Shown here piece by piece: positions 1 through 64,000 of a DNA stretch of 64,000 nucleotides. This DNA comes from Myxococcota bacterium (GTDB taxonomy: Bacteria > Myxococcota_A > UBA9160 > UBA4427). How positions within the stretch are numbered: the first letter of the stretch is position 1; each line of letters opens with the position of its first letter. Position numbers and translations under genes: made by a program. The notes beneath the pieces are model-generated. The model was not told the DNA's origin. It searched no databases and saw only the letters and a program-made list of their open reading frames with translations. Location of the stretch: assembly GCA_965250285.1 (NCBI GenBank), contig OZ252299.1, positions 2,496,001 through 2,560,000 of the forward strand. Reading direction: 5' to 3'.

Positions 1-1
1 G

Positions 2-925
2 CCGCTGCGCTACTCGGTCAAGGAGGCGCCCTCCTACTCGATCGTCTCCTCGAACGCGCTCTGGCAAGACCCCGAACGCAAGGCCGAGGCGGCCGCGCTT
101 CGTCGAGACGAGACCGACGGCCATCGCTGCGGCCTCTACTTTCCGCAGGTGCTGCGCGACGCCCGGCGCATCGAGAGCGAGTACCCCGGGCTCTCACCCT
201 ACACGCCCGAATGCATGGACCAGCTCGGTGTGTCGCTCGCCCACCTCGAGTCGAAGTGCACGAATTTCTACGACTCGGCCGAGGTCGAACGGGTCTACTA
301 CCCCGAGATCGAGCAGCTGCTGCTCGACTTCTTCCCCGGCGCCACCGACGCGGTCGTCTACAACCACGATGTCTTCGACAAGGACTACGAGGGCGACCGC
401 ACCGAGGATCAGGCCGCGAAGAACCCGGGTGTGAACGCGGCGTATGCCAACGTCGTGCACAACGACCTGAACGACAACAGCGGGCGCGTGCGCTGCCGCG
501 AGCTCCTGACCCAGAACCTGCGCAACTTCGGACGCACGCTGCACTACACGGAGGCCGAGGCCGACGCGAAGATGTCGCGTCGCTTCATGTCGATCAACCT
601 CGCGAAGCCGATGGAGACGGTGCAGCAGAACCCGTTCGTGCTGTGCGCCTGGCCATCGTTCGCCGACCAGCCCTATGTCAACAACTATCGGGTGTATGAC
701 GACCGGGTCGGTGAGACGACGTACTTCATGCGCCGCGCCGAACACCAGTGGTACTGGATCCCGAACCAGACGCCGACCGAGGTGTCGATGCTCAAGTGCT
801 ACGACTCCGTGAAGGACGGGCGGGTCTCGCGCTGGTCGTTCCACTCGTCGAGCATCGACCCCACCGCCCCGAAGGACGCCCCCTGCAGAAAGAACCTCGT
901 CGTGCGCTCGTACGTCTTCTACTAG
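2..925 (+). CDS. CmcJ/NvfI-family (GA4 desaturase-like) oxidoreductase, 5'-truncated by window edge
   Basis: Frame open from position 2; motifs YYPEIE, VHND, KCYDS, FHSS..DPTAP.DAP.R typical of the family. Confidence 0.7.
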   Translation, partial: PLRYSVKEAPSYSIVSSNALWQDPERKAEAAALRRDETDGHRCGLYFPQVLRDARRIESEYPGLSPYTPECMDQLGVSLAHLESKCTNFYDSAEVERVYYPEIEQLLLDFFPGATDAVVYNHDVFDKDYEGDRTEDQAAKNPGVNAAYANVVHNDLNDNSGRVRCRELLTQNLRNFGRTLHYTEAEADAKMSRRFMSINLAKPMETVQQNPFVLCAWPSFADQPYVNNYRVYDDRVGETTYFMRRAEHQWYWIPNQTPTEVSMLKCYDSVKDGRVSRWSFHSSSIDPTAPKDAPCRKNLVVRSYVFY

Positions 926-1189
926 CTCGCGGTCGATGACGGCTCGTCCGAACAGGCCCGTTCGCGCGCGGGGTCGGCGCGATTTCGAGGGCGTGTACCC
1001 CGTCTTGATTCGATGAAGATTGTGGAGACCCGGGCTCGCCGCGCGTCAATCGCGGCGGCGCTCGCGAATTCGAACCGGGCTGCAATCGACCCGGCTCGTG
1101 CGCACGGCTCCTCGAGAATCCGCAGACTTTGGCTTGCGCGCGCTCGCTTTCGATAGAACTGCCGCGCCAGCTGTGTCAATTTGGTGACG

Positions 1190-2119
1190 ATGGCGAGTCG
1201 AAAGATCCGACATGATCTCGAGCTGAGCTCGGGCGAGACGACCTTCGTCCGCGAGTACGCTCCGCTGCACGCGCGCAGCAGCGACGTCCCGACCGTCTTC
1301 TTGCTGCACGGCCTCGGCTCGACCGCCCGCCTCGACTGGGGCCCCGCGTTCCGTCCGCTGGCCGAACACTTCCGCGTCGTGAGCCTCGATCATCGCGGTC
1401 ACGGACGCGGACCGCGGGCCGATCGCTTCTGCCTCAGACGGTGCGCCGACGATGTGGCGGAGGTCGCTGACGCGCTCGGCATCGAGCGCTTCATCGCGGC
1501 CGGCTGGTCGATGGGGGGCCCGATCGCCTGCTTGACCTGGCAACGTCACCGTCGACGCCTCGATGGTCTGGTCTTGTGCGCAACCGGTCGGCACTTCGTC
1601 CCAAAGGTGGCGGCCCGCGCAGCGCGACTCGCCCTCCCCGCAGCAGTGGGCCTCGCTCGCGTCCTGCCCGACGCGGCCCGCAACCAGCTCATCCACCAGA
1701 CCCTGACCCGTGTGCCCAGCGACGAGAGGCGCCGAAGGCGCGTGCAGCGCGAGTACGCCGGCCACGATCCGGCCTGTGTGCTCGACGCGTTTCGCGAGCT
1801 CACGCGCTACGCAGCGCACGATTGGGTGCGTGAGATCGATGTGCCGTCGGCCTCGATCGTCACGCGCCAGGACCGACTCGTTCCGGCGAGCAAGCAGCTT
1901 CGTCTGGCCGCCGCCATCCCCGACACGGCCGTCTTCGAAATCGACGGCGATCACAGCGCGTGCGTGACGCAGACCGATGTGTTCGTGCCGGCGCTGGTCG
2001 AGGCATGCCTGAACGTGTCGGCGCGCAGCCGAGCCGGGCGGGTCTCGCGCCGCCGCATGCGGCGCGTCGACGACACAAAGCGACGGGGCGAGCGGGTCGA
2101 GCGAGCCCGCGCCGTCTGA
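1190..2119 (+). CDS. Alpha/beta fold hydrolase
   Basis: LLHGLG oxyanion motif, DHRGHG, nucleophile elbow GWSMGG, C-terminal GDH. Confidence 0.85.
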   Translation: MASRKIRHDLELSSGETTFVREYAPLHARSSDVPTVFLLHGLGSTARLDWGPAFRPLAEHFRVVSLDHRGHGRGPRADRFCLRRCADDVAEVADALGIERFIAAGWSMGGPIACLTWQRHRRRLDGLVLCATGRHFVPKVAARAARLALPAAVGLARVLPDAARNQLIHQTLTRVPSDERRRRRVQREYAGHDPACVLDAFRELTRYAAHDWVREIDVPSASIVTRQDRLVPASKQLRLAAAIPDTAVFEIDGDHSACVTQTDVFVPALVEACLNVSARSRAGRVSRRRMRRVDDTKRRGERVERARAV

Positions 2120-2251
2120 CGCACCGCGACCGGAGCAGGTCGGTGTTCAGGCCAGCGATTCGCAGTGCGGTCGACCGCGACGCTCCGAGCTTCGGTCATG
2201 ATCGACTCGGCAAGTCAGATCGCCGGCGTGAACCACGTCCGGCGCCGAGGC

Positions 2252-2710
2252 ATGCTGACGAGCGTGCCTGACTCGCTTCTCACGACGCGGCGGCGGCGCC
2301 CGTGGTGGGCGACCTCGATGGCCGCATTCTGTGCCGCGACCGTCCTCTTTCTGATCTACCGCGACCTCACGATCCCGCACGTCCGCAACACGGAGGTCTG
2401 GTTCGGATTCGAGGTGACGGGCGCGCTCGCCTGGGCGACGGCCCCGCTGCACTGGGCGTTCTTTGCGATCGGCGCCTGGGGCTACTGGCGGGGCGCGCCG
2501 TGGATCTGGCCCGGGGCCTCGGTCTATGCCTTCTACATTGCCGTCAGCCACCTCATCTGGAACCTCACCAGTCCGCATGGCGAAGGATGGAGCGCGGGGC
2601 TCTGGCAGCTCGCCCTCTTCAGCGTACCGGCCGTGGCGCTGCTCTTCGCGCGACCGTCGGCCGAGAGAGCCGCTCGGTCGCGACAGCGGTCCTCGCAGCG
2701 CCCGGGCTGA
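2252..2710 (+). CDS. Hypothetical membrane protein (~4 TM)
   Basis: Four hydrophobic Trp-rich segments; start uncertain (2165-2252). Confidence 0.55.
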   Translation: MLTSVPDSLLTTRRRRPWWATSMAAFCAATVLFLIYRDLTIPHVRNTEVWFGFEVTGALAWATAPLHWAFFAIGAWGYWRGAPWIWPGASVYAFYIAVSHLIWNLTSPHGEGWSAGLWQLALFSVPAVALLFARPSAERAARSRQRSSQRPG

Positions 2711-2866
2711 AGACTCGTTCGGGTCTCGGCGCGCTGAACCCGACGACATCGCGGGGCGACCCGCCATTGCCATGCAGCGCGCCTGCGCCCAGACTCCCCG
2801 GATCGTCGCGCGGTCCGGCACCCCGCTCGGCCCGCGCATCCTCACCGGAGATCGCAGGAGCCCGCC

Positions 2867-3487
2867 ATGATCAAGCTCTACGGCTTGCGTTTCAGCAACT
2901 ACTACAGCCTCACCAAGGCCATCCTCCTCGAGAAGGGGCTCGAGTTCGAGGAGGTGAAGGCGCCGCCGTCCCAGGACGAGGCGTATCTCGAGCGCTCGCC
3001 GATGGGCAAGATGCCGGCCATCGAAGTGGACGGTCGCTACCTGAGTGAATCGCTCGCCATCGCCTCGTACCTCGAGCGCATTGCGCCTGAACCGGCCCTT
3101 CTGCCGAGCGACCCCTTCGAAGCGGGCAAAGTGATCGAGCTCTCGTGCCACCTCAAGCTCGACGTCGAGCTCGTGGCGCGGCGCCTGCTTCCTCAGGTGC
3201 TCTTCAACAAGCCCGTGAGCGACGAGACCAAGGATCAGGTGCGCGCCGATCTGGCCAAGGGCATGAAGGCGGTCGAGCGTCTACTCGTCTGCTCGCCCTA
3301 CGCCGCCGGCGATTCAATCACGCTCGCCGACTTCTACGCCCAGTACACGTTCGGCGCAGCCTCGCTCTTCGCCAAGCAGGTGCTCGACCTCGATCTGCTG
3401 GCCGACCACCCGCGCGTGACCGAGCTGCTCGCGCGGCTGGCGAAGCATCCGAGCATCGCGCGCGTGAGCGAGGAGGCCGCGGGCTGA
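2867..3487 (+). CDS. Glutathione S-transferase family protein
   Basis: SNYY N-terminus, SPMGKMP, LSESLAI, ITLAD motifs; AGGAG RBS. Confidence 0.9.
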   Translation: MIKLYGLRFSNYYSLTKAILLEKGLEFEEVKAPPSQDEAYLERSPMGKMPAIEVDGRYLSESLAIASYLERIAPEPALLPSDPFEAGKVIELSCHLKLDVELVARRLLPQVLFNKPVSDETKDQVRADLAKGMKAVERLLVCSPYAAGDSITLADFYAQYTFGAASLFAKQVLDLDLLADHPRVTELLARLAKHPSIARVSEEAAG

Positions 3488-3541
3488 AGAGGGGCGCGCA
3501 CCCGCCACGCTGGGTGCGGCGACATGTGACGGTCGGCGCCG

Positions 3542-4666
3542 CTAGAGCCAGACCTCGAGGTTGCCCTGGCGACCGATCTCGCGATCGATGCGTGCGTCGA
3601 GCACGGGGGCCATCCCGCTGCGTTCGAGCACGTCGTCGACGGCGGCTCGGGCGCCGGCATCGAGCGCTGCGTACGCGTCCTGCACGCGCTTGAGCAGATA
3701 GAAGCGGTAGGGCTGCGCCAGGGCGCGGATCGTCTTGCCCCGAAGCTCGAACTCGGCGTGACCCGCACCCCGTGCGCACTCGGTGCCTGGCGCGAGCTCA
3801 TCTTGCCTGCCCAGCCAGGCGTTGATCGCCTCGGCCGCCGCAAGCGTCTCGGGGACGAAGTCTTCGGCGAGTGCAGCGAGCACCTCGATCAACGTCTCCG
3901 GTATCTCGTCTGCCCCCAGGTAGCTCTCCTCCTGGCGATCCATCCCGAGCAGATCGGCCTCGCGCCGGTTCATGCGCTCCACCCACCGAAAGACCCGCGG
4001 GCTCTTTGTCTGCATCAGAGCGAGGGGCTTCGGGTCGCGGCCGAGATGACCGAAGAGCGGCGCGATCATGCCGAAATCCCCAATACACGGGCGTCCCCCC
4101 AGCAGGTACGCGTGCGACTCGAAGTGACGATCGAGTGCACCGAGCTGGTCCGCATAGACGTCTTCGACGAGGCGTCCATTCTCGGACGTGACGCCGAATT
4201 GCGACGTCGCCTGCCTCATCGCCTCGATGATCCCGCGCGCCATCTTCCTTCCGCCCTCGCCCGGCGGCGTCATCATGCCCATGTGGAACTCGAGAAACGC
4301 GAGGTTTTCGGCGTCGAAGTTCCAGCGGTAGTGCATGGCCGGGCGCAGCAGCCCTTCGGCCCCGATGACGTCGAAGAGGCGGCTCACGAGCTGCTGCTTC
4401 GGCGTGGCCGGCGAGAAGGCGTGACCCGATTCGGCTTCGAAGTGGTCGATGATCGCCGCGCCATCGCGAATCACGCGACCATCGGTGAGCTCGATGGTCG
4501 GCATGCCCAGGCGTCCGCCCGCGAGCGGCAAGACCGTCTTCAGAAAGTGCTCGGTCTTGGGCGCACACTCGCGGTAGGTGACGCCCCTCTTGATCAGATA
4601 GCTGCGCGCACGGCCTGCGTAGAGCGAATGCGGTACGGCATACAACGTCGCGGGCTGCGCTTTCAT
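3542..4666 (-). CDS. Long GST-family protein (GST N-terminal domain-containing)
   Basis: HSLYAGRARSYL, MPTI...IRDGAAII, YLLGGRPCIGDF; start at MKAQP after GGAGA. Confidence 0.85.
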   Translation of the reverse strand: MKAQPATLYAVPHSLYAGRARSYLIKRGVTYRECAPKTEHFLKTVLPLAGGRLGMPTIELTDGRVIRDGAAIIDHFEAESGHAFSPATPKQQLVSRLFDVIGAEGLLRPAMHYRWNFDAENLAFLEFHMGMMTPPGEGGRKMARGIIEAMRQATSQFGVTSENGRLVEDVYADQLGALDRHFESHAYLLGGRPCIGDFGMIAPLFGHLGRDPKPLALMQTKSPRVFRWVERMNRREADLLGMDRQEESYLGADEIPETLIEVLAALAEDFVPETLAAAEAINAWLGRQDELAPGTECARGAGHAEFELRGKTIRALAQPYRFYLLKRVQDAYAALDAGARAAVDDVLERSGMAPVLDARIDREIGRQGNLEVWL

Positions 4667-4770
4667 CGATCTCTCCAGGTCGTCGGGCGAAACAGCGTGC
4701 CGCAGACGGTATGGCCGACGCTGGCGCACGTCCATCCAGGTGAGGCGATGCCGAGCCCCGGGGCCGCGGC

Positions 4771-5433
4771 TCAGCTCTGCCCCTCGTCTTGCAGGCTCTG
4801 CCCGACGAGTGCGCGCACCGTGCCCTCCAAACGCTTCTCGGCGTGTGCGTCGGAGCCGAACCACGATGCGAGCTCCAAGGCGACGTGACCGTGGGTGGTC
4901 GACCAGGCTGCGCGGGCGAGCGCCTCGCCGTTCGGGAACGAGCGCTGGGCCGCATCCGAGGCCTCGAAAGCGCGTGCCGCGCACGCTTGCACGACCTGAA
5001 AGCTCTTCAACGCGACGCGCTGGCTCGCAGCGCTCGGCTCGAAGCCGGCGTCGCGTCCGAACATCAGCGCGTAGAGCTCGCGGTGCTCGAGCGCAAAGCG
5101 TCGGTAGACCAGGGCCAGGTTCGCAAGGTCGCCCGGGGCCGAGTCGCTCGGCGGCAGGGCAAGGCATGCCGCCTCCAAGCTCTCGAAGCCGCTCTCGAAC
5201 AGCGCACCGAGAAGCCCCTGCTTGCCGCCGAACAGCGTGTACACGAGCTGGTACGACGTCCCGAGCTCTCGGGCGAGGCGCCGGACCGAGAGCGCCTCGA
5301 CGCCCTCCTCCTCGAGCAGACGCTTCGCCGTGGCGAGCACGACGGCCCGGTCGTGCCGGTCGACGTTCGGGTTTCGGCGCTGGCCGCGACGCGACCGAAC
5401 GCGGGCGTCGCCCTCCGCTGCTTCGTCTGCCAT
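4771..5433 (-). CDS. TetR/AcrR-family regulator (WHG-type C-terminus)
   Basis: HTH LSVRRLARELGTS...VYTLFGGK; WSTTHGH; divergent from the carotenoid oxygenase. Confidence 0.9.
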   Translation of the reverse strand: MADEAAEGDARVRSRRGQRRNPNVDRHDRAVVLATAKRLLEEEGVEALSVRRLARELGTSYQLVYTLFGGKQGLLGALFESGFESLEAACLALPPSDSAPGDLANLALVYRRFALEHRELYALMFGRDAGFEPSAASQRVALKSFQVVQACAARAFEASDAAQRSFPNGEALARAAWSTTHGHVALELASWFGSDAHAEKRLEGTVRALVGQSLQDEGQS

Positions 5434-5443
5434 TGCGATCATG

Positions 5444-5474
5444 ATATGACAGTGTAATATGACGGTGTCATATT
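5444..5474. promoter_or_regulatory. Two overlapping palindromic TetR-type operators
   Basis: ATATGAC-agt-GTAATAT (5444-5460) and AATATGAC-ggt-GTCATATT (5456-5474) between divergent tetR and oxygenase. Confidence 0.75.
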
Positions 5475-5495
5475 CGGCAAGGCTAGGAGGCAGCC

Positions 5496-6839
5496 ATGGA
5501 AAGTCGATGGATTTCAGGCGCTTACAGGCCGCGGACAGACGAGGTCGTCGAGCGCAATCTGAGGGTGACGGGTGAGCTGCCGCGCGAGCTCGCAGGGCGC
5601 TTGGTGCGCATCAGCCCGAATCCGCCCGGCCGCGTCGGGTCCGACTACGAGTGGTTCGCCGGCGCGGGCATGGTGCACGCGGTGCGACTCGAAGATGGCC
5701 GTGCCCTCGAGTACCGAAACCGCTGGGTGCGCACGCCCGAGGTCTCGCGCGCGCTCGGCGAAGCACCGCTCTGCGACCCCCTTCCCTTCTTCGACACGGC
5801 CAACACCCACGTGATCCCGTTCGGGGGCGAGCTGCTGGCCATGACCGAGACGTGTCTTCCCTACCGGCTCGACCTCGATCTGGCGACGCTCGGGCGCGAG
5901 GACTTCGGCGCCATCGAACGATTCACGGCGCACCCCCACGTCGACCCCGTGACCGGCGAGCTCCACGCCGTGGGGTACGCGGCCGACGACGAGCCGCTCA
6001 CGACCTACTGGGTCATCGACAGCGATGGCAAGGCCCGGCAGAAGCGAGACGTCTCGCTCGCCGCCTCCGCCTTCGTGCACGACTTCGCGTTGACGCGACG
6101 CCATGTGGTCTTCTACGACCTCCCCCTCCGGTTCCATCCCGGTGACGCTGCCGCGGGGAAGACGATCCCGTACCGCTGGGATACATCGGGCTCGGCTCAC
6201 ATCGGTGTGCTGCGACGCGATCGACTCGACGATCCCGTTCGCTGGATCGAGATCGAGCCTTGCTGGATCTTCCACACGCTCAACGCGTACGACGGCCCCG
6301 ACGACGAGATCGTGATCGATCTCGTGCGCTTCGACCGATTCTACGACCAGGACCGAACGGGGCCCGGCGACCCGTTCCCCCCGTCGCTGCACCGGTTCAC
6401 GATCGATGCCGGACGAACCCGGGTCGCCGATGAACCGGTCGACGAGCGACCGCAGGAGTTTCCGCGCCTCGACGAGCGCTTCTTCACACGGCGGCACCGC
6501 TACGGCTACACGACCCAGCTGCTCGACGCCGATGCCCGCGGCGGCGTTCTGCTGCACGATTTCGTGGGCGCCGAGAGCGCCCAGTGGCTCACCGAGCCCG
6601 GCGAACGCATGAGCGAAGTCGTCTTCGTCGCCCGCTCGGAGACAGCGCGCGAAGGCGAAGGCTGGCTTCTCGGCCTGCGCACCGGGGGCCAATCCGCCGG
6701 CGCGGAGCTCCTCGTCTTCGAGGCCGAAGCATTGAGCGAGGGCCCGGTTGCGCGTGTCGAGATCCCCCACCGGATCCCGGTGGATGTCCATGGCAGCTGG
6801 GTCTCGGCCTCGAACCCGGGCGGCGGGTGCTGGCGATGA
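5496..6839 (+). CDS. Carotenoid oxygenase family (RPE65-like) dioxygenase
   Basis: NTHV, FTAHP, FVHDF, IFHTLNAY, EFPR, SE.VFV, HGSW iron-ligand His motifs. Confidence 0.92.
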   Translation: MESRWISGAYRPRTDEVVERNLRVTGELPRELAGRLVRISPNPPGRVGSDYEWFAGAGMVHAVRLEDGRALEYRNRWVRTPEVSRALGEAPLCDPLPFFDTANTHVIPFGGELLAMTETCLPYRLDLDLATLGREDFGAIERFTAHPHVDPVTGELHAVGYAADDEPLTTYWVIDSDGKARQKRDVSLAASAFVHDFALTRRHVVFYDLPLRFHPGDAAAGKTIPYRWDTSGSAHIGVLRRDRLDDPVRWIEIEPCWIFHTLNAYDGPDDEIVIDLVRFDRFYDQDRTGPGDPFPPSLHRFTIDAGRTRVADEPVDERPQEFPRLDERFFTRRHRYGYTTQLLDADARGGVLLHDFVGAESAQWLTEPGERMSEVVFVARSETAREGEGWLLGLRTGGQSAGAELLVFEAEALSEGPVARVEIPHRIPVDVHGSWVSASNPGGGCWR

Positions 6840-7558
6840 TCGAACCGACCTCGAGCGACACGGCGATCCCGATCCCGCCGCCGCGCGCGCTCGCGGGCGA
6901 GCTGACCGGCCTGCTCGAGCTCGCGCGTCTCGGCTACGCGTTTCGGAGCTTGCTGCGCGAGCCTCGCGGCGACGGATCGGTCGTCTTCGTGCTGCCCGGA
7001 TTCGGCGCGGACGACCGATCGACGTGGCCACTGCGGCAGTTCTTGGGCGCCCTGGGCTACGACGCGCGCGGCTGGAGTCGGGGCGCCAACCGAGCCGATG
7101 TGCCCGATTCGATCGAAGCCATCGGCGCACACGTGCAGCACACCGCTGAGCAGCTGGGCGCACCCGTCTCACTGATCGGCTGGAGTCTCGGCGGATACAT
7201 CGCGCGCGAGATCGCTCGCGATCGACCGCACGTCGTTCGCCGCGTCGTCACCTTCGGCAGCCCGGTGATCGGCGGGCCCAAGTACACCACCATCGCGCCA
7301 CTCGCCTCTCTGCAAGGCTGGGATCTCGACGAGATCGAGGCCATGGTCGAGGCGCGAAAGGCGGTGCCGCTTCGCGTGCCGGTGACCGCCATCTACAGCC
7401 GCCGCGACCGTGTCGTGGCTTGGCAGGCCTGCGTCGATTCGGAGGGAGGCGCCCCGATCGAGCACGTCGAGGTCGATTCGACGCATCTGGGTCTCGGGTT
7501 CAGCCCGACCGTCTACCGCCTCGTCGCCCGGGCGCTCTCGGCCGAGAAGCGAGGCTGA
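6836..7558 (+). CDS. Alpha/beta hydrolase (esterase/lipase, PGAP1-like)
   Basis: VLPGFGADD, GWSLGG, YSRRDRVV, THLGL; ATGA overlap with upstream gene. Confidence 0.85.
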   Translation: MIEPTSSDTAIPIPPPRALAGELTGLLELARLGYAFRSLLREPRGDGSVVFVLPGFGADDRSTWPLRQFLGALGYDARGWSRGANRADVPDSIEAIGAHVQHTAEQLGAPVSLIGWSLGGYIAREIARDRPHVVRRVVTFGSPVIGGPKYTTIAPLASLQGWDLDEIEAMVEARKAVPLRVPVTAIYSRRDRVVAWQACVDSEGGAPIEHVEVDSTHLGLGFSPTVYRLVARALSAEKRG

Positions 7559-7642
7559 GCGGCCGCCCCCGACCCCGCGCGCGCTCGTTCACACGAGCCG
7601 CGCGCAGACGATCCAGCCGCTCGACGATCCCATCGATCTGAT

Positions 7643-7658
7643 GTATACGTCCGTATAC
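7643..7658. promoter_or_regulatory. Palindromic operator upstream of the flavoprotein-tetR operon
   Basis: GTATACG-tc-CGTATAC. Confidence 0.6.
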
Positions 7659-7698
7659 TTTTGGGATCCCCGTGGATCGGGCTCGAGAGAGGCGCGCG

Positions 7699-9306
7699 AT
7701 GGACCAGATCGGCGACATCTACCGCAGCAGCCGGGGCCTCCCCGGCCCCTGGGACGCCATCGTCATCGGATCGGGCATGGGCGGGCTGTCGGCCGCGTCG
7801 CTGCTCGCGCAGGACGGGCTTCGCGTGCTGCTGCTCGAGCAGAACCGGATCGTCGGCGGCTGCACGCAGAGCTACGAGCGCGGCGGCTATCGCTGGAACA
7901 TCGGCATGCACTACATCGGCGAGGTGCAGGCCGAGCACACGACGACGTGGCAGCTCTTCGATGCCGTGACCGGCGGCGGCATCGAGTGGAACGCACTGCC
8001 GCCGATCTACAACCGAATGGTGATTGGCGACCGAACGATCGAGATCCCGGCCGGCGCGGACGCCTACGCGGCCGCGTTGCAGCGGGCCTTTCCCGGTGAG
8101 GCCCAGGCCATCGAGCGCTACCTCACGCTCATCCGCCAGGTGCCCCGCACGGCCGGCCCCTATTTCGCGCAGAAGGCCCTGCCCTCCGACGTCGCCGAGA
8201 ACGTCTACGACGATCTGTGCGGCCCTTTCCATGAGTACGCCGACCGCTCGACCCTCGACGTGCTGTCCGAGCTCACGACCGATCCCGAGCTGATTGCGGT
8301 CTGGTGCGCAAACTGGGGCGACTACAGCCTGCCGCCGTCGCAGAGCTCGTTTGCGATGCACTGCATGTTGAACAAGCACTACCTCAACGGTGCGAGCTAC
8401 CCGACCGGGGGTGGCCTCGCTTTCGCACGCGCGATCGAGCCCATCGTCGAATCGGCCGGCGGCGCGATCGCGACGAGCGCCGAGGTCGATCGCATCCTCG
8501 TGCGCGAAGGCAGAGCGATCGGCGTGCGGCTCGCCTCGGGCGAAGAGGTCACGGCGCCGCTCGTGGTGAGCAATGCAGGCGTACAGAACACGTTCGGGAG
8601 GCTCCTCGACCCGGCCGACGCCGATGCACAGGGCCTCCGCAAGCACCTCGACGAGGTCGGCGACAGCTACGCACTGGTCGGTGTGAACGTGGGGCTCTCG
8701 AAGTCGGCCGCCGAGCTCGACATCGACCCAGCGAACGTGTGGGCCCACCCGAGCCACGACTTCGACGCGAACCTGGCCGCGCACGCCGCCGACTTCGACG
8801 CGCCCTTCCCCTTTCTCTTCGTAACGTTCCCGTCGGTGAAGGACCCGACCTGGGAGCGCGAGTTTCCCGGCAAGTCGACGGTCGAGATGTATGGCTACAC
8901 GCACTTCGAGCACTTCGAGGCCTGGCGCGGGACGTCCTGGCGACGCCGCGGCGCAGCCTACGAAGCGCGAAAGCGAGACATCGAGGGGCGCCTGCTCTCG
9001 GCGCTCTTCGATCTCGTTCCGAAGGCCCGAGACTGCGTCGATGTGACCGAGGTTTCGACGCCACTCAGCTACGAGACCTTTCTGAAGCGCGAGCGGGGCG
9101 GGTTCATGGGGGTCGAGGCTTCACCGGAGCGGTTCCGCGCGCAGTGGCTTCGCGCGCACACTCCGATCGGAGGCCTCTACCTCTCGGGCCAGGACGTCAC
9201 GACCGATGGCGTGATCGGGGCCCTCGTCGGGGGCGTGATCGCAGCGTCGGCCGTCCTCGAGCGCGATCTGCTCACCGAGATCCGCGCTCAGCGCTCGGCG
9301 GCGTAG
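7699..9306 (+). CDS. Phytoene desaturase / all-trans-retinol 13,14-reductase-like FAD oxidoreductase
   Basis: IGSGMGGL dinucleotide motif, GGCTQSY, GMHYIG, YPTGG, STPLS, GLYLSGQD. Confidence 0.88.
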   Translation: MDQIGDIYRSSRGLPGPWDAIVIGSGMGGLSAASLLAQDGLRVLLLEQNRIVGGCTQSYERGGYRWNIGMHYIGEVQAEHTTTWQLFDAVTGGGIEWNALPPIYNRMVIGDRTIEIPAGADAYAAALQRAFPGEAQAIERYLTLIRQVPRTAGPYFAQKALPSDVAENVYDDLCGPFHEYADRSTLDVLSELTTDPELIAVWCANWGDYSLPPSQSSFAMHCMLNKHYLNGASYPTGGGLAFARAIEPIVESAGGAIATSAEVDRILVREGRAIGVRLASGEEVTAPLVVSNAGVQNTFGRLLDPADADAQGLRKHLDEVGDSYALVGVNVGLSKSAAELDIDPANVWAHPSHDFDANLAAHAADFDAPFPFLFVTFPSVKDPTWEREFPGKSTVEMYGYTHFEHFEAWRGTSWRRRGAAYEARKRDIEGRLLSALFDLVPKARDCVDVTEVSTPLSYETFLKRERGGFMGVEASPERFRAQWLRAHTPIGGLYLSGQDVTTDGVIGALVGGVIAASAVLERDLLTEIRAQRSAA

Positions 9307-9313
9307 GACGCTC

Positions 9314-9907
9314 GTGGGACGGATCGCCGAAGGCGAAGCCCGCACCGTGATCCTGGCGCACGCGCGCGAGCTGTTTCTTCAGGAAGGCGCGCAGAACGTC
9401 TCGATGCGCCGCATCGCCAAGGCAGTCGGCGTCACGCCGATGGCGCTCTACCGGCACTTCGAGAGCAAGGAAGACCTGCAGATTCAGCTTCTGCGAGACG
9501 GGTTTCGCACCTTCGACGACTATCTCGCGCGAAGCGAATCGGGCGAGACAGCCGATGAGCGTCTGCTGCGACTCGTCGCCGGCTTCCGCGACTTCGCCCT
9601 CGACGAACCCGCCTACTTCGAGCTGATGTTCCTCTCGAGCCAGACCCCCGACGGCCTGCGAGATCGGCGCGAGGTGCGTCGCGTCGCGCGCCCGACGTTC
9701 CAGCGCCTGGTCGACTGTGTCGCGGCGTGCATTGCCTCACGCAGCCTGCTCGATCGCGGCGCCGAGCCGATCGCGCTCACGCTGCTCGCCCAGGCCACCG
9801 GCCTCGCGGCGCTGCATCGCTCGGGCACGTTTCGCTGGTCGAAGGCGGAGGCACGCCGACGCTTCGACGCATCGTTCGCCGCGACGCTCGACGCCTACCG
9901 CCCGTGA
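9314..9907 (+). CDS. TetR/AcrR-family regulator
   Basis: SMRRIAKAVGVTPMALYRHFESKEDL HTH. Confidence 0.9.
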   Translation: MGRIAEGEARTVILAHARELFLQEGAQNVSMRRIAKAVGVTPMALYRHFESKEDLQIQLLRDGFRTFDDYLARSESGETADERLLRLVAGFRDFALDEPAYFELMFLSSQTPDGLRDRREVRRVARPTFQRLVDCVAACIASRSLLDRGAEPIALTLLAQATGLAALHRSGTFRWSKAEARRRFDASFAATLDAYRP

Positions 9908-9954
9908 CGGCAAGCGAATCGACGGACGATCGCGCTTGGCGGGGGGCGCCCGCG

Positions 9955-10278
9955 CTAGCGCCGGGTGGCGGTCTTCAGGAGATAGACGAGCGGCGAGAAC
10001 ATCCCGACGACGAAGGCCGCGATGATCCACGGCCACGGGTTCTCTCCTCTGCTTCTCGCATCGCCGTAGATCCAGACGCAGATCACGGCGACGGCGATCA
10101 CCAGATCGGTGTAGATCTGAAGCGAGGCCCAGTTGAAGCGGATCGCGGCGAGCGTGCCGGGCAACCCGTCCGTCACCATGGCCACCCCGGTCAAAGCACT
10201 GAACAGCACCAGGGTCACGATGAGCAGCGTGCGTTGCGTCGGCGCGCTGAATGCGGTCGGTTGCGTCGTCTCGGTCAT
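9955..10278 (-). CDS. DUF2834-like small membrane protein
   Basis: QIYTDLVIA...WIYGDAR.RG..PWPW....PLVYL pattern. Confidence 0.7.
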   Translation of the reverse strand: MTETTQPTAFSAPTQRTLLIVTLVLFSALTGVAMVTDGLPGTLAAIRFNWASLQIYTDLVIAVAVICVWIYGDARSRGENPWPWIIAAFVVGMFSPLVYLLKTATRR

Positions 10279-10427
10279 TCTCTTCCTTCCTTGTCCGTCC
10301 GCCCCCTCCGAATCCAGGGGCGTCGGGGTCATCGGGCCGGGCACAGCGCCCGTCGGCGCTCAGCGACAGGGCCAACATCGGGCGGAGCGGCCGGCGAACG
10401 AGACCGATCGGCCGCCTCGCGACGCAC

Positions 10428-10826
10428 TCATGCGGGTGCCGGGCCGGCCTGCGGCCATTCGCTCATGATGGTGGGGATGTCGAAGTAGTCCCGCCAGAGG
10501 GTGACGCGGCCGTCGTGGACCTCGAAGACCCCCGTCACCGGGAGCTCGACCCAGCGATCGGCCAGCCGGTGCCGATCGACGCGCTCGACGAAGACGATCG
10601 CGCCATCGACGGCCGTATGCTCGTAGACGAATTCGTTCTCGACCGTCGGCGCGAAGAATGGCTCGAGCACCCCCCGAATACCGGCCGGTCCACGGACCGT
10701 CCCGAGCGGTTCGGGGTTGGTGTACTCGCAGTCGGGCGAGACCATGTCGGCCGCTGCGTCGTAGCGCTTCGCTCCGAGCGTCTCGAGCAGGACCTTCACG
10801 GTTTCGAGGGGGGACGTGTCGCTCAT
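10428..10826 (-). CDS. Limonene-1,2-epoxide hydrolase family protein (NTF2-like)
   Basis: YTN, VFVERVD, LPVTGVFEV.DG.V..WRDYFD. Confidence 0.88.
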   Translation of the reverse strand: MSDTSPLETVKVLLETLGAKRYDAAADMVSPDCEYTNPEPLGTVRGPAGIRGVLEPFFAPTVENEFVYEHTAVDGAIVFVERVDRHRLADRWVELPVTGVFEVHDGRVTLWRDYFDIPTIMSEWPQAGPAPA

Positions 10827-10880
10827 GCGCGTTCTCCTCCAGGCTTGGCCGAGGCGGCGCAGTCGACTCGGCGCGGCACG

Positions 10881-10928
10881 CTGTAGTTATCACTACAGAA
10901 TCTCTCCCATTTTGTAGCGAACACTACA
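10881..10928. promoter_or_regulatory. Pair of related palindromic operators upstream of the epoxide hydrolase
   Basis: CTGTAGT-tatc-ACTACAG (10881-10898) and TGTAG-cgaaca-CTACA (10913-10928). Confidence 0.65.
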
Positions 10929-11067
10929 GATCTCGCAATCGGGCCCGTCTGCACCAGGCTGGCTGTGCGGTCGCGCTGATCCAGGCAAGATCCCGCCGAT
11001 CCGTGCATGCACCGACCCCGCACGGGCCCCGGACGCATCGCTGCCCGCCGCGTCGGGTTCGGCCAGC

Positions 11068-11437
11068 CCGCGCAATCGGCTCGATCCCCCGCTCGAGATC
11101 GACCGAGGCGACGGCCGTGGATCCGCCCCGCGTCGCCATCAACGGGTTGATGCGCGAGGCTGCGGCCGGCCCGATGCGCGGCGACCTCGAGTACAGCTCG
11201 GCCGCCATCGTCTCGTCGGAGATCGTCGGCAACGCCCATTCGAGCATCGTCGATGCCCCGCTTACCCAGGTGATCGATGGCCGGTTCGCGAAGGTCATCA
11301 GCTGGTCCGACAACGAGTGGGGCTACAGCGCACGCGTCGAAGAGAGGATGGTGCGCATGTCGAAGATCGACGACCTCGCGTTCGACAGCGAGGGGCAGTC
11401 GCGCCCGCCTGCCGACGAATCGGCTCGAATCGCCTGA
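11068..11437 (+). pseudogene. gap: Glyceraldehyde-3-phosphate dehydrogenase C-terminal fragment
   Basis: INGLMREAAAGPMRGDLEY...IVSSEIVGNAHSSIVD...KVISWSDNEWGYSAR matches GAPDH C-terminus; no NAD-binding domain or catalytic Cys. Confidence 0.8.
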
Positions 11438-11533
11438 GCGAACCGTCGCGCGCCGCCTCGGAGACGGGCGTCATTCGATCACGTCATATAATCTGGCAAT
11501 AGATCGAAACCGGTCGCGGCGGAGGCTCGAGAA

Positions 11534-12136
11534 GTGGCCGAACGAGATGAGGTCGATGGGCTCGACGGGCGCGTGCAGCGCTCGCAGCGCAGCCGCGAGC
11601 GCATCATGGACGCGCTCATCGAGCTCGTTCGGGAAGGCCACGCCCAGCCCACCGGTCAGGAGGTCGCCGACCGCGCCGGGATGAACCTTCGGAGCGTGTT
11701 TCGCCACTTCGACGACATCGAGTCGCTCTACCGTGCGATCCACGAAAAGCTGCAGCAGACCCTCGTCCCGCTCATCTACCAGGAAGTGGCCACGGGCTCC
11801 CTCGATCACCGCATCACCGAGTTCGTGCGCTGCCGCACCCGCGCCTACGAGCAGCTCGCCCCCTTCCAGCGCTCGGAACGACTCGGCCGCTGGAAGTCGC
11901 CCGCGCTCGAGGCCGTGCATCGTCAGTTCGTGGTCGGCATGCGCCGTGACCTCGAGACGCGACTGCCCGAGGTCGACGAGCTGCCGGGCCCGGTGCGCGC
12001 CGCCGCCGAGATGATGACGTCTTTCGAGGCCTGGGACCGGTTGCGCCTCGAGCAGGGACTGGGGCCGCGTCAGACCGCCGCGGCGATCGAGGCCGGGCTG
12101 CGACGCCTGCTCGGCGCCGAACGCGCGTCGCGCTGA
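11534..12136 (+). CDS. TetR/AcrR-family regulator
   Basis: DGRVQRSQRSRERI, PT..EVADRAG..LRSVFRHF. Confidence 0.9.
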   Translation: MAERDEVDGLDGRVQRSQRSRERIMDALIELVREGHAQPTGQEVADRAGMNLRSVFRHFDDIESLYRAIHEKLQQTLVPLIYQEVATGSLDHRITEFVRCRTRAYEQLAPFQRSERLGRWKSPALEAVHRQFVVGMRRDLETRLPEVDELPGPVRAAAEMMTSFEAWDRLRLEQGLGPRQTAAAIEAGLRRLLGAERASR

Positions 12137-12139
12137 GAG

Positions 12140-13054
12140 TTAGAGACGCGAGAGCACCGGCACCGTCGGCATCGCCAACGTGTCGCCCGGTTGCTTCCCG
12201 GTGACGGCCTCAGTGAAGAACGTGCTCATCATGAGCTCTCGCATGTAGTCGATCCCCGGGTAGTACACGATCGCGACCCGGTCGAAGTCACCCTGGTCGT
12301 CGAGGCTGACGGCCCGGCCGATGTGCATGGGCCCGTAGACGCCTTCGGCGAAGCCCCGGGCCATCGCGAGGCCGTAGCCTCGATCGGCCGCGCGCTGCTC
12401 TCGGGTGCCGTCCTTCAGCAGGTTCACCACGACGAGGGCGTCCTCGGAATAGCGCTTGAGAGGCTCCATCGCCGCCCATCGTGCTTCGAGATCGGCCAGG
12501 CGGGGGTCTTGCGTGTCGCCACTGCCCAGGTCGGCCGGGACGAGCGGATAGAACGAATCTCCGAACGTCGCGAGCTGGTAGGCGCGCAGCCCGAGGAGCA
12601 GCTGGGGGATTGCGAGGTTGAGGGCTGCCGGACGCTCGAACCCATGGGCATACGTTCGCGGAAAGTCGCGAAACGCCGCCTCGTAGCTCGAAGTCGCGGC
12701 GATCGCGTCGAACACGGCGCGCGACGGATACTGCATGAGGACGATCGCGTCCCAGTCGGCCTCGCCAAGCTGCGACGACTCGAGACGCACGGCCCCGGTG
12801 AGCCCGGCGTACACCATCTGCGCGCCGTCCGCGGCTTCGAGTTCGTTCCGTAGCTTGCGCAGGCTCTCGACGGGATCGGCGCCTTCGGCGAGCGCGAGAT
12901 AACTCAACACGTGAAACGTGTCGCCGGCGTAGACGATCGGCTGTTGATCCTGCATCGGGCCGCGCCGAATCGAGAGGTAGCGGTCGTGCTGCCAGCCCAT
13001 GGCGACGACCAGGACAACCAAGAGGCCAAGCACGACCAACGTAACGGCGTTCAT
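12140..13054 (-). CDS. Hypothetical protein with duplicated DUF1330-like (dimeric alpha/beta barrel) domains
   Basis: N-terminal TM; WDAIVLMQYPS and FDRVAIVYYPG repeats. Confidence 0.6.
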   Translation of the reverse strand: MNAVTLVVLGLLVVLVVAMGWQHDRYLSIRRGPMQDQQPIVYAGDTFHVLSYLALAEGADPVESLRKLRNELEAADGAQMVYAGLTGAVRLESSQLGEADWDAIVLMQYPSRAVFDAIAATSSYEAAFRDFPRTYAHGFERPAALNLAIPQLLLGLRAYQLATFGDSFYPLVPADLGSGDTQDPRLADLEARWAAMEPLKRYSEDALVVVNLLKDGTREQRAADRGYGLAMARGFAEGVYGPMHIGRAVSLDDQGDFDRVAIVYYPGIDYMRELMMSTFFTEAVTGKQPGDTLAMPTVPVLSRL

Positions 13055-13350
13055 CGACGTTCCCCCGCTCGCTCCATCTTATGTCATATCATTTGGCATA
13101 TTTGACGACACCGCAAGGCCCAATGCATGACGCGCCCTCCCCCGGCCGTGCCCTCGTCGCTCCGACACCTCGGCACCGCGAACGGGTGCCGATCACCGCA
13201 TCTGCATGTCCGCCAGAAGAAGCGAGCGAGCCTGGCGCGAAGCCTCGTCACCCCCGCCAGATCACACAGGCGTCACGGCAGCGCTCGAGCGATGCGGCAT
13301 CCTGATCCGCGGGCCAGCACTTTCTTCCCCAAACGAGCGTGGAGGCTTCC

Positions 13351-13680
13351 ATGAGTCGACTCGAACTGCTCAGCCGGTTGAGCCTGCAAACGGCGAAGCT
13401 CGAAGCGATCGCCGGTCGCGAGAGCGGCGGCCAGGGCGACTGGGCCAACCGGGCCAGCCCGTGGTGGACGCACATCTGGCGCCTGGCGATCCGCATCCTC
13501 TCGGTGCTGATGGGGCGGCGCACCTGCGGCGAGCTCAAGGTCGCGTACGAACGACTCAAGGGGCTCGTCGAGGAGGCGGGCGATCAGCTCACGACAGAGG
13601 AACGCAAGGCCATGGAGAACACGCTGCTCGACGTCGAGGTCGAGCTGCAGACGAGCTGTCCGGCAGTGTTCTGGCCGTGA
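13351..13680 (+). CDS. Hypothetical protein
   Basis: GGAGG RBS before ATG; host-like codon usage. Confidence 0.55.
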   Translation: MSRLELLSRLSLQTAKLEAIAGRESGGQGDWANRASPWWTHIWRLAIRILSVLMGRRTCGELKVAYERLKGLVEEAGDQLTTEERKAMENTLLDVEVELQTSCPAVFWP

Positions 13681-13851
13681 TGAGAGGGTCGGCGTCTTGA
13701 AGGCCCATCCGCGTGCAGCCGACCCTCGGCGCCGCTAGCCGAAGGCGCAGAGGACGATTGAAGGCCAGGGGATCCGACCCGAGGGCCTGCGGACCGGGGC
13801 CCCTCGAGGCGAGATCCGACGAATCCATTGCTCGACGGCGCGCCGTCTGCT

Positions 13852-13872
13852 TTACTGAGTTCGACTCAGTAA
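13852..13872. promoter_or_regulatory. Palindromic TetR-type operator upstream of phyH-tetR
   Basis: TTACTGAGT-tcg-ACTCAGTAA, perfect 9-bp arms. Confidence 0.75.
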
Positions 13873-13884
13873 TGGAGTGGCCCC

Positions 13885-14751
13885 ATGAGCAAGCCCGTCG
13901 AACGCATCGAGGACGCCCGGGCGTACTTCGAAACCGACCACGCGCAGACCCACCGCTTCACCGCGAGTGCAGACGCCGCGCGGGTGCCCGAGGAGGTCGT
14001 GGCGGCCGATCTCGCGACCGTCGAGCGCGCGGGCTACGTGATCATTCCGTCGCTGCTCACCGACGACGAGCTCGCCGAGATTCGGGCCGGCATCGAGCCC
14101 CTCCTCGGTCATCCAGGGCGAAACGACTTCGAGGGCACCGTGACCCAGCGCGTGTACGCCGTCGTCGAGAAGACACGCGCGCTGGATCGACTGATCACCC
14201 ACCCTCGCATCCTGGCGCTGCTCGACCGGCTGTTCCAACCCAACTATCTGCTGTCGCAGGCCCAGGTCATCAACATCCTGCCGGGAGAAACGCCCCAGGC
14301 CCTTCACCCCGACGACGCGTTCTACGCGGTGCCCCGCCCGCGCCCGCCCCTCGGCGCAGCCACCGTATGGGCGATCGACGCGTTCACGGCCGAAAACGGC
14401 GCGACCGTCGTCGTGCCGGGGAGCCACACGTGGGGCGACCGCGATCCGACCGACGACGACACCCGCGTGCCGGCGGTCATGCCGGCGGGCTCTGTCGTCT
14501 TCTATCCCGGGACCCTCTGGCACGGCGGCGGCGAGAACCACACGACGGCCCCGCGCCTCGCCGTCACCTGCCAGTACTGCGAGCCCTGGGTGCGAACGCA
14601 AGAGAACTACTTCCTCTCGGTCCGCCGCGAGACCGCCGCGGCGCTCTCCGAGGATCTCAAGCGCTTGCTCGGCTACAGCATCCATCCCCCGTTCATGGGC
14701 ATGATGAACGGCATGCACCCGAAGCGCGCGCTCGAAACGGACGCCCTCTGA
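13885..14751 (+). CDS. Phytanoyl-CoA dioxygenase (PhyH) family protein
   Basis: QALHPDD, NGAT.VVPGSH, LWHGGG, RTQEN. Confidence 0.92.
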   Translation: MSKPVERIEDARAYFETDHAQTHRFTASADAARVPEEVVAADLATVERAGYVIIPSLLTDDELAEIRAGIEPLLGHPGRNDFEGTVTQRVYAVVEKTRALDRLITHPRILALLDRLFQPNYLLSQAQVINILPGETPQALHPDDAFYAVPRPRPPLGAATVWAIDAFTAENGATVVVPGSHTWGDRDPTDDDTRVPAVMPAGSVVFYPGTLWHGGGENHTTAPRLAVTCQYCEPWVRTQENYFLSVRRETAAALSEDLKRLLGYSIHPPFMGMMNGMHPKRALETDAL

Positions 14752-15353
14752 GCCCCGCGGCCCGTCGCAAGCGAAGGCCCGCCCAGGTCGCACGCCGCAG
14801 CTTGATCGACGCCGCGCTCGAAGTGCTGCTCGAAGGCGAGGGGCAGCTCGAGGTCGCGGCCGTAGCGAAGCGCGCAGGCGTCTCGGAGAGCCTCGCCTAC
14901 TACCACTTCCGCAACAAAGCCGGCCTGCTCGATGCGATGGTCGAAGATTTCTACCAGCGCCTCGACGAGTCGATCACCGCCGTGCCCTTCGAGGGGCCAA
15001 CCTGGCGCGAACGCGAAGAGAGCCGCGTACACGCGATCGTCGACTTCATGTACAACGACCCGGCCTCGAGATGGGTCGCCAACACCGTGGCCTCCGACCC
15101 GAAGGTCGCCGCGAAGCAGCGCGAGCGGCAGCGCCGACTCGACGAGCTCGGCGCGCGCAACATCGCCCAGGCCCAACGCGACGGCGAGATCGACGCGACT
15201 CTCGATCCGCACCTGCTCGTTTCGATGATCCTCGGCGGCGTGCTCGCAGGGATCAGCCACGCCCTCTCGACGCAGCCGCCCAAGCCCCAGGCGCGCGTCG
15301 CCGCAGAGATCTGGTCCTTCGTCGCCCGCGCGGCCGGTACGGAGCGACGTTGA
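14748..15353 (+). CDS. TetR/AcrR-family regulator (start uncertain)
   Basis: VAAVAKRAGVSESLAYYHFRNKAGL HTH in the C-terminal part of ORF 13713..15353. Confidence 0.85.
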   Translation: MSPAARRKRRPAQVARRSLIDAALEVLLEGEGQLEVAAVAKRAGVSESLAYYHFRNKAGLLDAMVEDFYQRLDESITAVPFEGPTWREREESRVHAIVDFMYNDPASRWVANTVASDPKVAAKQRERQRRLDELGARNIAQAQRDGEIDATLDPHLLVSMILGGVLAGISHALSTQPPKPQARVAAEIWSFVARAAGTERR

Positions 15354-15502
15354 CCTGCGAGGTCGCCGTCGCTTTGCACGCAGTCCCGGTCTCAGGCGCG
15401 GTCCCACGCCCGCTCCGGCGTGCGTTCGCGTGACCCATCCGCCACCTTCCCCAGCGTACGCCAGGCCGTCCCATCGCGACGCGCACACAGACGCGCGCCG
15501 GA

Positions 15503-16288
15503 GTGTCGTCCGTGGAAGAGAGCGCCCACAGCGCCGCCGACTGGCTCCTCGTCGCGCACAAGATGCTCGGCTTCATCACGATCGTGCTCGTCGCGCCGAA
15601 CGCCCTCCTCGTGACACCGGGGGGACGCGCGCACCGCCGACTCGGCCAGACCTACATCGCGTGCATGACCCTGCTCTATCTCTCGGGCACGTACTTCACG
15701 TTCGAGCAGCACCCGCTCACGAGCTACCGCTTCCTTCGCAATCTGACGTTCAATCTCTTCGGCTACTCGATGCTGCTGCTCGGATGGCGGGCCATGCCGC
15801 TCAAGCGAACCGACGGCGGGCGGGTCTCTGCGCTCGACCGCGTGCTCTTCGCCGGCCTGGTCGTGCTCGGCATCGCGATGGTCCCCCTCGGCTACAAGCG
15901 CTGGCCGATGTTCGTGCTCGGGGGACTCGCGCTTCTGCTCGCGTACATCGACTGGCAGGAGATTCGCAAAGGCACCCTCACCGCGGCCAAGCGTCTCGAG
16001 CGCCACATGCGATACATGATCGCCTCGTACTACTACGTGGTGACGCTGCTCTCGATCCTTCTCTTCCCGGGCACGGTGAAGCTCAAGTGGATCTGGCCCT
16101 CGGCCGTCGCCGGTGTGCTCGTCCTGATCCTGACCCAGCCGGCCGTGCGTGAACGGTTCGGGGCGTCGCGCAGCGGCGCCACGCGCTTCGCGCTCCGGTT
16201 CAGCGCGGTGCTCGCCGTGGTGCTCGGCCTCGCCGTGCTGATCACGTTCGTGCGCGAAGGCAGCCTCTTCGCCGGGGTCGAAGGGTGA
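15503..16288 (+). CDS. DUF2306-like membrane protein
   Basis: GGRAHRRLG..Y, HMRYMIASY; multiple TM helices. Confidence 0.65.
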   Translation: MSSVEESAHSAADWLLVAHKMLGFITIVLVAPNALLVTPGGRAHRRLGQTYIACMTLLYLSGTYFTFEQHPLTSYRFLRNLTFNLFGYSMLLLGWRAMPLKRTDGGRVSALDRVLFAGLVVLGIAMVPLGYKRWPMFVLGGLALLLAYIDWQEIRKGTLTAAKRLERHMRYMIASYYYVVTLLSILLFPGTVKLKWIWPSAVAGVLVLILTQPAVRERFGASRSGATRFALRFSAVLAVVLGLAVLITFVREGSLFAGVEG

Positions 16289-17691
16289 ACTGCGCCCGCT
16301 TTGCCATCACGGGCCTCGCATGCGCGGTCGTGCTTCTGGCGTGCGGACCGAGCGCACCGCCCAAGCCCCCCGCGCCAGCGGGCGCGCCGAACGTGATCCT
16401 GATCGTGGTCGACACGCTGCGGGCCGACCGGCTCTCGCAGCTCGGCTACGAGCAGCCGACGAGCGACGCCCTCGACGTGCTGGCCGACCGGGCGACGAGC
16501 TTCCGTCACGCGCGCACCCCCGCGCCGTGGACGGTGCCGAGCGTCGCGTCGATCCTGACCGGCCTGCTCCCCGCACGGCATCGCGTCGACCAGACGGGCT
16601 CGGCGCTCCCCGAGGCACTCGACGTGCTGCCCGAGGTGCTCGCGCGAAACGGCTGGCAGACCGTGGGCGTTTCGTTCAACCGACACATCTCGCGCAAAGC
16701 CGGCTTCGCGCAGGGCTTCGATTCGTTTCGCGACGTCGCGAAGGGACGCACGGGCGCCTACCCCGACATCAGCGAGATGGTCGACCAGGCGCTTGCTTGG
16801 GTCGCAGACCGCGACCCGACGCGCCCCTTCTTTCTCTATCTGCAGCCCATGAACGTGCACGGGCCCTACCGCGTGCCCGACGCGCGACGGAACGCACTGC
16901 TGGGCCGGCCGCCGAGGCCCGGCTTCGAGTACAAGGGTGCCCTCATGGACGGGATCGTGAAGGAGCACCGACTCGAGCTGCGGGCCGACGTCACCCCCGA
17001 GATCCGCACGAGCCTGAACGAGCAGTACGACACCGCCGTGCGCTATACGGCCGACGAGCTCGGTCGACTGCTTGCAGGCCTGACGGATGCCGGCGTCTTC
17101 GACGACGCGCTGGTCGTGCTGACCGCCGACCATGGCGAGGAGCTCTTCGAGCGGGGTGGCTTCGACCACGCCTACAACCTGAACCGCGAGGTGCTGCACG
17201 TCCCGCTCTGGGTGAAGCAGCCCGGGCAGCGCGAAGCCGTGCACATCGACGAGCCCGTCAGCCTCGTCGACCTGATGCCGACGCTCCTCGACCTGCTCTC
17301 GCTCTCGCACGACCTCAGCGCCGACATCGATGGCCGAAGCCTGCGGCCCCTGCTCGAAGGCCCGCCCTCGGCCGCGCCGCCGCCCATCCTCGCTCAGGCG
17401 ATCAATCCCGAACGGTGCAGCGGGCGCAGCTACAGAGAGGGGTCGTGGGAGCTGATGGTGATCGACGAGAGCTACGATCCGGCGGCCGTCGGCACCCGAC
17501 TCTACGATCTCGCGCGCGACCCCGAGCAGCAGCGCGATCTCGCGCCCGACGATCCCGAGCGCGCACATGCGATGCGCGCGCGGCTCGAAGCCTTCTACGA
17601 CGGGCTACCGGCCAATGCGTATCCGCGGGCGCGCTACGACCTCGACGATGAGACGCGATCAGCCCTCGAGGCGATCGGTTATGGCGACTGA
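16285..17691 (+). CDS. Sulfatase-family lipoprotein
   Basis: Lipobox LLAC; PNVILIVVDTLRAD, WTVPSVASILTG, TADHGE, LYDL..DP.EQ. Confidence 0.9.
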   Translation: MNCARFAITGLACAVVLLACGPSAPPKPPAPAGAPNVILIVVDTLRADRLSQLGYEQPTSDALDVLADRATSFRHARTPAPWTVPSVASILTGLLPARHRVDQTGSALPEALDVLPEVLARNGWQTVGVSFNRHISRKAGFAQGFDSFRDVAKGRTGAYPDISEMVDQALAWVADRDPTRPFFLYLQPMNVHGPYRVPDARRNALLGRPPRPGFEYKGALMDGIVKEHRLELRADVTPEIRTSLNEQYDTAVRYTADELGRLLAGLTDAGVFDDALVVLTADHGEELFERGGFDHAYNLNREVLHVPLWVKQPGQREAVHIDEPVSLVDLMPTLLDLLSLSHDLSADIDGRSLRPLLEGPPSAAPPPILAQAINPERCSGRSYREGSWELMVIDESYDPAAVGTRLYDLARDPEQQRDLAPDDPERAHAMRARLEAFYDGLPANAYPRARYDLDDETRSALEAIGYGD

Positions 17692-18656
17692 CGGCGCGCG
17701 CCCCGGGTGTCGAAACGCAGGCCGAGGTTTCGGAGCGTGTACGCCGCGCTCACGGCGCCGACGGCCACACGCTGCCAGGCCGCGCTGGCCGGGGCGCGGT
17801 GACCGACGAGACCGCGTGACGCATAGGGGGCGGCGGTGATGACGTCGTTCTCGCCGAAGCCGAGCGCCCGGGTCGCGCGCTGCGCCCGCAAGACCGCTCG
17901 GCGGCGCTCTTCCAGCGCGGCCTCGGAGAGCCCCCGAACCGAAGCGTGGCCCGTCAGGAAGCGTCGCCCGAACTCGCTGGGCGCTTCATCGTCCAAAGGC
18001 AGAACGTCGCCAATCGTCTGCTCGATGCAGGTGAGCCCGTAGTCGAAGAGCGACCAGAACGCGCGGCCCGCGACCTGAGGATCGAGCTCGAAGTAACGTG
18101 ACCGCAGGGCCTCGACCTCGTCGAGATACGCGTCGGCGTGGCGCGAGCCGGTCAGGGCGTCGAGATCGGCCAATGAGATGCCGACCGATTTCGTCCGCGC
18201 GATGAGCTTCCAGAGATCGACTCGACCCCGGCGTTGACCGCGGCGGCGCATCCCGGCGAACTGCCAGAGGCGCTCGAAGACCATCGACCAGCGCTGCTCG
18301 GGCGTCTCGAGACACTCGACGTGGGCGGCGACGTCTTCGCCCCAGATCAGCTTGCGATGCCGATGCGTGGTGAACCGCAGCACGTCGATCTCGCCCAGCG
18401 GCACGACGTCGGGGTCATAGCGGAAGGGCACCCGAAGCAGCGGCGGCAGCTGGTTTCGCACGGCGAAGAACGCGGCGTTGTCGATGCGGGCGCGACGCGG
18501 CACCACCAGCAGATCGAGGTCGGAGAGGCCTGCGTGCGAGAACACACCGACCTGATAGATGGCGACCGCCCGCCGCCCGACCCGGCGGGCATATGCGTGC
18601 GCGGCCTCGTCGTAGCGGGCCCTCGGGATCGGCACGGGGGGGCGGGTGAATCGCAT
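17679..18656 (-). CDS. Hypothetical protein with nucleotidyltransferase-like motif
   Basis: YQVGVFSHAGLSDLDLLVV resembles the pol-beta G-S-x-DxD motif. Confidence 0.55.
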   Translation of the reverse strand: MRFTRPPVPIPRARYDEAAHAYARRVGRRAVAIYQVGVFSHAGLSDLDLLVVPRRARIDNAAFFAVRNQLPPLLRVPFRYDPDVVPLGEIDVLRFTTHRHRKLIWGEDVAAHVECLETPEQRWSMVFERLWQFAGMRRRGQRRGRVDLWKLIARTKSVGISLADLDALTGSRHADAYLDEVEALRSRYFELDPQVAGRAFWSLFDYGLTCIEQTIGDVLPLDDEAPSEFGRRFLTGHASVRGLSEAALEERRRAVLRAQRATRALGFGENDVITAAPYASRGLVGHRAPASAAWQRVAVGAVSAAYTLRNLGLRFDTRGARRQSP

Positions 18657-19051
18657 CTGTGTCACCGACGAGTTTTCAAGACGATCGCCCGTTCGGCGCG
18701 AAGAGCAACCCCGGTGCGGGGGGGGCGCAGCGGCCCGGTCGCCCCGAGTCGGAGGCTCGCGTCGCATCGGCTGTGGCATGATGCGTGACACCAACCGATG
18801 TCGGAGACGCGACTGCGGGGTTCAGGCCTCGACGTGCACGCTCGCCCGGCCGGCGCGGCGCGCCTCAGGTCGGACGCTCTCGCCCGGCCTTGCACTTCGA
18901 GCCGCTCGGGGGCCGGATTCGGCCGCGCGACCCGCACATCCGATCGCTCGCGCCGCCGCAGAGGTACCCGTTCGGGATGACGAGGTCGTGGGGCGTGGCT
19001 TGGGCCTACCCTGGTGACGCGCTCAGAGTTCTGCCGCGATGCCTCGCCGGC

Positions 19052-19780
19052 CTAGGCCGCCGGATCGGCCGGCTCCCACCCCAGAACGCTCTCGGTCGCG
19101 GGGCACGCGAGGTGCGCCAGCCACGGGTCGACGATCCGATCCGGCATCTCGACATCGAACCAGCGATCGACGAGGCCCCAGTGGATCGGGCTCGACATGT
19201 AGTCGATGTGGAGGCCGTCGACGGTTTCGAACTCCTGCTCCCACAGGTGCGTCCATCGCGAGGCGATCCCGCCCTGCCCCGGCGGCGCGATCCGCGCGAG
19301 GTGCCAGTTCCGCATCGCAGGGATCGCCGCGGGCATCCGCAGCGTCTCCGCCTCGAAACGCGCGACGACGTCGACTGGGGTCCCGGGGTCGACGCGGAGC
19401 CAGAGCGTCCGCTTCACACCAGCGAGGCTCGGCGAGGCGCAGGCCGAGTCGAGCGTGAGAGGACGGCCGAACTCGACCGACGAGACCGACGCACCGATCG
19501 CGGCGCAGGCGCCGGCGAACGCGTCTTCTCGACGGGCGAGCGCTTCGAAGGCACCGCTCGGCCCGCTCGCCTCAGCGGCGGCACAGAGCGCATCTGCCCC
19601 GGCCTCGGTGGCGGCAAGCAGATCCCAGGTCACGTCGCCGCCGCCGACGGCGAAGTCGAAGTGAGCGCCCGCATGTGCGCGCTCGACCAAGCCTCCCGAG
19701 ACCGCGCCAAGTGCTTTCGCAACGACACCCGGGTCGGCGCCTTCCGCGAGGTGGACCTGCGCGACGAGGCGACGACTCAT
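19052..19780 (-). CDS. Dabb (stress-responsive A/B barrel) family protein
   Basis: MPAAIPAMRNWHL, WTHLWEQEF..VDGL..DYM..PIHW..VDRWFD. Confidence 0.75.
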   Translation of the reverse strand: MSRRLVAQVHLAEGADPGVVAKALGAVSGGLVERAHAGAHFDFAVGGGDVTWDLLAATEAGADALCAAAEASGPSGAFEALARREDAFAGACAAIGASVSSVEFGRPLTLDSACASPSLAGVKRTLWLRVDPGTPVDVVARFEAETLRMPAAIPAMRNWHLARIAPPGQGGIASRWTHLWEQEFETVDGLHIDYMSSPIHWGLVDRWFDVEMPDRIVDPWLAHLACPATESVLGWEPADPAA

Positions 19781-20151
19781 GCGTGCATCCGCCCGATCGC
19801 CTCGAACCGCGCGACCGACTTGGGCGACGCCGCATAGCGTCGGGTGCGGGACGCGACGAAGCGTTCCACGTCGCGCCAGAACGCGACGACATTCTCGCCG
19901 GAGTTCTGGCTGCGCATCGTCCAGAAGCCCTGGATCCCGTCGAGACGCCAGACGAGCATGACCCGAACCGGGACGCCCTTCGAATCGATCGGCGGCGTGA
20001 TCCAGGTGTGGACGAGGTGCTGGCCTCGCGCTTCCGCGCCGGGGCGGTAGTCGCGCTCGAGCGCCTCGAGAAAGCCGTTGCGGCCCCCCTCACGCAGCTC
20101 GAGCTCGTCGATGACGTAGACCGGATCGACTTCTTCGCTCGCCTCGTCCAA
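19777..20151 (-). CDS. NIPSNAP-like small protein (start uncertain)
   Basis: YVIDEL...Y.PGA.ARG..L...W.TPP, FW.MR; ATGA coupling to the Dabb gene. Confidence 0.6.
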   Translation of the reverse strand: MDEASEEVDPVYVIDELELREGGRNGFLEALERDYRPGAEARGQHLVHTWITPPIDSKGVPVRVMLVWRLDGIQGFWTMRSQNSGENVVAFWRDVERFVASRTRRYAASPKSVARFEAIGRMHA

Positions 20152-20915
20152 GCTGGCCTCCGAGAAGCGGGGCGTGCCGCGGAAGGCCGGAACGTAGCGC
20201 TAGGCGTCGTCCTCGGAAGCCGCTTCTTCGTCGACGTCGAAGGCACTCGAGGCGACCGGCGCGAGATGCGGCCCCAACTACGTCTCCGTCTCGGCGGGCC
20301 TCGTCGAAGGCGTGGACAGCGCCATCTGGCCGACGTCGTTCGAGAGCGGCGCGGACATGTCGAGCCGACCGACGACGACCGCGACGTCGTACATCATGAT
20401 GACTCTGGCGACCCGCCAGGAGACGTCACGGACCAGAGCTCACTCACCCGATTCGAGAGCCGACACGGCGACCGCACCATCGCGAAGCGCCTCGGACTGA
20501 CCGACAAGACCATCGCCAAGGCAATCGCATGCGTTCTGCGCCGCCTCGCCGAATCTGCATGAGGCGCGGCCGTCTTGATGCGAACATGGGCTCACGCGCA
20601 CCGCTCGTGGCGAATGCGGCGGCTCGGAGATTCTAACCGCCGTCCGAGTCGGGCGGGCCGGCCCGCATCGGGGGCCACCCACAGGGTTGAGCCGATGATC
20701 GGGTGCGGACCCGGAGTCAGAAACGTGGAGATGTCGGTCGGGTATGCGCCAAAGAGCGCACACCACGGCACCAATCTCCTCTTCCGATGAGATGCGGCAC
20801 ATGGCGGTGCACGAGTCGTTCCCTACTGTTCGACGTCGGCCTGGCGCCGTCATGCGCGCTCCTCCGCCCAGGTGGGCTCGCATGATTCGAATCCGCGTAG
20901 AGGGCAGAGGCAACC

Positions 20916-23900
20916 GTGAACGCAGAGATCCTCCGACTCCGTGCGACCCTCGCCGCGAACCTCCGCCGTCTGATCCGCCGCCCCGCGGTCGAAGCCAAGG
21001 AGCTCGCGGCGTTCGACCTGCTGATGACGCGGCGCGCTTTCCTGAACGCAGCGCAGATGACGGCGGTCGGGGCGCTCGTGCAGTCGGCGCTGCCGCCAAC
21101 CGCCTGGGGGAAGGCCGATCCCGACCTCGCCGTCAGTGCGAATGAGGTCGGGCTGACGGCGGCAGACGAGAGCTCCGTGCTCGCGGCCTCGCAGCTCCAG
21201 TTCGGGAGCGAGCTCTTCACGGACTCGATCTACGCCCAGCCCGTGATCTCACCGCAGGAGCCGCTCTCCCACGCCCTGATCGAAGGCGTGCGCATGCGCC
21301 CGCGGATCCAGAGCGACCTCTCCAGCACCGATCCCACCGAGCTGGACTTCCTCGATACGGACTTCCACTTCGGCGAGATGGAGCTGATCCAGATCGAAGA
21401 GGTCGACACGGACGAGTACGAACTCGTCCACTACTACTATCCGCTCTCGGGGCGCACCGACGGCGCGAAGACGGACGGTTTGATCCGCCAGGTGATCGTC
21501 GGGACCGGCGTCCTGACGAACCCGACCAAGGTTCTCGCGGTGACCGGGGCGAACAGCAACAAACTCGTTGCCAGCGGCACGACGCTCACCAATACGTGCT
21601 CCTACATGGTCTACGTCGAATGCGACAACGGCACGGACGAGAATCTGCTGATGATCGGCACGTCGACGCAGACCCTCGAAGCGCCGTACGATTCGACGAG
21701 CTCCGACTACCCGATCACCTGGGTCTCCCACCATTCGGGATCGATCTCGATGCCGTGGGGTTCGGGGTACGTCCTCGCCGACAAGTACAGCGACTCGGGG
21801 ATGACGAGCGACACGACCTACGATCCCACCCAGGCCAGCGAGCACATCATCATCAACACGTCGTCGGGCTACCTGACGGTGTGCTCCCTCTGCGACTCCG
21901 ATCCGGACAACATCACGCTCGTCCAGACGAAGGTGCCGATCTCGTACACGAACACTCGGGTGATTCACATCGAGTGGGACAACGAGCTCGACGACGGAGT
22001 TGCGAAGTCACCCAGCTCGGTCGTCACGATCTACAACGACAGCGGCGACATGCAGACGTGGAAGCAGTACGGTCCCACTCTCGACACCCACGATACGCCC
22101 TTCGGAAGCAGCGACGTTCAACGCTGCTACTACACGATGGCCAAGAGCCAGGAGGAGTCGAACAAGGGCACCAGCAACACCTCGATATTCGGCCCGAACT
22201 ACAAGAATCTTCGCACCGTCCAGAATCTCTTTACGTCGACCCCGGTGGAAGGCAGTACGCGCCACGTCAAGCTCGTCAATCTGCAGGGCCAGGCGCTCGC
22301 CGTCGTGGTCTTGAACTACAGCAGCGGCGATACGTGGACACAAATCGAGGGCTGCTTCCCGCTCGTCGTTCCAGACGCGGCTGGCATCGGCTCGGTCGTC
22401 AATCTGAGCGGTGGGATGACGAAATTCGGGGGCTACCGGTTCCTCGCCCACGATGACGAGGGCAACGTGTTCCTCTTGCGCCAGCAACGGCTTGCCGAGA
22501 GTACTTCGCCCTACGGGCCGCCGATCTACGTCTACAACGACTCGGTCGGTGCCACGAAGACTTTCACGAACGTCAGCAAGATGTCGTTTCCCTCGACGCT
22601 CGCATCCGACTCGAACCTCCGGGACGTGGATGAGTACAGGACCACGCTCGACGGCGAGTACAATTATTTCGTCTTCAATCTCCTTCTGAATACCGCACTC
22701 GGCTTCTGCACCGACGATACGGGCGTGGCTCAGGCGACCTGGCTCGGCAATTCGTACTCGGCCGCCTATGCGCCCCATCGCTACGCCCATGACTCCGAGC
22801 ATGTCGTCGTCAAGCAGACCGAGCAGAGCGGGAGCACCGAGTACACGGCCTACGCACGCTTCAATCAGCCGGTGACCAAGACGTGGCACACTCGGGCCAT
22901 CGCATCGCAGACCCTGCCGACGAGCCCGGGCGAGGAGCTGAGCGGCGAGTTCTACCACGTCACGATCACGCCGCAGAACGCGTACGGCCGATCCGTCCCG
23001 CTCTCGGCTTCGGAGAACGACGGGGTGCAGATCGAGGTGCGGGCCGACGCCCCCTGCATGGTCGTGGACGAAGGGACGAACCTCTATCACGACGTCGATC
23101 GGTACACGTCGTTTCTGTCGGCGCCCACGAACGCGTCGAGCGACCTCGATCTCGCCATCCAGGCAGACGTCTTCTCGCAAGTCCTCTATGCGAGGCTCGT
23201 GAACGCCGACGAGCTCTCGCCCTCGTCGAGCGACAGCGGGATGACCTCGGGATCGGCGGCCATCGTCAGTGACTGGGCCACGGTGAACGTGGCGCTGCAG
23301 GCCCAGCAGCGCATGAGCACGACCGAGGACTCGGCCACTTCGACGACATCGACCACGTCGACGAGCGCGCAGGGCGCGCAGCTCGATACCAACGTGTACG
23401 TCAGCGGCACGACCATCGAGTCGAGCCAGTCTTCTGCGGGCTGGCAGACCAAGGGGACGTACGAGGCGTCGACGGCCAACTTCCAGGGCCTGGCGTCCTA
23501 CTTCAATACGTCTGGGGATCAGCTCCAGACAGCCAGTCAGACGATGACCGAAGCCACGTCGTCGAGCTCGGTCGATCCTCTGAGCAGCGTCACGATGCTG
23601 CAGGGCAACTCCGCTTCTTCCACGACGTCGATCGCCTTCGCGTACGACGCGGGCACGATCACGAGCTCGAGCTCGAGCTCGACCTCCTCGACGCTCGCGT
23701 CGGCCGCGTCCTCGTCACAGGAGCTCGGGAGTGTCTGGGGCTCGATTTCGCACGATCTCCATGATGCTCTCCAGTACCTCCAGAATCAGATCACGAAGGA
23801 CGCGTACGAGGCGATCTCCACCGGCGTGACCATTGCCTTCGACGCGGCACAGTATTCGGCGGTCACCGTCGGTGCCGACATCATGAAGGCGGTAAACGGC

Positions 23901-25472
23901 GTCGACACGGCTCTGGTCGAAACGGTCGAGACCGTCGAAGAGCTCGGTTCGGTGATCGAGAACCTCGTCCTGACGGTGATCGAGCACACGTTCCTCTACG
24001 AGTTCATCGAGGCGATGATCGAGCTGATCTCGCTCTTCTATCACCTCGAAGACATCCAGAAGCTGAGCACGAGCCTGAAGGACACCTTCCTCGGCATGTT
24101 CTCGGACGGCACGATGAGCTCGTCGGTCTCGTCACCCGGCTTCGAGAGCGTGCTCTCTCCCTACATTGGGCCCGGGAACACGATGTCGTCCGCGATGGGG
24201 TCTGTCGATACCGACGATGTCGCCGACGCGATCACTCAGACCGTCATGGATTTCGCGCAGGGCAACCCGCTCACCAAGAAGATCCTGAGCAAGATCAGCA
24301 ACGCCGTGATGCAGGCCGTCGACGACGAAGCGTCGACGCTTCCGCTCTCCTTCGACATGGACGCGACCTCGGTATCCGACATTGCGAGCACGATCTCGGC
24401 GGTCCTGAGCGATCTCGAGGCCGTCGTCGTGAACGTCACGGACGACGTCATGACCTTCCTCGTGACCGAGGTCGAGGACGACATCGCCGACCCGAAGGCG
24501 ACCTTCCAGAACTTCCAGAGTGGTCTGGGATCGGCCCTCGACGAGATCGTGAGCGATGCCGTCGACCCCTTCTACACGCTCCTCGAGACGCTGCTCGACG
24601 GAGACTCCTCATACGTCTACGACGCGCTCTCAGAGGACGCCTACGTCACCCTCAATCTCTCGAAGCTGATCGACTTTATGTCGATCCTGGGCGTCGGGAC
24701 GAAGGGCACGTCGAGCTGGAGCCTCTCGGGCTCCGAGGCGATCTTCTTCCCTCTCGCCGTGGTGACCTGGTGCGTCACCTATGCGGGCACGGGGAAGAGC
24801 ATCTCGTCGATCGGCGACCTGTCGAGCGTGAGCGCCGAGCTGGGGGCGTCCGTAAGCTCGAGCACCGCCTCGAAGACCTACTCCGACGCCTCCATCGCCG
24901 CGCCAGCGATCGTGCTCGGCGTCGGCGAGCTGGTCTGGGCCGCCATCCAGTCCGTCTCGTCCGATGACACCGATACCGAGACGCTCTCCGCGCTGGGGGC
25001 GTGGTGCGCCGAGATCAAGGCGCTGGGTTCGCTCTCCTTCGCGACCTATTCGAAGGCCCAGGGGTGGACCGTCCCCGACTGGACGTTGATCATCGATTTC
25101 ATCCGGGCCGCGACCGCCACGGCGGGGATCTACTTCACCTGGCCTGGGAAGGACAACAACGAGGCCAATTCGAGTGGCTTGAAACCCACCGACGTCGTCC
25201 TCTTCCTCAACGCCCTGTGTGCCGCGTGCTTCGTCGGAGCCTATACGGCCGAGACCGTGAGCGAGGACGGTTCGGACATGACGACCGCCGAGATCGAGAA
25301 GCTCGTGGGCGGCGACCTCCTGCAGGTGCCGACCCTCATCCGCTTCTTCTATCGGATCCTCGCCGCCGGCGACTCGCCGCCCGATCCGGACGTGTTGGCC
25401 GGCGCCACCATCGTCATGGTCGGCTCTACCACCGCGGGCGCCTATCTGCAGATCAGCGCCGAGAGCAGCTGA
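20916..25472 (+). CDS. Large (1518 aa) Ser/Thr/Asp-rich exported protein with twin-arginine signal, function unknown
   Basis: Uninterrupted 4.5-kb ORF; MTRRAFLN...PTAWG Tat-like signal from 21024; beta-rich N-half, helical and hydrophobic C-half. Confidence 0.8.
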   Translation: MNAEILRLRATLAANLRRLIRRPAVEAKELAAFDLLMTRRAFLNAAQMTAVGALVQSALPPTAWGKADPDLAVSANEVGLTAADESSVLAASQLQFGSELFTDSIYAQPVISPQEPLSHALIEGVRMRPRIQSDLSSTDPTELDFLDTDFHFGEMELIQIEEVDTDEYELVHYYYPLSGRTDGAKTDGLIRQVIVGTGVLTNPTKVLAVTGANSNKLVASGTTLTNTCSYMVYVECDNGTDENLLMIGTSTQTLEAPYDSTSSDYPITWVSHHSGSISMPWGSGYVLADKYSDSGMTSDTTYDPTQASEHIIINTSSGYLTVCSLCDSDPDNITLVQTKVPISYTNTRVIHIEWDNELDDGVAKSPSSVVTIYNDSGDMQTWKQYGPTLDTHDTPFGSSDVQRCYYTMAKSQEESNKGTSNTSIFGPNYKNLRTVQNLFTSTPVEGSTRHVKLVNLQGQALAVVVLNYSSGDTWTQIEGCFPLVVPDAAGIGSVVNLSGGMTKFGGYRFLAHDDEGNVFLLRQQRLAESTSPYGPPIYVYNDSVGATKTFTNVSKMSFPSTLASDSNLRDVDEYRTTLDGEYNYFVFNLLLNTALGFCTDDTGVAQATWLGNSYSAAYAPHRYAHDSEHVVVKQTEQSGSTEYTAYARFNQPVTKTWHTRAIASQTLPTSPGEELSGEFYHVTITPQNAYGRSVPLSASENDGVQIEVRADAPCMVVDEGTNLYHDVDRYTSFLSAPTNASSDLDLAIQADVFSQVLYARLVNADELSPSSSDSGMTSGSAAIVSDWATVNVALQAQQRMSTTEDSATSTTSTTSTSAQGAQLDTNVYVSGTTIESSQSSAGWQTKGTYEASTANFQGLASYFNTSGDQLQTASQTMTEATSSSSVDPLSSVTMLQGNSASSTTSIAFAYDAGTITSSSSSSTSSTLASAASSSQELGSVWGSISHDLHDALQYLQNQITKDAYEAISTGVTIAFDAAQYSAVTVGADIMKAVNGVDTALVETVETVEELGSVIENLVLTVIEHTFLYEFIEAMIELISLFYHLEDIQKLSTSLKDTFLGMFSDGTMSSSVSSPGFESVLSPYIGPGNTMSSAMGSVDTDDVADAITQTVMDFAQGNPLTKKILSKISNAVMQAVDDEASTLPLSFDMDATSVSDIASTISAVLSDLEAVVVNVTDDVMTFLVTEVEDDIADPKATFQNFQSGLGSALDEIVSDAVDPFYTLLETLLDGDSSYVYDALSEDAYVTLNLSKLIDFMSILGVGTKGTSSWSLSGSEAIFFPLAVVTWCVTYAGTGKSISSIGDLSSVSAELGASVSSSTASKTYSDASIAAPAIVLGVGELVWAAIQSVSSDDTDTETLSALGAWCAEIKALGSLSFATYSKAQGWTVPDWTLIIDFIRAATATAGIYFTWPGKDNNEANSSGLKPTDVVLFLNALCAACFVGAYTAETVSEDGSDMTTAEIEKLVGGDLLQVPTLIRFFYRILAAGDSPPDPDVLAGATIVMVGSTTAGAYLQISAESS

Positions 25473-25529
25473 GAACGCTCCCCTGGCTCGATACGCCAGG
25501 GGGGAGCTCTTCACGACGGAGACAGAATC

Positions 25530-26426
25530 ATGCGGACGAAGTGCCCCAATGCACCCGAAACGCGCGCCCGGCGCTCGCCTGCGCCCGGACGGTTCGTGAC
25601 GAGCGCTTTGCTGCTCTCGATCGCGACGACGAGTGCAGCGCTCGCCAACGACATCGAGGACACGCGCTCGGCCACGGCCGAGCTCGGCGAGCACGCGCTC
25701 GTGCTCGCCGAGATGAACGCCGTGCGGTCGGTCGTAGGCCAGCCGCCGCTCGAGGCCATTCCGGCCGCAGCCGATCGGGTCGCTGCGTTGCAGGTGGCTT
25801 CGCATCGCCTGGCGACGGCGGAGGAGCGACTCGAGGCCGCCATCGCCGCAGACACGAAGGGGGCGAAGAGCGAGTGGGCGGACGCAGTCGAGCACCTGAG
25901 CCATCTGCTGAAGAAGGATGACCGGATCGGCCTGCTCGGAGCGCTCGACCACTCGTTCGGAAAGACGGCAAGCGCCGTCGTCACCGATCTGGTGCGCCAC
26001 CGTGGCCCGATCGAGAAGGGCGATCCGACGTCGATTCGCGCGCTTTTCGACTCGCTCGAGTCCCGGTTCCCGCACTGGAAGAAGGACCTGCGCAAGCTCG
26101 GCAAGCACTACGACGAGATCCTTCGTCTCGCGACGGCCGACTGCGACGGCGATCGCCCGTCGGGCTGCGACCGGACGCGTGCGTTCGACCTGAATGATGC
26201 AGCCGAGCGACTGACGAAATATGCGGAGGCGAGCAAGAAGATCGAGAGCGAGTACGGCGCCGATATCGCGAAGGCGATCTTCGAGTTCGTCTCCCGCCAC
26301 CCGACAGGCTTGTTGCAGGACGTCTCGGGCGGGACCGCGATGCTCACAGCGCTGGCCGACGAGCGGGTCGCCGTGCTCCAGATGGCGGCGAAGCAGCTGG
26401 AGGCACGGGCGGCGCCTGCTCGCTAG
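25530..26426 (+). CDS. Hypothetical secreted helical protein
   Basis: Signal-like SALLLSIATTSAALA; directly downstream of the large ORF. Confidence 0.65.
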   Translation: MRTKCPNAPETRARRSPAPGRFVTSALLLSIATTSAALANDIEDTRSATAELGEHALVLAEMNAVRSVVGQPPLEAIPAAADRVAALQVASHRLATAEERLEAAIAADTKGAKSEWADAVEHLSHLLKKDDRIGLLGALDHSFGKTASAVVTDLVRHRGPIEKGDPTSIRALFDSLESRFPHWKKDLRKLGKHYDEILRLATADCDGDRPSGCDRTRAFDLNDAAERLTKYAEASKKIESEYGADIAKAIFEFVSRHPTGLLQDVSGGTAMLTALADERVAVLQMAAKQLEARAAPAR

Positions 26427-26867
26427 CAGCGCTCGGCTTCCGCCCCCTCCTGCGATGATGCGGAGACGGAGGCGGCCATCTTGAAAGTAGACGGGAGTCG
26501 TTGGAGGCGGACGCAAAGTATTCTAGCCGCCGGGGCCCTGCCATTCGAGATAGCGATGCTCGAAACCTCGGCGCCGCCGCCTCGATACCGGCATGGGCTC
26601 ACGCGAATCGCTCGCGGGCGGATGCGGATAGGAAGAGTAAGCCCGTTCTCGGCTCGAGGCCCGATAACGCGAGGCTATGCGAAGCAGAGATCTGCGGGGG
26701 CCTGACCCCACCTCGGGTCGCAACGGGAGCCGGAACGGCCACGCTGGCCCCAAATCTCTCGGAAACTCCAGTCTGCCGGGCGCCGCTCACTTGTGTCTGC
26801 GGCGAAGATTCTCCGAAGACAGTAATTCGTAAGATCTGATCTCAACTCAGAGCTAAGAGGCTTGCCA

Positions 26868-27308
26868 ATGACTGTGGAGGACGAAGTCCGGGCGGCGTCG
26901 GAGGCGTTCTACAGCGCGCTGAACAGCACATTCGGTGGGGACCCGGCCCCAATGTTTGACGTTTGGCGCCATACGCCGACAGTCTCGGCCTTGCGTCCGA
27001 ACGGCGGTCGCGAGGTTGGCTGGGATGAGCTCTGGTCAGCTTGGAATCAGGTGGCAGAGGTTTTCTCCGGCGGTCATGTCGAGATGACCGACCGCGCCAT
27101 TTGTGTCTGCGGCGATATCGCTTACGAAATCGGTTTGGAACGTGGAACCCTCAAGCCCGCAGGAGCAACGGTCAAAGCTGAGCATCGGGTGACCAATATC
27201 TTCGAGCGATCAGACGGTGAATGGAAGATCATTCACCATCACACAGACAAATCGGAAGGCGCGATGGAAGCGCTAAAGCAGGTGAACAAGGGTCACCGAA
27301 CCACCTGA
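26868..27308 (+). CDS. SnoaL/NTF2-like (YybH-like) protein
   Basis: FYSALN..F.GD, GREVGW, RVTNIFER.DGEWKIIHHH. Confidence 0.85.
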   Translation: MTVEDEVRAASEAFYSALNSTFGGDPAPMFDVWRHTPTVSALRPNGGREVGWDELWSAWNQVAEVFSGGHVEMTDRAICVCGDIAYEIGLERGTLKPAGATVKAEHRVTNIFERSDGEWKIIHHHTDKSEGAMEALKQVNKGHRTT

Positions 27309-27421
27309 AGAATTCGCTGGTGTCCTTCTTCAGTTCTTCCCGGCGCGTCTCGACCGGGGTGCAATCCTGGTACGACTCGAGCCAAGCGATAGGCCTCGTG
27401 GTGTCGGCCTCTCAATCACAT

Positions 27422-28450
27422 CTAGTTTCTTGGCGGGGGACGCCTCTCGGTGGCATCGCAGGTCTGCGTGCCCGGCGACGCAGAGCAGCCTTGCTGGCCT
27501 GTCACGCATCCGATGACGCTGTTAACGCCCAAAGCGGAGGCGTGATAGTGGTACCCCAGCTTGTCTGACGTGTGCCCGCGGCATTCATCGAGATCCTTCG
27601 GCTCGCGTCCATTCACGTCCAGCCGCCTGTAGAGACCGTAACCATCCATCGTCATCCCGACCTGCTGCGCATGGCCGCTGTCGTCGGCGATGCCCTTGAG
27701 GCAGTCGGTCACAAAGTGGTAGTGATAGCCCGCGAACGGATTCACGTGCCCGCCGCAATCGTCGAAGGGTGCAATGTTGTAGGCCTTCAGAATGTCAGAA
27801 AGAGGCGCCGGCCCCTCGAACCTGACGCCGTTCATTGAAAGTCCGGTTCCAGGCTGATCTTTCAACGGCATCGGCTTCTCCGCTTTGACCGGATTGAGCG
27901 GGATGAAATACGTTCTGATTGGCGAGAATACAGTCTGGTCTGCTTCGCATTGGGCGCAGTAGAAGTAGTACTCCTTCCAAACATCCGGCCGCGCCGCACC
28001 GAAACAGGCATCGAATGATTTCGTGACAAGAACGTCGCCGGTTTCAGGGTCATACATTTTCCATTTCGGGTCGTCGTAGAACGTGGCGAGGTTCTTGACG
28101 AACTCGCCATCCGCGTCATAAACCTTGCCATCCTTGAACCATATGCCCGCTGCTTCTGGCCCGTCGGCGATATTGTCCGGACACCACGGTCCCGCTTCGT
28201 AATCAGGCGCCTGTTTCAGGACCAGCTTTACGCATTCCGTCTTTGCGCCACCCGATAGCGTGCACTCGACAACTTCCGCGTCCTGCATGACCGCCTCGCC
28301 GCTCACATGCGCCAAGAAGGCCTGCATCGCCGGCGAGGCCTCAGCGGGAATCTCCAAGTGCCCATCACCATGGCCCAGTGCCGGGGAGAGGCACATCGTT
28401 GCGAGCAAGAATACGGCGTTGCGTGCGTGATCACGGAAAGACTCGAACAT
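27422..28450 (-). CDS. YHYH domain protein (secreted)
   Basis: DDCGGHVNP..GYHYH and LDECRGH....GYHYH; signal peptide. Confidence 0.88.
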   Translation of the reverse strand: MFESFRDHARNAVFLLATMCLSPALGHGDGHLEIPAEASPAMQAFLAHVSGEAVMQDAEVVECTLSGGAKTECVKLVLKQAPDYEAGPWCPDNIADGPEAAGIWFKDGKVYDADGEFVKNLATFYDDPKWKMYDPETGDVLVTKSFDACFGAARPDVWKEYYFYCAQCEADQTVFSPIRTYFIPLNPVKAEKPMPLKDQPGTGLSMNGVRFEGPAPLSDILKAYNIAPFDDCGGHVNPFAGYHYHFVTDCLKGIADDSGHAQQVGMTMDGYGLYRRLDVNGREPKDLDECRGHTSDKLGYHYHASALGVNSVIGCVTGQQGCSASPGTQTCDATERRPPPRN

Positions 28451-29078
28451 GCGGAACTCCAAAATCGTGACGTTCGGCGACCGGGGATGTGAAGGTCGGT
28501 TTAGATCCCTTAGCGTGCAAACTGCAAGCCGGTCGCTGCCTGAACTCCGAAACACGGCCATCGTCCTGCAGCCGACCTGGTCTTTCAACAGCTTTCGAGC
28601 GAGCGGCACGCGCCGGGGGGCGCAGGTTCGGAACCGGCCGGAGGCGCCACACAGCGTGCACTCTCAGTCGCGGTCAATTTCCCAACTCGAGAGATCTGAT
28701 TGTCTGTCGATCTCGCCTAACACTTCCGACTCATCGAGACCCAGCTCAAACACCGCGTGGGAGTTCGCGGCAATCAAGCCTTTGGCCCCTTGTCACCGCC
28801 GAGTGACGGCATATCGGCGAAAACCGACACGGCCAGGTCACCGGGTTGCCCTGCCGGCCATTCCCACCGACGGGGTATGTGATCTCATCGCTGCCCCGGG
28901 GATCCGATGCCGACCTAGCCGCGCTTTCGGCTCGGATGCTCAACCCGGTCGCATCCTGGCTTCGATGGCCGCATGAAACGGATGCCAGAGCCGTCGGCAA
29001 GCACGTCGGCGCCGAGGAGGAGCAACGTTCGGCTCCTCCCAAGCTGAGCGCGCCGCCTACGTCGTAGGGTTCGGGCGA

Positions 29079-29210
29079 AGGCGCAACTCGTTGGGATTCG
29101 AACCCCCATTCCCTTCGCGTCTCATTGATCTGCGCGGCAGATCAACGAGATCCTCATACGATCTTCCCGCTCATCGCTCGCAGATCGCCCTCAGGTTCGA
29201 AGCCTGGTCC
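29079..29210 (-). repeat. tRNA-Arg(UCG)-derived repeat, copy A, with ~75-nt hairpin insert
   Basis: Minus strand AGG-CTTCGAA-CCT anticodon arm, insert, then GGGGTTCGAATCCC T-arm; ~90% identical to 31468-31574. Confidence 0.7.
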
Positions 29211-29331
29211 AAGAAGTAGAGGAGTCGTTTCGGAGGCACCATGTCCCCGGAAGGCACGGGACGGCGCCTCTGGAGAGAGTCTCCGTGCGGGCATGCCGAG
29301 CCGGAGGCAGGCCCAGTTCGATCGTGCGGCC

Positions 29332-30132
29332 CTACACGTCGACGCCGAGCGTGAGGCTGCCAACGTGCCAGTCCCCGTCGCGGGACATGTGCAAGAAGCC
29401 TCCGTCCGCCCCGTTCGATTCGTGGATGACGCGATCGTTGAGGTTGGTCCAAGGGCTCTGACCGCGCGAGGTGTAGGGCTCTTCGCGCACGAAGAGCTCG
29501 GACGAGAGCGCGTCCGGGAAGTAGACCTGGTTCGTCAGCACCACACGCGGATCGTCGTATGAGAGTTCTGCGTCGCCGGGCCTGGAGACCCGGACGTGGA
29601 TGTGCGGCGGTCGGGGCGTGTACCAGCCCGGGTAGATGGTCTCGAACTCGACCATGCCCTCGGCATCGCTGAACTGGACGCCGCGGCAGAAGCGTTCCTC
29701 TTCCTCGGGCTCGTAGATCCCTTCAGGCATGACGCGCGGGAACTGGTCCGGCGGGTAGGAGGGGTATCCGCTGTAGAGGCCGGTCGCATCGCAGTGCCAG
29801 ATCTCCACCGGCATGCCTTCGAGAGGCCGACAGCCAGGCACGTCGACGACCTTGAAGCGCACGCGAAGTGGAACGCCGGGCCTTTCTTCCGCGATGTTCC
29901 GGCGGACCAGCGTCTTCGGGATGAAGAAGGGGCCGCGGATCGCCTCGGCATTCAGCGCACAGACCTCCGAGGTCTCGAAGCTATAGCTGGTGGGGTCGAA
30001 ACCCGAGTTGTCCGCGGTTGCCATCCAACGGCCGAATCGCTCGCACGCCGAGAGCGGGGCCGCGAGCAACGCAAGCAGCGTCACCTTCAGGAGGTCTCGG
30101 CGGGAGGGGTTCTGTCTCGAGATGCGGGCCAT
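29332..30132 (-). CDS. Intradiol ring-cleavage dioxygenase-like protein (Tat lipoprotein signal)
   Basis: SRRDLL...LSAC; GPFF, VEIWHCDATGLYS, RGVQFSD, TIYPGWY..R.PHIH. Confidence 0.88.
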   Translation of the reverse strand: MARISRQNPSRRDLLKVTLLALLAAPLSACERFGRWMATADNSGFDPTSYSFETSEVCALNAEAIRGPFFIPKTLVRRNIAEERPGVPLRVRFKVVDVPGCRPLEGMPVEIWHCDATGLYSGYPSYPPDQFPRVMPEGIYEPEEEERFCRGVQFSDAEGMVEFETIYPGWYTPRPPHIHVRVSRPGDAELSYDDPRVVLTNQVYFPDALSSELFVREEPYTSRGQSPWTNLNDRVIHESNGADGGFLHMSRDGDWHVGSLTLGVDV

Positions 30133-30606
30133 GGAGACTCCTTTGGAAGGTCGGTGTGGGCCTGGGCACGCCGGTTGGCGCGAGCGCGGGGACGGCGACG
30201 CCTCGGAGTGCGTTGGGCCGCACGTACTTGCGCGAGGATGCGAACCCGCGCCGCCGGTTTCGCGACGGCGAGTAGGGAGACCCCGAGCCCGACAACCAGG
30301 TCGCGGCGAAGCCCCTTGGCGTCGACCTCGCCGGCTGGCCACAACTGGAACGCGCCCACGTTCGAGACGCGGATCGGTCGCGCCAACACTGCGGGCGAGA
30401 TCTCGTCGCCGATCAGCCCCGCGGCGACGGCCGCTTCGAGCCCACTGCGCATGCGCGAGATCGGCACTTTCGAGAACGACGTGAGATCGCCGCCCGAGCG
30501 AGCTCCTGCATCGTGAGTGGACTGCGACGCCTCTGGCGAGCAGCTCCAACGCGGCCTCGAGGATCCTCTGGCGCCCCGCTTGCTTCGAGTCGTGGCGAGC
30601 CTCCAT
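30087..30606 (-). pseudogene. Disrupted TetR-family regulator
   Basis: N-terminus GRQRILEAALELL breaks off before the HTH; remainder in another frame (30087..30467). Confidence 0.6.
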
Positions 30607-30614
30607 AGTCACTG

Positions 30615-30634
30615 ATTTATAGCATGCTATAAAT
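30615..30634. promoter_or_regulatory. Perfect 20-bp palindromic operator
   Basis: ATTTATAGCATGCTATAAAT between the divergent tetR remnant and membrane gene. Confidence 0.75.
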
Positions 30635-31306
30635 ATGGCAGCGATTCGAAAGGGGGGCTCCCTGAAGAGACCGGGCTTCTTCTTCTGGTTCGGCGTCCTG
30701 CTGTTCCTGCTGGCTGTCGGCGGATTTGGGCTGCGGGCATCCCTGGACGCGGAGAACCTGCCGCCGATGCGAGCCTGGCTGACCATCCACGCATTGAGCA
30801 GTGGGTTGTGGCTGGCGTGGGTTCCGCTCCAGGCGATCTTGATCTCGCAGCGGCAGCTGCGGCTCCACCGCTCCTTCGGTCTCGCCAGCCTCCCGCTCGC
30901 CGTCGTCGTCTTGATCAGCGGCGTCGTGATCAGCTTCGAGTTCTTCGAGCGGACCGACTTTTTCTTCGCCTTCTTCCCGGGCGTCTTGAACCTGATCCTC
31001 TTCTTCGTCTGCTATGCGCTCGCGATGCTGCAACGTCGCGACGGCGCGTTCCACAAGCGTCTGATGACCTTCGCGTCCCTCGCGCTCATCCCTCCAGCAT
31101 TCAACCGCGTCGTGTTCGCGTTTGGACTCGACATGGCGGTCACCCACGTGACCTGGCTGCTGCTCGTCCTCGTGGTCCCGATTCACGACCGCCTTGTCGA
31201 CGGGTGCGTCGGCCGCGGATCGAAGGTCGGGGTCGGCCTGGTGCTCGCCAGCGTGGTCGGCAGCATCGTCGGGATCGGGATGCACCGGGAACTGGTTGGG
31301 GGCTGA
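30635..31306 (+). CDS. Membrane protein (6-7 TM, His-containing)
   Basis: IHA....W...QA.LI.....RLHR.FG, FHKRLM motifs. Confidence 0.75.
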   Translation: MAAIRKGGSLKRPGFFFWFGVLLFLLAVGGFGLRASLDAENLPPMRAWLTIHALSSGLWLAWVPLQAILISQRQLRLHRSFGLASLPLAVVVLISGVVISFEFFERTDFFFAFFPGVLNLILFFVCYALAMLQRRDGAFHKRLMTFASLALIPPAFNRVVFAFGLDMAVTHVTWLLLVLVVPIHDRLVDGCVGRGSKVGVGLVLASVVGSIVGIGMHRELVGG

Positions 31307-31454
31307 GCGGCCCCGTCTACGGTGACGGGCTCGGCGCCGTCACCGTCGCGTCGCCGAGAAGTGAAACCGATGGAGAACGTTGCGCTCGCGATCCTGAGCC
31401 CCTGCTGCGGTGCCTGAGGCTCGGTGGTGCAGTGCGGTCAACCCGCGAGTTCGC

Positions 31455-31600
31455 TGGCGCATCGGGAGGGATTCGAACCCGATTTCCTTCGCGTCTCATT
31501 GATCTGCGCGGCAGATCACCGAGATGCTCATCCGATCTACTCGCTCATCGCTCGCAGATTGCCCTCGAGTTCGACGGCCGATGCTCTACGCGACCGAGCC
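31455..31600 (-). repeat. tRNA-Arg-derived repeat, copy B, with ~75-nt hairpin insert
   Basis: Minus strand GCTCGGTCGCGTAGAGCATCGGCCGTCGAACTCGAGGGC-[insert]-GGGTTCGAATCCCTCCCGATGCGCCA: D-arm, degenerate anticodon arm, T-arm, CCA. Confidence 0.72.
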
Positions 31601-31647
31601 GTCTTTCGTCCCGATCTCCCTGACGGCTTTGCCTCAGACGTGCCTCA

Positions 31648-31685
31648 AACGAAGAAGCAGCCACGCAAGTGGTTGCTTCTTCGTT
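31648..31685 (-). terminator. 17-bp stem-loop just 3' of the tmRNA-end fragment
   Basis: AACGAAGAAGCAGCCAC-GCAA-GTGGTTGCTTCTTCGTT. Confidence 0.6.
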
Positions 31686-31692
31686 GATGAAT

Positions 31693-31721
31693 TGGTGGAG
31701 GCGGCGGGAATCGAACCCGCG
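31693..31721 (-). repeat. ssrA: tmRNA (ssrA) 3'-end fragment, att core copy 1
   Basis: Reverse complement CGCGGGTTCGATTCCCGCCGCCTCCACCA; identical to 36158-36186. Confidence 0.85.
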
Positions 31722-31848
31722 GGCCAACTGACGAGAGCGGACCAGATTCAGACACTTAGGCTTTCGAATGGAGGTGCGGAGGAGGTGCGGAGTCGGCGAA
31801 ACCACCGATACCGCGCATGATGCAGAACCCGAACCGCGTCGCGTATGA

Positions 31849-31894
31849 GGCTTCGAACCCGAGTGGCGGGGATTCGAATCTCTCCCGGCGTGCC
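31849..31894 (+). pseudogene. tRNA-Arg(UCG) 3'-half remnant (no insert)
   Basis: GG-CTTCGAA-CC, variable loop, GGGGATTCGAATCTCT, CCCGGCGTGCC. Confidence 0.55.
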
Positions 31895-32189
31895 GTTTGT
31901 CCCGGTTCCGAACTGCGATGCGCACGGGTCAGCGCGACCGATGCAGGCGTCCGACGCGTGGGTTCATGCTCTCGGAACGACGCTCGTCATTGGCCGGGTT
32001 GTTCACCACTTCGGTCCAATCGAAGTCGCCCCTGGCGTTTCGCGTGATGGGGATCGCGGCGACGCTGCTGACCATCTTGCTGGGCTCGACCTGGATTGCG
32101 CTGGATGCGTCGTGACGACCCGTTGGCGGACCGTCGGGGCCCTCGTCCGGCGGTGGCCCCCTTGGTTCCCGAGTCGGAAGGTCGTTCGA

Positions 32190-33089
32190 TCAGAACATCC
32201 CGTTCTCGTGTGCCATTTCACCGGGGATCTCCTGCAGGACGTCCCAGTGCTCGACGATGTATCCGTCCTCGACGCGGAACAGGTCGTAGATGGCCATGGG
32301 CTTTCCGTTCCACGCTCCTTCGCTCTGGGTCAGGACGAAGTTTCCTTCACCGATCACGCGATGGATGCGATTATTGGTGATCTCCTGCAATGCATCGGCG
32401 AGAGCCTCCGGCCCATCTTTCACGACCGGATTGTGCTGGTCATAGCGTCCGTCCAGGAAGAACTCTGACATTCGGGCCACATCGCCCTTGATGAGAACTT
32501 CCGCAACGAAGGTCTCGACGAGCCGCTTGTTGGCCTCCGTCTGATCCCGATCGACGACCTCGGTCATGCCGCCGGTCTGGCTGCGACCGCTGGCGGTTTC
32601 CGAGTAGTAGGGAATGATCGCGTCCCAGTGCTCGGCAACCTGGCCGCGTTCCATTCGCCAGATGTCGAACGCGACGACGGTTTCCGCACCGAAGACATGG
32701 GCGTTGCTGTAGGTGGTGTGGGTGAGAACGAGGTCGCCGTCCTCGATCATGCGGTGGGTCTCATAGTCGAATCCCGCTTCTTTCAGAGCCGGGAGCAACC
32801 CGATCACGGGTTCGATGCCCGTCGGGACATTGGGGTTGTGCTGGATGTAGTCCTCCCGATAGAGGCGCCGCATGGCGTCCTCGTCGAAGTGTTTGAACAA
32901 CGCGTCCATGGCCTTCCGAAGGACGGCTTTCTGCGAGCTCTCGGTCGGGGCTAAAGCTTCGTTCATGGCATTTCCCTTCGTTGCTTCGGCATACGTGGGT
33001 TGCGGGAGTGGAAGCGCGATCGAAAGCACCAGCAGGAAACCGAGATTCAATCCCGGCTGTTTTTGCAGTCTCGATACGAACTCAAACAT
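32190..33089 (-). CDS. Tandem SnoaL-like (NTF2) domain protein
   Basis: Two repeats of Y.QHNP ... D..R.E.G..V.EHWD; C-terminal HENGMF. Confidence 0.85.
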   Translation of the reverse strand: MFEFVSRLQKQPGLNLGFLLVLSIALPLPQPTYAEATKGNAMNEALAPTESSQKAVLRKAMDALFKHFDEDAMRRLYREDYIQHNPNVPTGIEPVIGLLPALKEAGFDYETHRMIEDGDLVLTHTTYSNAHVFGAETVVAFDIWRMERGQVAEHWDAIIPYYSETASGRSQTGGMTEVVDRDQTEANKRLVETFVAEVLIKGDVARMSEFFLDGRYDQHNPVVKDGPEALADALQEITNNRIHRVIGEGNFVLTQSEGAWNGKPMAIYDLFRVEDGYIVEHWDVLQEIPGEMAHENGMF

Positions 33090-33825
33090 TCATGCCCCCG
33101 TCGATGATCATCAGAGCGCCGGTAATGAATGAGGATTCCGGTCCCGCGAGAAACGCAGCGAGGGCCGCAACCTCATCCGGAGTCCCATGACGGCCCAGCG
33201 GGACCAGATCGTGGAGCCGCTGCCCCAGCTCACTGGCCTCGGGGTTCATGTCGGTATCGATAGGGCCAGGAACAACGGCGTTGATCGTGATGCCCCTGGG
33301 ACCGAGATCTCGGGACCAGCCCTGCACGAAAGCGTTCGCCGCCGCCTTGCTCGCCCCGTAGAGCCCGAGCGCCGGTGCGAAGAACCCGTTGGCGATCGTG
33401 GCGGTCACGACCACGATCCGGCCCCCTTCCGTCATGTGCGCCGCGGCGGCGCGCACGACGTCGAGCGTTCCCTTCACGTTGACACCGAAGACGGTTTCGT
33501 AGTCTTCGTCTTCGATCGCCTGTAGCGGCTTCATGATGTTCACGCCGGCGTTGTTGACGAGGATGTCCAGCGATCCCTCGACAGTCATCACATCGTCGAC
33601 GGCCATCGTTCCGGAGCCGGGCTCCCGAGCGTTGGCCTGGATGGCGCGCGCCTTGCCGCCGCTGCTCAGAATTTCTTCGACAACGCCCTCGGCGGCCGCT
33701 TTGGATCCGGCATAGGTCAGCACAACGCTCGCCCCGTCGGCCGCCAGGCGTCGGGCAATGGCAGCACCGATCCCTCTGCTGCCACCTGTAACAAGGGCAG
33801 TCTTGTCCTGGAGAATCGAATTCAT
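33082..33825 (-). CDS. Short-chain dehydrogenase/reductase (FabG-like)
   Basis: TGGSRGIG, NNAG, YGASK, PGPIDT. Confidence 0.93.
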   Translation of the reverse strand: MNSILQDKTALVTGGSRGIGAAIARRLAADGASVVLTYAGSKAAAEGVVEEILSSGGKARAIQANAREPGSGTMAVDDVMTVEGSLDILVNNAGVNIMKPLQAIEDEDYETVFGVNVKGTLDVVRAAAAHMTEGGRIVVVTATIANGFFAPALGLYGASKAAANAFVQGWSRDLGPRGITINAVVPGPIDTDMNPEASELGQRLHDLVPLGRHGTPDEVAALAAFLAGPESSFITGALMIIDGGMNV

Positions 33826-34856
33826 TGAACGGTTTCCTCGTGGTCGTGGAGAATGAGTGTCTTGCCGAAGCTCTTCGGCGACATGAACGCTGCAAAGGCG
33901 CTGGGCGCTTCGTCGAAAGCGAAACGCTCGTTGATGGGAACTCGGAGATCGTGGAACGCGGTCGCTGCAACGACTCGTTCCAGCACAGCGCGTGAGCCCA
34001 CCATCACCGGAAGCAGCCGGGCGCCGTTCATCAGGAGATCGATGACTTCGATGGGCGGACCCTCCGCAGCCTTGAAACCGATCTGCATCACGCGACCACC
34101 CTGGCCGCACGCCTTGATGGATTGCGCGATGGACGGGGGTCCCGCTGTCTCCAAGATCACATCGGCGCCTTGGCCACCGGTGAGCTCCCGCACTGCCGTC
34201 GACCAGTCGGAACGTTCCCGATAATTGACGGTGAAGTCGGCACCAAGCGCCCGAACGCGCTCCAGCTTGCGATCATCCGATGACGTAATGCCGACCCGGG
34301 CACCGGCTGCCTTCGCCAACCCGACCGCCGTCAGGGCCACCATCCCCGTTCCCACCGCGACAACGGTCTGCCCCGGCAGAAGCGGGCCCAGCTCGAAGAG
34401 CGCGTTCCACGCCGTCACGGCCACGCAGGGAAGACAGGCCGCCTGTTCGAAGGAGACGCTGTCCGGCAGATGGACGAGTGCGCTTTCCTCGAGAACGACC
34501 TCACTGGCGAGGACACCCGGTCGCAGTTCGCCCAGCGCCCCCGACGCCATGCTGTCTCGGAAGGGTCCGTCCTGGTGGAGCGGGTTGAATGCGATCACCA
34601 CGCGATCCCCGATCGCGAACGCAGTGACCGCCTCGCCGATCTCTGTCACGACACCGGCGCCATCGGAGACGGGGACGATCTCCTCCGGGAGCGGGAGCGG
34701 CGATTGGCCCATCGCGGCCATCGCATCGCGGCTGTTCAAGGAGTTGGCTCGCAGGGATACGCGAACATCTCCGGGCCCGAGATCGCGCTCCGCGCTCCCG
34801 TTCAGCTGGAGCGTTTCAAAACCGCCCCCGGGCCTCAAAGTCCAAAATCTTCTCAC
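33822..34856 (-). CDS. Zinc-type/MDR NAD(P)-dependent alcohol dehydrogenase
   Basis: SLNSRD, PVSDGAG, LPCVAVTAWNAL, SSDDRKL, FGK. Confidence 0.9.
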   Translation of the reverse strand: MRRFWTLRPGGGFETLQLNGSAERDLGPGDVRVSLRANSLNSRDAMAAMGQSPLPLPEEIVPVSDGAGVVTEIGEAVTAFAIGDRVVIAFNPLHQDGPFRDSMASGALGELRPGVLASEVVLEESALVHLPDSVSFEQAACLPCVAVTAWNALFELGPLLPGQTVVAVGTGMVALTAVGLAKAAGARVGITSSDDRKLERVRALGADFTVNYRERSDWSTAVRELTGGQGADVILETAGPPSIAQSIKACGQGGRVMQIGFKAAEGPPIEVIDLLMNGARLLPVMVGSRAVLERVVAATAFHDLRVPINERFAFDEAPSAFAAFMSPKSFGKTLILHDHEETVQ

Positions 34857-34901
34857 CGAAACGACCTCTCTTACTGTTGGGTCGCGGCAAGGTATCGTTG
34901 T

Positions 34902-34943
34902 GATACTTGGTTACAATTACGCACTTATAAGTGACCAAGTATC
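34902..34943. promoter_or_regulatory. Inverted-repeat operator between ADH operon and HxlR gene
   Basis: GATACTTGGTTAC ... GTGACCAAGTATC (12/13 match). Confidence 0.6.
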
Positions 34944-34977
34944 CCGGGGCATACCCCCGCAGTCGGAGGCCGGCGAC

Positions 34978-35352
34978 ATGATCCCCATCACCTGCAATGA
35001 CAAAGAGGAATCGGACGCGTGCCCCATCAGGAGTGTGCTGAGCAACGTGATGGGAAAGTGGAGACTGATCATCATGTTGGCGCTCGAAGACGGCGCCCTT
35101 CGGTTCGGCGAGGTCAAGCGTGCGATCGGTGACGTCACCCAACGCGTGCTCACGGAGAACCTTCGTGGACTCGAGCGCGATGGCTATCTCACCAGAACGG
35201 TACTTCCGGGCCCGCCGCTGGCCGTTTCCTATGAACTGACGGACCGCGGTCGCGAACTGGTGGATCACTTCAAACCGCTCGTCTACTGGGCCCGCGACAA
35301 CATGGATGACATCAAGAACACCAGGGCCAGCTTCGAGTCCGCTGGGCCGTAG
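34978..35352 (+). CDS. HxlR-family winged-helix regulator
   Basis: CPIR..L..V.GKW, RFGEVKR, LTENLRGLERDG, V.YELT..G. Confidence 0.9.
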   Translation: MIPITCNDKEESDACPIRSVLSNVMGKWRLIIMLALEDGALRFGEVKRAIGDVTQRVLTENLRGLERDGYLTRTVLPGPPLAVSYELTDRGRELVDHFKPLVYWARDNMDDIKNTRASFESAGP

Positions 35353-35693
35353 TTCTTCCAGCTGGCCTGCTCGAAGCGCGTCTGAGAGCGAGGTTGCATG
35401 CCGCCCCAGATCGACTTTTCTCGACGGGCTCTCGAGCGGTGCATCCCGGCCGGCCTCAGCAAGAGGCGAGCCAACCAACGGCCGTGGAATCGGATTCCGA
35501 ACCGCACCGCAGCGAGCTGCAGCCGCGATTGCCCTGAAGCCTCTCACGGTTGCAATCGTCGCCCCCTCCTCGCTTCGACATCCTGCTCACGAGTCGAGGG
35601 GATGGACAATACAAACGGCCTTCCTCGCGGCTGGGGAATGAATCGAGGGTGGCGCCCAGGCGTCTCCGCACTTCTGATCAAGGAGTCTTGACG

Positions 35694-35945
35694 ATGAAGA
35701 TCCAAATGGGACTCGCAATGCTCGTCGCACTGGTCCTCGCACTCGGTTGTGGCGGTTCGGCTCGGGACAACGCCGGCGACGGGATCGCGAATTGCTTCGT
35801 CACGTGCAGCGACGGGGAAGGCGATCCCATCGAATCGTGCGAAGACAGCCCCCGGGACTGTCAAGTCGAATGCAATACGGTCTGCGCCGAAGACGGCTGC
35901 TTCGAAGCCGAGTTCCGCCAGGGCGAACTCTGCCGAAACGTTTGA
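35694..35945 (+). CDS. Small Cys-rich lipoprotein
   Basis: AGGAG RBS; lipobox ALGC; 8 further Cys in ~65 aa. Confidence 0.7.
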   Translation: MKIQMGLAMLVALVLALGCGGSARDNAGDGIANCFVTCSDGEGDPIESCEDSPRDCQVECNTVCAEDGCFEAEFRQGELCRNV

Positions 35946-36157
35946 GCTGAGCTTCTCCGTATCCCCAACGCGTGGGACGCTGAAGCGAGCCGCATCAAGA
36001 CGGCTTTGTCCGGGCAGACCGGTCGTGCGCCCTCGCCTGTCCCGCGCTCGATCGCCGCAGGTGCAACACCGCGGATCGTTTGGCGTTTCGAGTGGCGGTT
36101 TGCGGGTTTCCACGGGAGCGCGATTCCGAACGCAACTCACCGAAGTTGCTGAATCGA

Positions 36158-36186
36158 TGGTGGAGGCGGCGGGAATCGAACCCGCG
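36158..36186 (-). repeat. ssrA: tmRNA (ssrA) 3'-end fragment, att core copy 2
   Basis: TGGTGGAGGCGGCGGGAATCGAACCCGCG, identical to 31693-31721. Confidence 0.85.
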
Positions 36187-36264
36187 CTCACAATAGCAAA
36201 ATCAGATACTTAGAGCCGAAAAAGGTGCCTCAAGGGTGCCTCAGAACGCAACTGCGCGAATCCG

Positions 36265-37242
36265 TCAGCAGTAGTCGTCGATCGAATCGCCACCCTCCCA
36301 GGACAACCCCTGGATCAGCGTGAACTGCTTCTCCGCGCCCTCGAACGCGAAGAAGGTGCCGCGGCTCTCGTGAACGAACTTGCCGCCCTCGTACGTCACC
36401 TTTGCGAGCGACCACGGCTTGACCGCGCCTTCTCCCTGCTCCCCTAGAACGAACAGCGCGGCGTTGTCGGAGGCCAGCGCGGTCTTTACGACCTTGGTTC
36501 CACCGAAGCGAGAGACGGCGAAGACTTCGCCTTCCTCGAGATTGCCGAAATAGGCTTCCAGGGTCTCCACTTGACCGTCTTGCGGGGAGCGCGGGAACTC
36601 AGCTGGGAGACGCCAGTTTCGCTGCACCGCGCCGGGTGTCAGCGACTCAACGAGTGCTTCCGATTCTTCCGCCACCGGCTCCGGGCGTGGGCCGAAAACC
36701 CAGTCACCGAGCGTTCCACCCTTCGAAGGACTGTCGGACTTCGCCCAATCGAGGAGCCGCTTGCGGCTGTACGCTGCCTCGGCTGGCGTCACCGTTCGCA
36801 TCCAGTCGAAGTCCTTTGCCAGAGTCCCGTGGCGGGGTCTGCTCGGGTCGGCGAGGAAGTTCTCAATGCTGCCGTAGTGGTGCTCCACGCGCTTTGCCGT
36901 GATTGGGTTCAGAAGGATGTTCTCTAGTCGCGTAACCCATCGCAGGTTCTCGGGGCGATTATTGCGGCGGTTCGCATCGATGTGGTCAACGACGTGGTCC
37001 TTGGTCGGCTGCGGGCCATGAAATGCCGTCGCAATGATCCGATGAACGACGTGCTCCGAAATGACCATGTAGCCACTGTGGGCGCAAGGCCTACCGAACG
37101 TCCATTTCTCGTCGAGCGGCCGCCTTCGTTTTCCCTGCCGAGAACGACGAAGAACCGCGCCATTGTCCCGCACCGCGTACTCCTCGCCGCGATAGTTGCA
37201 GTCAGCCTCCCGCCCGAAGATATCGACGTCGACGAAGCTCAT
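36265..37242 (-). CDS. HNH endonuclease domain protein
   Basis: VHRIIATAFHG...VVDHIDANRRNNRPENLRW. Confidence 0.85.
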   Translation of the reverse strand: MSFVDVDIFGREADCNYRGEEYAVRDNGAVLRRSRQGKRRRPLDEKWTFGRPCAHSGYMVISEHVVHRIIATAFHGPQPTKDHVVDHIDANRRNNRPENLRWVTRLENILLNPITAKRVEHHYGSIENFLADPSRPRHGTLAKDFDWMRTVTPAEAAYSRKRLLDWAKSDSPSKGGTLGDWVFGPRPEPVAEESEALVESLTPGAVQRNWRLPAEFPRSPQDGQVETLEAYFGNLEEGEVFAVSRFGGTKVVKTALASDNAALFVLGEQGEGAVKPWSLAKVTYEGGKFVHESRGTFFAFEGAEKQFTLIQGLSWEGGDSIDDYC

Positions 37243-37243
37243 A

Positions 37244-37894
37244 TCAGAGTTCTCCCCCAGCCCGCACCAGGCGCGCGGCCAGAGCTTCTCTGGTCTCGTC
37301 GTCCACACGACGCCGAAGCCAGCTAGCGAAACGCTCGACGAACCAACCAGGACGCCCGTAGTGCGGGTTTACAGCAGCCAGGCACACGGCCGCGGCATCT
37401 GACTGACCGTTCGAGCTCGAGTTCGCCAACGAGCGCCCGACGTGTCTGGCGGCCTCCATGAGCGCAGCTGCGCGCTCCTCGTTCGGAAGCTGGGAGAGCT
37501 CCAACGCCGAGACCAGATGGCCGGCGAGAGCGATTGTGTCGCGCTTGGCCTTCTCGTTCTCCGCCAGCCACTTCCTCGCATTGGGGCTCGCCATGAACGC
37601 TTGACGCGCGTTCCTTGCGTCCTCCACGTCGGCGCCAAGTTGGTCGACGGCGCCAAGTACATCGCCGTGGATATTCCGGACCCGCATGGAGGCCCGAGCG
37701 AGGTCCTCGTCCGTCCAGCCACTCGGAAGGCTGGCTGCCTCGCGGAGCTGCGAATCGATGTCGCCGAAAGTGCTGCGCAGGTAGGGCTTCGACCCCGCGA
37801 TGAACTGGCAATCGCGGGAGACCTCACTGACGTACTTGTTGAACTGCTCTTTCTTCCGGAAGCGGGCTTGCTTCTCGGCGTTCGAGATCGGCAT
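37244..37894 (-). CDS. Hypothetical protein
   Basis: GGAGG RBS; SNAEKQARFRKK N-terminus; stop one base before the HNH gene start. Confidence 0.7.
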   Translation of the reverse strand: MPISNAEKQARFRKKEQFNKYVSEVSRDCQFIAGSKPYLRSTFGDIDSQLREAASLPSGWTDEDLARASMRVRNIHGDVLGAVDQLGADVEDARNARQAFMASPNARKWLAENEKAKRDTIALAGHLVSALELSQLPNEERAAALMEAARHVGRSLANSSSNGQSDAAAVCLAAVNPHYGRPGWFVERFASWLRRRVDDETREALAARLVRAGGEL

Positions 37895-38263
37895 TGGCAA
37901 CCCTCCGAGGGAGACGACAAGGCCGCCGTCGCTCTTTGGTTACGTAACTCTGTATCATGATTACGTCAAGTGCCCGCCCCGCTGGGGCGCCGGGCGGGTT
38001 CCGTTGTCCGGTCGGGCCCGGAAAGAAGCGACGCCAGGCAGCGCGCCTTCCCATGGCCCGAATCGGAGTCAACGCTGATAGTCGCCTCCCGCACCCGTAT
38101 GGCGATTCCGCGCGCGCAGCTCGCAGGGCATATGGTCTGCAGGGCGGGACTTGATCTGGCACCGCTCCAGTGCTTGGCGTTACACCTAGCGTGTGGGACG
38201 AGTTCGCCTAGAACTCGTCGGATTCGGATGCAGGCGAGGCAGATCGAGGAGCAGGACTCAGCG

Positions 38264-39481
38264 ATGACCGACTACCGATCGCGTCTGCGAGAACTCGAAG
38301 AGCGAACGCGCCAGGAGTTCGGCGGGCAACTTGAGATTCAGCTGGTACTCGAAGAGGAGGCGCCGCTGCCGTGGGGGCTCCGCGTGTATCTCGTTGCGCT
38401 CGACGGCCGCTTCGACGTCGCCGCCCGGTTCGCGTCCCCTTGGTTCCTGGAGCCGCGTGACGACGCGATGGGCTTTCTCTTCGCGGTCGGTGCCCTGGCC
38501 AAGCGCCAAGATCTCGGCGATTTCGTTCCCCGGCAAGACTGGGATTCAAGCTACCAACCGCCCGCGGTGGCCCATGGATCCCACTCCGGCGTTGACGTCG
38601 TAAATCGCCTAAGGCCCGATTTCGGCGCGCACTCGTGGATGCCCGAAAACCACGCGCATGGTGAGCGCAGCTGGTCGCCCTACAAGCGCTATTCCCACCG
38701 CCTGCTCGACGTGCTCTTCGACGGGTCGTATACGGCCGATTCTGGAGAACAGATCGAAACGATGTCGCCAGAGATGGACCCACGGTGGACTGTTTGCATC
38801 TACGCGGACCCGAAGCGCCCGCGATTCCGACCCACGTTCTCGCCGGACGAGGGCGAACTCCACTTGGCGGGTACTGTGGATGAGCTGACGTTGATTCGCC
38901 CACAGGGCTGGAAGAGCGGCGTATCTCCTCGAGACCTCGATGCATGGGTGCGAATTGACGTCACCGGCACCATCGAGGACACGATGGACCGACTGCTTGA
39001 GATCATTCTCGAGCCCTTCTCCAAGACGACCGAAGTCAACCTACCGTTCATGGAGAACATCTTTCAGGTCTCGGAGGACGGGCTGTTCATCTTCTATCCG
39101 CTCGCCCTGCATCCGGGTTCGGAATCCAACGAATCCATCGAACTCGGCGTGACTGTGCAGGCCCCCTTTCTCACGACCGGCTGGGTGAAGAGCATTCGAG
39201 ACAACAAACTCAGCCCTTCCAGCGGACAGTTCCGCAGGACCGTCGGCAACATCGCGAGGGACATCGTCGAGGTTGCCGACCAGTCGCTACGGGAGGCACC
39301 TGCGACAGCCCCCGAAGGCGGCTGGCGGGCCGAGCCCGTGGTGGGCGCGAAGGAGCGTCTTGCTTTCTGGGAGCGGGCGACGCCCGTCGACGTCGCCGAG
39401 GCGACCGACCGGACGTTTCGCGTACGCGAATGGCGTCGCCAGCTCGAACGCGCACGGAGCGAAGTCATCGAGCCTGAATAG
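38264..39481 (+). CDS. Hypothetical protein
   Basis: Long globular-looking ORF; start 38228 or 38264. Confidence 0.65.
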   Translation: MTDYRSRLRELEERTRQEFGGQLEIQLVLEEEAPLPWGLRVYLVALDGRFDVAARFASPWFLEPRDDAMGFLFAVGALAKRQDLGDFVPRQDWDSSYQPPAVAHGSHSGVDVVNRLRPDFGAHSWMPENHAHGERSWSPYKRYSHRLLDVLFDGSYTADSGEQIETMSPEMDPRWTVCIYADPKRPRFRPTFSPDEGELHLAGTVDELTLIRPQGWKSGVSPRDLDAWVRIDVTGTIEDTMDRLLEIILEPFSKTTEVNLPFMENIFQVSEDGLFIFYPLALHPGSESNESIELGVTVQAPFLTTGWVKSIRDNKLSPSSGQFRRTVGNIARDIVEVADQSLREAPATAPEGGWRAEPVVGAKERLAFWERATPVDVAEATDRTFRVREWRRQLERARSEVIEPE

Positions 39482-39638
39482 CTTTTCGGCCGTGCCGGCG
39501 GCCGGGCTTGCCTCGATCCGTTTCGTGCAATAGGGTAAAAGTCAAACGAAACGTCGCATCCCCCGCCGCAGGGTGAGCTCGAAGCGGGACACAGCGACCT
39601 CACGAGTCAGGCAAGCGCCTGGCTGAGGTGCTTGTCCC

Positions 39639-40397
39639 ATGACTTCGATCGAATTCCCCGAGTCCGGCAGCCTGCCGCCCCCGAGCCACGAGGACTCCTC
39701 CAGCCTCGAAGCGCTCAACCCGCCCTCCGCCAGCATCATCGCGCTCTATGCTGGCCTGCTCTGCGAGATCACTGAGAATTCGCAGTCCAGCCTGGGCGAG
39801 CTCTTCGAGTCCACTTTTCGTCGCTCTGATCTCCCGGCGTACTTCGGGTCGCCCGACTTCATCCCGCCGATTGCGGCAAGTCTCTTTCGGTTGAATCGCG
39901 TCGCCACTGTCCTCGAGATTCTTCTCCAGTACGGCGACGGTTTCAGCGGCGCGCGCCTGCGCAGCATCGTCGCCCGCGAGCTGGCGGCGGCAGGCGTGCC
40001 GGTCAGCCACGTCCGAAATCACTGGGAGCCCACGCTCTACACCGACCGGCAGGCCTATCGACACGTCATTGCACTCGCCGAGTGGGTCGCCGATGTCACC
40101 CATGGCTTCCTTGAGGAACTGCACGGGGTTCGGCACTACCTCGCTGCTGCGAATACAGACGTCGCGTTTGACGAGGACCTCGAGCTCGTCGACTACGTCG
40201 CAGTCAACATGCAGCGCCTCCGTGAGAAGACGCTTGCGCTGAGCACCGTCATCTCCTTCGCGCTCGATGTGCGGGCAGACGGCCAGGCGGTTCTCGCCTT
40301 CGTCCAGCCGATGCTCTCCACCCTCGACCCGCGTCCCGGACCGGCACCGCCCCTGCCCGAGCTGAAGCCGAACGTTGCCACCCAGAGCGCGAAGTAG
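39639..40397 (+). CDS. Hypothetical protein
   Basis: 252-aa helical ORF heading the mob gene run. Confidence 0.6.
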   Translation: MTSIEFPESGSLPPPSHEDSSSLEALNPPSASIIALYAGLLCEITENSQSSLGELFESTFRRSDLPAYFGSPDFIPPIAASLFRLNRVATVLEILLQYGDGFSGARLRSIVARELAAAGVPVSHVRNHWEPTLYTDRQAYRHVIALAEWVADVTHGFLEELHGVRHYLAAANTDVAFDEDLELVDYVAVNMQRLREKTLALSTVISFALDVRADGQAVLAFVQPMLSTLDPRPGPAPPLPELKPNVATQSAK

Positions 40398-40413
40398 GGG
40401 GTGGCTCGTGAAG

Positions 40414-40797
40414 ATGAACAAGCCGAACGAAGCGGGCCCCGCCTCCGTCGTCACGACGATTCGCCTGAAAGCGCACCTTCGGCGTCGCCTCGACCAGGCT
40501 GTCGAGGAAGCGTCGAGCGCCATCGCGCCCGGGAGCGTAAGCAGGAACGCGATGATCAGCCTTCTGATCGAGCGCGGCCTCGATGCGCTCGATCAGCAGG
40601 CTACGCCCAGCGCCGATGAGATTGCGCCGCCGAGCAGTGCCAATGCGGAACTCCTGGGTGAGCTCCTCCTTGCAGTCCGCCAGAACGCAGAAGCCTCGCG
40701 CCGGATCGCGGATGCAATCGAGCGAGCCGACCTGCTTCCTCGTGGGGTAGCGGACGAGGTCTGGCTGGACTCCCTGCCTGACCGGGCGGAGAGCTGA
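40414..40797 (+). CDS. Ribbon-helix-helix protein, probable relaxosome accessory (TrwA-like position)
   Basis: TTIRLKAHLRRRLD...SRNAMISLLIERGL; 4 bp upstream of the relaxase. Confidence 0.6.
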   Translation: MNKPNEAGPASVVTTIRLKAHLRRRLDQAVEEASSAIAPGSVSRNAMISLLIERGLDALDQQATPSADEIAPPSSANAELLGELLLAVRQNAEASRRIADAIERADLLPRGVADEVWLDSLPDRAES

Positions 40798-40801
40798 TCG
40801 T

Positions 40802-42595
40802 GTGCTGTCGATCAAGAAGCTCAAGACGGGCTGCGAGCACTACTACGTTGGCCTGCAGGTCGAGGACTACTACCTCAAGGGAGGCGAACCGCCTGGCACT
40901 CTTGTGGGCATCTACGCGGGTCCCGTCACTCGGCCGCTCCTTCGAAGCCTGCTACTCGGCTTCGACCCCGAAACTGGTGATGGCCTGGTACAGAACGCCG
41001 GCAGCAAGGGTCGCATCCCGGGGTACGACCTCACGGTGTCTGCCCCAAAGTCAGTCTCTGTCGCCGCGGCCTTGGCGCCCCCCGAACTTCGCGATCAGAT
41101 CCGGGAAGCACATTCGCAATCCGTCGTACACATGCTCGGTGTTGCCGAAGCGATCGCAGGACGGTCTCGAATGGGGAAGGCTGGCCGGCGTGTGGTACCA
41201 GCGCGGCTCACGTTCGCGATATTCGAGCACGGGACCGCCCGGCGCGTCGACAACCACCTCCCAGATCCTCAACTCCACACTCATTGCGTGGCACCAAACG
41301 TGGCGCTCCGCCCGGATGGCTCCACCGGCGCGTTCGTATCGAAGTGCTTCTACGAACACCAGCTTCTTCTCACGTCGATCTACCGCTATCAGCTGGCGCA
41401 GCGACTTGGGAAGCTTGGCTTCGATGTCCTGCCGCTCGACAAGCAGCGCGGATTCCGACTCACCTGTATTCCAATCGAGCTCGAGCGTCAGTTCTCTAAG
41501 AGGCGCAAGGAGATCAAGCGAGAGCTCGCTCGACAGGGAGTCTCTGGTCCGGCTGCATCCGAAAAAGCGGCTCTCGCCACGCGGCTTTCGAAAGTCAAGC
41601 CACCGCCTCGAATCGAGCTGCTCGCGAACTGGAAGGCCCAAGCCGACGCGCTGGGCCATGAGATTCATTGGCCTGGTTCTGAACCCGAAGACACGCAGCC
41701 TCGCCGTGACCAACCCACCCCGAACCAGCGGAGGCTCATCAGCGCAATGATTAAGCGCGAAGCGAACCTCCTCTCCGAGTACAAGCCGCACTTCGATCGC
41801 GAAGAGCTGCTCTGTCGAGCCTACGACAAGGCCATCGGCGATCCGATGTCGACTACCGACGTAGCGTGGGCAGTCAATAGCTTCCTGAATGGACCCGCAG
41901 TCGTCCGGATCACGGACGAGAATGGCAGAGAGTTCTACCGGACCTCGGCTGCTCAAAAGAGCCGCAGACAGCTACGAGAAGTCCTGCAACGAGAAGCAGG
42001 AGACCGCGCCGGCCGAGTGCTCTGCCTGCGGTCTGACTCGACCCGCTGGGCCGCGTCGTATGAAATCGCCCGATCTCTCCGCCGTGAGGGGACACACGTC
42101 GTTCTTGTCACCAGGTCCAAGCGCGGCGCCGAAGCCCTCGCGCGCGAGTCGCGGCGAGAACGGGACGACGAGACGAAGGTCCGAGGCTCGGAGGTCGAGG
42201 CCACGACCCTCTCCAAGTTCCAATCGAACCTTGATCGCGGCCACTTTCACAGAGGGCCCCTTCCTCCGGCGTGGCTGCGAGATGCAGCCCGAGCGCTGGG
42301 CGCCATCACAGAGCGCGCGAATCGCTACCTGGCATGGTCTTCCGATCGCCGCCCTCTCGAGATCGGGCGCAGGAGCGTCGTCCTCGTAGATGAAGCTCAC
42401 AAGCTCACTGCGAGCGAGATCAGCGCCCTGATCGATGCGACGCACCGACACGGCGCACGTGTCGTCTTCCTCGGTAGGGAGCAGGGCGTCTACGGCGACG
42501 TCGCCCTCCCCCGGCTCCGCCCGCGGCCGGAGCAAGAACTTCCGCGAGCGCTTGCAGACAGCTTGAAGCGCGAGCCTGAGCCGGAGGTCTCGTAG
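40802..42595 (+). CDS. mobF: MobF (TrwC/TraI-like) relaxase with degenerate helicase tail
   Basis: HYY...EDYY, DLTVSAPKSVS, FEHGTAR..DPQLHTH, FSKRRKEI. Confidence 0.92.
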   Translation: MLSIKKLKTGCEHYYVGLQVEDYYLKGGEPPGTLVGIYAGPVTRPLLRSLLLGFDPETGDGLVQNAGSKGRIPGYDLTVSAPKSVSVAAALAPPELRDQIREAHSQSVVHMLGVAEAIAGRSRMGKAGRRVVPARLTFAIFEHGTARRVDNHLPDPQLHTHCVAPNVALRPDGSTGAFVSKCFYEHQLLLTSIYRYQLAQRLGKLGFDVLPLDKQRGFRLTCIPIELERQFSKRRKEIKRELARQGVSGPAASEKAALATRLSKVKPPPRIELLANWKAQADALGHEIHWPGSEPEDTQPRRDQPTPNQRRLISAMIKREANLLSEYKPHFDREELLCRAYDKAIGDPMSTTDVAWAVNSFLNGPAVVRITDENGREFYRTSAAQKSRRQLREVLQREAGDRAGRVLCLRSDSTRWAASYEIARSLRREGTHVVLVTRSKRGAEALARESRRERDDETKVRGSEVEATTLSKFQSNLDRGHFHRGPLPPAWLRDAARALGAITERANRYLAWSSDRRPLEIGRRSVVLVDEAHKLTASEISALIDATHRHGARVVFLGREQGVYGDVALPRLRPRPEQELPRALADSLKREPEPEVS

Positions 42596-42597
42596 CG

Positions 42598-44511
42598 ATG
42601 CGCAAGCTGCGAATCACGCTCGGTGTCGCCACCGGGGTCATGGCTGCAGTCGCCATTGGCGCCTTTCTGTTCCTGCTCTACGCGGAGTCTCCAACAGGCC
42701 AGGAACGCGACCTCGCGCGCCAGCTGGCCCAGGGCGCGGCCATCGCGTCCCTCGCCACAGGACTCCTGCTCGAGATCGTCCTCCCCCGGACTCCTCCGCA
42801 GAGTCCGTCGCTCTACGGGCGACACTGGATTGGCGGCGCTTCCGATCGCCTGGCTGCAGACGATTGGCGAGACCGTCTCAGGGCGGTTCGGAGCCGCGAC
42901 CGCAACTATCCCGTTCACGTCGGACCTGTTTGGGTGCCCGATTCGGTCGGACGCTTCGGCATCTTGCTTCTCGGCTCACAGGGTTCAGGCAAGACCCTGA
43001 GCCTGCGCCTCCTGATCCAACACCTGGTCCACACCCTCGTGTCCGGTGGCCTCGTCGCTCGAATCGTCATCAGCGACCCCAAGTCACGGACAAGCGACTA
43101 CAACCTCCTCAACTCCACGGTCGAGATGGTGGAGCGCTACACGGCCGCAGTCGCCGAGCCCCGTCCGTGCCCCATCTACGTTCTGAGCCCGTTCGACTCG
43201 CGCTGTTCCAACCCGGTTCTTTCGGACCTCGTCCAGCAGCAAAAGCACGCCCAGGCTCTCGCCGAGTCCTGGATTCGCGGAGTGCCGGCTGGGGGAGACG
43301 GCATCTACTGGCGAAACGCTGCACGCCTCGTCCTCGCTGCGGTGATGTTCGCGTTCGCGAAGCTCTCGGACGAAGATGAGTTCTGGGACTTCAGGGACGT
43401 ACTCCTCGCGATTCGCAGCCCCGAAGTCTTGACGCATATCTTGGATCAGCTTGCCGAGACCCGAGGCCTCGCGCAGGTCTTCCTCCATCTCTCCGAGCGA
43501 CAGGCCGCGTACGTATGCGGAACTCTCATTGCGTACCTGCGCGAATTCGAGCCGCTGGCGGCCGGCTGGCACCAAGCAGTCGGATGGGAGCATGCCCCGA
43601 AGCGAGTGGAGCTTCGGGCTTGGGCAGAGGGAAGAACTCCCGGAATCGTCTACCTGGGTGGCGACGACGACAACGAAGAGCTGCTCGGCAGAATGTGGAG
43701 TGGTCTGGTTCAGCGAATGCTCAGCCTGAACATGCAGCACCCACGAGGCGAGACCTGGTACGTGCTCGACGAGGCAGGGACTCTCGAGAGCGGAAACAAG
43801 CGCGACGAACCCTCGATTCTGTCGACTCCTCTATCGCAGGCGCGCCAGAAAGGCATTCGGTTCGCGCTTGCCTACCAGTCGTTCCTGCAGCTGAAGGTGA
43901 ACTACGGAGAGGACCAGGCGCACCAGCTGTCCAGCCACCTCGAGAACATCGTCGTGTTCAAGCAGAGTGGAACGGCGGCTGCCGAAGCTGCGAGCAAGCT
44001 CCTCGGCGAGATGGAGATCCTCCACGAGGTTGAGAACGAGTCCGAGCAGTGGGGGCCCGGCGATATCGGCTTGCAGCGCACCGGCACCGGGACCAGTACG
44101 AGCCGAACGCACGCACTCACCAGGATCTTCCAGCCTGGAGAACTGCAGGATCTCCCAAGGTGCTCGTTCGAAGGTGGAATGACTGCAGTCGTTTCGATGC
44201 CCGAGGTCGGCCGATTCCGCGCCCGGTTGAACGGGCGAAAACTTCGCGAACGACTTCTCCCGCATAGCTCGCACTGCGAGACCTACGAGGACTGGCCGAA
44301 TCCCCTTGAGCTCAAGCCGTGGGATGCCAACGACTACTTGCGGCTTGGTATTCCACAGCCGCCGCACCTGGACCCCGCCGAAGTACCGACAACGCTCGAT
44401 CCTTCGGAGCGCAAGTCGTTCGACGAACTAGTTCGCGAATACGCACCGGAGGCCTACCAGTACCTGGCCGACCACGATGAGTTCGAAGATCAAGACGGAG
44501 AAAACCAATGA
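42598..44511 (+). CDS. Type IV coupling protein (TraD/TrwB-like)
   Basis: Two N-terminal TMs, Walker A GSQGSGKT, DPK, Walker B YVLDEAG, ARQKG, YQSFLQLKVNYG. Confidence 0.88.
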   Translation: MRKLRITLGVATGVMAAVAIGAFLFLLYAESPTGQERDLARQLAQGAAIASLATGLLLEIVLPRTPPQSPSLYGRHWIGGASDRLAADDWRDRLRAVRSRDRNYPVHVGPVWVPDSVGRFGILLLGSQGSGKTLSLRLLIQHLVHTLVSGGLVARIVISDPKSRTSDYNLLNSTVEMVERYTAAVAEPRPCPIYVLSPFDSRCSNPVLSDLVQQQKHAQALAESWIRGVPAGGDGIYWRNAARLVLAAVMFAFAKLSDEDEFWDFRDVLLAIRSPEVLTHILDQLAETRGLAQVFLHLSERQAAYVCGTLIAYLREFEPLAAGWHQAVGWEHAPKRVELRAWAEGRTPGIVYLGGDDDNEELLGRMWSGLVQRMLSLNMQHPRGETWYVLDEAGTLESGNKRDEPSILSTPLSQARQKGIRFALAYQSFLQLKVNYGEDQAHQLSSHLENIVVFKQSGTAAAEAASKLLGEMEILHEVENESEQWGPGDIGLQRTGTGTSTSRTHALTRIFQPGELQDLPRCSFEGGMTAVVSMPEVGRFRARLNGRKLRERLLPHSSHCETYEDWPNPLELKPWDANDYLRLGIPQPPHLDPAEVPTTLDPSERKSFDELVREYAPEAYQYLADHDEFEDQDGENQ

Positions 44512-44843
44512 AGGAAACACCCACGTACGAAGAGCTGGTCGACGACTACTCCTACACGGAGCTCGTCAAGCTGAAGAGCGATCTCGAGGCAGCACTCGAG
44601 ACCGTCAAGAAGAAGACAGCGGAGAGGCTCCGCGAGGAATACCGCCAGGCAGCTGAGGAGAGCGGCCTGACCCTGGCCGAAGTCCTCGCGAAGCCGAAAA
44701 AGACAAAGTCGGCCGCGACCGTCCAGTACCGAGATCCAGAGGACGCCGCCAATACCTGGAGCGGGCGCGGGCGCAAACCCAAGTGGGTCGAGGACTGCCT
44801 CGAACGCGGACTCACGCTCGACGACCTCTCGGTGACCAAGTGA
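44508..44843 (+). CDS. hns: H-NS family nucleoid-associated protein
   Basis: YRDPED..NTWSGRGRKPKW. Confidence 0.92.
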   Translation: MKETPTYEELVDDYSYTELVKLKSDLEAALETVKKKTAERLREEYRQAAEESGLTLAEVLAKPKKTKSAATVQYRDPEDAANTWSGRGRKPKWVEDCLERGLTLDDLSVTK

Positions 44844-44854
44844 AGGAGTAAGCC

Positions 44855-46126
44855 ATGTCTACTCACGAGAATGCAGTTGGCAGTGTCGCGATTCGCCACG
44901 AGCCGGCAGATGTTCCGAGGCTCATCGTCGGATCTGCACTCGCCAGAAGAGCCCAGCAAATCATCCATCGCCGCGAACAGCGCGAACGCGCCGTTCACGC
45001 CCGGGTCCACGCACGACTGGCGAAGCTGCCGGAGCCGGAGAGCTGGAACGAGCTTGCTGGGGTCTGGCGCTCTGGAATTCGCGCTTCGTTTCACGAGATG
45101 CGCGAGGACATTGCACCTTCCGCACGTACAGCCGCCGAGTCAGTTCGGGCCGCTGACAGCCATCTTCGAATGCATGGCTACGCGGCTGAACCAGCGACAA
45201 CCCAACGGGGCCGAGCCTTCAAGCGCTTCGCGCTGATCGCAGTGCTCGATTTCTTTCTTACGCTCTTCCTGTTCCGGGACCATGCACCAGACCTCCTGAC
45301 GGCCTTCGGCAGTTCTCTCCTCTTCGTTGTGGTGGCCGCTGTCCTCCCCGGAATTCTTGGCATCCTGGATGCTCATGCTCGGGTGGGCGCCAGGAATGGG
45401 TTGAGCAAGGCTGCTGTTCGAGCGGGTTGGGTAGCAGCGGTTCTCGCGGGCCAGGTCGTCGTCCTCTGGTTCCGCGGGGCGGGTCTTGCGGAGGTTGCCC
45501 CAGAGCAGCTTCTGTTCCTTGACCCGCCCGTTGATCTGGCGTCGCTCGGGGCTCTTCTGGTCGGGCTGGCCTGCGGCGCCTACAGCTTCCTCGAGGGCTG
45601 GCAGACGGTCGGGGTTGACCCGGAATGGGCTCGCCTCAAGGCCGCGAGGGAGCAAGCGGTTCGCCAGCACGAGCGGGTCTTCGCTGGTCAGCTTGCTCAA
45701 CGTTCGGAGGAGGCCCGCCAGCTTCTCAGTGAGTACGCCGACTTCCGCGCTGATCATGAGAGATACGGCCGAAAGGTCGATGCGCAGGTCGCCAGCCTAG
45801 AGAACGCCGTTGGCACGACGAACGCCCTGGTCGAACGGCAGCAGAGGTCTCTGTTGACCCGACTGCTCGAGTACCCGGCCGGCTTTCAAAATGCCGCAGC
45901 GCGGCCTGCCGGGGTGGCTCCCGAGCTCGTTCCGATTGGCGTCACCAGGGCGCTGAGCGAGATGAGGTCAAGGACGGAGGCGCGCCTAGCCAGCGCCGAC
46001 GCTGCTCGCCTGTCGCGCGAACAGCTCGACGCGCTCCTCGCAGGTGCTGAGCGCGATGTGAGGGCGGCGATCGAGGCGTTTGCAGGGCTGAAGGACCGAG
46101 TTACCGCCCAAGAAAGGAGTCGGTGA
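44855..46126 (+). CDS. Membrane protein (4 TM) with long coiled-coil flanks
   Basis: AGGAG RBS; central hydrophobic cluster, Ala/Arg/Glu-rich helical ends. Confidence 0.7.
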   Translation: MSTHENAVGSVAIRHEPADVPRLIVGSALARRAQQIIHRREQRERAVHARVHARLAKLPEPESWNELAGVWRSGIRASFHEMREDIAPSARTAAESVRAADSHLRMHGYAAEPATTQRGRAFKRFALIAVLDFFLTLFLFRDHAPDLLTAFGSSLLFVVVAAVLPGILGILDAHARVGARNGLSKAAVRAGWVAAVLAGQVVVLWFRGAGLAEVAPEQLLFLDPPVDLASLGALLVGLACGAYSFLEGWQTVGVDPEWARLKAAREQAVRQHERVFAGQLAQRSEEARQLLSEYADFRADHERYGRKVDAQVASLENAVGTTNALVERQQRSLLTRLLEYPAGFQNAAARPAGVAPELVPIGVTRALSEMRSRTEARLASADAARLSREQLDALLAGAERDVRAAIEAFAGLKDRVTAQERSR

Positions 46127-46890
46127 TGCGCTTCCAACTTCTCGGGAAGAGGCTTCGCAAGACGGTCAGACGACTTGCGGCGGCCGCAACGAACGACGCC
46201 GAAGGGGCCGCAGCGTCGATCGGAATCGGTCTGGTCATTGTTCTCGGAACGGTTCTGCTGCTCGCCGGACGCACGTCCGGTGTAGATGAGCGCGGTTGTC
46301 CGCCCGAAGTCCCGACCACCATCTCGGTCTTGGTCGATGCGACGGACCAGCTGCCCGAACACCGAGCGATCGGTCAGTGGCTTCGGTCTCGGTTCGCCTC
46401 TGCGCCTGCGGGAGCACGAATCCGGATTGCACCGCTGAATGGCGTGGGACCCGCAGCGTTTCGCCCGGTCTTTGATCGCTGCCTGCCGGGAGAATCCCGA
46501 ACGACGAATTCGAGAGTGGCCGAGCGAGAACGGGAACGAGTAATCGAATCAGCCTGGGCAGCAGTCGAAGATGTACTCCGACAAGCGGGCTCACTTTCGG
46601 AATCGAGGATTCTCGAGTCCGCCATACGCGCTGCGCGGGAGACTCCGGCTGGCGAGGTACTCGTCGTCACCGATGGATTGGAGAACAGCAGCTTGTACCG
46701 CTCGTACGGTTCGAACTCGGGAAAGGAGCTCCCGGAAGAACCACTCGTTGACGAGCTTCGACCTGTATCCCTGAGAATCGTCGTCGTCGTCCGAAACGGA
46801 CCGCTGATGGCGAGGCAGGAGCGGGCGATTCGGGAGTTCTGGTCTCCGGCGGTCTCATCTTTGCCCAGAGCCTCTATCGAGAGACTGTAG
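46123..46890 (+). CDS. Membrane-anchored vWA-like protein
   Basis: TM anchor; ISVLVDATD, SRILESAI, VLVVTDGLENS (MIDAS-like). Confidence 0.6.
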   Translation: MMRFQLLGKRLRKTVRRLAAAATNDAEGAAASIGIGLVIVLGTVLLLAGRTSGVDERGCPPEVPTTISVLVDATDQLPEHRAIGQWLRSRFASAPAGARIRIAPLNGVGPAAFRPVFDRCLPGESRTTNSRVAERERERVIESAWAAVEDVLRQAGSLSESRILESAIRAARETPAGEVLVVTDGLENSSLYRSYGSNSGKELPEEPLVDELRPVSLRIVVVVRNGPLMARQERAIREFWSPAVSSLPRASIERL

Positions 46891-46938
46891 AACCGACCCC
46901 TGCCGGAGATTCCTTGTCCGGCGCGAAAGGACCAAACG

Positions 46939-47265
46939 ATGGGAACGAACACCCCTGACGAGGCGTACGAACTCGCAGAGAGCGTCCAAGCCCACCTCGA
47001 CAAGCTCTATGGGAACCAGTGGATGATCCGAGTAGAGGTCCATCCGACTGAGTCTGACGGAGGAGATTGGCTGCTCAGCATCGGAGCACGGAGCCGACAC
47101 GACCCGGCGCGCGAGGCTGTTTCGTTCGACGTCGCGAAGGTTCGGCAGACTGCCTTCGGCGTTGAACTCTTGCACGCCGTCATCGAGCAGGAGCTCTATG
47201 TCCACACCCGAGAGCTCCAACTCGAGCGGGAGCAGACCGGACCGGAGATCGAGTTTGGGCACTAG
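46939..47265 (+). CDS. Hypothetical protein
   Basis: AAGGA RBS; 108 aa. Confidence 0.5.
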   Translation: MGTNTPDEAYELAESVQAHLDKLYGNQWMIRVEVHPTESDGGDWLLSIGARSRHDPAREAVSFDVAKVRQTAFGVELLHAVIEQELYVHTRELQLEREQTGPEIEFGH

Positions 47266-47573
47266 TCGCGCGCGGCACCCAGGATTTCGAGGGCTCTCGC
47301 GACGGCGTCTTCTCCGGGCGGCATAGGACCGCTGCCATCGATGTCGCGGGCAATCAGGAAGAGCAAGCCGCGCTCCAGCTTGGAAACGCGCTCTGAGAGT
47401 GCCCGCATCCGTGGGCCCGCATCCCCCGCATTTCGCTTCGAGTGACTCCGGAGAATCCGAACGATCAACTCGGACAAGGTGAGGTCCGAACGTTCGCGTT
47501 CGTCTTCGAGCTCGTGATACAGCCCAAGCGGCAGCCGCACCGAAACCGCCCTTGAGCGACGCTTAGCTGTCAT
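47262..47573 (-). CDS. Ribbon-helix-helix (CopG/TraY-like) protein
   Basis: AVSVRLPLGLYHEL...LTLSELIVRIL. Confidence 0.7.
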   Translation of the reverse strand: MTAKRRSRAVSVRLPLGLYHELEDERERSDLTLSELIVRILRSHSKRNAGDAGPRMRALSERVSKLERGLLFLIARDIDGSGPMPPGEDAVARALEILGAARD

Positions 47574-47589
47574 ACGCTTTTCCTTCACA

Positions 47590-48070
47590 AATTCAAATAG
47601 TTACGACGACACGATAGCAACACAGAATCACTGCTGTCATACAGAAACTCTTCACAAAATCAGCACCTTACGAGCGCACCGCCAGGTGCATGGGGTGTGT
47701 CGAGTGAAACGAGACGGGGGATAGGGACCGGGCGCCCGCGCCCGGAAAGGGGCGCGCCCCTTTCGGCCCGCAGGGCCGGCCCAGGAATCAGCGGCAAGTC
47801 GTGGCGCAGCTTTCCACGGCCGCGAGGAAGCGAAGGGACCTCGAAGTCCCGCAGCGACCGAACCGGTTGTGGAAAGGTGCGCCGCGGCGATTCCGCTCCT
47901 GGGGATAGGGACCGGCCGCGTGAGCGGCTGGAAAGGGGCGAAGCCCCTTTCGGCGCTAGCCGTCCGCGAGTTTTCCACAGGGCCTACCGTTCGGGGGGCT
48001 AAGGACTGGGAAAGGGACCGGGCGCTTGCGCCCGGAAGGGCGCGTGCCCCTTTCGGCGATAGCCGTAGAG
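47590..48070. other. Candidate oriT region with three double-hairpin repeats
   Basis: Non-coding; units at 47717-47767, 47901-47954, 48008-48057; flanked by RHH gene and mob genes. Confidence 0.55.
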
Positions 48071-48117
48071 GCGCCTGTTCTATGGAGTCGCGCGCCGACG
48101 GACGCCCGTGCGAGGAC

Positions 48118-48519
48118 TCATTCGAGGTATTGGCGGATGAGGGCAGGCTCCTCGAGCAGGTCGAGCAGCCCTTGCCGATAGAGCTGCCCGGTCCACCTGC
48201 CGTCCCTCACGTCATTGCTCCGATATGCCCGCCACTTCTCCTCCGAGAGGCCAGATGGCTTCTCTCTTATCGAGCTGGCATGGAATCTCCACCGCCCTGT
48301 CTCGCCCTTCACATAGATGAAAGTCGCGCAGTATTCGTCGCGAAAAGCCTTTCCCTCTACGTGGAGTTCCAGCTGCTCCTCTCCACGCCAAAGCGTCTCA
48401 ACCAACCAACCAGCCGCTTCGGCCCGCTCGATAATCTCCCGATACCCCTTCGGCGCCTCCACACCTTCCTCCTCCTGGCCAGTCTTTGAGGTTACGAAAC
48501 CTTCGGAGTTCGTATCCAC
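48118..48519 (-). CDS. Hypothetical protein
   Basis: 133-aa ORF with globular composition. Confidence 0.5.
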   Translation of the reverse strand: MDTNSEGFVTSKTGQEEEGVEAPKGYREIIERAEAAGWLVETLWRGEEQLELHVEGKAFRDEYCATFIYVKGETGRWRFHASSIREKPSGLSEEKWRAYRSNDVRDGRWTGQLYRQGLLDLLEEPALIRQYLE

Positions 48520-48611
48520 CGCCGCCTATCGCCACGGAGACACCTCGAGACGATGTTTGATTAAGAATCGATTTCGTGGCTTGATGGGGTGTGAGTGACC
48601 CAATTGGCGCC

Positions 48612-48653
48612 GACATCCGCCCCCGAGCCCGCCGGGTCTCGGGGGCGGATGTC
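48612..48653. other. Perfect 16-bp inverted repeat upstream of the PC4-like genes
   Basis: GACATCCGCCCCCGAG ... CTCGGGGGCGGATGTC. Confidence 0.7.
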
Positions 48654-48704
48654 AGGAGCGAGATGGTCTCTCTCCTGGGCCTCTAGCCCGAATGGGAGAG
48701 AGCC

Positions 48705-48980
48705 ATGTCAGGTTATTCCGAAGCACGCGGTCAGCGGCCGACTCACGCGATTCGAGTCGGTGCAGTCGAGGCCGCCATTTGGCGCAACGAGCGGAAGGAC
48801 GGAAGCCCCTTCTACTCCGTCACGTTCAAGCGAAGTTACTTGGACGAAGGGCGTGGGTGGCAGGAATCCGTCTCTTTCGCAGAGCGCGAGTGCCTCGTAC
48901 TCGCGCGCGTTGCGCTGGAGGCGCAGTCCTGGATTCGCACACAAGCGCGAGAGGCTGAGCAGGCCGCTGGGTCCGCGTGA
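48705..48980 (+). CDS. Small PC4/Whirly-like putative ssDNA-binding protein, paralog 1
   Basis: P...IRVGAVEAAIWRN....FYSVTFKRSYLD...WQES.SF. Confidence 0.65.
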   Translation: MSGYSEARGQRPTHAIRVGAVEAAIWRNERKDGSPFYSVTFKRSYLDEGRGWQESVSFAERECLVLARVALEAQSWIRTQAREAEQAAGSA

Positions 48981-49089
48981 TTCGAGTCCGCATCGGGACG
49001 CGACCTCGGGAGAAGTGTTCTCCCGAGGCGCTCCCGAAAAAGGTTGCGCCACTTGGGTCGACTCACGCCATAACACTGATGGAGTAACG

Positions 49090-49353
49090 ATGAGCAACAA
49101 CCCACCAATAAAGAAGTATCGCCATGGGAGAGTCTCGTGCGCGATTTGGCAGAACGAACACGAAGGCGAACCGTTCTTCACTTGCAGCCTCACCGGAAGC
49201 TACAAGGACAAGACGACAGGCGAATGGAGAGATAGCCACACCTTTAGCCTCTACGACCTCTTTGCCGTTCTTCGCTGCGTGTGCGACGCGGCCGCTTTCC
49301 TGACGCTTTCGCCGTCGGACCCGATGGAACCGAACTTGGGGGTCGAACAATGA
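49090..49353 (+). CDS. Small PC4/Whirly-like putative ssDNA-binding protein, paralog 2
   Basis: P...YRHGRVSCAIWQN....FFTCSLTGSYKD...WRDS.TF; GGAG RBS. Confidence 0.65.
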   Translation: MSNNPPIKKYRHGRVSCAIWQNEHEGEPFFTCSLTGSYKDKTTGEWRDSHTFSLYDLFAVLRCVCDAAAFLTLSPSDPMEPNLGVEQ

Positions 49354-49886
49354 GCGGCCGCACAGTTCCAAGACGCCCGTTTCCTTTTCAGGACGACACT
49401 CCGTCGCTCACCGACCTATTCCCGCCAGCGTGTGGGAGGGCAATCGCGAATGCGTTTCGACGAATGGAAGTAGCCGAGGAAGAAATCCGCGCGGCGGTCG
49501 CGAGATATCCCAACAAGGCCGCCGAAATCGATGGGGCCTTTCCGTATCTCTGCCCCACCGCGGTCCTCAAGGAACTCGGTGACGAAGTCTTCCGAGCTCA
49601 CTGTCGCGAGATGCTGGAACGAGCTGCGCAGGGCCACGATATGGACCGTGGTACGACCGCCGAAGTTCTTGCGGTCCTCTCTCGCGGCTCGGAGGTCGCG
49701 CATCTGAGCCGAATCGGAACGCTCCTCTATCGCGAGCTGTTCTGGCGGCTATTCCCAGAAGAGGCCGCGGTCCTCGAAACCTCCCAGGGCGGGCCGAAAC
49801 CGGATGAGTATGAGTTGGAGTGCATGGCCGACCTGGAGGAGGAACTTCGGCGCCGAGTTGCCGCCGACCGGGACCCAGTCGAGTAA
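49350..49886 (+). CDS. Hypothetical protein
   Basis: ATGA and TAATG overlaps with both neighbours. Confidence 0.65.
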   Translation: MSGRTVPRRPFPFQDDTPSLTDLFPPACGRAIANAFRRMEVAEEEIRAAVARYPNKAAEIDGAFPYLCPTAVLKELGDEVFRAHCREMLERAAQGHDMDRGTTAEVLAVLSRGSEVAHLSRIGTLLYRELFWRLFPEEAAVLETSQGGPKPDEYELECMADLEEELRRRVAADRDPVE

Positions 49887-50482
49887 TGGGACATGGTCCC
49901 GAGGCTGAAAGGCCTACCGACTCGGGTGGAGTTCCGAGCGAGCCGACCCCAAGCGCAGAACCCGACCCTTGGGCCGAGGCCTCGCTTCCACGAGTCGAAC
50001 CGGAGACAGAGGCGCCTCGAGCCGCCAGCGAGACGACGCGCGTGCGCGAAGTCGTCCTGCAGTACCGAGGGCGCGCACTGCGGGCTCCCAGCGTTATTCG
50101 GGAGCCCGCCGGGGCCGTCGACCTCGCCCGACGAATCGTGCGAGACGACGCGCGTGAGCACTTCCTCGCCGTCTATCTGGATGGCCGCCACCGCCCCATT
50201 GGCCACTCAGTGGTCTCCATTGGTACGGCGACCGCGTCGCTCGTTCACCCGCGCGAGGTCTTCCAGAGTGCCGTTCTCCTCGGTGCCGTCTCGGTGCTTC
50301 TGCTCCACAACCATCCGTCTGGCGACCCATCACCGAGCCGAGAGGACTCCGAAGTGACAGACCGGCTGCGAGATGCAGGTCGAATTCTGGGCATCCGGCT
50401 TCTCGACCACATCGTGTGGACTCGGCACGGCGGCTATCACTCCTTTCGAGAAAGCTCGCCGGCCGAATTCGACCGCAGTTAG
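49886..50482 (+). CDS. radC: RadC-like JAB domain protein
   Basis: REHF, VHPREVF, HNHPSGDPSPSRED, LLDHIV. Confidence 0.92.
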   Translation: MGHGPEAERPTDSGGVPSEPTPSAEPDPWAEASLPRVEPETEAPRAASETTRVREVVLQYRGRALRAPSVIREPAGAVDLARRIVRDDAREHFLAVYLDGRHRPIGHSVVSIGTATASLVHPREVFQSAVLLGAVSVLLLHNHPSGDPSPSREDSEVTDRLRDAGRILGIRLLDHIVWTRHGGYHSFRESSPAEFDRS

Positions 50483-50514
50483 ACGCGATACGAGAACGCG
50501 AGGGTTGCTGGCCG

Positions 50515-51069
50515 TCAGTCGCTTTCTAGCTCTTCGGCGTTGGCCCCTAGCCAGTCGTCGAGTTCGAACTCGTCGAACAGGTCTCCAGGCTCTGACTGCT
50601 TCCAGCCAAAGTGAAGCCACTCCCGAGCGTCAGCTTCTGCGGCCGAGTAGTCGTCAAGCGTGTGCTGCCCGCTGCTCTGCACGTGCAGGAAAGCGTGCGC
50701 CAGCTCATGTGCGATCGTCGTCCGGACCAATCTTGGCGGCATCCGATCTATCAACTCAGCGGCGAAATCCATCTCGGTGTAGAGAAGCCGAGACTGCGCT
50801 ACTGCGTGCGCAGATGGACCTTGCTCGAAGCCCGGAGACTGCCGGGGCAGTAGCGCGATGCGCGGGATTGGCGCCATTTCGCCTTGCAGATCTTTCGGGC
50901 CGCGTCGCTCCCTCCAGAGGCCATTGAGCAAGCTCCGGTGCTCGGCTGGAATCATGTTCCAGGTCTCGCGGAAGAGAGCGGCGAAGCGTTCATCATCGCC
51001 GTAGCCGAGCGGCGCTACATACAGTCCCCAAGAGCTGTCGACTTCGAGCAACTCCATACAACAGTCCAT
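50515..51069 (-). CDS. HExxH zinc metallopeptidase-like protein
   Basis: TTIAHELAHAFL ... AEADA. Confidence 0.6.
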   Translation of the reverse strand: MDCCMELLEVDSSWGLYVAPLGYGDDERFAALFRETWNMIPAEHRSLLNGLWRERRGPKDLQGEMAPIPRIALLPRQSPGFEQGPSAHAVAQSRLLYTEMDFAAELIDRMPPRLVRTTIAHELAHAFLHVQSSGQHTLDDYSAAEADAREWLHFGWKQSEPGDLFDEFELDDWLGANAEELESD

Positions 51070-51227
51070 AGCCTATCGGCGGCCGTGATTGGTCAATCCA
51101 GGATCGCTCAACTCGCTGGCGCAAGAGCAGGGTGGCGCCGGAGAGTATTCAAACGGGACAAGCGTGCGTCCCGCGCCGACACCGAGCCGGCATTCGCTAC
51201 GCCTCGATAATCTCGCACGAGCCGCAA

Positions 51228-51692
51228 CTACGGCCGAATCACGCCCTGAGGAACGAGCTCCGCATCGATGAGGGCATTGAACTCGGGGCTCTGGAAGCCC
51301 TTCGCATCATTCCAAACGGCCCGAGGAATCGGGAGCGCGAAGAAGGCTCGGATATCGCTCTGCAGTCCCCAGATTGGCGTGATGGCCCCGGCGCGCGTCG
51401 CCTCGAACGCGGCGTTCAGGTGAAGGACCAGGAGCATCACGAAGAGCCGCTCCTCGCCCGTGATAGGCGTTGCCTCGAGGTTGGCGCCGGGGTCGGTGAC
51501 GCGGAGCAGGGAGGGCTTGTCAAAGACCTCCTGCCAGAGCGCTCGATGCCCTTCCGTGAACCGCACCAAGCCATCGATTCGAAGTGCCCTGCGCTGGGCC
51601 CATGCGGACCAGCCGGATAGCGCGAGCCCCGTGACGATTCCCAGCGTCTGGATGAGTTCGAACCAATGATGGGCAAGCCAGGCTGGGATCAT
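51228..51692 (-). CDS. Hypothetical protein with N-terminal TM (DUF6082-like)
   Basis: GAGGAG RBS; FELIQTLGIVTGL, FFALPIPRAVW. Confidence 0.6.
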   Translation of the reverse strand: MIPAWLAHHWFELIQTLGIVTGLALSGWSAWAQRRALRIDGLVRFTEGHRALWQEVFDKPSLLRVTDPGANLEATPITGEERLFVMLLVLHLNAAFEATRAGAITPIWGLQSDIRAFFALPIPRAVWNDAKGFQSPEFNALIDAELVPQGVIRP

Positions 51693-51753
51693 TCTCCTCG
51701 TGCACGTTCGCGGAATGCGATGCGTTTTCCACACAACGGAATACCATGATTCG

Positions 51754-52002
51754 CTACTCCGAGGGAAGGTCCTCTCGCGCCGCGGTCAGGATCCGCCTCG
51801 GGACCAGTACGATTTCCTCGTCGGGCCCGCAGCTTGCGGTCGCGGGGAGACGAGGACCGAGGGAAGAAGTGCTCCGGATTCCGATGACAGCAAAGTCGCC
51901 GTTCGAGAGCTCCCAGACGTCGGGGCAACCTGCCAGGCCGGGCGTGTCACCCGCCTCGTGGGGGTCCGGGCCGAGCCGACGAACGAACTCGAGCGAAGCC
52001 AT
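51754..52002 (-). CDS. Small hypothetical protein
   Basis: AGGAGG RBS; CPDVWELSNGDFAVIG...DEEIVLVPR. Confidence 0.7.
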   Translation of the reverse strand: MASLEFVRRLGPDPHEAGDTPGLAGCPDVWELSNGDFAVIGIRSTSSLGPRLPATASCGPDEEIVLVPRRILTAAREDLPSE

Positions 52003-52103
52003 GTGCGGCCTCCTTTCCTGGAGTCGAAGACAGCAAAATATCCCATTTTGGGATCTTCGCTACTGCGGGCGTCTCCTGCCCCAGAACAGGGGGGGCCGCT
52101 GAG

Positions 52104-52349
52104 ATGCCGCGGAAGGCGGCGGCCGACGCCCAGGACGCCCGCGACGAGGCCCGATATGCCCGGCTGCTGGCCCTCCTGCGACAGGCCCGGAAGGAGGCCG
52201 GACTGACGCAAGTCGAGGCGGCGGAGGCCCTCGGGAAGCCGCAATCCTTCGTCTCGAAGTGCGAGGCCGGCGAGCGGCGCATCGACGTCGTGGAGCTCGA
52301 GCGCTTCGCGAAGGTCTACGGGAAGCCGGTGACCTTCTTCTTGGAATAG
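52104..52349 (+). CDS. XRE-family HTH regulator
   Basis: LRQARKEAGLTQ...LGKPQSFVSKCEAGERRIDVVE. Confidence 0.9.
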   Translation: MPRKAAADAQDARDEARYARLLALLRQARKEAGLTQVEAAEALGKPQSFVSKCEAGERRIDVVELERFAKVYGKPVTFFLE

Positions 52350-52399
52350 ACACTCTGCGCAGCTTCGGTTGGCCCTCGGCGACGGCGGTCAGGCCGAGC

Positions 52400-52995
52400 T
52401 CAGTCGCTCGTCACATCCTCGATTGCCTTCGCTAGCCGCTCCTGTCTCTCGTCGAGGAACTCATCAAAGCGGCCCTCTCGCAAGGTCGAGCCCTGCCCAC
52501 CCGGAAGGAGATGGGATTCGAGCACCTTGTCGAGTCGGTCGGCACCCAGTTCGGCCTCGATCTCAGCCAGGTAGACCACCGGTGCCTTCTTCCCGATTCG
52601 AATGTTCGTCTCCTTGTCAATCAGTGTCCGATTGAGAATGCAATCCCGAAGCGTTGCCGTGACCTTGACATCAGCATCCACCAAGTACCCCTTCGGAAAG
52701 ACGTGGTGGTCGTCGATCTTCTTCTCGAGAACCATGCTGGCCGTTATGCGATTGCCGGAGTGGAAGTCCCGAGCCTCGCTTCGAAGAATGAGGGCAATGC
52801 ATCCCCGATAAACGCCCCTCTGCCGAGGTGTCGTCTCTCGAAGCACATCCGGCTCAAACGTGAAGCTCTGGACACTCTCGGGCTCGTCGCCTCCCGCGAA
52901 CCAGTTCGTGAGCTCCGTGTAGTCCTTGACTGCCTGCGAGTTCGGGGCGTTCTCGTACGACTGACCGAACACCGAGCACCAGAACCACCGCTTCG
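52400..52995 (-). pseudogene. C-terminal part of a GmrSD/DUF262-type restriction endonuclease
   Basis: KRWFWCSVFG..Y, ARDF, DDHHVFPK, ILNRTLI...TNI.IG..AP..Y; N-terminus replaced by DUF499 sequence. Confidence 0.75.
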
Positions 52996-54443
52996 TCAAA
53001 GAGCTTGTCGTTGCGGGCGCTCGCGATAAGCCTGGCTTGTGGGTTCTCCTCCTCGCGGAAAATGAGACGGTCCCCATCCTGATGAATATTGAAGCTGTTC
53101 TCTACGATTGCGGCGAGCTCCGCCTCAAAGGCGTTGTCGTCGACCGGCTTGTCTCTGGTTATATCGATGTGTAGAACCTGCGGAACGGCCCCCGCGAGGT
53201 TCTCGGCGACAAGGGAGCGCAGCCACAGCGCGCCGATGATTTCTTCAAGATGAGGAACTGTCTGGTCAGCATCCTTCACCGCGTCGCGCACCGCTTCCAG
53301 GTTCCGCTGGGCCTTCTCGCGAAGCTTCTGGTGGTGCTGGTTCGCGACCGAGTCGATGAGGGCGGTAATCCCGCTGGCGTCGTCCTCAATACGGAAGTCC
53401 GCGGCCGTGATCAGCGGTTTTGCCTGGCCGTGCTTCTTGTACAGCTGCGCGAGGATGCGAATTAGGTCACGGGTTTCCTGCGCTGCTGTTGCGACCAGCA
53501 CATGGTCTTCAAGTAGCTGCATCAAGTGAGGGGCGAAGGGCCACGTCTCAGCGAAGTCCTGCTTGGTGCGCTCATGCTCGCTAGGCGGAATCTCGGCGAG
53601 GCGGAGATACTCAGAAACATGTGCTTCGGTCAACGTCGAGATTTGGTCCGCGGGCACTTGGATACGGTTCTCGAACAGCCTGTGAAGCAACAAGCGCTGG
53701 CGATCCCGTTTAGCAGTCGGCCCTTTGAAATCGACAAGGATGGGACTGACCCGTTGAATCTGCTGAAAGGCGTCGGTGCTGCCGTTCCGCACCGAGACCA
53801 CAAGCACGAGTAGTTCGGGATGTTCCTTCGCGATTTCCGAGAGAATCTGGACGAAGTTGAAGGCCCAGTTGCGATAGGGGGTTCGCTTGGTCTGCGACAG
53901 CCCGTCGAACCACGTCTGATACTCATCTAGAATAAGGGCGCACGGTGTGTGCCTAAAGAGCTCAAGCAGCAGCTTTTCGCCGGGGACGTCCGTCTGCTTG
54001 TCGCCTTGCCCCATCCACATACCGCGGACGTGAGCGCCGTGCGGATGCCTGTCGAAGAGTAAATCCCACAAGAACTTGTAACTCTGCTTGTGAAGACTCT
54101 CGCTGATCACGCACATTGAGTCTCGCAAGGGCAAGGCGGCGATCTGCGGGTTGGCTAGGCGTTCACTCCATTCACTCAGCCAAGAGCGCGTGGCGTCCGG
54201 CTCGTTGAAGGCGTGATCGAGCACGGCCATCAAGTGGGATTTACCCTGGCCCCGCTCACCAATCATGACCAATGGACGACCCTGGCTGGGACCCACTGCC
54301 TCGATGGATTTGAGAACGTCGCCGGAGGGGTAGGTGATCTCCAAGAACTCGGTGGCGGCCATCTTCTTGGCCGTATCGAGCTCGATAGCGGTGCCTTTGA
54401 GACGGCGTCCCCGGAACTCTTCTCGCAGCTTGAGGTCAAGCAT
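52996..54443 (-). pseudogene. DUF499-family AAA ATPase, 3'-truncated
   Basis: MLDLKLREEF, FLEITYPS, GERGQGKSH, LILDE, WPFAP, QETRDLIRILA; runs out of frame into the DUF262 remnant (stop 52854). Confidence 0.75.
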
Positions 54444-54494
54444 GAGAGAGACCGCCTGGTCTCTGAGCGATATCCAGCTCAGTCTTGTGGGCTC

Positions 54495-54704
54495 TCATAC
54501 CTTGCGGGCCTCCTGTTGTGCGTTCGCCGTCTTCTGAGCTTCTACCCAGGTCTGGATGTCCTCCGGGCGGAAGCGCCAAGCGCCTGCCACCTTGAATCCT
54601 GGCAGCTCGCGGCGCTGGGCGAGGCGGTAGACCGTCTTCTCATTGACATTGAGATAGGCAGCTACCTCGCGAACGGTCATGGCGGGAGGAGTGGAGTCCG
54701 TCAT
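54495..54704 (-). CDS. Excisionase-like HTH protein
   Basis: MTVREVAAYLNVNEKTVYRLAQRRELPGFKVAGAWRF. Confidence 0.88.
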   Translation of the reverse strand: MTDSTPPAMTVREVAAYLNVNEKTVYRLAQRRELPGFKVAGAWRFRPEDIQTWVEAQKTANAQQEARKV

Positions 54705-54790
54705 CAGCCTCCTCAGGCAGGGAATCGGGTCCTAAGTAGTCCAAGTGATGGTACTCGCAGACATACGTGCAAGCCATCGATTCCCGGCCA

Positions 54791-55480
54791 CTATCTGGCG
54801 AGATGCCCCCCGGGGCTGTGGCTCGGTGGAGGAGAAAAGTGCGGCGGCCACGGTCTGCAAGCGCGAATGCAGTCCGGACACAACCGGCTCAGACCCGCCG
54901 CCTGCCGCCGGTCATTGACGCGCCGAAGAAGGGCCAGGAACTGGCGGCGCACAGGGGCATATACCTGCCACCGCGACGACTGCCTCCAGAACTCCGCCCG
55001 AAGCCGCTCCGTAGAGCGGCGGAGCGCGATGCACTCGAATTGCCGCTTGAGGTTGCGGTACGTCTCCTCGTCGAGACGAACACTCGCACGTTCCCGATGC
55101 TCGCCCCTGCGCATGGCCGAACCGTCGCGCCGCAGAGCGACCGAGTAGCCATGCGCCCGAATCGGCGTCTTTCGCAGGTCTCGAACCCGCTCCTTGGCAT
55201 CAACGGCCAGAACGAAATCCGGCGAAGTCGCCATCAAGACCCACGCCCTCCCGTGGCGGAAGTAGTGCGCGTTCGAGAGGCCGCGAGCTTTCCGGTAGGC
55301 GCGCTGCCTACGCGTCTTCCGAACGCCGTACTTCGACAGGATCTTGTCGTCGACCCGCTCGACCGCTTTTCGCTCGGGCACTTCGCCCTGAACGAAGAAC
55401 CGGTACCCGCATTGAGCCAGCACGACGACGCGCTGCACAAAGCCGGCCGGCGTCGCGCACTCATATCGGTATGGCTCCAT
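54791..55480 (-). CDS. Arg-rich basic hypothetical protein (229 aa), putative nucleic-acid binder
   Basis: GGAG RBS; GFVQ, GY.FFV.G.VP..K...VD.KI..KY, RK.RG.SN.HY.R; directly downstream of the structured region. Confidence 0.75.
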   Translation of the reverse strand: MEPYRYECATPAGFVQRVVVLAQCGYRFFVQGEVPERKAVERVDDKILSKYGVRKTRRQRAYRKARGLSNAHYFRHGRAWVLMATSPDFVLAVDAKERVRDLRKTPIRAHGYSVALRRDGSAMRRGEHRERASVRLDEETYRNLKRQFECIALRRSTERLRAEFWRQSSRWQVYAPVRRQFLALLRRVNDRRQAAGLSRLCPDCIRACRPWPPHFSPPPSHSPGGHLAR

Positions 55481-55499
55481 CTCCGCGCTCGCTCTCTCT

Positions 55500-56830
55500 G
55501 CTCTGCAAGATGCAGGGTTTCTCTCGGCGAACCCTGCGAAGACCGCACTCCAACCTCCTTTCTGCAGGCGTCGCTGCGCCTACTATGTCCCTCCTGGCCG
55601 TTCCCCAACTCATGGCTGTGCCATTCTCGCGGTCAGGAAACAAGGAAACCTGCCACCGCACTCGCGGTGTCCCTTCCTTCGCCAAAGTCGCCGTGAACCG
55701 GATGAGAGCTGCCAAGCTCCCAGCCGCTTCGCGTCCTGTCAGAAACCAATCCGCCTCGGGCCCCTGCCCGAGAGGCTCTTCCAGGCCAGCGAGGGGCCTC
55801 GCGCACTCAGGCGCGAGGCCTCACCCCGCTAGCCACGTCTGTGGTCGCGTCACTCGCGAGCCACCTCGGCGCTTTCGTTCGTCGCATCGCGTTCGGCTAC
55901 CACCCCGAACGCACGAAGGGCTCCACGACTGGCAGCCGTGTCGCCCCGGAGGCCAAAGCCTCCCTGTCCTACTTGCGCCCCGCTCCCACACTTCAGACCA
56001 CCTCGGATGACGTACCGAGCGCGGCGAGGAACCACCCTCGCTCATCTGAAGTGCTTCCCCGATTAGCAGTCGAGGTCTGATCAGAACGCAGGTCCTGGTG
56101 GTGAGCACATACGCGCGTCGGACATCCGTGTCGAGACCGGCCAGGGCCTCGACATTCTCGGGAACGCGTTCCCGAGCTTCGGGGTACGGACATAGAGGCT
56201 CCCCCTATGCCGGATGGCCGATTGTCCCAGTCTGCCTAGATAGCCGGTCGATTCCGGCCCAGCTCCTGCATTCCATTACGGGCAAGCCCTCGCGGGCCTC
56301 TTACACCGTTGAGCTCTTCGCGCGACGCACTTAGTGAAGGAGCACGCGTGCTCCGTTTTCATGCGTCGCCCGCGTTGTCTGCGCGGTACAGGGCCTCACG
56401 ACCGCTGTAGCTCCCGGCGCCCGCAGCGTAGACAGGTCTCAGAGAGACCTCGCCCCCGCTGGCTGGATTCGAGGGCCGCGTTTGCGGTCCCTCCCACCAG
56501 CTTCCTCAACCGCGGCCCTCGATCGCTCCCGAACGGAGCAAGCTCGAGGGTATGTCTCGGTCGCCCACGTCCCTGTGCGAACTGTTGAATGGGATAGAAG
56601 CTACGGATTGGACCTCGATCGAGGTGATTACTCGTAGCAGCCTCCCTCGCGCACGGACAAGCCAGTCTCCCGGCATCCGGCGCTAAGCGGCAAGAAGTTT
56701 CGCGGATGGTTAGCCCGCGCCCTTAGCCAAGCTGGTAGGGCTTGGTTTACCAGGTACTTCTCCACAGACGGAAGAGCCGAAGCAGACGCGTATCGCGCTG
56801 CCTGGCGTGAGGTCTATCCAACCTCTCAAC
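55500..56830 (-). ncRNA. Candidate large (~1.3 kb) highly structured non-coding RNA
   Basis: No credible CDS; more than 20 adjacent hairpins/multiloops; stem mismatches repeatedly A-C on + (G-U on -); promoter-like sequence at the 5' end. Confidence 0.6.
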
Positions 56831-56835
56831 ACACT

Positions 56836-56864
56836 GTTATGCCCGGAAGCGCGTTGCTAGTCAA
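56836..56864 (-). promoter_or_regulatory. Sigma70-like promoter for the candidate ncRNA
   Basis: TTGACT-17 bp-CATAAC on the minus strand; -10 box is imperfect. Confidence 0.45.
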
Positions 56865-57037
56865 AGAACGGCGCGAACGACCGAGCATCATTGGGGCCAA
56901 CGTTTCCCATTACTCCCTTTGTGCAGACGGACCGCTCGGAGCCAATCAGCCTATTGCGTACCTCAGAAACCTATGAGACAAGCGAAGAGATGGATCCGTC
57001 GGATCCGGCAAGCAACTCATCATGACCAACAACCACA

Positions 57038-57835
57038 ATGACAATGACCATCGCATTCGCAAACGAGAAGGGAGGCGTCGCAAAGACCGCCACATGCGTG
57101 AACCTGGCGGGGTGCCTTCTCGAGCAAGGCTTCCGCTGCCTGATCGTCGACTTCGACCCACAGGGAAGCGCTGGCGAGCATCTCGGCATCGCTTCCAGTG
57201 GGGAGGAACTTCTCAAAGCCCTGTCTGGCGAGCAGTCGATCGCCGACCAGGTATGCATGACCAAGAGCGGCATCGATCTCGTTCCGAGCGGTCCCTACCT
57301 GCATGCGCTCCTCGAGATGCCGCGGCGAGCCCGAGAGCGCCTCCTCGAACGCGCTCTGGGTGAACTTCCCTGTGAGACCTGGGACTTCATCCTTCTCGAC
57401 AGTCCGGCCAGAAACGATCTATTGGCCGACAACGTTCTGGTCGCGGCCGACGTCGTCGTCGTCCCCGTCGAGTGCAAGAATCAGTCGCTATCGCCCCTTC
57501 TGCGGCTTCTCGACACCGTCGACCAGGTGCAGAGTGAGTTCGGCTCACCTCGGGGCATCCTCGGCATCCTGCCGACCCGCTACCGAGCTACGACCAGCAT
57601 GAGCAAGGACTTCGTTCGCGTGCTCCGGAGCCAACTCGGTGACATCACGTTCGACACGGTGATTCGAGAGAGCACGAAGGTGGCGGAGGCGCCGAGGAAG
57701 AGCCTTCCCGTCTGCGCCTACGCTCCAGAGAGTCCTGGCGCCACCGACTACAAGACCTTCTGCGAAGAATTCCTGAGCCGCGTTGGCGAGTTCAGCATCC
57801 AATACGCTGGAGCTGCTGATGGAACAGGAATCTAA
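57038..57835 (+). CDS. parA: ParA/Soj family ATPase
   Basis: NEKGGVAKTAT, DFDPQG, LLDSP, VVVPVE, IRESTKVAEAP. Confidence 0.93.
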   Translation: MTMTIAFANEKGGVAKTATCVNLAGCLLEQGFRCLIVDFDPQGSAGEHLGIASSGEELLKALSGEQSIADQVCMTKSGIDLVPSGPYLHALLEMPRRARERLLERALGELPCETWDFILLDSPARNDLLADNVLVAADVVVVPVECKNQSLSPLLRLLDTVDQVQSEFGSPRGILGILPTRYRATTSMSKDFVRVLRSQLGDITFDTVIRESTKVAEAPRKSLPVCAYAPESPGATDYKTFCEEFLSRVGEFSIQYAGAADGTGI

Positions 57836-58151
57836 GGAATCTACCGTTGCGTTCGGCGCCATTGCGGACAACCTGCGCCGACGGAACCTGACGCCCGCGC
57901 GAAACCGAGCCGCCCCGAAGGCCGGGCCGCGGAAGAAGCGCGTCTCGTTCCATCTGACGGAGGACCTCGCAGAGCGCCTCCGGAATGCTGTCTACCACCT
58001 GTCCGGGCCACCACACCGGCTCACGATGGCCGCTCTCGCCGAGTCAGCCCTGCATCGCGAGGTCTCGCGCCTCGAGAAGGAAGCCAACGAGGGGGAGCGG
58101 TTCCCCAGCAGATCGGAGGAGCTCTCGGGAGGTCGAGGTGTCGGACGGTGA
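57819..58151 (+). CDS. ParG-like ribbon-helix-helix partition partner
   Basis: Overlaps parA; KKRVSFHLTEDLAERLRNAVY...TMAALAESAL. Confidence 0.65.
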   Translation: MEQESKESTVAFGAIADNLRRRNLTPARNRAAPKAGPRKKRVSFHLTEDLAERLRNAVYHLSGPPHRLTMAALAESALHREVSRLEKEANEGERFPSRSEELSGGRGVGR

Positions 58152-58152
58152 G

Positions 58153-59280
58153 ATGAGCCCGCCATCAGGTCGAGAGTTCCCGAGACGTCCACTGCTCTCC
58201 GTTGAGAAGCAGGTGGAAACGAACATCGAGACAGGTCGCTCCCAGACTCGAATGTTCGTCAAGCTCTACTTCGAGGCCCGAGACTCCGGTCTGCTGGCGG
58301 AGATGCCTCCCGAGCTGTGGCACACGCTTTGCTGCCTCGCCACGTACATGAACGAGGAGGGGCTCTGCTTTCCAGGCCAGCAGCGGATGGCACGGGAGCT
58401 CGGGATCAGCAGGCAGCAGCTGAACTCCAGGCTGAAACGCCTGGCCGCTTTCCGGTTCCAAGGGCGTCCGGTTATCCGAGTTTGGAAGGAGCGTAGGCGC
58501 GCGTCCGGGCGTTGGGCTCGGAACATCTACCGGGTCATGCCCGTGACCGGTCTGTCGATCTTCGGCTCGAACGCCGTGGACGGCGCCGCTGGCGGCTCGT
58601 CCGAGTCCGTGTCAAGTGGAGACGACACGGAGACCATGTCACCTCCACCCGACGCGGCCGGGCCTGACATGAACCAGAGCCATTGTTTGAACGAGAACAC
58701 AACGTGTGTTCGTTCAAACAACGTTCCTACGGGCGCATTGCTGCAGCTCTTCCACACGCGTCTCGGAAGACCGAATCACAAGCCCAGCCCGAGAGAGCAC
58801 ACGCAGGCCCGGAGATTGATTCTGGCCCACGGACCTGAGCGAGCGCGTCTGGTGGTAGAGCATGCTCTTCAGGCCGCGACACGGACGAACTTCCGGATGA
58901 GGTCGTTCGGGGCGGTGCTCCGCTACGTGGACGAAGCGCTAGCCGAGCTGGCGGCCCTAGAGTCGAAGAAGTCGAGGCAGCACGCCGAACGGCGGCGAGA
59001 GGCTGAGAAGCTTCTCCATCGCAACTATCTCGATTGGAAGCGTTCCGAGATCGCTCGCCTGCGCGCGAACTTGCCAGCGGCCGAAGCAGATGAACTCGGC
59101 CGCGCTGCACGCGACCGAGTGATTCGCGAGCACGGAGGGCAGCCCCCGGTCGGCTTCGAGACTTTGGTACGGATCGTCGTGGAAGAGGCGATATCGCGCT
59201 CAAATTCCCTTCCGGACTTCGACACGTGGAAGATGCAAGGCGCCCCAGCGAATACAGCCCTCGCGCGTGTCGCGCGTTGA
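58153..59280 (+). CDS. HTH-domain putative replication initiator
   Basis: LCCLATYMNEEGLCFPGQQRMARELGISR...L..L ... RNIY, phage/plasmid Rep-like wHTH. Confidence 0.65.
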   Translation: MSPPSGREFPRRPLLSVEKQVETNIETGRSQTRMFVKLYFEARDSGLLAEMPPELWHTLCCLATYMNEEGLCFPGQQRMARELGISRQQLNSRLKRLAAFRFQGRPVIRVWKERRRASGRWARNIYRVMPVTGLSIFGSNAVDGAAGGSSESVSSGDDTETMSPPPDAAGPDMNQSHCLNENTTCVRSNNVPTGALLQLFHTRLGRPNHKPSPREHTQARRLILAHGPERARLVVEHALQAATRTNFRMRSFGAVLRYVDEALAELAALESKKSRQHAERRREAEKLLHRNYLDWKRSEIARLRANLPAAEADELGRAARDRVIREHGGQPPVGFETLVRIVVEEAISRSNSLPDFDTWKMQGAPANTALARVAR

Positions 59281-59337
59281 ACGCACTCAACACGGCGAGA
59301 GCGAATACAACGTATTCGGTTCGCGTGCGCGAATACA
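59248..59337. repeat. GCGAATACA short repeats (iteron/centromere-like)
   Basis: Direct copies at 59248, 59301, 59329; inverted CGTATTCG at 59311. Confidence 0.55.
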
Positions 59338-59564
59338 TTCTGGTGGATTGACGACTACTCGAAGCGCTCAATACGGTCGATTGCGAGGAGACTCGCATGA
59401 ACGTTCGTCGTAGTTGCGCGAACTACCTGCCCAAGCCGGTCGCGATTTCTTGCTCGGCTGGCCGTGCGCCTTCGAAGGCGACTGCGGTTCTCCTCGTTCA
59501 GATCAGCGTGAGACGCGTTGGCCGGTTGGGCCAGCGGCCTGACGCTGCGAGCAAGGAGAGCGTC

Positions 59565-60332
59565 ATGGAAGCAAGCAAGATCGAGTGGACCGACTGCACC
59601 TTCAACCCGTGGATCGGGTGTTCGAAGGTCTCCGCGGCGTGCCGTGCCTGCTACGCGGAAACGCTGATGTCGAAGCGCTACAAGCGCGTCGAATGGGGTC
59701 CCGGCAAGCCCAGGTTGCGGACGAAGGAAGCGACGTGGGCGCAGCCCCGTGCCTGGAACCGCAAAGCTGAGAAGAACGGGACGAGGCTCCGCGTCTTCTC
59801 TGCGAGCCTCGCGGACATCTTCGATGCCGAGGTTCCGGAGGAGTGGCGAGACGACTTCTGGAGTTTGGTCTCCGAGACTCCCCACCTCGACTGGCTGGTG
59901 CTCACGAAGCGGCCCGAGAACATCAAGCCGATGCTCCCGAACGATTGGGGCACCGGGTGGTCGAACGTCTGGCTGGGAACCACGGTCGAGGATCAGGGCG
60001 CCGCCGATGCGAGGCTCCCCCAACTCCTGGAAGTCCCGGCCGTCGTTCGTTTCCTCTCCTGCGAGCCGCTTCTGGAGCCGGTCATCCTCCGTGGCTGCAC
60101 CGGGCTCGACTGGGTCATCGCGGGCGGTGAGACGGGCGCGGACGCTCGCCCGACGGACCCGACGTGGGTCCGCCTTCTTCGGGCGCAGTGCCTCGGTTCG
60201 CGTACCGCCTTCTTCTTCAAGCAGTGGGGCGACCACGACGCGACTGGCAAGCGGGTCGGAAAACACCGTGCGGGGCGGCTGCTCGACGGCCGGACCTGGG
60301 ACGAGTTCCCGACCCCGGCCGAGAGCCGCTAG
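59565..60332 (+). CDS. Phage Gp37/Gp68 (DUF5131) radical-SAM-like protein
   Basis: IEWTD.TFNPW.GC.KVS..C..CYA, LTKRP, FLSCEPLL, WVIAGGE, FFFKQWG. Confidence 0.92.
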   Translation: MEASKIEWTDCTFNPWIGCSKVSAACRACYAETLMSKRYKRVEWGPGKPRLRTKEATWAQPRAWNRKAEKNGTRLRVFSASLADIFDAEVPEEWRDDFWSLVSETPHLDWLVLTKRPENIKPMLPNDWGTGWSNVWLGTTVEDQGAADARLPQLLEVPAVVRFLSCEPLLEPVILRGCTGLDWVIAGGETGADARPTDPTWVRLLRAQCLGSRTAFFFKQWGDHDATGKRVGKHRAGRLLDGRTWDEFPTPAESR

Positions 60333-60570
60333 CGCGGCCACGCCGGTCGAGTTGGGCGCTGACCAATGATGTCGCGAGCCACCGACATGCTCCGCCAAGC
60401 GCACCCCGCGGCCTATCGGGCCGCGGTGCGCGGGCTGGGCGCCCGTACGTGCGGATCGCGGGCGATGTCTCACCGCGCCGCGACCTCACTTGGGGCGGAT
60501 CCCCATCTATGTCGAGCAGCCTCTCGGGCTCGGCACTGCATTTTGTCTCTTCCACGCGGGGGGCCCCGTT

Positions 60571-61734
60571 ATGGCGGCCCGTGATCCTGATACGCTGTGG
60601 GAGATGGCCGAGAAGCTGGGCAACATCCTCTTCGACAAGGGAACCTCTCGCTACTACGTCCAGCTCTTCTGTCGCTGGCCGGGCGACAAGAGATCCAAGC
60701 GGCACCGGGTCTACGCCGACTCAGAAGGCGAGGCGAAGAAGATCCTCCGCCGCATCCAAGGCGAGGTTGCGCACGGCGCGCAGCTGTACACCGTATTGGC
60801 CCGGTACGTCGGTGACCGCAGCCGCAACGCCTTTCTCAAGCGATGGCACGCCTTCTGTGAAGAGAAGGACCAGGACGTGGAGAGCGGGCGGCTCGCGGCC
60901 CACCGTGCGAAGGAGCTCCGTCGCTACGAGGACCGCGAGTACCTCGACTTCTTCGCTGGGGTACCTCTCCACACCATCGACCGACCGAAGCTCGTCGCGT
61001 GGGTGCGATGGATGCGGCGGAAGAAGCTCAGCGAGAAGACCATCAAGAACGTGCTCTATGACATCGGGCACTTTCTTCGCTGGCTTGCCGACCAGGGCGA
61101 CATCGCGGAGGCGCCGGCGATCCCCTCGAAAGAGCTGAGACTCATCGAGTACGACCCGCAGATCCCCGAAGCGGATGTCGTCGAGAAGGTGCTCGCGGAA
61201 ATTCCCATCGAAGAGCGGGGCGTCTTTCTCGTCCGGTCGTTCATGGGCCTCCGACCCTCTGAAGCCCGCAGACTCAACGTCTCGGACCTCCGTCTCCGGA
61301 ACGACGAGGACCTCAGCGACGCCTATCTGAACCTCCCGCCGCCCAAGACCAAGACGAAGAAGGCACGGAAGCTCCAGCTCCACCCAGTAGTGGCGGAGTG
61401 GCTCGCCGAGTACGGAGAACTCGACCGCTTCGGAGGCGAGCCTCTCTTCCGCAATCCCGACGGCTACAACGAGGAACAGCGCTGGCTACCGGGAAGCGAA
61501 CGTCGGGTCTTGGAGCGGGCCTACAAGGCTGCCCAGGTAGCCTGGATCAAGCCTAACGAGTTCGGCCGCCACTTCTTCGCCACTCACGCGGTGAACGACC
61601 TGCAAGCGGACATCTTTCCGGTGCAGGCGTGGCTGGGACACACCGATCCCAAGACGACACAGCGCTATGCCAAGCTGCGCCCGGTTTCTATCGCAAGAAT
61701 CATAGGGAGCCCCCGAGAACGCGGCCGTCGCTGA
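60571..61734 (+). CDS. Tyrosine recombinase / integrase
   Basis: MGLRPSEA, KTK, FGRHFFAT, LGHTDPKTTQRY. Confidence 0.9.
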   Translation: MAARDPDTLWEMAEKLGNILFDKGTSRYYVQLFCRWPGDKRSKRHRVYADSEGEAKKILRRIQGEVAHGAQLYTVLARYVGDRSRNAFLKRWHAFCEEKDQDVESGRLAAHRAKELRRYEDREYLDFFAGVPLHTIDRPKLVAWVRWMRRKKLSEKTIKNVLYDIGHFLRWLADQGDIAEAPAIPSKELRLIEYDPQIPEADVVEKVLAEIPIEERGVFLVRSFMGLRPSEARRLNVSDLRLRNDEDLSDAYLNLPPPKTKTKKARKLQLHPVVAEWLAEYGELDRFGGEPLFRNPDGYNEEQRWLPGSERRVLERAYKAAQVAWIKPNEFGRHFFATHAVNDLQADIFPVQAWLGHTDPKTTQRYAKLRPVSIARIIGSPRERGRR

Positions 61735-61830
61735 AGACGATTCGGCACTGCGGACTACTCGACCAATCGATGAGGCGAGGCAGGCACTAGCAGTCTGCCG
61801 AGCCTCCGACGACACCCGGGAGCGATACCG

Positions 61831-62493
61831 TTGAAATGCATCAAGTTCGAACTTCGCCTCGTCAATCATCAGGCAACAGACAAGAACGAGCGAGATATGC
61901 TCGAGGACATCTGGCGGAAACAAACAGTCGTAGAGCGACTCATACTGCAGCACGCCCCGTTCCGACCGCACCAGGTCGCAATCAATCCAGTCCCGGACGA
62001 GAACGCGTTGGAGCATCTCGACCTCATGGACGCAGTCGCGGACCGCGCGGACATCGTGGAAGAGGCACTTGTAACATTCTGGAAGATGTCAGATGACCCG
62101 GACGCGCGGCTGCAGGTTCTCGAAGCCGCGCTCGTCCATGAAGCAAGCCTCCAGTCGTATATCCAGTACGCAAGCGCCAGGAACGCTGCCTGGAGTTCCC
62201 GCGCGGTTGCCCCGAATGCCGACGCCTTCAAGGCCGAGCTTGTCGGTGCGCTTGGAAGGTCACGCTCCGTCACTGATATTCGTGTGACTCCCCGGTCGGG
62301 CCGGCTGGATCTAGAGATCGACGAGCGCCGCGGGGACACGAGCGTCACGTGGCATCTACGTGACTTGAATGCATCACCGCAGCTGGCAGCCGATTTCGTC
62401 ACTCGGCTCCGCACGCTGGCACCACCTGAACTGCACCAGGAACGTCACCCAGCGCGAAAGGGGAGACAAGACACTCTCTTCCCGGAGCGCTAG
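61831..62493 (+). CDS. Hypothetical protein
   Basis: 220-aa ORF after the integrase; start uncertain. Confidence 0.5.
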   Translation: MKCIKFELRLVNHQATDKNERDMLEDIWRKQTVVERLILQHAPFRPHQVAINPVPDENALEHLDLMDAVADRADIVEEALVTFWKMSDDPDARLQVLEAALVHEASLQSYIQYASARNAAWSSRAVAPNADAFKAELVGALGRSRSVTDIRVTPRSGRLDLEIDERRGDTSVTWHLRDLNASPQLAADFVTRLRTLAPPELHQERHPARKGRQDTLFPER

Positions 62494-62555
62494 CAGAAGC
62501 CCGTGGGCGCGGAGCTTCAAGTTCATCCACACCTTCAGCGAACGGACCATTCATC

Positions 62556-62906
62556 ATGGGATACAGCTACGCCGAAAACATTCGGGCCGCCGGCCAGTAC
62601 CTTCTTGAGATTCTCGACCAAAACGGGAGTGTCGAGTATGCGCGCTTCTACGACGGCTCCGAAACCACCGCTCATGCGTTGTACACCGGGATGGGGCTAA
62701 CTATAGAAGAGGGAGAGAGCTACTGCGCCGAGCATCTCATCGACCTCGCGGCTGCTCAACTCGAGCGCCAGGGATTCGTACACACCGAGATACTCAGCTC
62801 CAAGCTCGCTGACGGCGAACCCAACTACTCGATTCAGCTGGCTCCCAGTGCTCAAGAGCGAATCGCGTCTGGGGAGCAGCCGACGTACTGGGACGTTGCC
62901 GAGTAG
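62556..62906 (+). CDS. Hypothetical protein
   Basis: 116-aa acidic ORF. Confidence 0.55.
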   Translation: MGYSYAENIRAAGQYLLEILDQNGSVEYARFYDGSETTAHALYTGMGLTIEEGESYCAEHLIDLAAAQLERQGFVHTEILSSKLADGEPNYSIQLAPSAQERIASGEQPTYWDVAE

Positions 62907-62928
62907 TCAGACGGCGCTCGCCCTCCTG

Positions 62929-64000
62929 CTATAGCTCCGGTAGGTAGTAAGCCAGGAGCTCTCGCATCAACACCTCTCCACGCCGCGCCAATCGCTCGAT
63001 GTCTGCTTCTGCCATCGGCGAGAAGTTGGTCGGGTACGTATAGACCTCGTGCCGGCGCGGCAGGTCCGGCGGAAGCCACGGCAGGCTCTCGTCGATCTGA
63101 CCAAGGTACGCGAAGGCGAATCCCGAGATGGCGCCGGTCGCAGCATGCCTATGGAGTCGGTTGCGTGTCGCATCCTGGACCTTGCGGAAGGTCGTCAGGA
63201 ACGAACGATGCATGCGCGTCGGCCACCACATCGGGAAAGAGTCCGCATCGAACAATCCGCCTCCGGCATCGCAGGAGATGATGTACTTCGGGTCAAAGAC
63301 GTTTGTGCTGACGTCCGGCGACCGGCCCGGCTCCATCGGGCCAACTCCCAGGTTCTCGAAGACGCCACCGTCGGTCAGCAGAACACGGTCGACTCCGACA
63401 TCCTTACCCCTCTTCGAGAAGCGATACTCGCGGTCAAGCGCTGGAAGGAACACCGGATAGGCAGCGGAAGCTGCAACGGCATCAGCAACAGAAGAAGACG
63501 CCGGTGCGATCGTTCCGAAGCGCCAGCATCCGGACTCTCTGCTCCCGAATCGGAAGGCTGAGCCGGTGCGAAGCTCCGTCGCATTGATCACGACGTCCAG
63601 CGAGTCTCGCACCACCTCACTTGTCTTGACCTCGCCGAACAGCGTGCGGGCCAGGGCGGTGCGAAACGCTTCGGCCCGACTGTGGGCCCGAGCCGGAGGA
63701 ACCGACCTCGGGTCTAGGAGTCCACGCTGCAATCCCGATGGCAGCATTGCCCCAAGGCCTCTGAGCATCGATGAAGGTACGTTCCGAAGCATGGCGGCTG
63801 CCGTGCGGGCCATCGAGCCTGGCGTCAACCACGCCTTCGCAATCTCGCCTACCAGCCCCTCCCTCAGCAACGACGTGACGCGAGCATCAAAGTCGGCAAA
63901 GTCCTCGCTCGAGTACGCATACATGGCGGCGATGACAGAGCCACCCGACACACTGGAGATCACCTGGAGGCGGTCGAGGAGGTCGAGATCAGCGAGGGCC
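62929..64000 (-). CDS. Patatin-like phospholipase, 5' end outside the window
   Basis: SSVSGGS nucleophile motif, NAT, AVAASAAYP, LTDGGVFENLG. Confidence 0.88.
   Translation of the reverse strand, partial: ALADLDLLDRLQVISSVSGGSVIAAMYAYSSEDFADFDARVTSLLREGLVGEIAKAWLTPGSMARTAAAMLRNVPSSMLRGLGAMLPSGLQRGLLDPRSVPPARAHSRAEAFRTALARTLFGEVKTSEVVRDSLDVVINATELRTGSAFRFGSRESGCWRFGTIAPASSSVADAVAASAAYPVFLPALDREYRFSKRGKDVGVDRVLLTDGGVFENLGVGPMEPGRSPDVSTNVFDPKYIISCDAGGGLFDADSFPMWWPTRMHRSFLTTFRKVQDATRNRLHRHAATGAISGFAFAYLGQIDESLPWLPPDLPRRHEVYTYPTNFSPMAEADIERLARRGEVLMRELLAYYLPEL

Follow-up and report, generated by a model that had tools for sequence, protein, structure and literature searches.

AcpG, encoded beside a circularly permuted group II ribozyme, is predicted to adopt a palm-thumb fold like that of group II intron reverse transcriptases

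The name AcpG (TTHC007) was given to an ORF linked to circularly permuted (CP) group II RNAs (Roth, Weinberg, Vanderschuren, Murdock, Breaker 2021, iScience, PMC8637638), and in the accessible text of that study no homology of AcpG to any known protein class was detected. Both the nature of AcpG and the reason why CP ribozymes splice in vitro without a spliced form being seen in cells were left open there (PMC8637638, accessible text). The CP RNA is treated as protein-free in the available parts of PMC8637638, PMC13717195 and the Cte-1 preprint bioRxiv 10.64898/2025.12.30.696962, and the words "AcpG" and "maturase" are both absent from the accessible text of the preprint. No publication tying AcpG to reverse transcriptases (RTs) was found in a search that extended to the available part of PMC13717195, the earlier Cte-1 cryo-EM papers cited therein lying outside its reach.

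A pair of this kind was identified in the window, the whole stretch of 64,000 nucleotides that was analysed, and its features are collected in Table 1. The initial annotation had treated the protein and the RNA upstream of it as elements without a known kind; they are identified as AcpG and a CP group II intron, respectively, in the sense of the accessible text of PMC8637638.

Table 1. Positions of the RNA, acpG and neighbouring genes in the window
Feature	Position	Strand	Basis or remark
P1 hairpin, loop CCUACCA	56720..56754	-	
P2 hairpin, loop CUAACCA	56701..56719	-	Same loop as Gdi-1 in Roth Data S1
D5: CGC triad 56682-56680, GAGA loop, 2-nt bulge; atypical extra bulged U 56653	56649..56685	-	RF00029
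D6, bulged branch A 56595, 3' splice site AU 56590-56589	56589..56646	-	
Internal linker, predicted 22-nt circular exon	56567..56588	-	
5' splice site GGGCG, D1 start	56562..56566	-	
AUX and EBS1 (56193-56188)	56188..56200	-	6/6 pairs with IBS1 56572-56567; delta is U
D2 hairpin, loop GUGGUU	56024..56041	-	Complements P2 loop; candidate P2-D2 pseudoknot
J2/3 AGC (candidate gamma A 55984 pairing with 3' terminal U) and D3 base with AAGUA E-loop strand	55969..55987	-	
D3 terminal hairpin, loop UGGUAG	55891..55910	-	Complements P1 loop; candidate pseudoknot
3' part of split D4/leader	55481..55729	-	Split-D4 concept from PMC13717195 (accessible part)
Leader hairpin, 31 nt before ATG	55512..55537	-	Same hairpin in L002, L007; compensated form in L003
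acpG, basic AcpG-family protein	54791..55480	-	Family HMM; predicted RT palm and thumb; motif mapping inferred
parA, divergent from RNA	57038..57835	+	AAA_31, CbiA
Small ParG-like ORF and HTH_36 protein (probably Rep-like)	57783..59280	+	ParG label by eye, no Pfam match
TrwC (MOBF) relaxase and TrwB/TraD coupling protein	40802..44511	+	Host island context

The acpG ORF runs on the minus strand from the ATG at 55480 to 54791 and encodes 229 aa, including 42 Arg and 8 Lys against 22 Asp/Glu (pI 11.15), in agreement with the Arg/Lys-rich ORF of 229 aa first noticed here. The five motifs listed with it were all located, GYRFFV at residues 25-30, KYG at 50-52, HYFRHG at 72-77, HGYSV at 110-114 and YAPVRRQ at 174-180. 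Since the median pI across the AcpG-like family is 10.2, the basic charge is a trait of the family. That the gene is real is indicated by its homologues, which number 33 when clustered at 90% and form 1,645 clusters at 50% (E<=0.001). The gap of about 30 nt between the last hairpin and the ORF was likewise confirmed, a strong hairpin on the same strand (55537-55512) ending 31 nt before the ATG; by analogy with D4a, this hairpin is a candidate AcpG-binding or autoregulatory site. The GGAG that had been taken for a ribosome-binding site, however, lies at 55484-55481 and directly touches the ATG, and therefore is not a normally spaced one. No sigma-70 promoter or convincing terminator was found.

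Membership of the AcpG family was examined with an HMM built from 179 homologues of the window ORF. This HMM matched the Gluconacetobacter (Gdi) ORF labelled TTHC007 in Data S1 of Roth et al. (E 2e-12 among 848 ORFs) and all of the eight proteobacterial plasmid homologues (E 9e-8 to 7e-21). Gluconacetobacter AcpG in turn retrieved Thermus loci (E 1e-6 to 5e-5) that were also retrieved by TTHC007, and the direct match between the family and TTHC007 was weak (E 0.018-0.022). By the HMM together with this transitive chain, the window ORF is, at the level of sequence, a distant member of the AcpG family. Searches of Pfam, NCBIfam and PDB sequences gave no match for the family of the window ORF. 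Longer fused or intermediate forms of AcpG (600-2000 aa) were absent among 7,992 candidates, which is weak evidence, and no RT domain was detected in 13 longer or distant AcpG members.

The RNA upstream of acpG is assigned by its sequence signals to the CP group II introns and is, on that assignment, a ribozyme-class RNA. Rfam model RF00029 identified group II D5-D6 at 56685-56589, the 5' end of the ORF-free stretch, with 33.7 bits (E 3e-4), a match under the 40-bit cut-off. Along the minus strand the order is P1, P2, D5, D6, linker, D1, D2, D3 and D4, with D5/D6 leading D1-D4. The CP class is marked by NU ... GGGCG splice sites 15-86 nt apart, and the linker of the window RNA is 22 nt in length. 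The same splice-site rules, when applied to the published Gdi-1, gave a circle of 74 nt together with a G-C delta pair, in line with the numbering in the accessible part of PMC13717195. Two of the five RNA stretches were more structured than expected by chance, 56560-56261 (z -5.6) and 55960-55661 (z -5.3), the remaining three giving z of -1.8, -2.2 and -0.7, against -0.7 to -1.4 for three coding controls. The motif of J2/3 and the E-loop was also found in L004, L005, L008, L009b, L011, L014, L024 and L026 among the homologous loci (L numbers), and equivalents of the D3 loop in L011, L014, L024 and L027; the partners proposed in Table 1 for the P1, P2, D2 and D3 loops are assigned by complementarity and are putative. 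For the D4 stem, the 5' strand at 55729-55723 may pair with 56691-56685, a tentative assignment with a second candidate, and the search for D4 (omega) pairing gave several candidates, all at chance level. No RT ORF was found within or near the CP RNA. Readings of the locus as a retron, a DGR, a canonical intron or an RNA-guided nuclease were rejected, there being no RT and no nuclease domain and D5 being at the 5' end.

Splicing is predicted to yield a 22-nt circle, together with a branched product that is T-shaped. The RNA element was detected also in DNA contigs of four further runs, and no spliced joint was found in four RNA runs, of which the cover was thin (7 short low-depth contigs). In run X6 a variant was observed with six changes clustered in P1/P2 (56699-56756), at least three of which keep or improve the pairing.

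The association of RNA and acpG was surveyed over a total of 18 loci, of which L001 and L007, near copies of the window element, and L002, L003 and L028, with short upstream DNA, were set aside. Among the 13 homologous loci with enough flank, which include the near duplicates L004 and L005, the RNA was found upstream and on the same strand in 12, with D5-D6-linker-GGGC at 0.8-2.2 kb. As Rfam missed most CP D5s, a D5 profile was made for this survey, seeded from eight of these loci and to that extent circular. Scores for D5 were weak at L011 and L012, yet splice signals and EBS were present at both; no CP RNA was found at L025, where the gene is a half gene, or, outside this set, at L066. The named relatives are plasmids of a planctomycete, two cyanobacteria, Bacillus and Planococcus. 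The proposal of a conserved RNA-protein pair thus held when the gene neighbourhoods of homologues were compared as it had suggested: with RNA upstream in 12 of 13 loci, the homologues do not generally lack a long structured region at that place. On Calothrix plasmid5, two near-identical units of CP D5, D6 and 5' splice site (L009:635 and L009:2786) lie 2.1 kb apart, both upstream of a single acpG, the first unit apparently being truncated. AcpG was found on E. coli plasmids of about 30 kb, NZ_CP045715.1 (L063), which carries a divergent CP RNA, and nine others. A single CRISPR-DR14-like repeat (39 bits, under the cut-off) was seen at L011:7802-7830 on a small Bacillus plasmid.

In seven of the eight proteobacterial plasmid loci, the RNA lies on the strand opposite to acpG, and the RNA of these loci therefore cannot be a leader. 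This bears on another proposal of the initial annotation, now highly improbable, in which the pair serves the island as a module for replication or maintenance, or the ORF is controlled by the RNA as a long leader. The par/rep genes near the pair, here and in L008, L009, L010, L012, L061, L065, L066 and L067, and the position of the RNA near the origin of pPNAP05 (PMC8637638, accessible text) would agree with a replicon module, but such proximity is common in these loci and circumstantial, the island has Rep-like and ParA genes of its own, and a role in replication found no support. A long regulatory leader or a plain scaffold is at odds with the full set of ribozyme signals carried by the RNA, which places it in the ribozyme class.

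The EBS and IBS sequences varied together among the loci. In 11 loci, 54 of 66 cognate EBS-IBS pairs were formed where permutation gave a mean of 41, and none of 20,000 permutations reached 54, in a test for which the EBS hairpins were chosen through the AUX motif with hand-tuned rules, L004, L005, L023 and L009a were omitted as having no EBS located by rule, and L024 (2/6), L008 and L026 (4/6) were included. The delta-delta' position, which involves the first base of the 3' exon, is paired in eight of the 11 loci and is U-U in the window copy, and this pair is described only as a possible extra one in the accessible text of PMC8637638. The window D5 has the triad, the loop and the 2-nt bulge, and differs from its homologues by an extra bulged U beside the triad and by G-C where they have the G-U of the triad. 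Its letters are identical in four DNA runs and one RNA run, and the oddity is therefore not an assembly error. Because of the extra U, the G-C in place of G-U and the U-U at delta-delta', the window copy may be impaired. Variation of other kinds was observed elsewhere: the distance from D5 to acpG is 2.2 kb at L024:1816-4020 and L026:2096-4267, with poor EBS-IBS fit at the splice site called; the CP RNAs at L004:2360, L005:1677 and L027:2190 have a D6 larger by >100 nt; and at L004/L005 the 5' site is GGGCAG and the EBS hairpin is a simple one with perfect complementarity, not of the AUX type.

The host genome is a single contig of 6.25 Mb (95% complete) with one acpG and one D5, and no RT was detectable in it with PF00078, TIGR04416 or our own maturase HMM. 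The pair is located in an island of lower GC together with a TrwC relaxase, a coupling protein, parA, a Rep-like HTH protein and a tyrosine integrase, between one copy of the tmRNA 3' end at window position 36158 and another at 85897, beyond the end of the window. A total of four such copies of 29-33 bp (window-relative 31689, 36158, 85897 and 106496) were found upstream of the tmRNA gene (109432-109799), a series of islands integrated in tandem at the tmRNA; at 20399 a fall in GC coincides with an 18-bp piece of this gene. The distribution of the pair is patchy, four of 401 genomes in the phylum and six of 225 in the class, the host genome counted. The minus-strand region downstream of acpG (52400-54443 and 54495-54704) contains an excisionase-like gene with HTH_17 and a gene for a DUF499 AAA ATPase, the latter appearing shortened (529 aa against a 1,024-position model) and having a fragment in a different frame after it. 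At 44855-46890, immediately after the coupling protein and an H-NS gene, a membrane protein and a vWA-like protein (by eye, no Pfam match) are encoded.

The nature of AcpG was approached through its predicted structure. The AlphaFold model of the window AcpG (pLDDT 95.3, pTM 0.89) shows a small mixed sheet flanked by helices, together with a beta-hairpin and three helices. A search of ESM Atlas, based on the Atlas's own model, retrieved group II RT/maturase clusters (TM 0.70-0.72 by query, ~220 residues). In Foldseek, retron and group II RTs ranked first at a best E of 1.4e-3, a weak value, and the first 29 among the matches listed were bacterial RTs or viral RdRps. The top ranks in VIA-align were five maturase RNP chains, 8T2R, 8T2S, 8FLI, 6ME0 and 8H2H (Z 9.5-9.8). 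In a structure scan against 48,161 chains, the top six were bacterial RTs and only four chains, all RTs, had Z>=8; the best of all the 48,161 was 6ME0 (Z 9.6, rmsd 3.9, 185 residues aligned), a Z of 9-10 being only modestly above background, and Prp8 came below the RTs (Z 7-8). For the Gdi-type AcpG model, three maturases ranked top (Z 9.3, 9.1 and 8.7), and Foldseek returned nothing under E 0.2; this model is not independent, because its alignment contained 62 rows of the window ORF's family.

Comparison at the level of profiles was also made. Alignment of the AcpG profile to 30 maturases was collinear, GY.FYV.G falling on motif A, QYLR..RFVL on RYADD and PI..GYS on F.FLG[YF], and continued into the thumb helices, with the fingers and the GxPQG segment skipped. 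This alignment, made by hhalign, was not significant (E 0.1), the full-length score under other settings was no better than that of shuffles (19/30 as high), and only two hand-picked segments exceeded all 30 shuffles. The assignment of AcpG residues to RT motifs is accordingly putative. Asp was found at the motif A site in three of 179 rows, and Asp-Asp at motif C in two of 179. The remark that the ORF lacks RT motifs remains valid for the sequence, since the RT0-RT7 blocks with YADD are absent and none of 150 AcpG members matched a Pfam or NCBIfam RT model (PF00078, PF08388 or TIGR04416), but it fails at the level of the fold. These observations altogether lead to the prediction that AcpG is composed of a palm and a thumb like those of group II intron RTs, apparently without the fingers or the catalytic aspartates, and this modelled fold points to an RNA-binding protein. 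Because the profile alignment is not significant, RT ancestry rests on the predicted structure and the context; derivation from a maturase in particular leans on the neighbouring RNA, because the scores of DGR, G2L4 and DRT RTs come to within about 1-2 Z of those of the maturases. That the likeness to RTs arose by chance, AcpG being a ferredoxin-like sheet plus a three-helix bundle in an unrelated nucleic-acid-binding protein of mobile elements, is considered very unlikely: the identity of 8-15%, the missing significance of the profile match and the Foldseek E above 1e-3 would allow it, but unrelated structures matched one domain only, both domains were aligned in order over 160-185 residues with RTs only, and the neighbour is a group II-type ribozyme.

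A role of AcpG as a helper of ribozyme folding or splicing is likely because of its shrunken RT shape, the apparent loss of catalytic residues and the adjacent ribozyme. AcpG is probably a polymerase-dead mini-maturase that binds the CP RNA and aids branching and back-splicing in the cell. The RNA and the acpG ORF would be carried on one transcript, and Q180, N189, R192 and R209 of the conserved basic thumb/C-terminal part would grip the branch helix of D6 as well as the EBS-IBS/5' splice site. The thumb/DBD of the maturase holds D6 and the 5' splice site in a canonical intron, and mutations abolish branching (PMC10733145, accessible text); AcpG would retain the thumb/DBD-like part that promotes branching there. 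CP RNAs have a split D4 with a 3' part devoid of an ORF (PMC13717195, accessible part). If an ordinary intron were opened within the D4 loop, at a point behind its ORF, this ORF would come to lie at the position of acpG. As acpG would then occupy the place of the intron-encoded protein, the order of RNA followed by acpG may be the ancestral layout. The pair would be unable to copy itself and would spread by riding plasmids and islands. On a wider proposal, of which the chances are rated a little below even, CP RNAs would not be protein-free, AcpG would be their lost intron-encoded protein, cut down to a palm-thumb clamp of 230 aa, the clade with RNA followed by acpG would preserve the ancestral D4 position, and RNA and AcpG would form a domesticated RT-less RNP enzyme, a bacterial parallel of MatK/Prp8, employed by plasmids and islands, possibly for the cutting of nucleic acids in trans. 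Some observations count against a mini-maturase. Maturases bind D4a through RT0/fingers, the part that AcpG does not have. Five CP RNAs splice in vitro without protein (PMC8637638, accessible text). AUX was proposed to take the role of the maturase, and some genomes with CP RNA reportedly have no acpG (PMC8637638 and PMC13717195, accessible parts).

The differences in EBS sequences among loci and the patchy occurrence of the pair on plasmids and islands would also suit a targeting RNP of AcpG and the branched RNA. Once the circle had been released, the emptied EBS would pair with foreign or host RNA or DNA and D5 would cut by reverse splicing, with the palm-thumb of AcpG gripping the target duplex; splicing would only arm the complex, which would serve as a weapon in defence or plasmid competition. 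This reading is judged unlikely. Maturase thumbs work in target recognition as well, which counts for such an RNP. Cleavage in trans or defence was raised as a possibility by Roth et al. (PMC8637638, accessible text). A 6-nt EBS, however, gives little specificity, and no target, nuclease domain or RT was found.

Splicing of CP RNAs in vitro without protein, set against the failure to detect a spliced form in P. naphthalenivorans (PMC8637638, accessible text), may be taken to mean that AcpG, though of maturase descent, has become a repressor or gate of splicing or a regulator of its own transcript, while the RNA splices unaided. The plasmid of P. naphthalenivorans carries an AcpG homologue, and the conserved hairpin just before the acpG start codon would agree with such a repressor. 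This reading is held to be quite unlikely, since branching in canonical introns is promoted by the very part kept in AcpG (PMC10733145, accessible text) and the divergent proteobacterial layouts are unfit for simple cis autoregulation.

Under the mini-maturase reading, which is preferred, the maturase-like fold provides AcpG with a testable role and with residues to mutate. No other RT was detectable in the host, which is therefore a clean test case in spite of the odd D5. If the reading is true, AcpG would be, to our knowledge, the smallest maturase-type splicing factor; it would also offer a bacterial model for an RT turned into a pure splicing scaffold like Prp8, and possibly a helper for making circular RNA in cells.

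With the CP group II ribozymes described so far ("T-large" RNA, PMC8637638; Gdi-1, PMC13717195; Cte-1, bioRxiv 10.64898/2025.12.30.696962; accessible parts), the window RNA shares the P1-P2-D5-D6-linker-D1-D2-D3-D4 order, the internal reversed splice sites, AUX-EBS, two loop-loop pseudoknots (putative in the window RNA) and the lack of an internal ORF, but is different from them with respect to its length (about 1.05-1.3 kb against about 0.9 kb), the CGC triad, the IIB-like end of D6, the extra bulged U of D5 and the U-U at delta-delta'. The window protein is similar to AcpG/TTHC007 in being basic, about 200-260 aa in size and located beside a CP group II RNA on mobile DNA (PMC8637638, accessible text). 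It belongs, however, to a distant subfamily with about 17% identity to a Gdi-type member, its gene lies downstream of the RNA on the same strand instead of being divergent, and an RT palm-thumb fold is predicted for it where no homology was reported in the accessible text of PMC8637638. As for the group II RT/maturases (8T2R, 8T2S, 6ME0, 8FLI, 8H2H; TIGR04416), AcpG resembles these in the predicted palm and three-helix thumb in the same order, the strongly basic nature and the coding position at the D4 end of a group II-type RNA, but is half their size, shows 8-13% identity to them and has no RT0/fingers, GxPQG, YADD, motif A aspartate or endonuclease; by its sequence AcpG is not filed as an intron-encoded protein. 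Plant MatK is an RT-dead splicing maturase. Retention of an RT-derived palm-thumb for splicing after loss of the polymerase would be common to AcpG, MatK and Prp8, but the latter two are eukaryotic, larger and associated with conventional introns, whereas AcpG would be bacterial and stand-alone and would act with a permuted ribozyme. The RNA and the protein of the window are new members of two known kinds, and the new point, as far as searched, is the structural identity proposed for AcpG.
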